A stretch of 59,217 bases of DNA, filler included, from Globobulimina sp. (Eukaryota): the NCBI GenBank assembly GCA_003354225.1. It is 10 parts of 10 records of this genome, joined end to end, with 100 filler letters (N's around TTAATTAATTAA, not from the genome) between each part and the next. Parts side by side here need not be neighbours in the genome. Positions count along the whole stretch, not along the records: positions 47,470 to 53,294 come from PIVH01000430.1; 9 more parts are not named here. One strand, 5' to 3'. Every line of letters begins with the position of its first letter. The stretch's first letter is position 1. This document shows, piece after piece, positions 1 to 59,217 of the stretch. The notes beneath the pieces were generated by a model that ran no database searches, had not been told where the DNA came from, and saw only the letters and a list, made by a program, of their open reading frames with translations. The position numbers and the translations under genes are program-made.

Positions 1-395
1 TTCGTGAGTTTTTTGTTTGATATTTTGCAGTGCTGTGTGTTCTGTTTGTGCCTATTCCATTTGCTTTCGTTTGGCCTGACAGGAGTGTCCCCGTTAATGT
101 GTTTGGAATTGTACGGTGGATATGTAATATTTATGGTATATTCTTAAATTATTTGTATTTGTATCAAAGACAGAGGTTTTACATATTTTTTTGTGTGTTT
201 TGCATAGTTGTGCAAACGGCAAAAAGTATCTAAGTCAAATAACATTTCCCGGTTTTTAATGATTTCACAATGATATCATTAACGGCTTGCTGCGATTGTA
301 TTATTGAAAACAACGTATGTTATGTGAAAACAATAAATAATATTTTTAGAAAAATAATGTCAACACCAAGCAAGCAAACAGCAAACAAAAGAATA

Positions 396-3300
396 TTAAT
401 TTTGATATGAAAAGGTGAAATTGACAGGTTTTAAGCTTCCCGCAGTGGCAATAAACACAGGTTCCCCCTTTTTAAGTTTCCCCATATTTTGCGGCCATAT
501 TTTTTGTATAATATATATGACTTCACCAGTTACCAAAAGTGGATATTGCAACTGGTCTAAATTACCTTTGATCCTGTCCTCATCCAAAATGACCGGTATA
601 TTATGGGTGGTGTCATAATCTAAAACAGCTCGATATGCATTCATACTCTTATCACGAATAAACAACAAACTGTTCCCCGCAATCGATTCAGATTTGATAT
701 ATTTATCGCTGCCATTTAGCCAGATCGAGTTGGATTTTATTGTCAAGATATCCTGATTTCTTTGGCTGGCAAAATAGCGCGACATTGTCGTCCAATCATC
801 GCTATCTTTCTGTTCTTTTTCCGATTTATAAACGGCATATTCTTGCTGCAATTTATTGAATTTCTCCTCCCATTCTTCGCTGACATCGCTTATATAATCA
901 ACATATAAAAAATACAGTGAATGTGCCATATTTCATTCTGGAATATTAAATGTGGCATACCTTAACATTTTGATCTGTTTCAATAAATCGGTTCTTCCTT
1001 TGCCCAACTTATCGATGTCGTTTTTATAAGTAATAATATCCTGTTCTAATTTTTCAATTTCCTGCTTGTCATTCTCTCGCTGCGCAATGAATTCATGCTT
1101 ATGGACACTGTCAATTTGCTCCAATTGCTGGTTGTGTTTAATTAGCATTGATTCGATTTCATTCCTTAAATCCATTGAACTGTCTTTTAACTTATCCAAT
1201 TTAGCAACGAATGCATTGTTTTGTGTCTTTAATTTCGCATTTTCAATGTTTAACTTTTTAATGTTGTTATCTTTTGAGATTATCTCATTTTTTAATTTGT
1301 CCAAATCGTTTTGTAACACTTGATTGGTGGCAATCAAATTGTCATTTGCTTCGTTATTATTATTTTGGCTTTTGATTCGTGATAAAAATAGCATCGATTG
1401 TTCCAATTTGGATGGATTTACATTGGATATGGATGCGCCGAAAATGGTGGATAATTGGCTGGCAACTTCGCTATAACTCATACCATCAAATCCCGTCAAA
1501 TCCTGTCCATCCATGCTCGGCGGGGACGGGCCGAACTCGATTCGCTTAATTTGATCTAATTCAATTTCCATATTTTGATTGCGTGCTTCTAACTCTTTTA
1601 TATCATTCTGCAATGTTGATATTTTGTCTTCATACGTCGATGTCAAATGTAACTTCTCTCGTTTCCATTTGTTTTGTTCCTTAACAAAAAAAGTGCAAAG
1701 CATGCATTTTAAGTGTGTCACACTCAAAATGTTTTTTTGTAAACAACATCATGGCACAATGACACAATGGCACACTGTACAACACCCTGCTATTTTGTAT
1801 GGAGTACTCAAACAATACACACCTTAAATAAATGAATATTATTAATTTGTTTCTTCTCCTCATTATACCCATTACTGATGGATTTCAATTGTGTCTGGCT
1901 CCATTTCCATTTGCAATTATTAGTCTCATTGCCATATTCATTAATACTCGCTTCGAATTCCTGGCATAATTCATAATGTATTTTATCAATATTTCGGTCA
2001 ATAATCGGCAAACAATCTTCGTTTTTCTTATCATAATTTATTTTAATATTACCCGGCATTTTAGTTAAGCCATCCACCAAATCGACCGGCAACATTCCAT
2101 ACTCATTAATAAATGCTTTCCTTTTTGCAATTTCCTTATTCCTCACCATATTGAATATATTATAGATATGCGAATTAATCTCGTTATTCATTAAAATGCC
2201 AAAAGCTCTCCGCCGTATCACTTCAATCAAACAATGCTTATACGCCGATGGCAGTGCTTTCAGCTTCACAAATTCAAAAAATAGCTCATCCTTTCTGTCC
2301 AATGCATTAGTATACGCGGCCATAGTTTTTGACTCCGAAGAAATCAATCCATTCAAACTCGTAATATCAGACACATTCAATGTGAATTCATTCACCATCG
2401 CTTCCTGCACCGCAGCAATATGCTGCAACATGCCATAAAAACTGCCATTTATCTCCTTCAGTTTAAGCAAATCAACATTCATCTGTCCCTCCCTACATTT
2501 CTTCATCTCCGTCGGTCCAAAATTAAATAACTTGTCGCTGTCAGTCACAGTCCCGTTCGCATCCATATCCAGAATGACATTGATCGTATTTCCCACTTTT
2601 TTGAAATTCTGATGGAAGCGATTGATAATTTCCTCCAGCTCACCATAGAAAACTTCATTTTTTTGCAAGTCTTTTTTAATGGAAATAAAATTAATTTTCT
2701 TGCGTTTTATGTCCTCAATGGATTGCTTTATTTTGCATAATTTATTCTCAATCGTTTCTATATTTTTCTGTCGGTCCATTTTGATGTTTTTCTGCTTTTC
2801 CTGCGCTGTGTAAGCTTTCTTGTACCAGTCCCGAAAGGAGCCTTCATCCACTACGTCCAACATGGTCTTACGCGATTTTGTCTGCAGAGAGCTGTGCAAT
2901 TCCACGCATTGTAACTGTACATTATATTGTTGTGCGAGGATAATTGCCATATGATATAAAAGAAAGCGTTAACATAACATTTGTGAGATCAGCTTCAAAG
3001 TCATTTAGATATTGCTGATGTTGCGTGATTTGCTGCTCACATTTCTGGATGAATTTAGTTTCTTGTTTGCTCAGTTTCTCATACAACAAATAATGGAAAT
3101 GTTTCAGTAAAACTTTTAATGACTTATATTGAAATTGAATTTGTTTGACATACTTTTTAGCGGCATTCATTTTTTTCAAACATTCGTCTTTAACGAAGAG
3201 AGATAAATTATAATGAGATTCGAATTCAATTTCATATTTTGGTAAAGTTTGGAATAATAATGAATCGTTGTTAAGCAATGGATGAGTCTCTAATTTTTTT

Positions 3301-3784
3301 GTTTGTGACGAGGTTAAATGGAGCTGGGAAGCACTTATTTTCTCCTCTTTGATGTCATAGTCTGTCGCATTTAATACGTATTCGGAGGACAGGGAGGGAT
3401 GTTGACTGTGGTTGGCATCGAATATATAAATATGTGGCGCCATGGATATGGTATATCGATTGTCAGTTAATATGAATATCTCGTTATTATAACACGAATG
3501 CCGCAATTCTAACTTTAATTTTTTTAATTTGATGCCATTTTGGGTAAATAATACTTGATCATCCATTGAGATGGAGGTGTCTTCGGCGATCTTTTGCTTG
3601 AGTTCAATGCCACTGTATAGCACATGTATGTCATTAGAGAGTTATGTGTTTCTGTGTGGTGAAGACAAACGTACGTAATGGTAGGATTGACATCTACTTC
3701 AAAACTGGCACCGCAAGAAGCAATCACTGCTATTAATTGCAATGTTTCATATTTATTTTGTGATTTATTACTCGGGTGAGCCAT
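396..3784 (-). CDS. ATG11: Autophagy scaffold ATG11/RB1CC1(FIP200)-like protein, multi-exon
   Basis: Same-strand ORFs 3524-3784, 2922-3623, 1808-2950, 933-1727 and 396-929 can be joined by short GT-AG introns. They give an N-terminal ubiquitin-like segment (ELKQKIAEDTSISMDDQVLF), the ATG11/17 motif LPSAYKHCLIEVIRRRAF...EIAKRKAF...LP, a long coiled coil and a C-terminal Claw-like segment (LLFIRD...LLVTGEVIYI...KLKKGEPVF). Confidence 0.8.
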
Positions 3785-4025
3785 TGGTGTTATTTGTTGT
3801 TATGACTGGGAACGAGCGTATTGACTTAAGTGAAAACGATGCTATCATTTATTTGAAAAACTTTAGCGTTTCTATCCTTCAATTATTTCAAAAAGCGTTG
3901 CCTTACAGCACCAACGTTAGAAACGTAACACACAAAAAATTTTAAAATCATGTATAATACTAATACTTAATTAATTTATATGATAAATAATATTACAAAA
4001 AATAAACATCCACACATTTATCTTT

Positions 4026-4946
4026 CTACTCTGCTTCTGGACTACGTCTTAAATTTCCATTAGTACCGCTTCTCTCTCTCATCTCATATAAGTCGGTATA
4101 ATCCTCATCACTCTGCGAATTCCACGTAATAGTCACCGTCGACGCGTCAACAATATGCGCCCGATTATTACATACATTGTCCACATATCCGGTGGTCCAC
4201 TTTGGTGAAATTTTTTTACCGCCCCAATACGCAGAAATATTATGAAATGTGACAATATTATCTGGCGGATACATACTGCACTGACGACATACTTTCTCAA
4301 ATACGACATATATCATATTATACGTCTTATAATTATTCTATATAATATTATTTAAAATATAGTAAATTATGCAGGTTTATATTATAAATGGTACTCAACT
4401 CCGGATTTCTGCACAGCAATACTCATATTAACAGACCAGGTATGACCAGCTGTTAAATCTGAATGATACACCATATACGAATTGGAGGATTGGTGATAAG
4501 TGACTGAACCATAAATTAAATCACCTGGATACACGCGATGCGATGCGCTGTTTTGATTATGCGATGGCGACCATTGATAATATTCATTATAAATAGTCCA
4601 TTGACTATTCATCCATGGATTTACGGGTTGTAATAAATTTAAATTGTCTGAGGTTTCGATTCCAAACCATGGGGAGTAAAAACTATGTATTTATGTAGAT
4701 ATTGTTGGAATATATATGCATGCGGCCATGGCACACGTTTGTTATATATATATATGTAGATATATTATGGGCGCAGACGTACCAAGTTTTAACTGATGGT
4801 TCTTTGAGATTGGTCCAATACGCTTCAACAAATGTAAGGACATCTGATCCACCGTTTGGGTTTTTGCCTAATGCATAACCTAACCAACCACCTGCTGGAT
4901 CGGGTGCTACTGCTGATACAATCAAAGTAATTAAGAATATAAGCAT
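4026..4946 (-). CDS. Secreted concanavalin-A-fold protein resembling glutamic peptidase family G1 (eqolisin), 3 exons
   Basis: Signal peptide MLIFLITLIVSAVA. The spliced product reads FYSPWFGIETSDNLNLLQPVNPW...VYPGDLIYGSV...IYVVFEK...IVTFHNI, which parallels the G1 motifs SAWVGIDG/LLQ, GD-x-I and EWIVE/VTF. Confidence 0.55.
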
Positions 4947-5299
4947 GGCGTACAAACAAAGTTCGTTTGAGAGAAGTGTTGAAATGTTGTTGAGGTATTA
5001 GAGTAGCAAAGTTTTTAATTGTTGTAAGAGAAATTTCTGGAAAGATTTGATTTAACAGTTACTTTCAAAACCGTTTTTCAGAAACACAATAAAACGAAAA
5101 ATCAATTCGAAAAAAAGCAATTAAAAAAAAAATTAATTGTAAAACATAATTTAATGACAAATAAAATTAAAACACAAAAAATTTTAAATTAAAAAAAAAA
5201 TTGGAATTAAAAAAATTTACAAACAAAGAAAAATTAACAAACTTTGTTTCAACTTTCTGTTTCAAAGCGAAAACAATTCGATTCATTAACATTCCTATT

Positions 5300-5845
5300 T
5301 TATTTCTGAAAATATATTTTAATCCAAGGATGTTTCATGATCGCCTCCACACTGATTCTTTGCGCGGGATCTTCGCACAACATTTTGTTCAATAAATCCA
5401 GCAGATTCGCCGTAACATAATTCAACCGATTCCAACTCTGCAACAAATCGTTAATCCGTCCACATTTTACATATTTGTACGCTATGTCCGAATCAATTGG
5501 CTTATCAAAGGGTGGCGCCCCCACCGCCATCATAAACCTATCACACATATAAACAAACACTTTGTATCAAACTGTTTTCGTTACAAATATAAAACTAAAA
5601 ACACTTAACAATGATATCCCCATCGACCAAACATCCGCTTTATCTGCACAAAAAGTGCCTACTTTGGCGTATACTTCCGGTGCTTTATAACGTTGTTTCC
5701 CGACAAATTTATTGCATAAAAAGCATGGATTCATCACAGGGTCAAACAATTTACTACGGCACAATCACATATATATACATTCACAACATAACAAAAACAT
5801 ATCTGAGTCGAAAAATAAACACACCTCAGTCCAAAATCAACAAAT
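5300..5845 (-). CDS. Ser/Thr protein kinase (CAMK-like), C-terminal part, 5' truncated by contig end
   Basis: FVDFGL at the contig edge, then VGKQRYKAPEV, ADVWSMG, GAPPF and DPAQRIS...HPW across introns. Confidence 0.9.
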
Positions 5846-5945
5846 NNNNNNNNNNNNNNNNNNNNNNNNNNNNNNNNNNNNNNNNNNNNTTAATTAATTA
5901 ANNNNNNNNNNNNNNNNNNNNNNNNNNNNNNNNNNNNNNNNNNNN
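5846..5945. other. Artificial contig linker
   Basis: 44 N + TTAATTAATTAA (stops in all six frames) + 44 N. Confidence 0.99.
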
Positions 5946-7097
5946 GCAACGTGGACCTTGTCAAATTTCTGCCGTGGGAAACCATCGCCGAGCTATAAAT
6001 ACACGGCGGACGCAATCAGTGCGTTGGCTGTGTTGTTGCGGGAATGCTCTGATATCGAAACCTTGTCTGATTGTTGTTGGGCGCTGAGCTATTTGTCGGA
6101 TGTGGATGAGACTGTGAGTCAGAGCCAGGTGGTCCGAGCTATTATAGACAGTGGCTGCTTGAATAGGTTGCTGTTGCTGTTGGAGTCCAATTCGGCCCAA
6201 GCTTCGTATGTCATACATCCGTCGTTGCGGACCATTGGCAACATCGTGACGGGCTGCGATGAGGACACACAATATGTGGTCAACTTGGGTGTATTGAATA
6301 AATTGCAGAATTTATTGAGTTTCAGGTTGTGTATTGCAGTTAAAAAATAATTTTATTGTTTCTAATGTATCGATGAGTTCTAAATACAGCATCTATACAT
6401 TGCAAATTATAAACAAACTGTACTTGTAATACAATAATAAATGCATTGCACATTGACATATTATAGGAATGGCAATGGTGTGCAGCGGGGAGATGCCATC
6501 AAAAGAGAGGCTTGTTGGACTATATCAAATATTACAGCCGGGAGTCAACAGCAAATTGAGAGTGTGATATCTTGCAATTTGATACCAGCGTTGATCAATG
6601 TATTAGCTACGGAGAGGTTTACAGTGTCAAAAGAAGCATTGTGGGCCATCAGTAATTTGACGAGCGGTGGCAGTGACAAACAAATCCAGTTCTTAGTGAA
6701 CCAGGGCGTAGTGGAGCCGCTATGTAATCATTTTAATCCGAATCGAGTGTCGCCAAATCATGCGGAATCACATAAATGTTTGTTAGTGGCATTGGAAGGG
6801 CTGGCAAATATATTATGTGTCGGGAAGAGGATAAATTGTTTGAATGCGTGGTGCAGATTGGTAGAAGAAGCGAATGGCGTCGATTATTTAGAACAAATAC
6901 AAGCGGTGCAAACTATGCCGGAACATTTATATGACAAAGCTGCGGAAATTATTAAACAATATTTTGGTGGCAATGATAATGACAATCAACAAATCAATCA
7001 AATACAAATGAATCAGACACTAATGAATCAAACACAAACAGATACAACACAAATGAATCAAGGACAACCAAATAATAATAATTTATTTAATTTTTAA
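5946..7097 (+). CDS. Importin subunit alpha, C-terminal ARM repeats, 5' truncated, 2 exons
   Basis: ATWTLSNFCRGKPSP, DCCWALSYLSD, PSLRTIGNIVTG, KREACWTISNITAG, KEALWAISNLTSGG, LEGLANIL, YDKAAEIIKQYF. Confidence 0.96.
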
Positions 7098-7285
7098 AAT
7101 AACTAATGACTACTTTCTTTTTTTTTTGGAAAGCGCAAGAGTATGAATTAAAAAATAGGAACAATAATTTAACATTATTTACTCAAAAACAGAAATGAGA
7201 AACTCTGAGTGCTAGCTACATTTTCAAATTTAGTCAGCTACGATAGTTGATGTAAAATATTCAATACAAGCATGCTATAATTTGT

Positions 7286-8341
7286 CTATTTATACTGTGT
7301 GATGTCATGTTGACTGAAAGTATCATCGTTTCCGACAGTCCAACATTTAACTTCTACATCATCTCTATTATTTGGACAGTTTATTAAAAACGATAAATAC
7401 TTTCTATTTTTGCTATATTTCTTTGTTTGATATTCATCCTTAACCGATAACTTTGACGAAACAGCTTTCATTTCAATTACAGTGGCTGGGTATTTTATAA
7501 ATAAATCCATACGTTCCATAGATACTAAATGCAATTTTTTTTTATGTTTTGTATAATGATAAACCGGGACTCTCTTTTCCATCAATACTCTATATCCATT
7601 GTCCAACAATTCAAACTATTAACAGATGTGTCATGAATTATAAATATAAACAGAATGACTTATTACAAACCAGCAACGCTTTTTGGTATGCACTTTCCCG
7701 GTGAGCTGCGCCTAAACTCCGCCATACATTATCCATACATTTCAAACATGTCATGATATGAACAGATAATAAATGCTCCTCTTTGTTATCAACATCTTTG
7801 TCATCGATTTTATTATCATTAACTTTTTTTGGTTGGTTGTTTTGTATCGTTTCCAATTTTATATTTAAAACAGCTTTCATCCAAAAATCAAATGATATCC
7901 CTTTTTTTCCATTGTTTTCACCATTTATTTGTCTAAATACTTCATAAATTCGTTGGATTGGGATGACAGATTGTTCCGATGATATACTGCTTACTTTAAG
8001 AAACTCGTATTGTGAAATAAAACCATCATTATTTCTATCAATTGCATTAAATATTTGTTGATGTTTTTGTGCATCAAAAGTAAACATTTGACTGTAATAT
8101 AAATATTATTCATAAGATTAGATATCGATATGTTATCGAAATAGAAACTTAACTTCGGAAATATTGCATCATGTATCGGTAATAAAATGTGTTTGAATGT
8201 GTATTGTTTCATCCACGGAGCGGATTCATAATTTTGTTTTTCTGTTTTTGTGTTTGGTGTCGATGGTTTATCATCACTTGATTCGGAATCAGCAATTGTT
8301 AAACCACCAAATGTATGTAAAAGTTCATCTAATGCATCCAT
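7286..8341 (-). CDS. EF-hand + GxxExxY-family PD-(D/E)XK nuclease fusion protein, 3 exons
   Basis: EF loop DRNNDGFISQYE, then LGAAHRESAYQKALL|FELLDNGYRVLMEKRVPVYHY...RMDLFI...VIEMKA...YQTKKY...FLIN. Intron 7616-7670 (GT..AG, phase 0) and a phase-2 intron at about 8092-8152 restore one reading frame. Confidence 0.82.
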
Positions 8342-8432
8342 TTGAAACTATAAATTGAAAAGTTTCGGACAAAAGCTAGATAAATGCGAAAAAATGTCGA
8401 GTTTTTTTGAGTAAACAAGTGATATGTTACAA

Positions 8433-9497
8433 CTATTGATCGTCAGTGTCATTATCCTTCATATCAAGGTCCTCATCTTGCTCCTCTTCATCAGTGTCAT
8501 TTTCTAGTTCTGTTTGAAAATCAATCTCCAAAATATTTTGCTTATCAATGCAATGCGTTGACAATATTTTGATTAATTCGTTCCCTCTTTCTCGTGTTAA
8601 CTGAACCATACTTTGTAAAGTATAAAAATCAAGATTCCTTTGCCCAGATTTATGTAAATGTATTATATCCCCACCATTATTCAACACAATGTGTATTTTA
8701 TCAGATAACAATGCTTCTTCATCAACAGTTGGGTCAACAATAATTTTCTTATCCAAAATACCAAATGTCAATGGCAACAAATCATAATTTAACGACAATT
8801 TATAAAAATTATTCTTATTCCTGTTATCAATATAAATCGTATCATCATCTTTCCCTAAACACGTATGAGGTATTTTTAATGTTTTCAATGCGGCGACAAT
8901 GGATAATAAACACGCATCAAATACGTTGCCGTCATTGCAAATGCACAACAGATCAATGTATAAGACCCACACTGCTTTCTCTGACTCTATGCATAGATTC
9001 TCCAATGAAAACATGCCGGATTCGATAATAATATCACATAATTCCCGCGATAATGCTGCGGCTTTATTCTTGATAGCCTCCCTTTCATCATTTAAACCTA
9101 AAATCACATCGATTTCTGTGTGGTGTTATGAGAATGAATTTGATTGCAATGCAAAAACAAGACATGAGAAACAAACCTATAAATCCTCGCTTTACATTTG
9201 GTTTTCGTGGCGGGGCGATTTCTAATTTGATGCCTGTCGTTATTGTGGTTGACCCAATTTTAACAACAGCGGATGCGTCACTCGTTGAGATACAATTGCA
9301 GCTTATCAATGTTGATCTGCATTTGGTTAAAAATCTGCCATCTGGTCGCACATTTTTGTTCAGGAACTTGCGATAGAATTCTAATGGTTCAATTTTCCTG
9401 TGGACTGTAATAACAATTAAATGAAGAATAAATAAATAATGAATGGGGTGGCAAAGGTTTATTAACTGCTCAAAGCGATCTTTTCTTTTTGTGACAT
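8433..9497 (-). CDS. RRP43: Exosome complex component RRP43 (EXOSC8), multi-exon
   Basis: HRKIEPLEFYRKFL..NVRPDGR, SAVVKIGSTTITTGIKLE, LENLCIESEKAVWVLYIDLLCICNDGNVFDAC and IVDPTVDEE (RNase PH fold). Confidence 0.92.
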
Positions 9498-9561
9498 GCT
9501 TCGCGAAACAAAACTTTTCAGCTACAAGTGAAGTCAGTGCGCCTTTACTATTTCCAGCATA

Positions 9562-11172
9562 ATGCGAACAATTTTGGAGTACACCCCGGACACATCAACG
9601 TCAGCGTTATCCAGACCACCCACTTCATTGCAATTGTCGTGCAGGAAAACGGATATTAATTCACACGCAATAGCGCTATTACCAAATGAATCAAGCACAA
9701 AGACTTCCGGATCCACATGTTTTATCGAGACCGTTTATTTTATTGCTGGCATTATGCATTTATTTGTTATGTTTATGGCTTGTTTGTTATCCTTTGAATA
9801 TGCGCATTGTGACAATATCCTACATTTAGGCATTTATAATATTATCTATATTCTATATGGAATGACATTATTTTTGCTCGCGTTATTTATATTTTTGGTA
9901 ATAATCCGTTTCTGCGACGGATTTCGCATTGAACTCAACGACCACATTATAGGCATAATAGGTTGCTGTATATTTACATTTTGGACCACATTATTTTATG
10001 TTTTCCGTTTTTTATTGCATAAATTGAATATTATGGACGATATGCATTATTTGAACATCAATCCAGATCAGTATCGCTTGCTAAACAAAGCAGGATTGTT
10101 ATATACTTTACCTATCTTAGTCTTTGAACTGCTCATATTATGCACCGATGCCTGTGCATTTTCCAGTTCTTACGTATTTTTATTGGAAGTTGCCATCACA
10201 TTTAGTGTCATCTGTTATTATCCATTTTGTATTGTTATCGAGTTATTAGCCTTAAATAAAATGGAAAATATGAAATTAAAATACAGTGTTTATTATATAC
10301 TGATTGGTGTACTTTTGTGTAACATTGAATCGATTGGTATTTTATTATGTATTCTGAACCAATATTACTTACATAATTACGATTTTTCATTGCAAGAAAA
10401 TAGTACATTTTATGATGATGTCTGGGAATTTATATATATTATTCCTATTCCGTTTTTGTGTGTTTTTGTGTATTGTTATTGTATAAATTGGTATATTTTA
10501 ACGGATTATCCAGAATTTTTAAATTGGGCAATATTTGAACAGATTTCATCCAAAAACGAAATGTTAAACAGAATATACTGTATTTCACATGTTTGTTATA
10601 CGCATATTTTACCAGATTCTGCGCGAAAATCCGGTTATTTGAGCGTGGCGATGAAGGGGCAACATACAATTAAAGATACGCAATGTACTGAACATCAATG
10701 TGAATATTTGGCAGTAACAAATGTGGTGACTGACAAATTTGAATTTATTTATAATATGATTGAGGAACAAAATATTTATATTAACAAATCAATTTTTCCG
10801 AATCGGATGGTATGGATTTATGCAATTATTAAATTATTGCTTGCGTTTTTTCCATTTTTATGGTTGGCTGCAGTTTATTGGCATCGTGGGCCATTCAGAT
10901 GGTTTATATTAATTTTAATGGGCTTTTATTTTATTTCGTTGATTTTATTTTTATTTTTTGGATATCATATTATTTTAAAATATAAAAAGTATTATTATTT
11001 ATTTAGAATAGCAATGAGTCAAAGTGGTGACAGAGAAGATGCCTTATTCGAATGTAAAGAAATGCATAAATCATTGGATTATCGTGGTCCTATTTTACGT
11101 GCATTGCTAAACAACAATATGCCACTTCCAATCGCAACAACTATCACAAGAAATATCGTTGAATGTATTTAG
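9562..11172 (+). CDS. Hypothetical polytopic membrane protein (about 9-10 TM segments), intronless
   Basis: 536-aa ORF with many hydrophobic stretches; no family motif recognised. Confidence 0.75.
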   Translation: MRTILEYTPDTSTSALSRPPTSLQLSCRKTDINSHAIALLPNESSTKTSGSTCFIETVYFIAGIMHLFVMFMACLLSFEYAHCDNILHLGIYNIIYILYGMTLFLLALFIFLVIIRFCDGFRIELNDHIIGIIGCCIFTFWTTLFYVFRFLLHKLNIMDDMHYLNINPDQYRLLNKAGLLYTLPILVFELLILCTDACAFSSSYVFLLEVAITFSVICYYPFCIVIELLALNKMENMKLKYSVYYILIGVLLCNIESIGILLCILNQYYLHNYDFSLQENSTFYDDVWEFIYIIPIPFLCVFVYCYCINWYILTDYPEFLNWAIFEQISSKNEMLNRIYCISHVCYTHILPDSARKSGYLSVAMKGQHTIKDTQCTEHQCEYLAVTNVVTDKFEFIYNMIEEQNIYINKSIFPNRMVWIYAIIKLLLAFFPFLWLAAVYWHRGPFRWFILILMGFYFISLILFLFFGYHIILKYKKYYYLFRIAMSQSGDREDALFECKEMHKSLDYRGPILRALLNNNMPLPIATTITRNIVECI

Positions 11173-11672
11173 TATCGATCGATCTATTGTTTTTGTTTGT
11201 ATTTACTATTAATAATTGTATTGTTTTTGTTTGTTTTTTTATAATTTTAATATTAATATATATGTCTACATTTAATCTTTTTCGAAACATCAATCATGCA
11301 GCAAATATGCGAGAGAGAGTTCGTTGTGCAATCTCGACGTACATAAATGTTAATATAAAGCCAAAAAACATTTAACTGTTTTAAAGTAAAAAAAAACCAC
11401 TTCTCCATCCCTTCAAAGTTCAAACTTCAAACCAAACACTAATCCATAAAATCTAAAATAACGAATACCAATGCAAAAACAGTTCTTGACGATTTAATAT
11501 CAGCTGTTGATAATTTTGTTACCTATTCGAAGGAGGACGGCACAAGACCGAATTCAAACGGTGCAAGTATTGCACCACCTGAGGAAAAGTCAGCAGCTTT
11601 TGATGCATATAAAATTAATAATAACTGGCTAAATTTACAAATCGCTTTTGGCAATCTTTCATCAACTGATAC

Positions 11673-11784
11673 ATTTGCACCTGTTGTAACAAAAACATGA
11701 GTATTATCTAGTAAATCAATAATTATTTGTTTCATTCCTGCTGGAACCATTGCCCCTGCAATTCCTAGGAATATTTTGCATTCT
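11673..11784 (-). CDS. Prokaryotic (archaeal-type) deoxyhypusine synthase fragment at contig end, probable chimera
   Basis: ECKIFLGIAGAMVPAGMKQIIIDLLDNTHVFVTTGAN matches the DHS NAD-binding motif (GAMVPAG...VTTGAN). Similarity stops abruptly after GAN. Confidence 0.75.
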
Positions 11785-11884
11785 NNNNNNNNNNNNNNNN
11801 NNNNNNNNNNNNNNNNNNNNNNNNNNNNTTAATTAATTAANNNNNNNNNNNNNNNNNNNNNNNNNNNNNNNNNNNNNNNNNNNN
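11785..11884. other. Artificial contig linker
   Basis: 44 N + TTAATTAATTAA + 44 N. Confidence 0.99.
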
Positions 11885-13099
11885 ATTGAATTCCTTTTTT
11901 AATCGCAACCATTCTTGTAATTCCTTAAAAACCTCGTTTTGAAAATCACACATTTTCAAACCAATATTCTTCAATTGACTTTGGTACAGAACATATTGAC
12001 TTATTGTCCGCCGGTTTTGTTCGTTTGGATCAATTTTTTCTTCTGTATTCACAGCCCATGCTCTTGCATTAAAAATGCTATCTATGCAGTTCTGTGATGA
12101 ATATAGCATTATATATATAAATATATACAAATGTTATTTGATATACATTTACCTTTGCTTTCTGCAAAAAACTTTTCCATTTTATATTAAGTTTTATTGC
12201 AGCAATAACTCTTTGATTCCACTCTTCAAAATCATGTGTCATTAAAGTATCACAGTCTAATAACTTTTGTAACGGTTTAATGACATCAAAGTCCATATTA
12301 TCCACCAATTCTGATAACTGTCTTAACGACGCATTATTCATTTTCGCATCGAAATTAAGTTTTTTTTCAAGTATTTGGAGAATTTTTTCTGGTGGAATAG
12401 TCTTGCATTTTTTCCATTGGTTTAATAAACCTTTTACCTCAGAAATACCACAACAACAATCAACTAATTTACTCCAAAATATGCTCCATCGTTCCTCCTG
12501 ACCATTATGTGTATCACTACCGGTTTTTGTAGGTAATCGAAAGAGAAATTCTTTGTCCGCACAATTAAAATAAGTACGGTGATATATAATGCTGATTTCC
12601 TGTGTTTTATAGCTACGATATACTTCGCAATCACCCAATGGCACTGAATCACTACCAATGAGGTTTTTGAAATGTTGTGAATCTGCAATACAAAGATTAC
12701 ATTTGGAATCAATTTCGCATTGATATGCTTTTTTGCTCCATTTCCCATGAATTCCCTTTTTCTGCAACATTGCAGTGATTGGTACCGGTTCTGTTGGTTG
12801 TATTTTTATTTCATCTTTGTTTTCAATGAGTGAATTCCCCAATGATGCATAGTATGGTTTGTCACACGCTCTTGCATTGGTTTTTTGTTCGCCATCGATC
12901 TCAGATGTAGCTAATTCATTAAATCCTCGATTTTCAAATCTATTCTGTATACATTACATGATACATTGTAAAAAATAAGGAAAAGAATATTATTCACAGT
13001 AATTGAATTATCAGTATACGTTTCTGAATTATCAATATATGTTTGAGATGTATCCGCCTCTCCATTTCCTTGAATCTCATCATCTCTCGATGTAGACAT
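11885..13099 (-). CDS. Hypothetical protein with possible PH-like domain, multi-exon, 3' truncated
   Basis: ORFs 12911-13099, 12078-12842 and 11885-12130 are collinear. MLQKKGIHGKWSKK...EFLFRL...EERWSIFW has a PH-like pattern. Confidence 0.55.
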
Positions 13100-14134
13100 T
13101 GTGTATTTTCTTTAGTTGTACGTACAAATGGGAAGGGGAGTCGCTGGTCTAGAAAAGACAAAACCGCGACACACTTTATCAAGAAATAGGCAACAGCACA
13201 CTTTACTTTTGCTTTGTATACTGTAAATATATAAAGTATATACCTAAGAGCATTGCAAATTAATTAAAAGTATTCATCCTTCACGTAAAGAAAATATCAT
13301 ATCAAAACATTTTCGGGTACCCCATGTTTTGCATATCAAAAAAAGCAATATTCAGCTACACTGTGTTTACATAAAAAGCAGTGGCTAAACAGTAAATATA
13401 TTGTTTGCCTATTTGTTTTTTCAGAGAAAAACAGTGGAAGTGGATATTGTTTTTTTGATAGCAAAACATTATATGGCAAGAAACGCGAAATACGTACGGC
13501 AAACCTTAAAGTAGAGCGTCTGTCCTTGTACCAATTGTGCTGTAAATACCATCAATTTGGCTGAATTTGCTACTACAAATATGGACAAATAGAAACAATA
13601 TGACAACGCTATACTGTCAGATAGAAACAGTATTTGTAGACTTGCGAATATTTGCAGTATATTGTTTCAGGTGTACATACAACCTTGTTTTAGATTTATT
13701 GCATGGCTCCAAATCAACCAATTGTTTTGGTAAATTAGTATATAAGATATAAGCAAGCGAGAAATGGTAACAATACAATAAATAAACTAAGAATGTATAA
13801 TATTACCACATACAAAAAAAACGGAAAACATAAAATAATAATATAAAATGTAGAAAGAACTCAAAGAAGTGGACTGTCCAATTTTTTTTGAAAAAAAAGA
13901 CAGCTTACAAATGAAAGATATTTAAAAAAAAATACAAATTTTTAAAAAAACGTTGTTTTTACAAAGAATAAATTAATATTTAATTTGCTTATTAAATGAA
14001 CAATTCATTTACAATTTTATCATTTATTTATTACTGTTTAATTTTATTAATCAATTTAAAAATATAAAATAAAAAAGTTTTTTTATCATATTTTTTTAAT
14101 TTATATTTTGTACTCATTATTTATATTTGTTTGC

Positions 14135-16094
14135 TTAATTAGTTTGTACTTCAATTTCATCCATATGTGTAGCTAACATATTGGGTTCCGTGCCTCCATA
14201 GGCTTTGGTTGCATTATCATCAACACTGACATCCACATTCTCGTCACCAACATTGTCCGTATTATTACTCACCAGACACTTCATTGCCATTTGTAACTGC
14301 TGAATAATATCATTTGGATCACCATCAGACTCAGACTCATTCCCATCATTCAAAGACTGTAAACTATTGAAGCTATTATGTCCATTAAAATGGCGTGCAC
14401 TCATTGAGTCTGACGACGTGGGTTTTGTTGCATGTCTCACGCTCGTCTTAGTGATGGAGACAGAATATCTCGAGCCAGAGGGCGATGGTACAATGTCTTG
14501 AGTCGGAGTCGGTGGGATTGGGTTTTGATTCACCACATAATTTGTGTTCTGGATAAACTCGGACAAGGAAGGAGGCTGCGACTGGTTCATCATTGACATC
14601 ATTTGCAACACCTGATGTTGCGGAGGCTGTTGGTACACAATTTGTGCACTGGTACTGTTGTTATTTGATGACACTGATTGTTGATATGAGCCATATGAGG
14701 TGGTCGTACTTGGCAGCGATATAGGTTTGCTGTGCTTCGGTTGTAAGTGCCCAATTGTACTGGTTATCGTTGCTGTGGTTGCTGTGGTATTTTGCCATTC
14801 CGTGATTGGTAATTGTACGCAGTCTACGCGTACGTCCTCAGCCTCAGCCACATTTGTAGCGGGTGACACTTGCGGTGATGAGGGCTGTGGTGTTCCCACG
14901 GAACATGACCTATTCGAATAAGATTTGAATGCTTTCAACATTGCGGCGGCTTTACTGCTCGCACCGCTTACTTCACTTACCATTGTCGGGGATGTCGGGG
15001 ATGTGGTCGTGGCATTGGGAGTCGTGGATGATTTCGATATTGAACGTACAGCCACAAACTTCGTGTTTGAGCATGGCAATTCTGAGATGGATTCAGATGG
15101 AATAGATATGATTTGTGCTGCATTTGCATCAAGTTTGCGTTGCGTGACATTGACATAATATAAGCCGCCGCCGGCTAAACAACATAAGCACACTCCTAAT
15201 ATAGCAATGATAACGTATAAGACGGTTAAAATAAGCGTCGTTTGCGCATAGAGCGCAGAAATCGTTCTTGTTTCAGTTTGCGCTGTATACCAATTGCAAA
15301 CATTTGAATTGCAGACATATTTAAACATATCATAGATGTACATAACTTAAACTGGTGCTAGTCATTGACGTTGAAGTCGTTGGATTATTACAGACATCAC
15401 ACCGCCACGCATCAGATTTGAATGGACAGGATTTCTCATACAAATCGCCGCAATGCATGGTGCCAATGTGATGTTGGTAACTTCCAATATAAGCCGTCAC
15501 ATTCACATCGCTCCAACCATTGTAGGCATACAATTCCATCGCGGAACACTGGTCTCCTGCGACGATGCTTGCTTTTTTTTCGCCATTTTGGCGTGGCGGA
15601 AAAAATACGGTTAAACCAGTACAAGTGTTTGAAGCTCCCGACCCGCATCGCAGCATAAACCGAGTGGCCTCTCTGGCATCAATTAATAAGTGGTCACAGG
15701 TATTGTCTCCGTCGCAGCTCATTGTAAAGGAAGCAGCTGTTTGGCCCTTAATATCTGCACTTTGGCACGCTGACTCCTCAAGGCATGCTATGGAGCAATC
15801 GCCATTGGTCGGACATGTCACTGACATATGCCGGCACACATTGTATGATGGTGCTGAGGAGCAGACAATCTCACAATTTCCGCTTCTGGGACAGCGAATT
15901 TCTGCGTTGCGACACGCATTCGGATAGTCTTGGCATAGAATGGTGCAGTTTTGCTGGTCAGCGCATTGGATGGTGTTGTTGTGATATTTGTCGTTGCTGT
16001 CAGCAACAAATGTATTTCCTGAAAACGTAGTACTTTTTTTTTGGCATTCACATTGATAGAATAAGAACAGTGCGATCAGCAGCATTGACACCAT
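14135..16094 (-). CDS. Type I membrane protein: signal peptide, Cys-rich repeats, TM helix, Ser/Thr/Gln-rich cytoplasmic tail
   Basis: MVSMLLIALFLFYQCEC signal, repeated C-x-I-x-C...AC....I-x-CP units, TM LILTVLYVIIAILGVCLCCLAGGGLYY; intron near 15275-15345. Confidence 0.8.
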
Positions 16095-16157
16095 TGGAGC
16101 TTACAACTGTCAGACTGAGAAGTGAGAAAAGTAACAATATTAAAAAAAAAAACTTCT

Positions 16158-17240
16158 TCAACGTTTGTGCGTTTTTTTTGATTTTGAATGTTTGGATCGG
16201 GAATTCGAGTGATATCCATTGGCTTTATTCGTATTATTGTCGTGATTCTCATTATTTTGAAGAACCCGTTCTTTTAAATTTGGTTTCGTGAATTTCATCG
16301 CATTCAATAAAAACTCAGTTTTGAACGTTTTGGGTTCCGGATTATTCGCCATCGGACATAACTCATTAAACATTGCATGGTGGAGATCGCGCATAATCCG
16401 CAAGTTTGAAAATATTTGTTTTTCATCGCAGAGCAACAATTTATTATTCTTTTCCTGCACTAAAAAATCCAATCTGTCCTGCAATTTCTCCTTAAAATCA
16501 ATCAATTGATAATCTTTCAAAAAAGCCAAACCTTTTCCTTTCTTATTCAATGACACATTGTTCCATCTCGATTGGAATACATTCGGTGTACATCCAAACA
16601 CAGACTCCAAACTGCCAAAAACCTGCCTTTTAATTTTCCGCCGCTTTCTTGGCGGCGCCGCCTTCTCCTCGCTGACCGCCACCATATTGGCCGGCAACTC
16701 TCTTTTCAAATTATTGCACCGCGAATCTTTCTTATTATATTTCCAAAGCAACCAATTTTCGTCTCGCGCCAAGATATTTGCTATGAATTTGGCAAACTTG
16801 TCCCCTTCGGGCGGGATGTTGGGCAATATTTCGTTGATAATTTGGATATGTTTGGAAAGTAACCATTCTTTGTCCGCCTCCTTGAACTTATCCAACGGCG
16901 TTAACTTTGGATGTTCGGATTTGGTTTTCACAGAATGCGATTTCAAAAAAATCAATGTTTGCACCAATATATATCTGCGAAAGGACGGATTATGGAACTC
17001 TTTGTTGAATAAACGATACGACGTCAAATATTTGCCGCTGCCGCACGACGAATGTTTGATGTTTGTGATGGTTTTGTAATGTCCCATGGCTTCATCCATA
17101 TCAATCACATTCTTCTTAAACGATTCCAGCACCAAATCCAAATTGAGGCGAAATGCCGCAAACCGTGCTTCATTCATTTTGCTTCCAACCCGGCGCGGAT
17201 CGTTGAATATATTTTGTAAGCCCCACAGAGCAATGTACAA
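16158..17240 (-). CDS. THOC1: THO complex subunit 1 (THOC1/Hpr1), 5' part replaced by foreign DNA
   Basis: LYIALWGLQNIFNDP, KYLTSYRLF..EF..PSFRRYILVQTLIF, PPEGDKFAKFIANILARDENWLLWK. Confidence 0.88.
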   Translation of the reverse strand: MYIALWGLQNIFNDPRRVGSKMNEARFAAFRLNLDLVLESFKKNVIDMDEAMGHYKTITNIKHSSCGSGKYLTSYRLFNKEFHNPSFRRYILVQTLIFLKSHSVKTKSEHPKLTPLDKFKEADKEWLLSKHIQIINEILPNIPPEGDKFAKFIANILARDENWLLWKYNKKDSRCNNLKRELPANMVAVSEEKAAPPRKRRKIKRQVFGSLESVFGCTPNVFQSRWNNVSLNKKGKGLAFLKDYQLIDFKEKLQDRLDFLVQEKNNKLLLCDEKQIFSNLRIMRDLHHAMFNELCPMANNPEPKTFKTEFLLNAMKFTKPNLKERVLQNNENHDNNTNKANGYHSNSRSKHSKSKKTHKR

Positions 17241-17721
17241 GGCCATGGGACTAGATGATAACGATCTCAGTAAACCATTCATCGGAGTTTGTCATACAGG
17301 AAATGAGGCAACTCCTTGTAACATATTATTACCAACACTAGCTGAAGAGGCAAAAAAAGGAGTTGCAGAAAACGGAGCAACTCCAAGAATATTCTCAACT
17401 ATTGCAGTTAGTGACGGAATTGCTATGGGTCATGAAGGAATGAAATCTTCTTTGATTTCTCGTGAAGTAATAGCAGACTCTATTGAATTAATGGTAAGAG
17501 CCCATCAATATGACGGAATAGTAGGAATTGCAGGATGTGATAAAAGCCTACCAGGTACAATGATGGCAATGGCCAGACTGAATTTACCTTCAGTTTTTGT
17601 ATATGGTGGAACAATTATGCCAGGAATTCTTGACGGTAAAGAGCTAACAGTAGTTGATGTCTATGAAGCAGTTGGAGCATATGATGCAGGACAGATTTCT
17701 TTAGAGATGTTAAAAAATATT
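17221..17721 (+). CDS. ilvD: Dihydroxy-acid dehydratase fragment, thaumarchaeal (Nitrosopumilus-like) type, probable chimera
   Basis: PHRAMYKAMGL...KPFIGVCHTGNEATPCN, TIAVSDGIAMGHEGMKSSLISREVIADSIE, GIAGCDKSLPG, YGGTIMPG; intronless. Confidence 0.93.
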
Positions 17722-17821
17722 NNNNNNNNNNNNNNNNNNNNNNNNNNNNNNNNNNNNNNNNNNNNTTAATTAATTAANNNNNNNNNNNNNNNNNNNNNNN
17801 NNNNNNNNNNNNNNNNNNNNN
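17722..17821. other. Artificial contig linker
   Basis: 44 N + TTAATTAATTAA + 44 N. Confidence 0.99.
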
Positions 17822-20800
17822 AATGTATTGATGTGGTACATAGATATTATAATTGATGGACTGTATCTGCATTGAGAATAGAATTTAATAAAGTTATTAA
17901 GTGGTTGCGGTTGGCAATGTCGCCGCTAATTTACATTTACATAATGGATGATCTTCACCGGGATGCAAAATACATTCATGTTTCCGAGGACAATTATCGC
18001 CTTTTTTGCACTCACCCGATGCGTTGTAAAAAGCGCATTTATCACTACGCCTAAAATCAAAGTAAGTACCTGAACCATGCAGTAATTTGGTGATTTTCTT
18101 TGAATTGACAATCATGTGATTATTATCCCAATGAGTTGGCGAGTGAGGGCGGCGATTATTGTTCGGATTTCTGTTCGAAGGACGGCGCGTATTATTATTT
18201 GGATTGCGCGAATTGGTATCTTGAGAGCGTTTTTGTTTTTGATCAATGAGCTGTTTCTTTGTCAGTTTCTTTTCTATTTTTGACGCTGCATTGATTTGAT
18301 CCGGCTGAAATGACGAAAAATTATCTGATAAGAATGAGATGAATGACATATTCGATTTACGATAAGCAGCATTTTGAAGTAAGTTGGATGAGAATGTGGA
18401 ATAAAGGGATTGGTCCTGTTCAATTGCTAAGGTCATACCTTTTTGGATCCAGGTCCAAAAATCTTGAGCGAGAAAGGTAGTGTCTTTCATTAACGGGTGC
18501 AATAAATTCAATGTCTTGTTTAGATCGAAACTTTTATAGTCTAAATAGACTCGAATGTCCCGATAAAGCCGTTGTTGTTCGTCAGACGCTGGCAATAATT
18601 TGTTTAAACGGGAGGATAATTCAAATATAAAGTCACGAATATAATTTAATGTATGAATAACATTCCATTTTGATTTGAATAATGAGTTTAATTCTGTGGT
18701 TGGTGTTAATTTATCAATGTATTTCATTGATTGATTCAAATATTTACAGATTCGATATGTGAGAGCAATAAATGAGAAGGTTTGTGTTTGTACCATGCCA
18801 CAGATAAATTTTATAATTTGTATTTTGGACAAGATAATGTCAGATTGTTTGATGGCGGATTGGATTTTCGCGGAATTGGAGGGAGCATTAAAATTCATTA
18901 ATTGTTTCAATGTGAGGGGATCTGAACATTTTTGATACAAATCTGTGAATTTGTGGAAGTTTCAATGTAGTTTCTCAAGTTTGTGCTGGATTTGTGCAGA
19001 AATAAGTTGTGGTATACAATTTGTGCAAAACGTTGGAAGAGAACACGATGAAAGGCGGTAGTTTCCAGATTTAACTCCATTGTGGTTCACGGTGTTTAGG
19101 AGGGAAAAATGAACGGAGCTGGCAAACCAATGCGTGATTCAATAGAAAGAAGGGGTCAATCCAAGCAAACTAATGACGCAAAGGAAAGATCGCAACGCAC
19201 AGACAATCCCAACGGAAGAGAGCAGAGAGAAAATATGGATAAAAGAGAGGAGATGGAACCTTCTAAATCTTGAACGATGTCACGACCGGTGATCCGACGC
19301 CCATTTTCAGTCAATTTTGCATTGATTAATTTGTTGACAATGGAGACCTCGGCGTCTTCGATGGAACTTATTGCCAAATCAACCATCGTCAGGACGCAAT
19401 CCTGCTTTTTCTTTTTGTCGACACCGGGAGCTGTGATTAAATATTTGTTGGTCAATATTAACCGCTGCAGATTATTCGTAGCGGTGTTATACTGTAATGG
19501 TGGCTTTGTGGCATAATTTTTGGCATCCAATTCATGTCTCAATTTATGATGTTGACGGCGTACGGACTCGGTAATCGATGCTCGGAATGACTCCAAGTCA
19601 GATTTCGTAATTGGATTTGTGTTCGTTACCGAGGTTTGTGGAGCGATAAAATCGGGGAAACGAAATGCGGTTTGGACAGATGCGGAATTTGTGGTTGATG
19701 CAATTGTCGTTGTTTTTGGTCTTTTGCGCGAGCTTGAATTTAAAGGGGAGTTAGGGTTTGATCTGCCTCTCTTGTTGGAATTGCTCGAAGTTGGAGAGAA
19801 TTTGGAGATTAATAATTCCGGAATGGCTCTGCCTTTCAGGAAGAGAGGGAATTTACTTAAGTTGACAATGGTATTTGCTGTGTTGATGACACCGCGATGC
19901 AATAAACGGGCTTTTATTGTCGGCTCGATTTGCATTACAAATTGTTCTGCAGCGTCGTTGTCAATTATTTTCGCGAAGTATTTGATATGCGATAGCAACG
20001 TGGTTTGGATCGGTAAGTACAAATCCAAGGAAAATAATAATTTATTTGCGATCATCGCCGATAATACGTTGGATCGCCTGACTTCGGTGGAAGCATTGTT
20101 ATTTTCCAACCGCTTCATTTCTTTTCGTTCCAAACCAATGGCATGAAAAAAATTGTGGTAATTGAGTTCCATGGCTTTATTCTCATCACTTTTATCGTCA
20201 TCGGCAACGGTATTCTGCGAAGTTATCATTTCAATCAAACTATTGGTGGCTTGGGAGAAGTTTGCGGGCGAAGTTTCAGAGGCATTTGAACGAGAAGAGG
20301 AGGGCATAGAGGATAACGAATAACTTAGGCCATTAAAGAGAGATTGAGGTGGCGAACCTTCTTCATTTGCAATTTCCTGTTGGGAATGACCTAAAAGTAA
20401 GTCATCATCATCGTCTTCGTCATTGAAATTTGTTTTGTCGCTATTTAGAAATGCAAATGCATCAAATTTGGTGATTTCATCGTAGTTTGCATAACCCGGA
20501 GTGCCTTGAAATTGTTTGTAATCGGCATCTCTGAATGGTGTGCAGCACAGTAATAATAAGTCGTTGAGGCTACCAATACTCGGTCCTGTCTGAACGCGTT
20601 GTTTTGAAATTTGCAGGAATAATTTGAACGATTCGGTTGGAGAACGATTTGCAGTGGATACAAAAAAGAGAGAAGGTTTCTTTTGTTGTATAAAATATAG
20701 GAGAAAAGATATTTCATTTGCATTGAAATAATCTGACTCTGAATGCGAACTTGATTGTTTGAGATTTGCTTTTGAGAAGCTAAATTTCCATTTCTTTTTT

Positions 20801-21050
20801 AACTGTTTCTTGTCTTGCTTTGATAGGGAGGATATTGCGTGGGAAACGACGGAATTTTTGCCATATGGCATTGCTCAATTTGTACAGATATGTTTCAGGA
20901 AAATACTGCAGAGTGGCGACGTAATGGTACGGCAAAAAGAAAAGAAAAGTTAGTGAAGTTTCAAACACAGTAAGTTTTTCACTTCACTTTTTAATTAACA
21001 ATTTGCCAAACTCAAAATAACCAGATCTCCGACACAGGCTTGGAAATATG
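17822..21050 (-). mobile_element. Putative DIRS/Ngaro-like (tyrosine-recombinase) retrotransposon, 5' portion only
   Basis: Long gag-like ORF ending in a double zinc knuckle, followed by overlapping frames that stay open to the contig end. RT and YR are not visible. Confidence 0.45.
17897..20871 (-). CDS. Gag-like protein (about 885 aa spliced) with C-terminal CCCH/zinc-knuckle
   Basis: ORFs 19156-20871 and 17897-18940 join in frame via a phase-1 GT-AG intron 18943-19259 (GAA G|AT TTG). N/R-rich linker, then CAFYNASGECKKGDNCPRKHECILHPGEDHPLCKC. Confidence 0.6.
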
Positions 21051-23092
21051 ACATATTTGTCAACAAATCCAGCACCAATAAACCCACATATTGTGCCAAA
21101 GCAACATGTATTTTATACTGAGGATCAATTGTTTCTGATATCCACGCAAAACTATCATAAACAGAATGATAAGTTCCAAAGTTCCCTGCAAATCCAGCAT
21201 GCATAGCAGGAAGACCCAAATGTTCCACAAACACAACATAATCTGAACCATAACCAATTGGATAAGTTTGCAATGAGGTATCAGCAGCTTGTCTGCTTAG
21301 CCAGTCTTCATATAAATTCATATCATCTTCATACGGTTTATCAATGTAACGCAAGCCATCAATCATAAATTTACTTAATGTTGCATCAGACTGTGCATTT
21401 ATATTCGGACCACTTGCTGCAGTGTCAATATTCATATACGCCACCAATTCATTTTGCAACATTTCGGCATTCTCTTCGCCAAAAGCTGTAGAACCAATCA
21501 AGCATTGTTCCTCTCCATCCCAGTATGCTACAGAAATAAATCATATTATATTATTATATTATATATGTATAGTATGACTATGTAAAGACGTAACCGATAT
21601 AAATGCTGCGTAATGGCTGCCAGCCCATTTCCATCAATTCACCCAAAGATCGCGCGATCTCCAAACTCGTAACGACACCGGAAATTGGATCTGCTGCACC
21701 ATAAATCCATGCATCTGTTGTAAATTCAACACAAAATATAATTATATGCACAATCTAGTAACGTACCATAATGATTGCCAATTATTATTGCCTCATTTGG
21801 ATATTTTGTTCCTTTAATAAATCCAACAACATTAGTAATAGTCGACGTATCTTGATTGTTATTTATTACATTCAAATTTAAAACAACTTCCATGGATGAA
21901 TCAGCACCAAACCTGCCACCAATCCGGTAACTAAAATTAAAGCCGCCTTGCCACAAAGGCCCATCATCCAAGTCACTCCATGTCTCATTCACAAGCATTC
22001 CATTTAACTGCGACATTAAGATAAAAGCATTGCGAGAACCAATAGGAATGACTGGGATTTGAGGCATAAACTCCTCTCTGCTCCGATTACATTTCTCCAT
22101 TAATCTTTGCGGAGAGGGGTTGCCAGGACAATAATAGCCAGCAATTATAGAACCTCTTTGATATCCGGTGGATGGCAGCCATGGTCCCGCTGGAAACACA
22201 GCTCCTTGCAACGGACCATAATCCAACGGATCACTGTATATCAGTAAGCCGACCATACCGAATGTTTCTGCTTCCAATGACTTCTCTCCTCTGAACATTC
22301 CACCGCCATATTTAACAATACCTATCATTCCGGATAGGTTATATCCCAAAGCTGTCAATCTCAAGAAATCTTTGCGTGATCCATAGTTGACATAAATTAG
22401 TGTTGCTGTCACATTGCCAGTAGCCGCAAAACCATTATATGCATGACTTCGTTGCTCTGTATCGCTGGTTGGGTCCGATGCGATCATTGCTTCAGATAAG
22501 TCAAACTCTCTTAGGATTGGGGACAATGGGTCTGATGAATTCAACTGTTTTAGTGATGAGTATACGTAACCACCCAAATAAATGTTGTCATACTGGATCA
22601 GAGAAGTGTTGAATCCAAATGATTGCAATTTGTCACGTAAATATTCTGCGTATTGGTGATTCTGCGGCGATCCTGAACGGTTAATTGTATTTTATCTTAG
22701 ATGTGGCAGTACATATGATTTGGGCAAAATAAATATATACCGGCAAGGTGTGGGAACTGTGTAAGAAATTGCGAATTATTTCTAGCTGTTGTATTTGATG
22801 GAAGTTGAATGAATTCCATGCGCCAATCAGCTGTATAATGCATATAGATACAATTAGTGTGCTATAGTGTCGTTTGTTAAAATTATTTACACATATTTAA
22901 TACTTAACGTGCTGTTGATTCTGAACCATCAGTACCTATGACCACTACTATTATAATAACAACAGCAACCACTATGACAATAAGACAGAGGAATGAAATC
23001 ACGAGACATCTGGATCTTTGCTTTGATTCTTTATATTTAGTGTCTGAGTCTGAGACCAATGGCGTTGTTGCGTTGCCTGCGGTGGTTTGCAT
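20995..23092 (-). CDS. Glutamate carboxypeptidase II-like M28B peptidase (type II membrane, PA domain), C-terminally truncated
   Basis: N-terminal TM, PHLAG, YVNYG...FRGEK...LIYSDPLD, QRGS, IIIGNHYDAW, GAADP, WDGEE, YMNID, GSDY, TYHSVYD. The dimerisation domain is absent after LDLLTN. Confidence 0.9.
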
Positions 23093-23169
23093 GGTTTTTG
23101 GTAAATAAGGTTTTTGTTTTTTGAAATTTAAAAATAAACAAAAAAATAACTAGAATTGTCATATTTCAA

Positions 23170-23653
23170 TTAAGAGACAACATGAACATGTTTAACAATC
23201 CAGGGATGCTTTGGTACATTTTGCAACAACATTCTGTCCGATGGTATTTTTTGAAGTAAGCAACCAATAAATGCTCTCGCTAAATGAGAAACATGTGCCG
23301 GATATCTGACAAACACTTTGGAGATGGCCCGATATGTCTGAGTGGTGTTTTTATTTTCAAAGGGCGGCCGACCCACTAAAAATTCATACGTTAACACCCC
23401 CAATGACCAAATATCAACATTGTGATCGTGTTGCCTGCCTTCGACCATTTCGGGTGGCAAGTAATCCAATGTGCCGCACAGCGTTGTTCTTTTAATATTT
23501 GGCGAATGTACACTCCACCCGAAATCTGCTATTTTTATATGTCCTCCGTGTCCAATTAATAAGTTTTCGGGTTTGACTATATTTATTTATCAAAGAAAAC
23601 ATATAAAGAAAGCAGCAAATAATAACCAAACTGTCGCGGTGAATCACGTTCTT
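23170..23653 (-). CDS. Aurora kinase, C-terminal part, 5' truncated
   Basis: [62 protein letters not shown]. Confidence 0.95.
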
Positions 23654-23753
23654 NNNNNNNNNNNNNNNNNNNNNNNNNNNNNNNNNNNNNNNNNNNNTTA
23701 ATTAATTAANNNNNNNNNNNNNNNNNNNNNNNNNNNNNNNNNNNNNNNNNNNN
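23654..23753. other. Artificial contig linker
   Basis: 44 N + TTAATTAATTAA + 44 N. Confidence 0.99.
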
Positions 23754-24533
23754 TTTGAAATACCATCAATCTGGTTTTGACCTTCTGCAAGGTCTACAAA
23801 TAGCAAGACACTTTCCCCGGGCCTTTTTATATCAGGTGTGACAACCCTTGTGATATCCTCCATTGTTGCATAGGCTGAAACAACCAGTTCCCTGGGAGAC
23901 TTTACAGTCTCTTCGCTCACCCGGGTGGCCATAGACAAACTATCTTTCCCGCCATCAACAGCGATACCCAACGGTATCATAGCGTCACGCATTGCACAGG
24001 CCGCGTCATAGAGCGCTGCACCCTCACCAGGCAACTTCGGAGCCCACATCCAGTTTGCTGAACATTTAACCCCTTCCAGGGTATCAATTTTAGCCCACAC
24101 CAGGTTCGTCAGCGCTTCACCAACTGCCATTCGTGCTCCTGCCTGAGGATTCACCAGCATCTTAATGGGCTGTTCTCCAATAGCAGTTGCCGCGCCGCTA
24201 AGCTCAAAATGGCTCTGGGCAATGACTGCCACATCGGCCACAGTTGCCTGTAGGGGCCCGCAGCACTGCTGCTGGGCAATTAATCCGGTAACGGACCTGT
24301 CAACCTTATTGGTCAGAAACCGTTTTGACCCGACTGACACAAGGCGCAAAACATTGTGCAACGCTTCCCGAACGGTCATATCATCCGGCAGCGCCAGGAG
24401 GGCTTGCTGGCCTTCATGCCGGCTGTCATAAAATGTCTTCTGGGGGATATTGCCAAGAACCTCATGCAACTCCAGGTCTACAGGCTTAGATCCGTCCTGC
24501 TCGTCATACACCACAAAACGCCCATCACCGGTC
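23754..24533 (-). CDS. purL: Bacterial phosphoribosylformylglycinamidine synthase (large PurL) internal fragment, probable chimera
   Basis: VGSKRFLTNKVDRSVTGLIAQQQCCGP, AIGEQP, GARMAVGEALTN, SANWMW, VDGGKDSLSM, VTPDIK; visibly higher GC than host DNA, no introns. Confidence 0.93.
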
Positions 24534-25121
24534 TCACAACGAAAAGCAACAAAGAAAGTGACGCGAATATTCTTTACCTCTAAAAACGAAGCAACGCCAA
24601 ACACCATAAAAAGCAGAAAAACCTCACGATCGATATCCATCCCATTATTCCAATCGCATTGTGAGGCCATAACAATCTCAGACACCTTATATGCATCCAT
24701 ATCAATGTCGATATCGGATGCGATTGCCACGGAGTATGAGATCGCTGCACCTGTTACCGAGTATGGATGTAATGATAAAGCAGCTGCAGACCAAACAGGA
24801 GAACTATGTGATGGTGTTATTGGTTTACATTGTGGTGCGCGTGCTTTAGGCCAAACACATTCACCGCACATATCGTATTGGCCCGCATGCCCAGATGACG
24901 AAGACGAAGACGTCGTTTATCACATTGCGAATGGCGACCAGTACGTTAAAGGCGAAGATATATACAGCGAGGTGGCGTTACCGCCTTTGCCCATAGATAC
25001 GCGATGTGGCAGTGTGCCCAGCTCCGACTCTGGTCTCTCGACGTTGGCATCGGATGAAGGTTCATGCGATGATTTGCTGTGGAATGTCGGCGATGCATTA
25101 AAGAAAATGTTTTGTGATTGA
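24510..25121 (+). CDS. 3' end of a host hypothetical low-complexity acidic protein
   Basis: Open frame from the purL junction to a stop at 25121, followed by an AT-rich 3' region. Confidence 0.5.
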   Translation, partial: TTKRPSPVSQRKATKKVTRIFFTSKNEATPNTIKSRKTSRSISIPLFQSHCEAITISDTLYASISMSISDAIATEYEIAAPVTEYGCNDKAAADQTGELCDGVIGLHCGARALGQTHSPHISYWPACPDDEDEDVVYHIANGDQYVKGEDIYSEVALPPLPIDTRCGSVPSSDSGLSTLASDEGSCDDLLWNVGDALKKMFCD

Positions 25122-25759
25122 ATTGTATTTATTTTGTATTATAATGTATGCAATGCAGTGATTATTTTTTTTATTATTGTCAGCGGAATTAAGTGGTTAT
25201 TAGGATCGCATTGAAGTCGTATATATGTTTGTTCGCTGCCTCTTCGCAAATGAGTGTGTTGAGGCTATTTACGATTCGTATATGATTTTCATGGTCAAAT
25301 CAAAAGAACAATGTTAAACTTGTTTTTCTTGTGATAATTTAGCTGATTTTTGTTGTTGTTCAGTGATTAATTCCGTTGATGTTTTATTTAATAATTTCTA
25401 TGTTGTGTTGAATGATATATTTCCCGCGAATTTGTTTAGTTTTTTTCAGTTTTTTTTTTTGTGTATTTGTGATTTAAATATTTTCGTGAATTTTTCCTTT
25501 TTATTTTTGATATTGCTTGGGATTGATTGAATTGTTTGTTGTTTTGTGTATTATATTTTGATAATTAAATTTAGTAAATTTCAAATTTTAGAAGAATGAT
25601 CAAGTTGATACTAACTGGCCATTTCCAGGTGAGAACGTTTCGGAGATTTATGAAGATTTTTCTTAGTCAATCACCGCATTAGAAATTAACTTTCTTTTGA
25701 TATTTATATTTATCAAATCAAAAACGCGCAAGTATTGGACATTCATTCTAGTTTATTAA

Positions 25760-28685
25760 TTATTTATTATACAGCACAGTATCTGCCTTTTCCGTACCAT
25801 GCTTATGCATTGTCGTTCCTTCCTCGATTCCATCATTGCTGCCCTCGATTATAAATTCATCAGCTCCGATATTATGATTATAACCTTCCGTCTGCGCACT
25901 TCCTTTCTTATTCCCATCATCCATTCCATCCGAATCTGTCAAAACTTCCATCTGTGTCACATGCATATTATCACCGTTTGCAGTCTCAAAATCATTAGTT
26001 TTGAAATCTTTCATTTGATCATTCAATACATGTACATTTTGCTCATCTTTCTGTGCATTGTCTTTTTTATTCTCAATTTCAATAATTTTCATCATATCTT
26101 CTATAACATTGTTTGGTAAGTTCTCATTACTTAGATCTGCATCAATTGGTTGAATATCACTCCTCAATTCGGACACTGACGTAATTTCAACGAGATCTGT
26201 CGGCCCCATATATTTCTTATCTTTTTTGCTTCTTCTCGCAAACAATAAAACTGATGTTAATTATATCAAAATTAAATATAATGTATACAACCAACATTAT
26301 TATTACATACCAATCAAACAACAGCACAAAACTCCGCCAGAAATAGCAATATACAAATAATATTGGTCTGTAATCAAGCCATTATTTATGGATCCATCTC
26401 CTTGAACAGTTGTTATTCTCTCTCGTTGCTCTCCACTGCTTCCATCAGGCATGGCTGACATAGTTGGATTTGGTGGCATGTACGTCACCGCATTTGTTGG
26501 TGAAGCAGTCGGTGAAGCAGTCGGATTAACAGAAATAAAATCATTCGAATTGGGAAACATTATGCGCAGCGACAAAAATACAACATTTGATTGTCGTTGT
26601 TGAAGACCAACAGAGCCGGCGGAATATGCGGTGTCGCTAACTTGTCCGATGAATATATGATTGATATAACATGCAATATATTGACCACTGATGTCTGCTC
26701 TTAGGATATATGTGCCTCCATTTTGGATGGTAAATGATGCAGAAATCAATAGAGTCCACGCCGACGCACCGTTATAACCTGAACAATTAATTAATGTGTT
26801 ATCATATACAGCACAAACACAATTCATTGCCGATGCGATGCCGTTCCTTATTTCTAGTATACAATAAAATGTATAGTATACAGTTTTATTTTTATATTGC
26901 AAACTACAAATAACGAACGGATTACAAATGGAACAAATTCTATATCTAAAATATAACAATACCATCAACAACAGTCGCTAATTGAACTGTTTGTGAAGCT
27001 TTATTGAGAAAGAAGTTATATGTGGTGCCTTCTAAATAAAGTGTACCGTTTTCTTGTACATCTGCGTTGGTACGAAACGTGATTCCGGCCGTATTAGTAC
27101 CATTTTTATAATAAATTACAGCTTTTTTGTTATATCCAATTGAAAAAGTAGGTACATTTAAGAAAAACGAAACAATACCTTCAATTTTATAGTCTGTCCA
27201 TTGAAGAGTGGTTTTATCCGCATCGCCTAACCATACTTGACCGCCAGAATTGGAATATTGCACACTGACATTGCATCCGTTGACAATCCAGCTTCCAGTT
27301 AATATTGTAAACCTATTTGAAAAATCACACAGATAATTATATGCTGCATTCGGTTTGTTGCCATTTGAAGAGCTGATTTTCAATCCAGACACAACAACGT
27401 CTGCTGCAGAAACCCATGCCGATGATAAATATATATTCGCGTTAATTATTTTATGTGATTCAGCCGAAACATCCGATACAATGCTGTCATTCAATGTAAT
27501 TCTAACATGATCCTGCTGAATATGATAAGTTATATGATATAAAATATGTGTTTCAACAGCTGCAGATCGCACAGAATTATCAGGCTGCGTTGCATACGAA
27601 TGCGAGAAATGAAATCGCTTTAAACCTGTATCTGCATATAACCATATCCCAGGCATATATTCAGTATCTACATTACCAATATGTAAGATATTGGTATAAG
27701 ATGCTGGAAAATTAAGAATTAATTACAATATAAAATTCAATATATACATCATCCAATATGTCAATTGTGCCTATCATCTGTGACGAAGCCGGTATGCGTT
27801 GATACTGCAATGGATCATTAAATACATAATACAGTGATGGATAATTGCAAATGCCCGGATATGAACGCATAGAGCAACTGTTGTCATTCCAACCTGCAGC
27901 CCGGATATGAACGCAATCTTCGTTCCATAAGTTGTCGGGTTGCGATTTCTCCCATGGTCCAGAACCTTTTTTTTTGTTTTATTTGTTCAAACAATGAGCA
28001 AATTAACAGCTGAAGCTGGAGCTATGCATAGTTACATACCATCATTGCCTGATATATCAGTGCCATAATCCCAGACCGAAGAGTCTATCCATTCAAACCC
28101 ACCCTCATTGTATGTGTCATGAAGGCCAAACCAACAGTTATCGCACATTGCCAATACTTGTGCATTTTGAGTGTCACTATGTATTGAAGCTAAATGGCTG
28201 TCGTACCTAAATAAGCACAGTGCTTCGTGTGCGGCATAATGCAAACTTTCACTATTTCGAATGTACTGAGAATTACAAAGAAAATAAAAAGTCGATGTTG
28301 GTGACCAATCCTCCCAGTTTCCATCCGATGCATTGATGACAGTGCCAATATGCTCTATTACGGTATAGCCAGTTTTATACAGTCCAAAATCTTGCGCTGT
28401 TCCATCATACCAAACCCAACAAGGATCAGTCATTGTTATTGATTGTCCATTTCGTGATCCTTGACAATGGCGACCTATCCAACAGAGAGATTCACCCGCT
28501 GCAGAACACAAAGATTGAACTATAGAATTATCAGCATATGAATGGATACTGGCTAATTTTGTGTTGTATGTGGATCCACAGTAAGCGTTTGCGTGTGATT
28601 GGGTCATTAATTGTGAAACTAATATATATTGACAGTTGATTAATATTGGAATTAACAATGGTAACACTATAAAACGTGTTGTCAT
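25760..28685 (-). CDS. C-type lectin membrane receptor (2 CTLDs + ConA/LamG-like domains + TM), apparently frameshifted
   Basis: Signal peptide, two LASIHS...CW(I/F)G CTLDs, the second with QPD..EDC..WND, TM YIAISGGVLCCCLI. TAA stop and frameshift near 27711-27714. Confidence 0.8.
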
Positions 28686-28740
28686 TGTGTGTAATGATAC
28701 AGTTTTCGACTTTGAATAATATTGCTCTTTACTTAGTCAC

Positions 28741-29584
28741 ATGGCGCCTTCCTGTTTGACGGTTATTTTATGGCTATTTCCCATCATTTGCTCTGGATAT
28801 TATTTCCCAACATCAACAAAACTGGAAACATGTTGCTCAGATCCTGTAAACGCATTTATAATGCGTGAATTTTCAGGACCGTGTGCATGTATGACGTTAC
28901 AACAAAAATGGAAAAGATATGTTGATTGGGTTCAAATAGAAGGCGGTTATATCCATCCATGGGTAGAACTTAGTTATGTCCATAGATATCAAGACAGCCA
29001 ACCTTCAAAAGACGAAAAACAATCCAACACCAAACATAAAACTAATATTAATCAAAAACCTTCGAATTTCAAAATGCATTCGCATGAAAGGGGAATGTTT
29101 GTAAATATCCGTCAAAAATATCAACGAAAAATAAAATCCAAAGCCGTTCTGATGCAAATTCCATTTTCTATCTCTTTCTCACAACTTTTAATCTCAAAAT
29201 ATATCCAAACCACCACACCAATAACAAAAATAAATAACCCTCCAATCAAAGATATTTTATTCCAGAAACCAGACCATTTCCTCCCATCTGTTAAGTTCCA
29301 TATATTTATTTCAAACAATGTTCACACAAAACCCAATCAATATTAATATTGCAGCAATTTCCAGATTGGGATGAATTTCAGGCACACACAACCAAGCAAT
29401 ATGGCATTGACTCTATCCGAGGTTGGTTAGCTTTGGGCTTAGCGTGGCTCAAACAAAACACTCACGAATTGTTGCCATGGTTTGCGTTGCTCCCACAGCC
29501 GTATTATTTGCCTATCACTTGGGACAAATTCCTGCGCGATGAATTTTTATTGACTGGCACTCGCGCATTGAATGTGGTGCATCA
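28741..29584 (+). CDS. SET-domain (SETD3/Rubisco-LSMT-like) protein, N-terminal part, with signal-peptide-like N-terminus
   Basis: YVDWVQIEGGYIH, ERGMFV, VLMQIPFS, LALGLAWL and PWFALLP..YLPITW match the SETD3/LSMT pattern. Confidence 0.6.
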
Positions 29585-29684
29585 NNNNNNNNNNNNNNNN
29601 NNNNNNNNNNNNNNNNNNNNNNNNNNNNTTAATTAATTAANNNNNNNNNNNNNNNNNNNNNNNNNNNNNNNNNNNNNNNNNNNN
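29585..29684. other. Artificial contig linker
   Basis: 44 N + TTAATTAATTAA + 44 N. Confidence 0.99.
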
Positions 29685-29980
29685 TGCCAGAATATCACAT
29701 TATAGCAAGCCTTCTATGAAGAAGAGTATTATGATCTTTCATTTCGCCGGCAGGCAACATAATGACGAAAAAAAAATAATCATGGTGATGATGAATGATT
29801 CTACACTTGGAACTTGTTTTGAATTTTGTTCAATAGGATTGACTAATTTCTCCAAAATTCCAGCTATACCATAACCTTGCGATATCAACTTTATATTTGG
29901 TACATGATCTAATAATATCATAGGCTATTACTACGTACCTTTTTTTTTCGTCTGCCATTGTTAGTTCACTCAGTATATCA

Positions 29981-30932
29981 AATTTTAAAAATCAGTCATT
30001 CTAGATCATTCTAGATATTCTTGAAAATGGCACTTACCATTTAAGGCCAAAGAAGCCAAAGAAGTCTCAAATTGTAATCAATTGGGACAAACGTAAATGG
30101 AATGGCAAGATTAAGGCCGCAGGGAAGCTGCTTAAGCAATATCGACTGCCAAAGGTCTCAAAGGCTGAAGCAAGAACAAAGGCGAAAGCAAAGATGAAAG
30201 CGAAGGAGAATGCAAAAGGGAAAGTAGTATATGAAGAGCCGACACATTTGAAGGCAATTTATTGGGTGGCACCTGTCAAAAAGGGACAGGATTATGTTAT
30301 TGACGTGCAATGGTTTGGTTTGCCAGGTATCAATACAACCAAATCACTTTTGATAATATATACAATATATATATAATATACAATATAGGTTTTTATGCTC
30401 GTAGCTTGAGTACGATATTGGACGGAGGTGTTGAAGAGGTGGCGATTGAATGCCAACTACGGCATTGCGAATATGGACAATTTAGCAGATGGTTTATTGC
30501 GCGGTCTGCACAGCAGCAGCAGCAGTTGTGTGTCAATGATATTGTGTATGACACCGCGGATAAGAAATATCTGGAAATTTTGAGACTGCCACGGCTGAAC
30601 AGCTTTATGTGTGGCCTGGATTTGGAAATTATTTGGTTGGATTTGCGCGTGAATTTGATGCGTATGGCAGATTAATTGGAGATAATGATGGATGGATATC
30701 GGATACGGAATATTTAGTTATAATGAGCATATACAAATTGTTATAATGGAGCTTCCGTCCGTTTTGATGCATACTGGGACTGTGTTTGTAGGGGAGAGGA
30801 CTGTGTTGAGTGGGAGGGCAGAAAAGTGACTTGTTAGCGACTGGAAACGATTTTAGTTCGAGGATTGCTTGAATTTAAAGATTTTTCAAAAATCAGTGAA
30901 ATCTAGAATGATCTAGCATGATTTTAAAAATC
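29981..30932. mobile_element. About 0.95-kb segment bounded by imperfect inverted repeats, with a degenerate basic ORF
   Basis: CTAGATCATTCTAGAT (30001-30016) and ATCTAGAATGATCTAG (30901-30916) form a perfect 16-bp inverted core within longer imperfect arms. Confidence 0.4.
30027..30675 (+). pseudogene. Lys-rich hypothetical protein, frameshift right after ATG, one intron
   Basis: ATG GCA CT then YHLRPKKPKKSQIVINWDKRKWNG... in another frame. A phase-1 intron (about 30327-30388) joins FGLP to GFYARSL. Confidence 0.4.
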
Positions 30933-31308
30933 ACAGGTTTGCTCCCGTGCAAAAAAAAAAAATACACAAATATGCAGAAAAATATTCTAAGATTGGTGGT
31001 GAAAACGATTTTACATAAGATTCAATATTCTTGACGATATTCCAATTTTATTTTTTCCAGATTAGTCAATCATATTGAACAAAATTCAATTACCACTCAG
31101 CATAAAATTGCAAAATGATGATGATCAATGCTGTGTGATGTGACGTGAATATCTTTCTTCGATAATGTTTTCCAATATAAAAAAAGTGTTGCTAATGTTT
31201 TCATTTTTGGGATTTACTTTTTATTATGCATCAAATTAACAATGATCATTTTAAAAATATGAACACAAGTTACAAAACATAGGCAGCCTAAATATATCAC
31301 TAATATTG

Positions 31309-33328
31309 TTATGTATTTGTACTTTTCTCTTCATCATTCCCTTGTTGATTCCCAACCTCATTCTCATCAAAACTATCCCGATCACCTTGTCTCTGTTTTA
31401 CATCATCCTCATTTGCTACATCCTGCACTATGCCCACCACATCATTATCATTCACATTCTGTTTAAATTCCTCATCATTAATATTCCTCACATTGTCTAC
31501 AACATTATCACCCACACTCTCATTCTCTTTATTCTCCACTTCATCCACAACTACATCCTGCTTATACTCATCCGCAGCATTCCTATCCGCATCCAATAAC
31601 GCAGTCTCATCAAAGGCAAAAAGCATATCATCAATATCATCCACGCCACTTTTCATTCTCTGCATCTCTCTCACTTCATCCTCCTCAAAATCTGCACCTA
31701 AATCACTGCTCTTATTCCCATAAATATCATCGTCCGCAATAGTCAAAATATCCTCATTTATCTTCTCCTCATCGTTCGAATTCGTATCCTTTTGTGCTTT
31801 CTGCAAATCTGGCGTTGGAATTGGTGTTTCTATGTCGTAATAGCTTCCTGTCTCCTTTTGCTTATATCGCATACTCACACTCTTTGAACCAACACTCACA
31901 AATTCCAAATCATTTCCTTTCTCGTGCTTCATCTCCGCATCACTCAAATCACAATCTTCAAATGAAAATTGCAACTAAAACAACAACAAAAACAGATTGT
32001 AAGTATACAAAAACCAGACCGTTGGTATACAAAGAACTAAAAAAAACAGATTTTATGTATACAAAAAACAGATTGCAATCGGGTTTTTTAACAAACCGTT
32101 TTATCATTTAGCAGCACCTCACTTTCACCTCTGACTTTATACAACTTTGGATCCACATAAATGCCAACATATTGCAACATATTTAAAGGAATATGGATCT
32201 GTCCCGGTTGCGACAATAACTTTACATTTGCATCAATATACTTTTTCAACGACAATATAATTTTCGGTGTATCCGATATCATTCCATTGATTATCCAGTT
32301 AGGAATCGTCCCTTTTAAATCCAAATGCGAATAATATGTAACTTTGGTGTAATTACTGTTCCTTTCGTACCATGGTCGCAAATGATATAAATCCAATGTA
32401 TAAAATGCGCGAACATATTCTTGTGACTTATTTTTGTCTTGAAATCCATTAATAACATCCTGATATGCTGCCGAATCATGCACAGATCTGCACCCTGTAA
32501 TCACCTCCGCATTGGGCAATATATACACAAATCCCACGCCAAATATATCCCGCTCAGCCATGAACATTGGAGTCTTTGTCTGTGCATAGAATAAGCCGCA
32601 ATGCTGCGATAACTGCTCGATTTCATAGATGGTATCTGAGTATTCTTCATAACTGCATTCATGTTGCGAGTTTTCGATAATACCACATATTATCGGTGTG
32701 GAATAAGGCAAAATCATCTCGCCTTTGGTGGCAGATATGGACGAATCTGAGATGTTATTCCAGTAACAATTTAAATGTGTGTCATTGTAGGAATCCAGTT
32801 TGAATTTCTCTGAGGAGGATAACTTCCATTCATTGTAGGTTCCGCCAGTGTTTTTCTTTAAGTTTTTCCATTGACGCCAGTCATTGAATATGTTTAATGC
32901 GTCTTGCACAACGTTGCTATATTTATGTTGATCTGGTAGTTTATGGATTAATTGCGCTAAATTAGTGTCGTCGTATTGGTTGTAATTGGAATCTAAATAA
33001 CGGTCTATTCCTTGCGTTATCCATTGCGATGATTTTTGCATTTTGGAGGTGAACAATGATTTATAGGCAGATGATTCGTACCATGATGAAGAATTTATAT
33101 ATGGTATGGCTGATGGAGAGAGTGCTTGTTTTTGTTCGGTTTGCTTGTCATTGTTTTGGTTTGTTTGCTGCTGCGCGGTTTCTTTTACTTCATTTTCGTC
33201 GCCTAAACCGACACTAACTCGTTTTCTTTTGGTGTTGCGTGTGATGCAAATGGTGTATTGAATTTGTGATGAAAATGGTGCAAAAGATAATATAGAGGAT
33301 ATTACTTGAGATCATTCCAAGCCCACAT
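31309..33328 (-). CDS. START-domain lipid-binding protein with acidic C-terminal tail, 3 exons
   Basis: YAQTKTPMFMAERD, RSVHD, YVRA, TKVTYYSHLDLKGTIPNWIIN. Short first exon MWAWNDL(N) with a phase-2 intron; phase-0 intron about 31975-32117. Confidence 0.85.
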
Positions 33329-33377
33329 ATTGAAAAGTTTGATCTAAGAAGTTTTTTTAAGCTTATTAAAAGTGAAC

Positions 33378-34274
33378 ATGCAAAGAACACTTGCACGGAA
33401 TAATATACATTCAATTGTCCGTAAAGATGCTCTATTATATCATTATCAGCATTGCAAGTACGGATCAATACAAATGAACCAGTTACATGATGCATACAAA
33501 GGACACACACGTAAACGTACAAAAGGTCGCGGGCCAAATAATACGGTTGGTTTAGGTGACAAAGGCGCAAAAGTAAGACAAGGAAACAGACGTACATCAC
33601 ATCGTGGATTTGAAGGTGGACAGACACCGCTTCATATAGCATCGCCACGTATTGGTTGGCACAAATTTGACCATTCCAATGCTTTGAATTGGTTGGATTT
33701 AGAAAAAATTGAGCGATGGATCGAACGTGGTGCGCTCAATAAAAATAAAGTAATTACAATGCATGATTTAGTAAAATCACGTTGTTTTCGAAACAAATTG
33801 CATTTAAAATATGGTTTAGCACTGATTAATAATACAAACGAATATGATGTGTTTCCCTATAAAATCAATATCGAAGTCACATTTGTGACTCCCTCAACAA
33901 AACAAGCGATAGAGGCCGCGGGAGGCACTGTGCGATTGAAGTATTATCAAATGAATGATTTACGGCATCATATATATCCGCATAGATTTGAATTTGTGGC
34001 AAAATATGGATATCATGAATTGGACACATTGCCAAGACCAAGATGGAGGCACTTTTTTCCAGATTATCCACAGTTGCCGATATTGGATGATTTGCAGTAT
34101 TTGGGTAAGTATCAGGTGCATCCCGAGTTATTACCGAAAAATATTTCTGATGAACAGGAATTAAAGCAACAGGAAGAAAAATTAAAACTGGCAAAGAAAC
34201 GTTATCCAAAACCGTTGTTTAGGAGACCTACGGATTTGAAAACAAAATTATTTAAATGGTCGAAACCAAATTGA
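33378..34274 (+). CDS. MRPL15: Mitochondrial ribosomal protein uL15m
   Basis: Transit peptide; KGRGP...G.G.KG...R.G...GFEGGQTPL...PRIG; INIEV...AIEAAGGTV. Confidence 0.92.
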   Translation: MQRTLARNNIHSIVRKDALLYHYQHCKYGSIQMNQLHDAYKGHTRKRTKGRGPNNTVGLGDKGAKVRQGNRRTSHRGFEGGQTPLHIASPRIGWHKFDHSNALNWLDLEKIERWIERGALNKNKVITMHDLVKSRCFRNKLHLKYGLALINNTNEYDVFPYKINIEVTFVTPSTKQAIEAAGGTVRLKYYQMNDLRHHIYPHRFEFVAKYGYHELDTLPRPRWRHFFPDYPQLPILDDLQYLGKYQVHPELLPKNISDEQELKQQEEKLKLAKKRYPKPLFRRPTDLKTKLFKWSKPN

Positions 34275-34478
34275 TTGATTTATACTTGTTTGTTTCAGTT
34301 CGTTTCTAATTATAATGCGTTTTGTAAATTAAGCTTCGGAAATTTACAGAAACTTCAAAATGCCGCCAATCGTTACAGGAATAAGCAGCTGCAACGGCGT
34401 TATGCAATTATCGCACTATCGCATTAATAAATACTCATAATTCACATAAACCGTTAGTACCGCACCTGCGCAACAAAC

Positions 34479-35514
34479 ATGATGCATTCACAGTTAATGA
34501 CAGAGGATTCAATGCAATCAGAGGATGGTTTCTTGCTTGAGCCAGAATCCTATTCAAATGGTAATAACGTTGTAAATTATTCCATAAAATGGTATAATAA
34601 ATATTTTTCAACAATTATTTGGTGTCTCGGATTTTTAATATCGTTGCTAATAATTGCATCTATTGTATGGTTGACATTGTTTCATAATAATTCAACTCAA
34701 CATCACTACCAACAATCTCATCCACCAAACATAACGCCAATGATTAAGAAATTTCCAGAACAGTCTGTGAATTCATTGAACTTAAACTCCGAATTGACAG
34801 TGGAAAAATTAATTGAATCCACACCAGATATTGTCTATTATTTCGAGGAAGGTATGCGTACATTATCACAACATAGAACAATAACATGTACTGTGTTGAG
34901 TCGATACAAAGTATTTACAAACGCAACATCGATGTTAACCCATGCGGATAACTTTTGTTTTGAAGAAAATGATGAGTTTGGATATAAAGAGCCTGTTCTT
35001 ATTGCAAATGATAAATATTTAATTGCATGTTTTGATCTTATCAACAAAGAGAACGATTATTGCTTATTTGCCAGATTTGATGATAATACTAACAATCGAA
35101 TCAATATGATTTTGGATTTCAATGCAGCAGACTCACCGCATGCATTGTTTAATAATATAAAAATGGATACTGACAATCTTAAATCGTTTGCATTTTACGG
35201 AGATCAATTATTCGGTGTTGATATTACAACTATGGCACATTTGTATCATTGGAATATTTGTCATCCAGATAATCATTTTATATTTAAGCGTATTCCCATG
35301 AATATATTATCAGATGATGTTAATTTAGAAGATGAACAATATCCGATTCGTTTGGAAGTACACAATGGATTTATTTATTTATTTCAAAGATTTGAGGAAC
35401 GGAAAGGTATCGAAGTATCAAAGCTGTCGTATTTTAAGAATAAGATTGAAGAAACTGGGCAAGGATGGTTATATGATTCAGGCCATGAATCATTATTTGA
35501 TGATTTTAATAAAA
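34479..35514 (+). CDS. Hypothetical type II membrane protein, 3' truncated
   Basis: Single TM IIWCLGFLISLLIIASIVWLTLF followed by a long open frame to the contig end. Confidence 0.7.
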
Positions 35515-35614
35515 NNNNNNNNNNNNNNNNNNNNNNNNNNNNNNNNNNNNNNNNNNNNTTAATTAATTAANNNNNNNNNNNNNNNNNNNNNNNNNNNNNN
35601 NNNNNNNNNNNNNN
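35515..35614. other. Artificial contig linker
   Basis: 44 N + TTAATTAATTAA + 44 N. Confidence 0.99.
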
Positions 35615-36243
35615 TGAGCGGGAGTTCTATTTAAACTCTGTACTATGCGAGGTAGTGCGTGGGCGATGTCGATCTTTCTACCTCTATAGGTAGCATAACG
35701 ATTGAGTTTAGCTCGAATTGTTTTAATCGCTTGCTCGGCTAAAAAGCTTTTCTGCCCTCTGGCGTGACCACGTTTATGCCGGGTGGGAAGTTGAGACTCG
35801 AAAAAAGCGAATTCGATACCTCGGTCTGTGAATGCGGGGTGTGGATAGACATTGTCGGCTTGTTCTTCTACCGTCTTATTGAAGTTTTTCAACGTCGTTG
35901 CGGCTTTCAAATTTTGTTGAACTCGAGCATAGGTTTGTCCAGAAAAATTGTCCTTGCACACCAGGAGATATGGGTTTAGTGAGTGACGGAATAGGGCAGT
36001 ATCGCAAGACCAGTTTATACCGGGGGCAGTGGTCACAAAGCGAGGGTGTAGTTGAGAATGTCCTCTGGGTTTCCGAATGCGTCGATGACGCAAATACACG
36101 TGTTGCTTATTCAAAAACTTTCTCACATCGATCTTTCTAATGCGGGGATCCACTAGTTTCGCGGTCCGATATAGGGCGTCGATTCCAGAAAAGGAACCGG
36201 CGCTTTCTAGTTTATAATACAACCCCTTCAACAGTTTTTCCAT
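35615..36243 (-). CDS. Retroviral-like (rve) integrase of Polinton/Maverick type, 3' truncated
   Basis: N-terminus LYY...AGSFSGIDALY...VRKFL..Q.VY.RHR is typical of Polinton integrases; catalytic D (WSCD), D (TDRGIEF) and E (LAEQAIKTIR). Confidence 0.9.
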
Positions 36244-36332
36244 ACTGCATAGAGGGACAATAGGAGTTATTTGTGTAATAACATTATCTATTAACCGGTT
36301 GCTTCACTGACTCACTTTAACAGTATTGTGAA

Positions 36333-36774
36333 ATGCCAAAAGCGAAAAAAACCAGTGATACTAGTACGAAAGACAGAATTAGAACAAAACACAATCCGGA
36401 GCAAGTTTTACACTTGTTAAAAGGTCTACCCGTGTTGGACTTGAGACAACAACGAGAGTTCGTCCGAAAATCGAAACGCTCGCTGTTATACACTATTCTG
36501 AGGTATTTTTGATTCTAAAGATAAAACTGTAATCGAGTACAATGTTTTTAGTTTAGTCCTCTCATTTCAATGCGATTCCGATCAAAGTGAAGCACGTTCA
36601 AAACTTGCGAGTTACAAGAAAAACATTAACCTGTTAGAATCGCGTGGTCTGACCAGAGAAAATTTGGTGAAATTCTTTGAAAGAAACACAAAGCTACTGA
36701 ATTCGATCGTTGAGTGTTTGGGAGAGCAAAAAGAAGTAGAACAATTGGAACGTTTAGCGAAAATTGAGAAATAA
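36333..36774 (+). CDS. Small basic helical protein resembling a conserved Polinton/adintovirus small protein, 2 exons (not in ORF track)
   Basis: Intron 36503-36551 (GT..AG, phase 2) gives a 130-aa protein VLHLLKGL..QQREFVRK..LLYTILSLVL..KLASYKKNINLL. Its TAA overlaps the next ATG (TAATG). Confidence 0.55.
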
Positions 36775-37091
36775 TGGTTGTAAAACAATTAAATGGTTAT
36801 TACTTGGCATGTAAATTGTTGTTCATATTATTATCACAGAATTATCCGGGCGGTTTTTCGGCCCTGTCCGTAGATTTTGGACCTCTCTGCTGGGATGTCC
36901 TAGATGCGGATGAAAAGCTGGCTTTGAAACAATTAGCTATGAGATACAAGAATTGTGCCGCTTGGAAATGGGAACGCAAACACAATAGTTACCTTCCGAG
37001 TGATATGTTCCTTAATTTACTGTTTATTTCACAGGATGAAATGGATTATTTTTATGATTTGTTGGAACCCGCTTATTATACTATGAAGTAA
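36774..37091 (+). CDS. Hypothetical protein in Polinton-like segment
   Basis: 105-aa ORF whose ATG overlaps the upstream stop codon. Confidence 0.5.
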   Translation: MVVKQLNGYYLACKLLFILLSQNYPGGFSALSVDFGPLCWDVLDADEKLALKQLAMRYKNCAAWKWERKHNSYLPSDMFLNLLFISQDEMDYFYDLLEPAYYTMK

Positions 37092-37114
37092 ATGATTAAA
37101 GATCCATTAAAACT

Positions 37115-37654
37115 TTATTCGTACACTCTATATAACTCGATCAAATCATCTACATCTACGGGAACATCTCGTATAGTAACATTTATAACATCGGTACCAT
37201 TTTTATAAAACACCAAATCGGGTAGAAAATAGAATTTAAATGTTTCACTCATTAGTTCGGAATCGGATAGGTAATCAATTATGTTAATCATATCGGCTAA
37301 TTCCTCCTTCTTCCAATGTATTGACGCTTGATCGGGGTTTGATGGGAACCTCACATAAATATCATCGTCATCGCACAGACTAGCACTCAGGGTTTTCAAT
37401 TTAACCGATTGACAGCTACGATCTTTGACAGCTTCCTTGGTCAAGCCAATTCCACCAAATGTTGCAGTGCAGAGCAATGTAACAGTTATTAGAGTCATAA
37501 ACGTCAAATCGCGCAATCGTTTACCACTTCTCTTGTTGATCATACTTTCTACAGCTACTTCACCATCACTATCGACATCGAACTGCACCCTTTTCCCCCC
37601 GGACTTCGGTTCTGGTAGTGGATTGAGTGGGAGAGACGTACCGTGACCAGGCAT
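37115..37654 (-). CDS. Hypothetical single-TM protein in Polinton-like segment
   Basis: 179-aa ORF with TM LTFMTLITVTLLCTATFGGIGL. Confidence 0.55.
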   Translation of the reverse strand: MPGHGTSLPLNPLPEPKSGGKRVQFDVDSDGEVAVESMINKRSGKRLRDLTFMTLITVTLLCTATFGGIGLTKEAVKDRSCQSVKLKTLSASLCDDDDIYVRFPSNPDQASIHWKKEELADMINIIDYLSDSELMSETFKFYFLPDLVFYKNGTDVINVTIRDVPVDVDDLIELYRVYE

Positions 37655-37700
37655 GATTGTAACAATAAAACGAGTGTGCGAGTGAGTTTGTGTAAACGCG

Positions 37701-37961
37701 ATGGATAACGAAATTCGATTGGTGCGTCAAGACGCTACATGTCACCTGAAGTACAAAGTTGATTTGGTTAGAAAGTGTCGTTATCCGAAACATTGTAGAC
37801 AAATGGGACCCAAAAAGAACAAGAAATGGGATAGAGATCTGGCACACGCTGTGGAATGTTACAGTATATGGTTCCGAGAAAAAGGTCATCTGATTTGGTA
37901 TGGTGATATAGCCGATTGTTGTTTTTACAGAGTTGAAATTAGTCAAAAATGTTGCGAATAA
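37701..37961 (+). CDS. Small Cys-containing hypothetical protein in Polinton-like segment
   Basis: 86-aa ATG ORF, divergent from 37654. Confidence 0.4.
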   Translation: MDNEIRLVRQDATCHLKYKVDLVRKCRYPKHCRQMGPKKNKKWDRDLAHAVECYSIWFREKGHLIWYGDIADCCFYRVEISQKCCE

Positions 37962-38119
37962 AAAATATTTCATTTTTCTTCTATATACAGATAACTCAAC
38001 TTCTTGACAATTTTCTTCTCGATAAACTACTGAGAATAGTGTTTTATATGAATTCAACATTATTATTGAATTGTAACACACACACACACAAAAGGAGTTT
38101 CAATTCTACGTTTAATCAC

Positions 38120-38993
38120 TTATAACAACAGCAATGGCAGTATTTCTTCAAATAACGCATTGGATTTGGTCGATTGGGTTGTTTATTACTAAAAACAAAT
38201 GTTTTTATGCGATAATACTGTTTTCCAAAATCTTACTCGATATACTCTCGCACGGCTTTGTCGTAGCATTTTGGACACGTTTCATACATCTCGGACTCGC
38301 TCCTACAAACAGTTTTGAGTCCCTTCTCATCTTTTCCTTCCATCGTTTCGCTGTTAACCTTTTGTTTCGGAGCACTCATCACTAGTTAAACTTTATTATG
38401 ACAAATTCACACAACATACACTAGAAACTTGTTTTTATAAAATAGAAAATCAATTTTTCTTCTGTCTCTTTTTCTCTCGTTTTTTCACTTTTTTCAATTC
38501 CGTCATTTTTGAATCTACTGCCTGGGCGAACTGCTTCAATTCCTCCAAGCTCAGAGACACATAAAAACAACAATACTCAGATTTAACAGAAACAAACTAA
38601 CATGATAACATACCGAATGAGAATCCGGTTGTTTCACTATTCGATTATGATGGTTTCGAATAAAACGTCCCAATGTCAAGCGTATAGTGTCGTCACTCGC
38701 ATACCATCTAAAATATTCTTCTATATAATAATAATAATAATTTTTGATTAGAAAGTGATTTTTACATACCTCATACCTATACCGCGTGTGCCTAAGAATG
38801 TAACCTTGCCCAAAGTAAAATCCGGTTGCCAAGCTTCGGTTTTTGGTGCTTGTTCCAAATAATCCTTGAAACCATGTTCACCGACTTCATCCGGTTCGGA
38901 ATCGGTGGATTCACCCGAAGACGAGCTGGAAGAGTGGTGTCGAGTTCTTTTTGAAGCTAGGAAGGTCTCTAATTTCTTGTCACTTACGTCCAT
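38120..38993 (-). CDS. Hypothetical multi-exon protein in Polinton-like segment (3' end uncertain)
   Basis: MDVSDKKLETFL... first exon ending at a GTATGA donor, with further charged open segments separated by AT-rich intron-like stretches. Confidence 0.35.
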
Positions 38994-39152
38994 GTTCGTT
39001 CTTTAACACTACCAACAAATGTGATGTTGGCGTGAGAGAGAGAGAGATACAACCTGTTTTCGATAATTTCGAAATCTTTATTTTGACATCGTGATGATTC
39101 ATACTCCTACTGTATTCGCTCACAACAAAAAATGCAACTTTCGCGATACGTT

Positions 39153-40963
39153 TCACCACATTCGCGTTGGTTTGTAATCTTTAGCGCTGTCAAAATCGCC
39201 AAAATGTTTCGTAAAATCAGCATTGCGTAACCTTTCCACATCCGATGGGTCATTGATTACTCCCAAAGCATCCTCGGCATTCCGTAATGGAGAATCTAAA
39301 TTAGAATACGAACGAGTCATAAACGAACGAGTCATAGCCGTAGGACTGGGCAACGTCGACTTGTTGATCAAACTGTAGGTACTCTGAGACTGTTTGCACG
39401 CTCTCAGACTCAGTGGCTGTGCCTTTGTTTTTGAGCTGAAAGTGTCATATGTCAGTATCCGGGGATCAGATCTCTGCCGTTTCATATTGCCCAGCAACGC
39501 AGAGGTTGACTGTGCAAAAGTTCCCACTACGTTTTCATTTCGATGCACTTGAATCGTGTTTTCCTGATCACGCACATGGATATGTGCAATATTTACATCC
39601 TCTTCGATACAAGATATGGACACATCTGACTTGATTGACTTGATTGACATGGGCGAAGCAAGATTTTCTGCGAAATTAAACTCCCTCAAATTCATCGATT
39701 CGAACGGTAATATTACATTCAATAAGTTATGCAAACTATTCCTTGCCGGCAACATTAGCAAAGGAAAGGAAAACAACACCACACAGCCCAAACATAGTCG
39801 AGCCACTGAAATAATCAATGAATTCTGTTCATAATTAAGCAAGATATTGCCGCAGGTATAGCCAAAGGAGTAGAAGTAGCCGAAAAATGCTATAAACGAA
39901 TATAACACAGCACAGGATATCACCACAGACACTAAAACGTATCTCATTCTTTGTCGAGTGGGCCGCGTCAATTCAGCGTGCACTTGCGGGATATTGAAGT
40001 GACACATAAATGAGATTCCAAACACTGGGAACACATACATAGTGTCCTCGAATGAAGTGGGGAATAACTTGATTTCATTTGACATGGCATAGCGGATCGA
40101 TTCGCCGGCGCCGTTGATGTAATATATGTCGTGTTCTTTGCCAAAGTTTTGTACTGTGGTCATTGTGATAATCACTGATACAAACATAGCATTGTGGTGA
40201 TTGACTGGAACATAAAAAATAGAGCACAAACATGCTAGAATAGCCACGCCAATGATGCCCATCAGCGAGGTATATCTCAAGGTCTTAATCTGCCGCATGT
40301 AACAAAATGGAGCTACACAGCAAATGCCTGCAGCAATCACCAATCTTCTTAACCATTCGGAACTGCATACATTGTCTGGTAAACTGCCTGTTTTTTTGTT
40401 TTGTGTTTGTATGGTCAGTGCTTACAGTAATTTGGGGACACATTTTTGTCGACTTACCGATGTAACAGAGGAGAGGTTTCAGTAAATCTCCAACCAAGAC
40501 ACAATAACCAATTCCTGCCATAAATGTTAAACTCAAAATTAGCAAATTAATGACTGATGACATCTTTTTTCCAAATGCAAAGTAGCCGACTGAGTATAGA
40601 GAAATATATATACTGAGAAACTATTGTATACAGACTGCAAAACGGAGAAATTAAACTTTGTTGGTATGTCGAAGCGCCAGTGCGTCGGGAGGAGGATACT
40701 AAAATATCGAAGGAGAATATTGATGTAATTGCTGACAGTGTCAACAGCATAAATCCGAATAGCAAACCAGCGCGGGAGACCGCAAAGGGGAGTGATAAGA
40801 CACCGCCTCCAATCATTGTGGAGATTAAATTGAACATGCCGCCCTTTGCAGATTGTTGCCTGGAAGTGGTGTCGAACGCAGAGGGCGTGATACATTCTGG
40901 GGATTTGGCGATTGAGGCACTGGCACTAGTGGTCGATAAATATATTATCTTTTTTGCAGACAT
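39153..40963 (-). CDS. Amino-acid transporter, SLC38/AAAP family, multi-exon, C-terminal TMs missing
   Basis: FNLISTMIGGGVLSLPFA, YCVLVGDLL, LRYTS, FPVFGISFMCHFN, FGYFYS...GNILLNY, FSFPLLMLPAR. Confidence 0.9.
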
Positions 40964-41009
40964 GGTGCGGTTGTTAACAGTTTTTTGAAGTTGCAACAAT
41001 TTCAAAACC

Positions 41010-41443
41010 ATGTCACGCATTTTAAAAGTAGCCAAACAAGCTGTCCGTGCAGCGCCAAGTGCAAACATTGAAGCATTTACAACCACTCGACAATTCTCGT
41101 CTGCATCTGGTTTTGAATATAAATTGCCAGATCTCCCATACGCGTATGACGGACTTGAACCAATATTGCCAGCACATCTCATGGAAATACATCATTCCAA
41201 ACATCATGCGACTTATGTCAATAATTTAAATGCGACGTTACAAAAACGACAAGACGCATTTGACAAAGGTGACATTGAAGCAGTTGTTGGCTTTGATGGT
41301 CTGATCAAGTTCAATGCCGGCGGACATATCAATCATTCCATATTTTGGACAAACTTAGTTTAGTTTGCTGACAATATATAATTACATTGCATATTATTTG
41401 TATGATTTGCAGGCACCACAAAAAGATGGCGGTGGTGTTTCAC
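41010..41443 (+). CDS. SOD2: Mitochondrial Mn superoxide dismutase, 3' truncated
   Basis: Transit peptide; [49 protein letters not shown]. Confidence 0.96.
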
Positions 41444-41543
41444 NNNNNNNNNNNNNNNNNNNNNNNNNNNNNNNNNNNNNNNNNNNNTTAATTAATTAAN
41501 NNNNNNNNNNNNNNNNNNNNNNNNNNNNNNNNNNNNNNNNNNN
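41444..41543. other. Artificial contig linker
   Basis: 44 N + TTAATTAATTAA + 44 N. Confidence 0.99.
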
Positions 41544-41722
41544 ATTTTTTTATTTCAAGCGTATAATTATTCACTTTTTCAAATAATCAATGTTGTATTT
41601 TTCACAAACTTAGAGTTTTGAAAGGGAAACGATAATATAATAATTTAACAACCAAAATATATATAAATCAAACAAAACAACACACTAAAAATATAATATC
41701 AAATGAAATAATTAATATAATA

Positions 41723-44700
41723 TCAATCAAAATGTAAAGGCTCTTGTAATATTTCAACATTTTGTAATTTCCTCGCATTATCATAGGTTTCTAATATTTG
41801 TAAAGCACCGTAAATATTACAAATGTGATGTAATTCCTGATCATATTCCGAAATTTGCGTAACTAATAACATCGCATTATACTGAATGGCGGCATGTTTT
41901 GTTTTCATTAATTTAATAACAATTTTGATGATTTCGGGAGTTAATGCTTTCCTGACAAATTTAATTAATTTTATGATATCCAAATCAAAGTCAATTGAAT
42001 AATTTGTATTGGTCATACTAGAGATACATTTATGTTGTTGCTGTGTAGCATATTTAATACATTCCCGAATTACCAACGGTGCGTTTGCTAAAACTTGCTC
42101 GTCGTTAAAAGACAAACAATCCAACATTTGCACAAAATATTTATATATAATTCCGACCAATATCTTATTTTCTGCGATATAACCAGAGGCGCAAAGATTT
42201 TTATTCTGACGATGCAGCCAACGATAAACACACCGAATTGCACAGGATTTGTTATGCCCAAATTGTTGGATATTAAAAAGTTTGATATTTATATATTTCT
42301 CTACAAAAAAATGCATTAAATATTTCCAAAAATATTTAAATATTAAATCAAATCGATAATCATCCGAAATATGATCAAAATACGTCAAAATATTATTTCT
42401 CGTCAATGCAAATAACGATTGGATTTGAGGATTTTCATACAAACAGCGATTTTTTTTGTGTTCAAGTGACTGACACAAAGAAATTAAATATATTAATTCG
42501 GGATAGACATTAAATTTAAATAATAAATCAATGCACGGAATGTATGACAATGCAGTCAATACATTTTGGCATTTTCCTGCTTGACTAAAATATAAAATTG
42601 CTTCATTATAATTATAATTATTTTCTCCGTTCAGGTTATTCAAACTGCGCTCGAATGCATGCAATGTGCAGGCAAAATATTCACGTAATAATATCATGTA
42701 TTTTTTAGTTGTATTGCTATTTTGTACGAAATGCGCAGTCATTTTATGCAAAAATAACTCCATTTCTGACTCGTTTAGCAACGGATTCGTGCGACCACCG
42801 TCAAATATAATGGCTAAGCCATCCAATAATACACTAATTGCAAACTGTAGCGGTTTAAACATAGAAATATGTTTTTCTTTATCCATGTTTTTAATGGCTT
42901 CGACATAAACGCACATTGACTCTAAAAAAACAACGTAAATAAAGCACGGTCCATTGGATGCATTTTGCGACAATAACAATTGCAAAAAAATGGAGGAACG
43001 AAAAAAAAATGATAACGACTCAAATAAACAGCGAATCGAAGCAATGTCTTGGCTCAAAGGGTCTGTTTTTAATTGAAATCGAGTAAAATAAGAAATAATT
43101 TCCGCGCCGCAATCGGATACAATATAATCTCGGGCAAAATCATTAGAAACAATTAACGACACAAAGCGCATCGCAGTTACCTGTAATTCACAGCTCATGC
43201 AATCAAAATATTTAAATGTAAACAATATGACAGTGCTGCTCAACGATAATAACTCACTGTTATTACTGTCAATATTATCACAAGTTACGCAGCGATTTAA
43301 TAACGAATATAATTTGCCTAATAAGCCTTGATTCGAGTTCCATTTTTTGCCCCCAATCGTAAACCGATAACGTACGTATTTCAAACATAAAATAAGCCCA
43401 TTTTCAGACACAAATAACTGACAACAGTTCTTATTCTTATATAAGAATACAAATAAACGGCGCAATAATTCGTCGCATTCATTGCATTCAAACAAATCTT
43501 CACTATCTTCCTTATTCTCCCTCGTTGCGTGTTGCAACAGCTCCACACTTAAAAAGTAGATGTTTCATTGTAGAAAATCAAAATCAGTGCGGATTTATAT
43601 AAAAGCATATACCTTAAATTCAAAACGGAATTAAAATCATTTAACGACGTCACTGAATATAACTGCTTACGCAACGCACTTTTTTTACTCATCGCTTTCG
43701 TATCAATTAACAATTTACGCGCCGACAGGTCGTTTGGTTTAATTTTGAGGGCATAGCCCAAGTCACACTTAGCTAAAACGTACTTTTTCTGCAATTTGTA
43801 AGCCTGTGCCCGCCGCAAATACGACTGAAACATTTCATTGCTTTGCAACATGTCATCGTCGACAATCATAATCATCTCAATAATGACACTGCAGTCCGCG
43901 ATACATTTGTCATATTCATTTTGCTTCAAATACACCAAACTGCGATTGGTGTACGCCGGTTTATAATCGATTTGCAACCGAATAGATTCTGTATAATGCT
44001 TAACAGCGCCTTTATGATCACCATTTTGCAACGCTGCATTTCCCAAATTCATGGCTGCCACGGCGGCGTTGTGATACTCGGCATATTTTTTATGCGTTTT
44101 ACCAACGATATCGCGGTTTATATTGGCACATTGGAGTCGAAATTCGGCCCATTTTTGCTTTCTAGCAGCCATTTTCGACTCAAATCGTAAGATTTCCGCC
44201 ACGAATTCACTTTTTTCACAAAATGAGCTGAATTCCGTTTCTTGAATGTAGAGTTTCAAGGTGTTTTTTAATTGGCTGACACCCATTTTTGTCAATGTCT
44301 GAGTCCGCTCCATTGCGATTTCTTGGTCGTTTGCGATTGTCATTGGGTTTGGTTTTGCGATTTTGTTTTTTTCTTTTGGTTTTTTGCCCTTTCCTTTGTT
44401 TTTTGGTTTTCCTTTGTTTTTATGTTGTTTTTTTTTGCTTTTGTTTTTGTTTTGTTTCTTATTTTTATGCGAAGTGGTTTTGGAGATTTGAGCGCGTTTT
44501 CCATCATTACTCTGTTTTGGTGGCATTTGGTCACATTTCTGTTTGTTATTTGACTCTGGTTTTGTTGTTGCGTTTAATTTTGGTGATTTTTGTCCGCTTT
44601 TTACTTTTTCTGGTGGCAGTTGTGTGATGTCTTCCTTTTTTTGAATTTGTGGTTGTTTTGTTTGATTCTCATTTTCTTCTTTTTTTGAATTAGCTTCAAG

Positions 44701-46029
44701 TTCGACGATATCATTAATGTCCACGTTCCCTTTATTTTTATTCTGTTTTTTTTTATTATTTATGTCATCCATATGTTTGCCAACTTTTTCCTTTGTTTTT
44801 TGCTGCGAATTTCTCAATGCAATCTCAACCATTTCAGGCCGGAATTCGTCCGCATTTATTATCGGAATATTCATCACTTTCTCATCCTCAAAAACAAAAT
44901 CTTGTTTATGTGTCCGTCTTCGCTTTTTTTTCTTTTTCTTATTAATAATTTCTTCTATTTTCGCTCCATCATCGCCATCATTATTTATTTTATGTTTATC
45001 GATCAAATCGTCCAACACAGCAAATGGATCATGCTCATCCAGTTCCTTTTGCGTCGACGTCTCATTGTCATTTAATTTGAATTCCCGCTCTACGTAGACA
45101 CCACAACCGGTGCACACATTCGATTGTAACGCATCGACCCGCTGCCGGCCAATAATTCGCCTCAATTTCAAATGGACGCTATGTTCGAATCGCTTCGCAT
45201 TCCTCCAAATCTGCGCAAAATCACTGTATATGTCATCAAATCGGGTATAAATACCATTGGCCATGTTATTATGAATGCGTTTTAAATCAATATTATGGCC
45301 AAATTCATCGCAAATCTCCTGAACCAAACACATAATCAATTCCCTGTCGGTTGTGTCCATATGCGACCTATCCATATTTGCATGCTTTTCCTGCGGAGCT
45401 CGCATCCGCATATTTTTATAATCAATCCATTGTTGGTATATATGCAATATTTTACCGAGTTCAGCTATGATTTTATTGTTATTTTGGATGGTTTTTTTAG
45501 TGAGGAGTTGCATCATAAAATCGCGGATTTGGGCGATGTGATGGTTTAAATCTGACAATGAACATTTATTTAATTTTAAATCCGCAAAAGAAATGGCAAC
45601 AATGGTGCTTAATTGCGCAGTGTCTAACAGATTTCGCATTTTTTCATGTTGGAATGGTTCTGAACCTGCCCGTTTGTGACTAAATGTATCATCCAAATAT
45701 GTGTTAGAATGACTTTCATCTAAAGCGCATTTAAAATCCCATATATTATTAAAATTTAGCTTATTTTCTTTATTTTTTGTAGCCGTATCCTTGTTATTAG
45801 AGGGTGATGGAGTGGGTATACCCGATGATATAAAGGGTTGAGCATTGACATTGAGGCCGGAGCCGGATTTAGTGTTTTTATTACTTTTTTTATCCGCCAC
45901 TTGTTTGACTTGTTTCTTCCAACGTGGTGGTGGCGGAGATGATAGTTTTCGTTCATCTGAGTTTGTTTCTGGTTTGATGCTTTTCTTTAGGTTCAGTAAT
46001 TTGGCTATTTTAGACTTTTTGTCTGACAT
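41723..46029 (-). CDS. Large TPR + ARM-like protein (TTC12-like) with degenerate bromodomain-like and SAP-like segments, 2 exons
   Basis: Three TPRs (GNAALQNGDHKGAVKHYTESI; AYTNRSLVYLK; SYLRRAQAY) and a helical C-terminal half; intron about 43548-43611. Confidence 0.75.
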
Positions 46030-46572
46030 TGTGTACACTGAACGTATTTAAGTGAAGTGGCAAAAAGAATGCATCTAAATTCAAGTATTTTATATGCTGT
46101 GTTTCATATAATTATTATTTGATAAATGACTGGCTGTATACAAGACAAACGTCCGTCAGTACGTCATAAAAAAGGCTGATTCGTTGTATTTTTTATAATC
46201 TTACTTCGTTGTGCCATCAATTCTGTTATTTCATTTTGAAAAAGCATAGCCATATTTACTTCGTACATTAACATTGAGTGGAAATGAGAAATCTGGAAAT
46301 AATACACATATTCTCAGTGAAAGATACACATATCTCGTCAGTGGGAATAACATATCTGGTTGTTTGCTTTTAATGTTTGAAATGACTTTGTTATGAGCTT
46401 TATATATTTCCTTTTTTAATAAAAATATCATGACGACACAGCTAAAATGAAATTGATGCGTTTCATGGTGGGACTGTTCAGCAGCCACTCAAAGAAAGAA
46501 CCATGTTATTATGTCCATGTAAATATTTGAATAATCCAAGTATGGAAACCAGAGATTGTTGTTCTTGTTGTC

Positions 46573-47245
46573 ATGAAGAATATTAATTTATTGCATATCT
46601 CACCATTTATTGAAATTGCAGGAACACATACTGCATCAAATGGGATTAATAAATATTTTGTATTTTTTAGGTTTATTACAATGTTCTATGTTGCATTTGT
46701 TTGTGTTTTAAGTTTTGTGACCTTTGTACTGGACGGAGAATCGTATGAGTTTTTTTATTATTTGACTGAATGGTCTTTAATATGCGGTGTAATATTAAGT
46801 ATATTAAGGTTTGTGTCTTCATTTATAATATATAGCAATGTTAAAAAAGGCGAATTGAATGTTGATAATACAAATGATATTAATATTAATTTTATTAATG
46901 TGGATCATAGTAAATTATGGACGTTATATAAATGTCATAAAATTGCGTTGCAAATAACGTTGCCAGGTATTTATATTTATATTATATTATTTATTATAAT
47001 TTAATATACATAGTAATGACGATGGTAGTGATTAATTATTGGCTTTTTGTGTATTCTGGACCTGGGCATTTTAGCTCTGAGTTGGATGCAATTTCTTCTT
47101 ATCAAAAGCATGGATTTTCAGCATTGGTGGTATGGATTGATTTTTTGTTATCTGCAGAAAAAATGTATTATAAATCAGTAGCTTGGTTAGTTTTATTTGG
47201 AACAATGTATACAATTTGGACCATAATATTTGAACTATTTATCCA
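46573..47245 (+). CDS. Rolling-stone/FAR-17a-like membrane protein, 3' end replaced by foreign DNA
   Basis: FFYYLTEWSL, VINYW, KHG.SALVVWIDFLL, FGTMYTIWT; intron about 46967-47013. Confidence 0.7.
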
Positions 47246-47369
47246 TGAAACTTTAGATGGTGATACCGATGCATGTCCTTCTGAATACACGATTACTCGT
47301 GTATGGACCGTAAGCGATTGTGCTGGTAACCAAACATCTCATACGCAAATTATAACAGTACAAGATACT
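47245..47369 (+). CDS. Bacterial HYR-like repeat fragment (Bacteroidota surface-protein type), probable chimera
   Basis: DACPSEYTITRVWTVSDCAGNQTSHTQIITVQDT matches the C...YTITRTW...D.CGN....Q.ITV.DT repeat. Confidence 0.8.
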
Positions 47370-47469
47370 NNNNNNNNNNNNNNNNNNNNNNNNNNNNNNN
47401 NNNNNNNNNNNNNTTAATTAATTAANNNNNNNNNNNNNNNNNNNNNNNNNNNNNNNNNNNNNNNNNNNN
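47370..47469. other. Artificial contig linker
   Basis: 44 N + TTAATTAATTAA + 44 N. Confidence 0.99.
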
Positions 47470-50400
47470 GTGTTGTTGATGTCACATATGTGTACACTGA
47501 AAAATCCAAAGCAAATTACCAATTCCAAAAGACTACGTATTGTAAATATAAAGGCAGGCATCTTGAGAAAATTCAAGTTTCTTGCACTCCCACAGGAAAA
47601 GTAATATTCATTGACGGTCCATTTTTATCTGACAAACATAACAATGATGACAATATTATTTGGGATAAAACAGTGAGTGATTCTGAGCATCCAATAAATA
47701 AAATATTTGACAAATCAACGGATACCTTTGTTATGGATAGAGGCTATATTTCATGTGCAAAAGGGAATGATTGGTTTGATTTGATATGGCCCAGTAAATG
47801 GTACGAAGATACTACCACACAATTGAGCACAGCAGATGCAAATACATCCAGGTAAGTAGCCATTTAACTTAAGCATAACAGTTCTTTTTTCAGTTTGTGT
47901 TTATTTTAGGTAGATTTTCATCTGCATTGATTAGAGTTCAGACACAAATTTAGTAAGATTACTTGCAACTTGAGCTGACTTTATTACTGGTTCCAGCCAC
48001 TAGAGCAAATGTTTGTACTACTACATTGAGGACAAAATCAGTTTTAACCTCAAGCCCTGATTAAAAAACATTTTAAATGCCTTCAAATTTTTGCAGCTGT
48101 TTGTATTGAAAAAGCGCAATTATTTGATTATGAGTCCTTAAATTTGATTACTGTGTGTCGTAACCTGAAAAATGTTCATTTTATCATTGTTTGAGGTTAA
48201 AATTGATTTTCAAAGCAACGCAATAGTATAAACATTTGCTGTATGTACTAAACACAGTACTAAAGTCATCTCAAGATGAGAGCAATCTTACTAAATGTAT
48301 TGCTTGACTCTAATCAATCCAGATGAAAAATCTAGCTGCCTGAAAAATAAAATTTCGTGTGTGAAACGATCGTTTTTATGTGTTTTTCGTTTGAAGGAGA
48401 GTTACCAAAATACGTAATGTCATAGAAAGAGTTTTTGCACGGATTAAAAAGTGGACAATATTGCGATATGAACATTCCATCCAATATGATCCAAAAAAAA
48501 TTGTTAAAATATTTAATATTATTGCTGCCTGTCTTAATGATTTTGGTGCTTGTATGTATTCCGAAAATAGATTAAAAAGAATGACTCAAGATTGTACACG
48601 AATTATGCAAAGGCAAGCGACCATTAATGATTGTGATGTGAAAGAAAAAACAGTCACTCGAGGTTGGAGCGGTAGGAATTTTAAAGACAAGGTGTCTTTC
48701 ATTCCAAAATTTGATTTAAATGATTTACGTGATTATGCTACCTCCGCTTATATAATAGAATGTTGTTTGTATTATGCACACCACTCCACACAAACAAAAG
48801 ATGTAAAATTTTTATATCATAAATCAAGAAAGCGTTCCATAAACAACCCGTTATCACAGCAAGAAATATATGAGAATGATATTTGTAAATGTAGCATCAA
48901 AATTACTGGCATGTGTGGAAAAATGGCTCGAAATGATCTAAATCCAACTAAATATCAGGTTTGGCATCGGTTTGGTTCAACTTTGAATAATTCTATTTCA
49001 TTTTGTATCTGTCCAAATGGCAAGAAAACTGCTGGGGCATGTGTTCATAGCATTGCATCATTATATATTTTATATCATAATATAAATGGCATTCCTTTAC
49101 CGAAAGCAAATACTAAAACCATGAAATATTATAATAATTGTACTGATTTAAGTAAATGGAAGAAGGAATGGAAGAGATTGAAAGCAATGACTGCTGGTGA
49201 AAATCTTTCAGCAATAAACACAATTATAATTCCAACAACGCCAACACCATTTCCTACAAACAATACTGATGGCGTAATTGAATGCTGTATTTGTAAAAAA
49301 CCAGGTGGTATGTCATGCAACTTTGATAATTGCCATAATTATATTCATAATACATGCCATAATCCATCATTTCCAGATCAATCAGATACATTCTGTGAGT
49401 ATCATAAATTTCTTCGCGTACCACATATAAATAACTCCAACACAAATATAACAACAACAACGCCTATAAATAACAATACATTAGCCCATAATAGAAAGAA
49501 ACGTAGAAGAAGAAATAATAGAACACCAGCGTCTAGATCCAGACGTTCAGCATTGAGATCAAATTCAATTACTACATCTACCATTTCAAATATCTCAATA
49601 CCAATAAACATACCAACATTAACTCCAACAAATGAAAACATATATTGCGACTCGGAGGCCTCACAAGAGCCACATAATAATTCAGGAAATATTATAACAT
49701 TGACTTGCAACAAAACTGGACTCAACAATCCATGTAATTGTTGTTATATTAATTCTATATTGCAAGCATTTTATTGTGTTTCAATCATACGAGAAACATA
49801 TATTAAACATGGACCGTTATTTCCACCTGAAACATTATCATATAAATTAGGACAATTATTCACGACCATGAATATTAATAGAAGGCGTAGAGCCAATGGA
49901 ATATCCATTGAACATATAACAAATTTTTTAGTGAAATATTCGACAGACAATAACGACGCGTATGATTGGGTAGGTACACAGTCAGATGCCTGCGATTTTT
50001 TGACCCAAACAATATTTCCAATTTTGACTGAAGAGGGTATTCAGTTCGCATCAACATACAATTATGATTTTGATTGCCATTCACTGTTTAGAAACGCTGT
50101 TGATCCAATATTTTACAGCCAAAACTTAAATCCGATGGTTCAATTTCAATCATTTTATTGGACAAATAGTACATATCATCGTGGTCCTCGTGAACCTATT
50201 TATTCGCAAGTAATTGATGTTAATATTCAACAGGAATCATTGGAAGAATGTCTATTTGATTATATTCAGCCTGTAGCAAATCATATTGATCCAAATCCTT
50301 TTGTAACTAATAGAAATACACGAATTCAAAGCGTATCAAAAATAAATTGTTATATATCATTCCCAAATCTGTTAATATTTCGATTGAAGCGCTGGAATGA

Positions 50401-51031
50401 AGGTTATCGACAAGATAAAAATAATAAACGTATCACTTATCCATTGGGTTTGAATATGAATAAATTTGTTTATAAAGCAACAGGAAGTGCCAGTAATGAA
50501 AATTCTGTATATGTTCATTATCCAAACAATGGCCCATATATTTATGATTTACGTTTTGTAATAATTCATATTGGAATATCAACTGGCGGTCACTATAAAT
50601 GTTTAACTGTTGATTGTGACACAAATTGGTACATATTCAGTGATTCATATTATCGAATATGTCAACCTCATGAATATAAGCAATATTTTGGTGATGGAAT
50701 ATCCAATAAAAATGCTTATATTTTAGGATATATCAAACGTAACACTGAACAGTTTGATTTGTTTTCTTATCATGATAATGCAACTCAGTCTGATGGAGAT
50801 ATTGAGGGAGATATTGATGGAGATATTGATGGAGATATTAGTGATGGAGATATTGATATGGTTTCAAATACAAATAATGTGGATATAAATGATGGCAATA
50901 TTTCCAACGCATCAAACAACGCATATGTGAATCCACGAAAAAGAAATACCTCAGACTTGAATAATAATCATTCCATCAATGCAGTGCATCATTCATATAA
51001 CATGAGACCAAGGAAAAAGCGAAAGACTTGA
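47470..51031 (+). CDS. PIF/Harbinger-ISL2EU-type (DDE_Tnp_4) transposase fused to SWIM, PHD and USP (peptidase C19) domains, 5' truncated, 2 exons
   Basis: D (VVDVTY, 47478), D (MDRGY, 47736), E (VIERVF, 48425); intron 47852-48396 (AG|GTAAGT...TTGAAG|G); SWIM CICPNG...CVH; PHD CCIC...C..DNC...HNTC...CEYH; USP GLNNPCNCCYINSILQ, QSDA, LIFRLKR, HIG..TGGHY, WYIFSD; C-terminal NLS RPRKKRKT. Confidence 0.88.
47911..48334. repeat. Long imperfect inverted repeat (fold-back) inside the transposase intron
   Basis: 47911-48053 aligns with the reverse complement of 48191-48334 (shared blocks include ATTGATTAGAGT, ATTTAGTAAGATT, AGCAAATGTTT and TTTTAACCTCAA). Confidence 0.92.
50792..50857 (+). repeat. 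Coding 12-bp tandem repeat GATGGAGATATT (DGDI) x5
   Basis: Directly visible; encodes DGDIEGDIDGDIDGDISDGDID. Confidence 0.9.
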
Positions 51032-51071
51032 TTTAAAGTTGATTTAAGACTTAGGGTTTTCAAAAAGTTCA

Positions 51072-51085
51072 TGGCTCTGATACCA
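51072..51085 (-). promoter_or_regulatory. tRNA-iMet primer-binding site (TGGTATCAGAGCCA) preceded by an LTR-like ...CA end
   Basis: The minus strand reads ...GCAGACA TGGTATCAGAGCCA TGAAC; 14 nt complementary to the 3' end of initiator tRNA-Met. Confidence 0.7.
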
Positions 51086-51228
51086 TGTCTGCTGCACGCG
51101 TACGTCGGTCAAAAACTATCACAAGTATGTGGTATGATGATGGTTTATCACAATATGAACAAATCAGCCTGTCAAAAATGATGGTCTTCAGGGCTATATT
51201 TTCACAATGTTCTGTTTTTGATATATTT

Positions 51229-51663
51229 TTAGAAACCATTTAAATCACAGCCTCCCTTACAGCCTCCCCCCCTTGATACCAGATCTAACCAATTTTCTTT
51301 CTTTGAAACACATCTTTTTTTGCATGTCTCACCTTTTGGACAAGGCCACCAATCACAGTGATTACCTGTCATCTCGCCACCGTCGCTTTTATCAACACAT
51401 CTGTTTTTACAGACCAATCCTTCTTGACACCAGGTGCTGCCAATCCTTCTTACAGAAAATCCTTTTTTTTTGGTCCAAATTCCGCAACTATCACCTTTAC
51501 CATGTTTTGCCCAGACATTAGCTGCATTACGACCGACTCCTCTGATACCACTGGCAACACCATAGACGCCTACAGTACCAGCTACAGCTGCCGCACTCGC
51601 AACATCTGCCACAGATATGTTAAACCAGGAAAAGATGAATGTTACCAAAAGACTCAATTTCAT
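51229..51663 (-). CDS. Small secreted Cys-rich cationic protein
   Basis: Signal MKLSLLVTFIFSWFNISVA, a Gly/Ala-rich segment, and two copies of C-x2-G-x2-C-K-x-R-C-V-x-K. Confidence 0.7.
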   Translation of the reverse strand: MKLSLLVTFIFSWFNISVADVASAAAVAGTVGVYGVASGIRGVGRNAANVWAKHGKGDSCGIWTKKKGFSVRRIGSTWCQEGLVCKNRCVDKSDGGEMTGNHCDWWPCPKGETCKKRCVSKKENWLDLVSRGGGCKGGCDLNGF

Positions 51664-51865
51664 GATATCGGGCGCCGGCAATTTGAATGTTTGAAATGTG
51701 TTTAGGATTTTTGTCGAATGAGATCTAAGGTTAAAATGAAATCGATATCAGTTTAAAATGACAGTTTGTAGTATAAAAAGCAACTCATAATCAAGTATAA
51801 AAAAGGCAACACAATCAACATAATCAGATACAGCTGGTCATTATGACAAAAATATTGTGTGCCAT

Positions 51866-52286
51866 GATATTGGCTGTCGCATCAATGAATGCTGCAGAAT
51901 TATTGCCATTGATATCAATCCAAAAAAGTTTGACATAGCAAAGACAATGGGCGCCACAGAATGTATCAATCCATGGATTATCCAACGGAGCGAATTGAAC
52001 AAGTCATCATCAAGTTAACTGGTGGCGGTGTGGATTATTCATTTGAATGTGTTGGCATACCGTCTTTGAGGAGATCTGCGTTGGAGTGCACGCATCGTGG
52101 ATGGGACAAAGTGGTATTGTTGGCATTGCAGCGGATGGCTCAAAAATAAAAACTGATCCTATGCAATTGGTGAGTGGTAAATCATGGAAAGGCTCATTGT
52201 TTGGTGGTACCAAAGGGAGACATGGTGTGAAAGAAATTGTGGATTTAATTTGGTTTATGAAAACAAAAAAAAGAATGCAAAATTAG
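51866..52286 (+). pseudogene. Class III alcohol dehydrogenase (S-(hydroxymethyl)glutathione dehydrogenase) C-terminal fragment, two frameshifts
   Basis: [23 protein letters not shown] / [14 protein letters not shown]...ALECTHRGW / GQS...QLVSGKSWKGSLFGG across three frames; no N-terminal half. Confidence 0.85.
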
Positions 52287-52479
52287 AACTGTTGTTCATT
52301 TATTGAGTTATATCTTCAGAACAAGTACTTGTTTCTGTAGGATTTCCATATAATTATCGAGTGGAAGAGAGGTGACAGAGTGCAAAAGCTTATAAACAAT
52401 TGAAAAGTATTAGATCATCTTACATAGAAAATACAAGAAAGCAAACAAAAAAAAAATGAAAAAAAAAGGTGTGTGTCTA

Positions 52480-53294
52480 TTAAATTGGAATCGCAGTTTT
52501 AATCTTCGAAAGGACTTTGACTTTTTCCTCCAAAACAGTCACATCGACCTTCAAGACCCAAACATCCCTTTTCAGATCGGTCAAATCCGCCGTTTTATTT
52601 TGTAGTCCAAACTGGATCTCCTCCAATCTCTCCTCAATCTCACTCGTCAATGTCTGTATATTGACATATTCGTTGCTATTCTGCACATTGTTCAGCGCCG
52701 AGACCTTGACCAATGATTGGAATATTTTCCTCGACTGTTGCAACGTAGTGGCGATCGTATGCACCAATTCCGGCCGATTCTTATGCTGCGCCTCAAATTT
52801 GCGCCTCTCCTCATCCGTACATTGCCTATACTTTGTTTTGGAGATATCCTTAAAATCCACATCCACCAAAATCTGCACCACTTTATGCAATTTGCCCTGT
52901 TGGTTGGCCTTAATTAAGCCTTTCAAGCCCTTGATCCACAAAGCCGCCTCCTCCGCAGATTTGGCCACCACGTCCAACGACTTCAACTTGCTGCCATAGA
53001 TGATGCTAAACGACGCCTTTTCTAATGTTTTCTGCGTGCATTGCTTGAAGACTTCGGTCTGTTGTCCGTCTAAGATGTCCTTCATCTCTTTGATGTTTAC
53101 ATGCGTCTCATTCAGCGATTTCTTGCGCGAATACCACAGCAATTTGGTCAAATCATGGCTGAGTTGGAACCGCCGAAAGTGAGGGAAGCCGCGTCGGCCA
53201 TATTTGAGCATGGCGGCGCCCCGTTTCATCACCACAATGGCATCGATTTTAGGGCGCTTTTTCTTCTTCGCCGCCTCCGCGTTTTCCACATTCT
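52480..53294 (-). CDS. PH-domain protein (PLC/PRAF-type PH) with C-terminal coiled coil, 5' truncated
   Basis: AIVVMKRGAAMLKYGRRGFPHFRRFQLS..LLWYS, GQQTEVF, SFSIIY, SLDVVAK..EAALWIKGL. Confidence 0.85.
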
Positions 53295-53394
53295 NNNNNN
53301 NNNNNNNNNNNNNNNNNNNNNNNNNNNNNNNNNNNNNNTTAATTAATTAANNNNNNNNNNNNNNNNNNNNNNNNNNNNNNNNNNNNNNNNNNNN
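53295..53394. other. Artificial contig linker
   Basis: 44 N + TTAATTAATTAA + 44 N. Confidence 0.99.
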
Positions 53395-53514
53395 ATCATG
53401 CAAAAAATAATAGTTAATTAAAAAAAACATCAAAAAATACTTAAAACTTAAAATTTACAACTTAAAATACTCAAAAGTGGGAAACTAAAACTTAAAATTT
53501 ATAATTACAAAAAT

Positions 53515-56500
53515 TTATAGCAATGAAAAATTGTTTTTTTCTTCTTCTCCTTGTTTTGCCATTCTAATAAAAATCTGTTCTAAGGTAGTTTGCGACAATG
53601 CATACGCTTGAATTATACCCTTGAACTCGTTTCCTTTGATATCTTCTAAAATATTAAACATAGCACCTAATTTCAATTCATTTTCATCTTTAGCTAATTC
53701 ATACGATATCCGCGAGCCATTAAATTCAATCAACGTAGTTTCACCAAAATGTTTCTCTAATTCGTTTTGTAATCGATTTAACTGTTCACTTTTCTCTTTT
53801 TCATCGTCATTATTTGTAACCCGTTGTGTCAATGTAATATCTAATTGATAGCCTTTGCCATATCGTGATTTTAAATGTTGTGCAGTGCCAATACATTTTA
53901 ACTGACCATTGACCATAATACCAACACGATTGCACAACGCTTCTACCTCTATATTTTCCCAAACGTACGTATAGTTTTTGCAGTGTTTTTTGTATAGAAT
54001 ACAACATTAACTGACCTTCCATTGAATGCGTGGTTAAAATCACGCAGCGGCCGGCCATGGTCGTACTGATAAACTCCCACATATGTCTTCGCGACACGGG
54101 GTCCATTCCCGTAGAAGGTTCGTCTAAACAGCACACACAAAAAATAATTAACACACAGTGCGTATACACACAACATAACACTCACAAACCTAATAAAATA
54201 ATCGGTGGGTTTCCGATCATTGATACCTACGGCACGCAACAAATAACAATCAACATACAGATAACAAGGAACATCACATACCGCAACAGACAATTTCCGT
54301 TTATTACCTCCTGAATATGTGCCAGCAGTACGACTCTTATATTTATTCAATGTCAACGCAGACAGCAATACTTTAACCTGGGCATCAGCCTCATTGCCAG
54401 ACAAACCTTTGATCATCGCATAAAACTTCAAATGTTCCGCTCCCGTCAACAGATCAAAAATGGCATCAAACTGAGGACAGTAACCTACATATCTTCGACA
54501 TTGCAATTGATTTGAAATTGGAAAATTGGCAATAAATGCATTGCCGGCGGAGGGATATCGTTCACCGGTCAATGTGGCCAATGTAGTGGTCTTTCCTGCG
54601 CCATTCACGCCTAAATAGCCGAAAACCTCAGACTGCTTTACCCCGAAATATAAGTTTGTGACTGCCTCGATTTTATCAGCATCAGCTACCCGTTTGCCTA
54701 AACATGGAATAATACGCGATGACCCAGCGGGATCGTATACTTTCCGTAAGCCTGCCATAACTACGCTATCTTCACATTTTTCTCTGTCAATTGACACATT
54801 TCCATGTTCGTCGGTGATAATCGCGTCTAATATACGCTTCTTCTCTTCCAATACATCGACATCTAAGTCATCGTCGGTTTCTGTTAAAGGCCGATCTGTG
54901 ACAAAACCCAATTTACTTAATAAGACTGGAAATGTTGACAAATATTCTAAAAATAACACCAATGCAAAATAGCCCACGCCTTCGATGAACATTAATAAAT
55001 AATTCCGGCCGCAGACTTCCCAGTCATTATAGTCGTTGAATGGGAATAATAATGGTTTGGTGGATATATTCATTAAGGATTCACACATTAAAAAGACCGG
55101 AAAGATGCGATATAACCCTTTCAAATCACCATTTGTGTCGTGTGTGGATGGGATCATGTCCAATATAAATGACACTAAACCTAAAATCATTCCAAATATA
55201 ATATACAATAATATCGTACCTGTACACGTCCACAAAGCATAAATAATATATTTTCACAACAAACATATCGGAACAAACCTAATTGAGCCTTGGCAGGCGA
55301 TGTGAACACAAACGATAACAAATAAGTAAATGGTAATGCTGAAAATAAAAACATTACCAATGTTAAAAAAAATGGCCCAGCAGCCTCCTCTTGAAATGCT
55401 TCCGCATCGAACATATAAACAGAAGCAAACACAAACACCGAGGCCGGTAAACCAATGCAAATATCCGCAATGTAGTTGGATACCCAATAGGCCACAAATG
55501 AGATACCAGACACTAACTGCTGATGTTTGGTGAGATTCGTTTTCTCATTCACCATGAAATAAATAGCCCCCGCTGGAATAAAGGAAAACGCAATCACCAG
55601 ATATAAAGCTGCAAAAAAGCCACTTAATTGGCCCGATATTAGATCCTGTCTAGTTGTTACAGGCAAGGGATGCATGGACGCAGTGATCGAAAGCGTGTCC
55701 ACATCGCCCATAATATCATTAAAGATCCAATTGTTCCATAAGTTGACTGTAATGGGCAAAGCGTGATAGGCCGAGCCATTCACTCCAAACCAGACACGTT
55801 TTTGCTTATTCCTTGTCATCGAATAGGGGAAAAATAAAAATGCGTTATATTCCTCACTTTCTAGCTCTAATAAATAATCTTGAAACTGCTCACTTATACC
55901 TTCATAAAATGGAAATGGCGGAGCCGGGTACTCTGTCGTTTCCGTACAAGCATACCAACCCATCCTCGCCTCGTACTTAATGCATTGATTTACATTTCTC
56001 AACGAAACATTGATATATTCCGCAGCATCCACATCGATCGGCGTCAGAATCATGTCACCATTGCCATCTTCCAAGGAAGCAGCATAAGTATCATACAGCG
56101 TATTATTAACAGTATAAAAATTATCAGCAATCGTGTAAAACGGCACATCACTGCCATTCCTCTGCGGTGTGCCTGATGTGTCGTTGGTAGAATGGATCAA
56201 TACATCGTGTACATGGTCATAGAAACCAGGCGTTGTCGACAATTGAATCTCCGGCTGATTGCTGGCAATGGTAATGGTCATTAAGCCCAACGCCATTCCA
56301 GACAGCATCACGGGACAGATCAAGGAGCAAATCAAGGCCTTGAAATCGCGGAGGCTCCACCAAAACCGCTTATATAATACAGCGTAGACATGAATGAAAA
56401 AGATTTGGCACACATTCTGATCCTGGAGAGCAAAGTTGGAGACCATAGAAGGTTGCTTGAACTGGTCCTGTGCTGCTCGCTTAGCAGTCTCATCCATACC

Positions 56501-59217
56501 GACTTTGCTTTTTAACTCTTCGTCTGGGCTGAACTCGGCTGCGTGGTCGATCTCATCATGCCCGATTTTGAGGAAAACCTCCTCGAGTGTGGTCACAGAG
56601 ATGCCGTACGATTTGATGCTTAATCGGGCTTTGTTGTCATCCAAAATGTCGAATAACGCGCTGAAGCAGACAGCTTGTTCAAAGGGTAAACGATATGTCA
56701 ACTCTGAGCCTGCGAGAGCTACATCTTCCGCTCCCTTAATGGTGTCAAATACGAACGCATCCACTTCTTTTTTGATGCGCTCAATGTCTTTTGCGGTGTC
56801 ATCGCTTGCTTCCAACGACACTGTAAATGTGTAGCCGACGCCGTACTGTTGTTTTAAAAACAATGCAGAGCCGCAACATTTCACTTTGCCATTGCCCATA
56901 ATTGCAATTCTGTCGCCCAATATATCTGCCTCGTCCTTTTTTGTTTAATTGATTTAAATGAGTGTCAATGGCAAGGATTAGAAAACAAATTGTACCATGA
57001 AATGGGTGGTCAACACCATGCATCTGTTCTTTTTCTCTCTCGATATTAAATCCCATGTTACCCTACGACTCTGCGGGTCCATTCCTATTCGTACACATAC
57101 ATTCGATACAAAGTACTTCCCACAGAATCAACAAAACAAAACATACCCGAGGTTGGCTCATCTTATTCGTACACGTACATTCAATACAAAGTATTTTGCA
57201 CAGAATCAACAACAAAACAAAACAAACCTAAAAACACAATTTGCGAGCCACCGACCAACGCAATGCCTAAACTCAACTTTCTTTTCTGACCACCACTCAT
57301 TTGTTTAGGGAACATCCTGTCGTTGCCATCTACGCTCAAACCTGTGTCAGCTGTGATTTTGTCCACTTCTGCTTGGACCACATTGGTTGGCACACCTTTC
57401 AATCTCGCAAATAGCCATAAATGTTCCCGTACAGTCAATTTATCCCATAACACATTGTGCTGCGTGTTTGAATTAAATAATTACTGCAAATTGAAAAATA
57501 AATTGGACAGAATTAACTTGAGGACAGACGCCCAAATGTTTGCGAATCTCATTCATAGATTGCGAATCCGAGATATTGTTATTCATAATCCAGGCATTGC
57601 CAGAGGTTATTTCTAGTAAGCCCGTCATCATTGAGATCGTGGTCGTTTTGCCCGCACCGTTATGACCGAGCAAACAAAATACTTCGCCCCGATACATATC
57701 CAATGATATTTTCTGTACAGCTCTCACTTCTTTGCGCGAATTTTCGGTGAGCCCAAAGGATTTAAATGTTTTGCTCAAGTTTCGTATTGCGATTAATGCT
57801 TCGTCTTTATCATCGGGCACTGGTTCGTACGCCGTAGTCACTACATTTTTCGACATCGTCCGTTGTAATGTTAATTGTCGTTCATCGGAGGGTTTGCAAC
57901 ATTTTTTTGACCAATATGATGGCAGTAAAAAAAAATAAAATGGCTGTTTTTGTCCAAATGCGGATGGCCAAACCTGTTAACAATTAAAGATTTTTAAAGT
58001 AAGCTTTTTAAAGTAAGTGACTCACTCAAAAAAGCATGGCATGGCATGGCGTGAGGCAGAGTTTAACTGAACTTGATCCAGATATATGGTGAGTATCATA
58101 TATATGAAAATGTCAACAAACATCATAATATAGACAGTGACAAATTTAAACTCGGCATATTCATCATGGATGTTGTCAAAATTAACACCAATGGTACCGG
58201 TTTCATACTGAATGATTGTATCCACAGACACTACAAAACATGCCGGGCTTAATACGCAGAGTCCAGTCTTGCCCGCAGAATCTAATGAGCGATGGGACTG
58301 TGCACCGATTAGCACCGCAAAAAATATAATTAAACCAACTAATGAGGCGGTTTTGGGATTGTCGAATATGGTGGAAAACATCATTGCAAATGCGGCAGAG
58401 GACAAACAAAACAACCAAAACCATAAAAATATTATAGCAAAACTGGTATATCGAAATACCCCAAACCCACAGCCTAATATACTGACTAATAATGCCATGC
58501 CTGTGAATTCTATAAAAAACCATATCGTCCAACTGGTCCAATATGCCGCAGTCGTCGCTCCCATCATTTTCATACCTTACCATTGTGACAATATATCATT
58601 TTGAGATGATTTTTTTTCATCGCAAATCGCCTCAAAAAAAAATGCGTTATGTGAAAATTTTTGAGTGCAAAATTTTCTTAAACTTTCCAAACTAGTCACT
58701 TGAAATAGGAATAGTCCACAAAACTAGTCTACAAATGTACGACACGTACATACCTTCTTTGATTTTCGCACTTTTTTCTTCCACCAAAATAGATAAGACA
58801 GTAATGATGGGATAACAGAACATAATAAACAAGAAAAATGGAAATGTGCCGCCAACATAGAACCAATAATCATCCTGTTTATAGGGATAAGATGGAAATT
58901 GAAATACGCCTTTACTATATCCCGCAGTTTTGGCCTGAAATTCATCCATTTTGGCCATGAATTGTGCATTATCATCGCCGTCTGGATTATATTGTTGGTT
59001 TATGCCAAATTCCATAATACCTTCATCTAACCACGTTTGCAGCCACGGCAAGCCACTGCTTTGCAAATAATACGACAGTCCATATTCGAACAAGTTGCTA
59101 TTCGACTTTGAAAATATATCCACTTTGCCAGCTCCCCACTCTGTTGCTGGCAAATTTTTGGCATTAAATGGCAACTTATAGTCCCAAACCAGTCCATTTT
59201 AACAGCCGGTTTCATTG
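53515..59217 (-). CDS. Full-size ABC transporter subfamily A, multi-exon, 5' truncated
   Basis: Two NBDs ([31 protein letters not shown] and [30 protein letters not shown]), two TMDs, TTLEEVF and TTLEQIF motifs. Confidence 0.96.
57085..57227 (-). repeat. Two near-identical adjacent introns (57162-57227 and 57085-57146) flanking a 15-nt micro-exon
   Basis: Both read GT.TGTTTTGTTTTGTTG..ATTCTGTG..AA.TACTTTGTAT.GAATGTA.GTGTACGAATA(A)G. The micro-exon ATGAGCCAACCTCGG encodes (D)EPTS(G). Confidence 0.9.

Follow-up and report, generated by a model that had tools for sequence, protein, structure and literature searches.

A transposase-type gene joining a DDE_Tnp_4 core to an intact-looking USP deubiquitinase domain in a Globobulimina sp. 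assembly

Isopeptidases encoded by transposons are already known, and a USP on a DDE transposase is a rare, recurring and barely described arrangement. The closest described protein is XP_001314237.1 of T. vaginalis, which a single sentence in Bao, Kapitonov and Jurka 2010 (PMC2836005) presents as a transposase_11 domain (pfam01609) combined with Peptidase C19 and cites as a hint of a role of the ubiquitin pathway in transposition. The sequence-only reading of the locus described here had held that no USP-class DUB was known with such a transposase, which is nearly right: beyond that sentence, the accessible text of the literature consulted gave no other USP-transposase fusion, and Repbase or paper supplements may include such families. 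According to excerpts of the same work, Ginger1 transposases can bear an OTU or Ulp1 protease at the C-terminus, in one case along with a PHD finger, and MULEs are described with Ulp1 (PMC2836005). For the VTD and OTU DUBs of Helitrons and Helentrons, the linkage preferences of VTD and activity on Ub-AMC have been reported, and the authors propose that these enzymes shield transposition proteins from proteasomal degradation and describe their repeated domestication; no USP-class transposon DUB is reported in the accessible text of that study (PMC9741609). On the transposase side, the PHIS groups (PIF/Harbinger, ISL2EU, Spy, Pangu and Nuwa) share with the present gene the DDE_Tnp_4 domain, weaker DDE_Tnp_1 matches and the layout of the DDE triad (PMC4122938, PMC4482050). 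Harbinger is described with a Myb/SANT second ORF, ISL2EU with a THAP N-terminus and a YqaJ ORF, and Spy with a single ORF devoid of a zinc finger (PMC4122938). The words SWIM, PHD, ubiquitin and protease are absent from the main text of PMC4482050, and neither a SWIM-bearing extension nor a USP is among the features of the PHIS groups as described in these sources.

The gene lies on the plus strand of PIVH01000430.1, within a window (the whole stretch analysed) of 59,217 nucleotides in which ten contigs of the Globobulimina sp. assembly GCA_003354225.1, each represented by a piece of between 5823 and 5845 bases, are joined with N44-TTAATTAATTAA-N44 spacers. It opens at the first base of its 5.8-kb contig piece (47470) and is thus truncated at the 5' end; about 270 N-terminal residues are missing, to judge from the full-length relative P0005, in which the first catalytic Asp is residue 270. 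On the explanation that we favor, what remains in the window is the 3'-terminal four fifths of a transposase gene. Removal of an intron at 47852–48396, as the sequence-only reading had proposed, joins exon 1 (47472–47851) and exon 2 (48397–51031) into a single frame of 3015 nt encoding 1004 aa before a TGA stop; this frame was reproduced, as were all the coordinates claimed for its features.

As judged from Pfam and from the alignment with P0005, exon 1, which the contig start cuts at its 5' end, encodes the first two thirds of the DDE_Tnp_4 core, and the start of exon 2 (48397–48540) encodes the C-terminal part. The presence of this core, already read from its motifs, is confirmed by Pfam DDE_Tnp_4 (PF13359), which matches exon 1 over profile positions 1–88 (27.4 bits, cut-off 24.8) and exon 2 over positions 113–156 (17.8 bits); across the family, 30 of 64 rows match the profile at E <= 0.01 (best 8e-21). 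The first Asp lies in VVDVTY (47472–47489, Asp codon 47478–47480), the second in MDRGY (47733–47747, Asp codon 47736–47738) and the catalytic Glu in NVIERVF (48416–48436, Glu codon 48425–48427), the latter being conserved in 34 of the 35 family rows covering the column. Both Asp residues align to those of VDCTY and GDRAY in P0005 and of VDGTY and DRGF in other relatives, and the D, D, E catalytic triad reads as complete in these alignments. An earlier worry that the first motif has DVT in place of DGT proves harmless, because the relatives (VDGTY, VDCTY and ADGGY at the same place) keep the Asp while the Gly varies.

The core is followed by a C-terminal transposase extension specific to the family (48541–49170), delimited with 63 relatives in alignments A1 and A4, which bears the motifs GW, P.FD..LR, PY..HA, G..SR.SRND and Y.V.HRF and, at its end, a CxCx9CxH zinc motif of SWIM type (CICPNGKKTAGACVH, 49004–49048; signature CICx9CVH). 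The SWIM finger that had been assigned here stands as regards its four ligands, which are near-invariant in the family (conserved in 51/51, 49/51, 50/51 and 49/52 rows), but not at the level of Pfam, as SWIM (PF04434) has no match in the window's own sequence. The same profile matches 9 of 64 family members at E <= 0.01 (best 2e-4), and P0039 and P0060 score 18.6 bits each, under the 19.6-bit cut-off. A profile search of the PDB with A4 returned chance nanobody matches only (E >= 0.05), and no solved relative of the extension was found among them.

Further downstream, a PHD-like C4HC2H zinc finger, running from CCICKK to CEYH (49283–49405), was read directly in the sequence as C-x2-C-x7-C-x4-C-x4-H-x2-C-x12-C-x2-H. 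The pattern proposed earlier for a PHD finger is thus present, and relative P0060 has a Pfam PHD at a similar place (E 9e-6), but PF00628 gives no significant match in the window, where the sole weak Pfam match to the finger is zf-HC5HC2H_2 (E 3.3). A phmmer search of the PDB with the finger gave 14 weak matches, the best being 1wev, an unnamed RIKEN cDNA (E 0.018), and 13 of the 14 bear names that we take to be those of PHD-finger proteins. The finger is separated from the USP domain by a low-complexity linker rich in Asn, Thr and Ser (49406–49699) whose cluster RKKRRRRNNR (49493–49522) bears out the basic linker of the previous description; it shows no conservation with the linker of P0005, which is acidic.

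The USP/peptidase C19 domain (49700–50770) was delimited with Pfam UCH, PDB matches and P0005. UCH (PF00443) is matched over positions 1–254 of 254 (90.2 bits, E 2.1e-25), and all 38 PDB sequence matches are USPs, USP47 being the best (1e-11). The oxyanion Asn and the catalytic Cys are found within GLNNPCNCCY (Cys codon 49742–49744, in NCCYINS at 49736–49756), the QSDACDF box lies at 49979–49999, the His is in GGHY (50585–50596, codon 50591–50593) and the Asp in IFSDS (50633–50647, codon 50642–50644), 17 residues past the His. A spacing of 17 residues from the His to the Asp or Asn is the rule from USP7. In the alignment to USP47, the Cys box reads GLNNPCNCCYINS against GLVNQAMTCYLNS, and the His box GGHY..WYIFSD against GGHY..WYVFND. 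With the oxyanion Asn, Cys, His and Asp all present, and with catalytic residues identical to those of the P0005 USP, the domain looks intact, as had been suggested. The remainder of the frame (50771–51031), assigned from sequence, is an acidic tail with a tandem GD(I/E) repeat (12-nt unit, 50791–50857) that ends in the predicted terminal NLS, the basic motif RPRKKRKT (51005–51028), just before the TGA stop (51029–51031); this tail is similar to the RSRKKRKTD tail of P0019, a relative that carries no USP.

The 545-nt intron, assigned from sequence, homology and fold, has GTAAGT..AG ends and consists mostly of a foldback or MITE-like inverted repeat, with arms of 151 nt each at 47915–48065 and 48179–48329, weaker pairing to about 47897–48352 and an RNA fold z of -11. 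A long inverted repeat of this kind, absent from all seven relatives tested at this site, would also be expected if the interruption were a nested foldback insertion that is never spliced, in which case the transposase would be broken and the downstream frame a relic. If unspliced, the putative intron brings a stop right after the end of exon 1 (AGG TAA, 47850–47855), and splicing is a prediction, no RNA run being among the sequencing runs found to contain the gene. Such a dead copy seems nonetheless improbable, as the interruption has canonical ends (GTAAGT, a pyrimidine-rich stretch and AG) and its precise removal leads to a gap-free alignment to the relatives: in six of the seven, the two matches meet or share a few residues at the junction, residues 361–393 of P0005 remaining unaligned, and 'QLSTIDANVTRKVTRLRN' of P0032 matches the window across the splice junction, from QLSTADANTSR on one side to RVTKIRN on the other. 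The exact position of the intron is fixed because the intron-less relatives align on both sides. Moreover, an insertion would need to be very recent, since the 878 downstream codons remain open (a chance of about 2e-32 at this composition) and every catalytic residue is intact.

The same succession of parts was found in P0005, an independent environmental protein of 1120 aa encoded on a 7.9-kb contig of another assembly, in which DDE_Tnp_4 spans residues 268–435 and UCH residues 732–1052. Its identity to the window protein is 48% over exon 1 (residues 268–360), 40% over the extension and 34% over 358 aa of the USP (E 1e-48). Because P0005 repeats the part order, with both halves homologous to those of the window protein, we regard the locus as one real gene, and it is hardly credible that the assembler or an amplification artefact brought a piece of transposase together with a USP gene of unrelated origin. 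The frame is also open through the linker, and codon composition is uniform over the junction. The stretch that had been singled out for inspection, 49400–49750, is tiled by Logan contigs (48521–49535, 49506–49756 and 49727–50702) of sequencing run X1, which contains the gene at a share of 0.87 and is possibly the source sample, runs X2 and X3 containing almost none of it; each overlap between these contigs is only 30 nt. What favors an artefact is the tangled contig graph of X1, where the segment 49506–49756 is covered about twice as deeply as those beside it and the path skips once (48464 to 49506) and joins backwards twice (49756 to 48521 and 50702 to 48426), as well as the end of the preceding contig, where a bacterial-type HYR_4C piece is fused to AT-rich eukaryotic sequence, indicating that chimeras may exist in the assembly.

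A tree built from 43 family members over 239 alignment columns places the window protein, P0003, P0004, P0015 and P0005 in one clade with support 100/98, which includes both USP bearers, the window protein and P0005; these are the only two USP-bearing members known, P0003, P0004 and P0015 being fragments. In the sister clade, P0006, P0007 and P0019 are complete at the C-terminus, where they lack a USP and end in a basic motif like that of the window protein. The family as a whole, collected with a query that reached no further into the DDE core than its last 45 residues, comprises 63 clusters at 50% identity, most of them without a USP at the C-terminus, and its C-terminal additions differ, being none, PHD or USP. 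Named members come mostly from Rhizaria (foraminifera and a vampyrellid) and one from a bdelloid rotifer, and a Cys-rich CxxC..CxxC N-terminal region is visible in P0005, P0032, P0039 and P0048. The EukProt relatives are P0015, P0024, P0068 and P0069 (Nonionella stella), P0022 (Bolivina argentea) and P0033 (Leptophrys vorax), the last being the only one whose source name is a TRINITY id, that is, a transcript assembly. We take the foraminiferal EukProt sets to be transcriptomes and the set 'merc', the source of P0026, to be a metatranscriptome, and relatives of the window gene are taken to be transcribed. Wider searches added no members: a word-index protein search found no match for the middle part or the USP part of the window protein, and the USP part of P0005 matched only itself, blanks that carry little weight because P0005 was missed with the window query; the ESM Atlas gave no usable match. 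Scans with patterns from alignments A2 (extension) and A3 (USP), two for each collection, gave matches in metagenome contigs (40 and 270), viral contigs (58 and 172) and genome contigs (33 and 139), but tblastn bore out none of them; the diversity of alignment A1 left no search patterns to be drawn from it.

A domesticated gene, of which HARBI1 and PiggyMac are precedents, would encode an immobile former transposase with PHD and USP modules, acting as a chromatin or genome-rearrangement factor. All domains are intact despite deep divergence, a spliceosomal-type intron is predicted, relatives occur in sets taken as transcript-derived, no second copy was found elsewhere in the window, and an apparently ordinary neighbour ORF lies 200 bp from the gene, all of which is compatible with domestication. 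The 3' flank comprises a Cys-rich ORF of secreted type that Pfam does not match, a PH_12 gene and pieces of ADH_zinc_N with frameshifts. We consider domestication possible but unlikely, since the DDE triad is intact and the 63 clusters of the family, with a rotifer beside Rhizaria, are diverse, patchy and variable in their C-terminal additions, which resembles a transposon family more than a single orthologous gene. GC3 over the five gene parts is 0.294, 0.223, 0.215, 0.199 and 0.244, well under that of all eight other ORFs measured in the window (0.337–0.626, the neighbour on the same contig having 0.626), a composition uniform within the gene and unlike that of host genes, which fits a transposon gene long carrying its USP; codon bias may also vary among host genes with expression level.

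With a probability of about 60%, we favor the view that the gene belongs to a cut-and-paste lineage of DDE_Tnp_4 type (PIF/Harbinger/IS5-like, or 'PHIS'-type) with named members mainly from Rhizaria, one subclade of which gained a USP that removes ubiquitin locally. The narrower placement in the PIF/Harbinger-ISL2EU group, made earlier, can be followed only as far as the Pfam DDE_Tnp_4 family, as THAP has no Pfam match at E up to 10 in the first 266 residues of P0005 and a YqaJ or Myb second ORF is absent from the 3' flank (the 5' flank lies outside the contig). A stretch of 54 nt at 51162–51215, matching a short, deeper X1 contig at 93%, was considered as a shared transposon end and set aside, no inverted repeat or other supporting feature accompanying it. 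Rfam gave no family on the contig, and no tRNA genes were found in the window.

As far as the available descriptions go, the T. vaginalis protein and the window gene both combine a protist IS4/IS5-like DDE transposase with a Peptidase C19 (USP) domain, but XP_001314237.1, compared by description only, is described without a SWIM extension, a PHD finger or a family analysis; it is not among the 63 family matches, whose query took in just the 45 C-terminal residues of that core domain, DDE. The source paper for this protein is reportedly Gladyshev and Arkhipova 2009. The Ginger1 and MULE proteins, as described, likewise unite a cut-and-paste DDE transposase with a C-terminal cysteine isopeptidase, sometimes with a PHD finger, in one polypeptide, whereas their transposase is Gypsy-integrase-like or Mutator-like instead of DDE_Tnp_4, their protease OTU or Ulp1/C48 instead of USP/C19, and their hosts animals and plants instead of Rhizaria-type protists. 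The Helitron and Helentron DUBs, according to the accessible account, are similarly transposon-borne with conserved catalytic residues, but belong to rolling-circle elements with RepHel and to other DUB classes. In Zisupton, SWIM is found together with a SUMO protease.

In the model that we favor, the family transposase would consist of a Cys-rich N-terminus and a helix-turn-helix region, the DDE core, an extension of about 230 aa with the SWIM-type motif, a low-complexity tail and a basic nuclear-localisation motif. One subclade would have acquired a complete USP, placed after the extension and ahead of the terminal NLS, and kept it with all its catalytic residues while the proteins diverged to 34–48% identity, the window copy having the PHD-like finger in addition. 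The protein would enter the nucleus, its DDE site would carry out the cut-and-paste of its own element, and the tethered USP may strip ubiquitin locally. Its most likely target would be the transposase or transpososome itself, which could thereby be spared proteasomal degradation; alternatively, its substrates at the donor or target site might be repair factors or ubiquitinated histones, chromatin contact being given by the PHD-like finger. A more specific version appears doubtful, namely that the USP is active, directed to chromatin and needed for movement of the transposon, with the finger docking on histone H3 tails and ubiquitin being stripped from histones, repair factors or the transposase at the site of excision or integration.

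If true, this would provide the first demonstration of a USP-class enzyme in a transposition machine, and in protists, foraminifera and their relatives, whose mobile elements are almost unstudied. As transposons carry OTU, Ulp1 and VTD isopeptidases, a USP on a simple DDE transposase would be a fourth, independently acquired class, and such an example would make a stronger case for the removal of ubiquitin or ubiquitin-like proteins as a general requirement or advantage in transposition. The union of transposase and USP in a single polypeptide would offer a compact system for testing ubiquitin removal in transposition, and the family would mark out an undescribed lineage of Rhizaria transposases with a SWIM-bearing extension.

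The sequence-only reading had described a DDE transposase continuous with an intact-looking ubiquitin-specific protease (USP) in a single gene, and all of its coordinates were reproduced. Exon 1 (47472-47851) and exon 2 (48397-51031) together give 3015 nt, that is 1004 codons and a TGA stop, and the 878-codon open frame has a chance probability of about 2e-32 at this base composition. The gene lies on the piece 47470-53294 and starts at that piece's first base, so that its 5' truncation is an effect of the assembly and not of biology. The intron (47852-48396) begins with GTAAGT and ends with a pyrimidine-rich tract followed by AG. Its splice junction is fixed by homology: the seven relatives with frames uninterrupted at the site (P0005, P0032, P0036, P0039, P0048, P0052 and P0053), all of which lack the intron, align on both flanks. 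Six of them have matches to the two exons that meet at the junction or share a few residues there, residues 361-393 of P0005 are left unaligned, and one relative's text, QLSTIDANVTRKVTRLRN, aligns gap-free with the window's QLSTADANTSR and, across the junction, RVTKIRN. The intron consists mostly of a long foldback with 151-nt arms that are 76% complementary (RNA fold -172 kcal/mol, z = -11), with AGG at both flanks; it resembles a MITE-type or introner-like insertion, either placed inside a small intron or itself intron-creating, and the window holds no second copy of the foldback.

The protease domain is full-length, covering positions 1-254 of the 254 of the Pfam UCH/USP profile (E 2.1e-25), and the 38 PDB matches of this part are all ubiquitin-specific proteases, the best being USP47 (1e-11), while USP12/46 align to it over its entire length. 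Its Cys box, GLNNPCNCCYINS, aligns with GLVNQAMTCYLNS of USP47, and its His box, GGHY..WYIFSD, with GGHY..WYVFND of the same enzyme; from these alignments, the oxyanion Asn and the catalytic Cys (codon 49742-49744), His (50591-50593) and Asp (50642-50644, 17 residues after the His) are all in place, and the domain also has a QSDACDF box. We assume for these residues the roles that they have in USP7-type enzymes.

With residues 1-440 of exon 2 as the query, HMMER detected 63 related proteins at E <= 0.001 among 1.84 billion representatives, 31 of them at <= 1e-10 and nine at <= 1e-30. When the ten longest (at least 464 residues) were scanned with Pfam, one, the 1120-aa environmental relative P0005 from a 7.9-kb contig of another assembly, carried both DDE_Tnp_4 (268-435) and UCH (732-1052). 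Its identity to the window protein is 48% for exon 1, 40% for the extension and 34% across 358 USP residues (E 1e-48), and the two have in common all catalytic residues and the family-specific strings TQSDAC.FL, YIYDL and EY.(K/Q)YFG. Judged by sequence, the transposase-USP fusion is thus independently confirmed. That an assembly chimera joined the two halves is therefore very improbable, given both this second bearer and a codon composition that is uniform along the gene (GC3 0.294 in exon 1, 0.223 in the extension, 0.215 in the linker, 0.199 in the USP and 0.244 in the tail), although the contig graph is tangled at the fusion. In the Logan contigs of X1, the only run with this sequence and one that may be the source sample, a 251-nt contig (49506-49756) has a depth of 17 vs 10-11 in its neighbors, another skips 48465-49505 (48464 to 49506; 1041 nt, in frame, with a 2-nt overlap), and two joins run backwards, from 49756 to 48521 with GTA between and from 50702 to 48426 with T between. 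These odd joints may be chimeras formed during amplification, or may reflect additional copies of the element that carry rearrangements or deletions. The preceding piece may also point to misassembly, as at its end (47257-47369) a frame in AT-rich, eukaryote-like sequence passes directly into an HYR_4C motif of bacterial type (Pfam E 2.7e-5); the contig may be chimeric, a point that matters for confidence in the assembly.

The 59,217 bases comprise ten pieces that decrease in length from 5845 to 5823 bases and are separated by nine N44-TTAATTAATTAA-N44 spacers (5846-5945, 11785-11884 and so on to 53295-53394), and appear to be a chain of separate, size-sorted contigs of one fragmented assembly; the pieces are thus not neighbors in the genome. 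On the remaining pieces lie genes for ordinary eukaryotic proteins (ABCA transporter, amino-acid transporter, START, THOC1, ATG17-like, FGAR-AT and bromodomain/TPR). Beside the fusion gene, a Cys-rich 172-aa ORF with a signal-peptide-like start (51232-51747, minus strand), which matched no Pfam family, converges on it and ends 200 bp from its stop codon. At 51824-52286, pieces of ADH_zinc_N (profile 10-41 and 41-91) lie in overlapping ORFs in three successive frames; these parts of the C-terminal half of a zinc-type alcohol dehydrogenase point either to a pseudogene fragment with frameshifts or to sequence errors.

In the transposase itself the DDE triad is intact, and Pfam DDE_Tnp_4 matches exon 1 with profile positions 1-88 (27.4 bits vs a cut-off of 24.8) and the start of exon 2 with positions 113-156. 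The two zinc fingers proposed earlier are present as sequence patterns, but neither is called by Pfam in the window sequence. The SWIM-type CxCx9CxH (49004-49048) ends a conserved extension of about 230 residues common to all relatives, and its four ligands are conserved in 51/51, 49/51, 50/51 and 49/52 of the covering rows; Pfam SWIM is found at E <= 0.01 in nine of 64 members (best 2e-4), and the two of these nine with known scores lie below the curated cut-off. The C4HC2H pattern at 49283-49405 is tentatively a PHD-like finger: its 14 PDB matches (phmmer) are weak, the best being 1wev, an unnamed RIKEN cDNA (E 0.018), and 13 of the 14 we take, by name, to be PHD-finger proteins, the named matches being SP140, Jade-1, KAP-1/TIF1-beta, SPP1, BPTF, PHF13, AIRE, Mi2-beta and TRIM33.

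Full-length relatives (P0005, P0032, P0039 and P0048) have an N-terminus rich in Cys (CxxC..CxxC) and a region of helix-turn-helix type (HTH_Tnp_4 in two of 64 rows); next come the DDE core and the extension with its SWIM motif, and the protein ends with a tail of low complexity and a basic motif at the terminus. Across the 64 rows, Pfam finds DDE_Tnp_4 in 30, SWIM in nine, DDE_Tnp_1 in four, UCH in one (P0005) and PHD in one (P0060). Source names, checked for 30 of the 63 relatives, include the foraminifera Nonionella stella (P0015, P0024 and the cluster members P0068 and P0069) and Bolivina argentea (P0022), all from EukProt, the vampyrellid Leptophrys vorax (P0033), a set labelled 'merc' (P0026) and the bdelloid rotifer Rotaria sordida (P0027, four contigs, 'SWIM-type domain-containing protein'); one relative bears only the name 'DDE superfamily endonuclease'. 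Transcript assembly is evident from the source name in P0033 only (a TRINITY id), the other EukProt sets and 'merc' being presumably transcript-derived. From these sources and names, the relatives seem to be transcribed, and most of the named hosts belong to Rhizaria; the rotifer member could reflect horizontal transfer or contamination. P0015 and P0068 are identical apart from an internal segment of 22 residues located just behind the SWIM motif, which suggests alternative splicing of a relative. In an IQ-TREE phylogeny (239 columns; 43 rows that have 170 or more residues in the part homologous to window residues 1-262, 21 shorter rows being excluded), both USP bearers fall inside one clade (support 100/98), in which P0005 is sister to the window protein, P0003, P0004 and P0015, the last three being C-terminally incomplete fragments that come from contigs or transcripts about 1.1 kb long. 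In the sister clade, P0006, P0007 and P0019 have complete C-termini without a USP, and the tail of P0019 (RSRKKRKTD) is close to that of the window protein (RPRKKRKT). The simplest reading would be that a USP-coding segment was inserted once, when the clade arose, in the low-complexity tail with the ancestral NLS downstream of it.

We regard the gene as probably that of a transposon (probability about 0.6). The long-term conservation of every module, the intron and the close convergent ORF would fit a domesticated host gene, which we hold to be rather unlikely, because all of the DDE triad is retained, the family, whose C-terminal additions vary, is diverse and patchy, and the gene's GC3 (0.199-0.294) is far below that of all eight other window ORFs measured (0.337-0.626, the highest value being that of the PH_12 neighbor on the same contig). 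Less probable still is a recently broken copy. The window contains no second copy of the gene, and no match was confirmed in the metagenome, viral and prokaryote-genome collections scanned.

Isopeptidases borne by transposons are an established kind, with OTU or Ulp1 on Ginger1 (one with a PHD) and Ulp1 on MULEs (PMC2836005), and OTU and VTD on Helitrons (PMC9741609). The earlier claim that no USP was known on such a transposase has to be tempered, as a single sentence of PMC2836005, citing another paper, gives Trichomonas vaginalis XP_001314237.1 as pfam01609 plus Peptidase C19; it is the one precedent that turned up in full-text searches of the literature. The available portions of the main texts on the PHIS superfamily (PMC4122938, PMC4482050) describe Myb, YqaJ and THAP partners and make no mention of SWIM, PHD or ubiquitin. 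Since full-length P0005 has no THAP match, the proposed ISL2EU membership is not supported; in sequence terms, this is a DDE_Tnp_4 lineage centred on Rhizaria that has a SWIM extension and, in one of its branches, a USP.

One polypeptide combines a motif for nuclear targeting with DDE and USP sites that are both complete in sequence. The DDE enzyme would excise and insert its own element, and the tethered USP would remove ubiquitin nearby, most likely from the transposase or transpososome itself, with protection from proteasomal turnover, as proposed for the VTD and OTU domains of Helitrons (PMC9741609), and next from ubiquitinated histones or repair proteins at the break, a role suggested by Bao et al. 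for OTU/Ulp1 on Ginger1 (PMC2836005). The PHD-like finger would provide histone-tail contact and, being absent from P0005, is not essential to the role of the USP. All together, the observation is confirmed and its interpretation partly supported: the transposase-USP fusion is real, recurrent and almost undescribed, yet, in light of the OTU, Ulp1 and VTD cases and the single USP precedent, it extends a known theme of transposon-borne isopeptidases, with a predicted mobility and a predicted enzymatic role.
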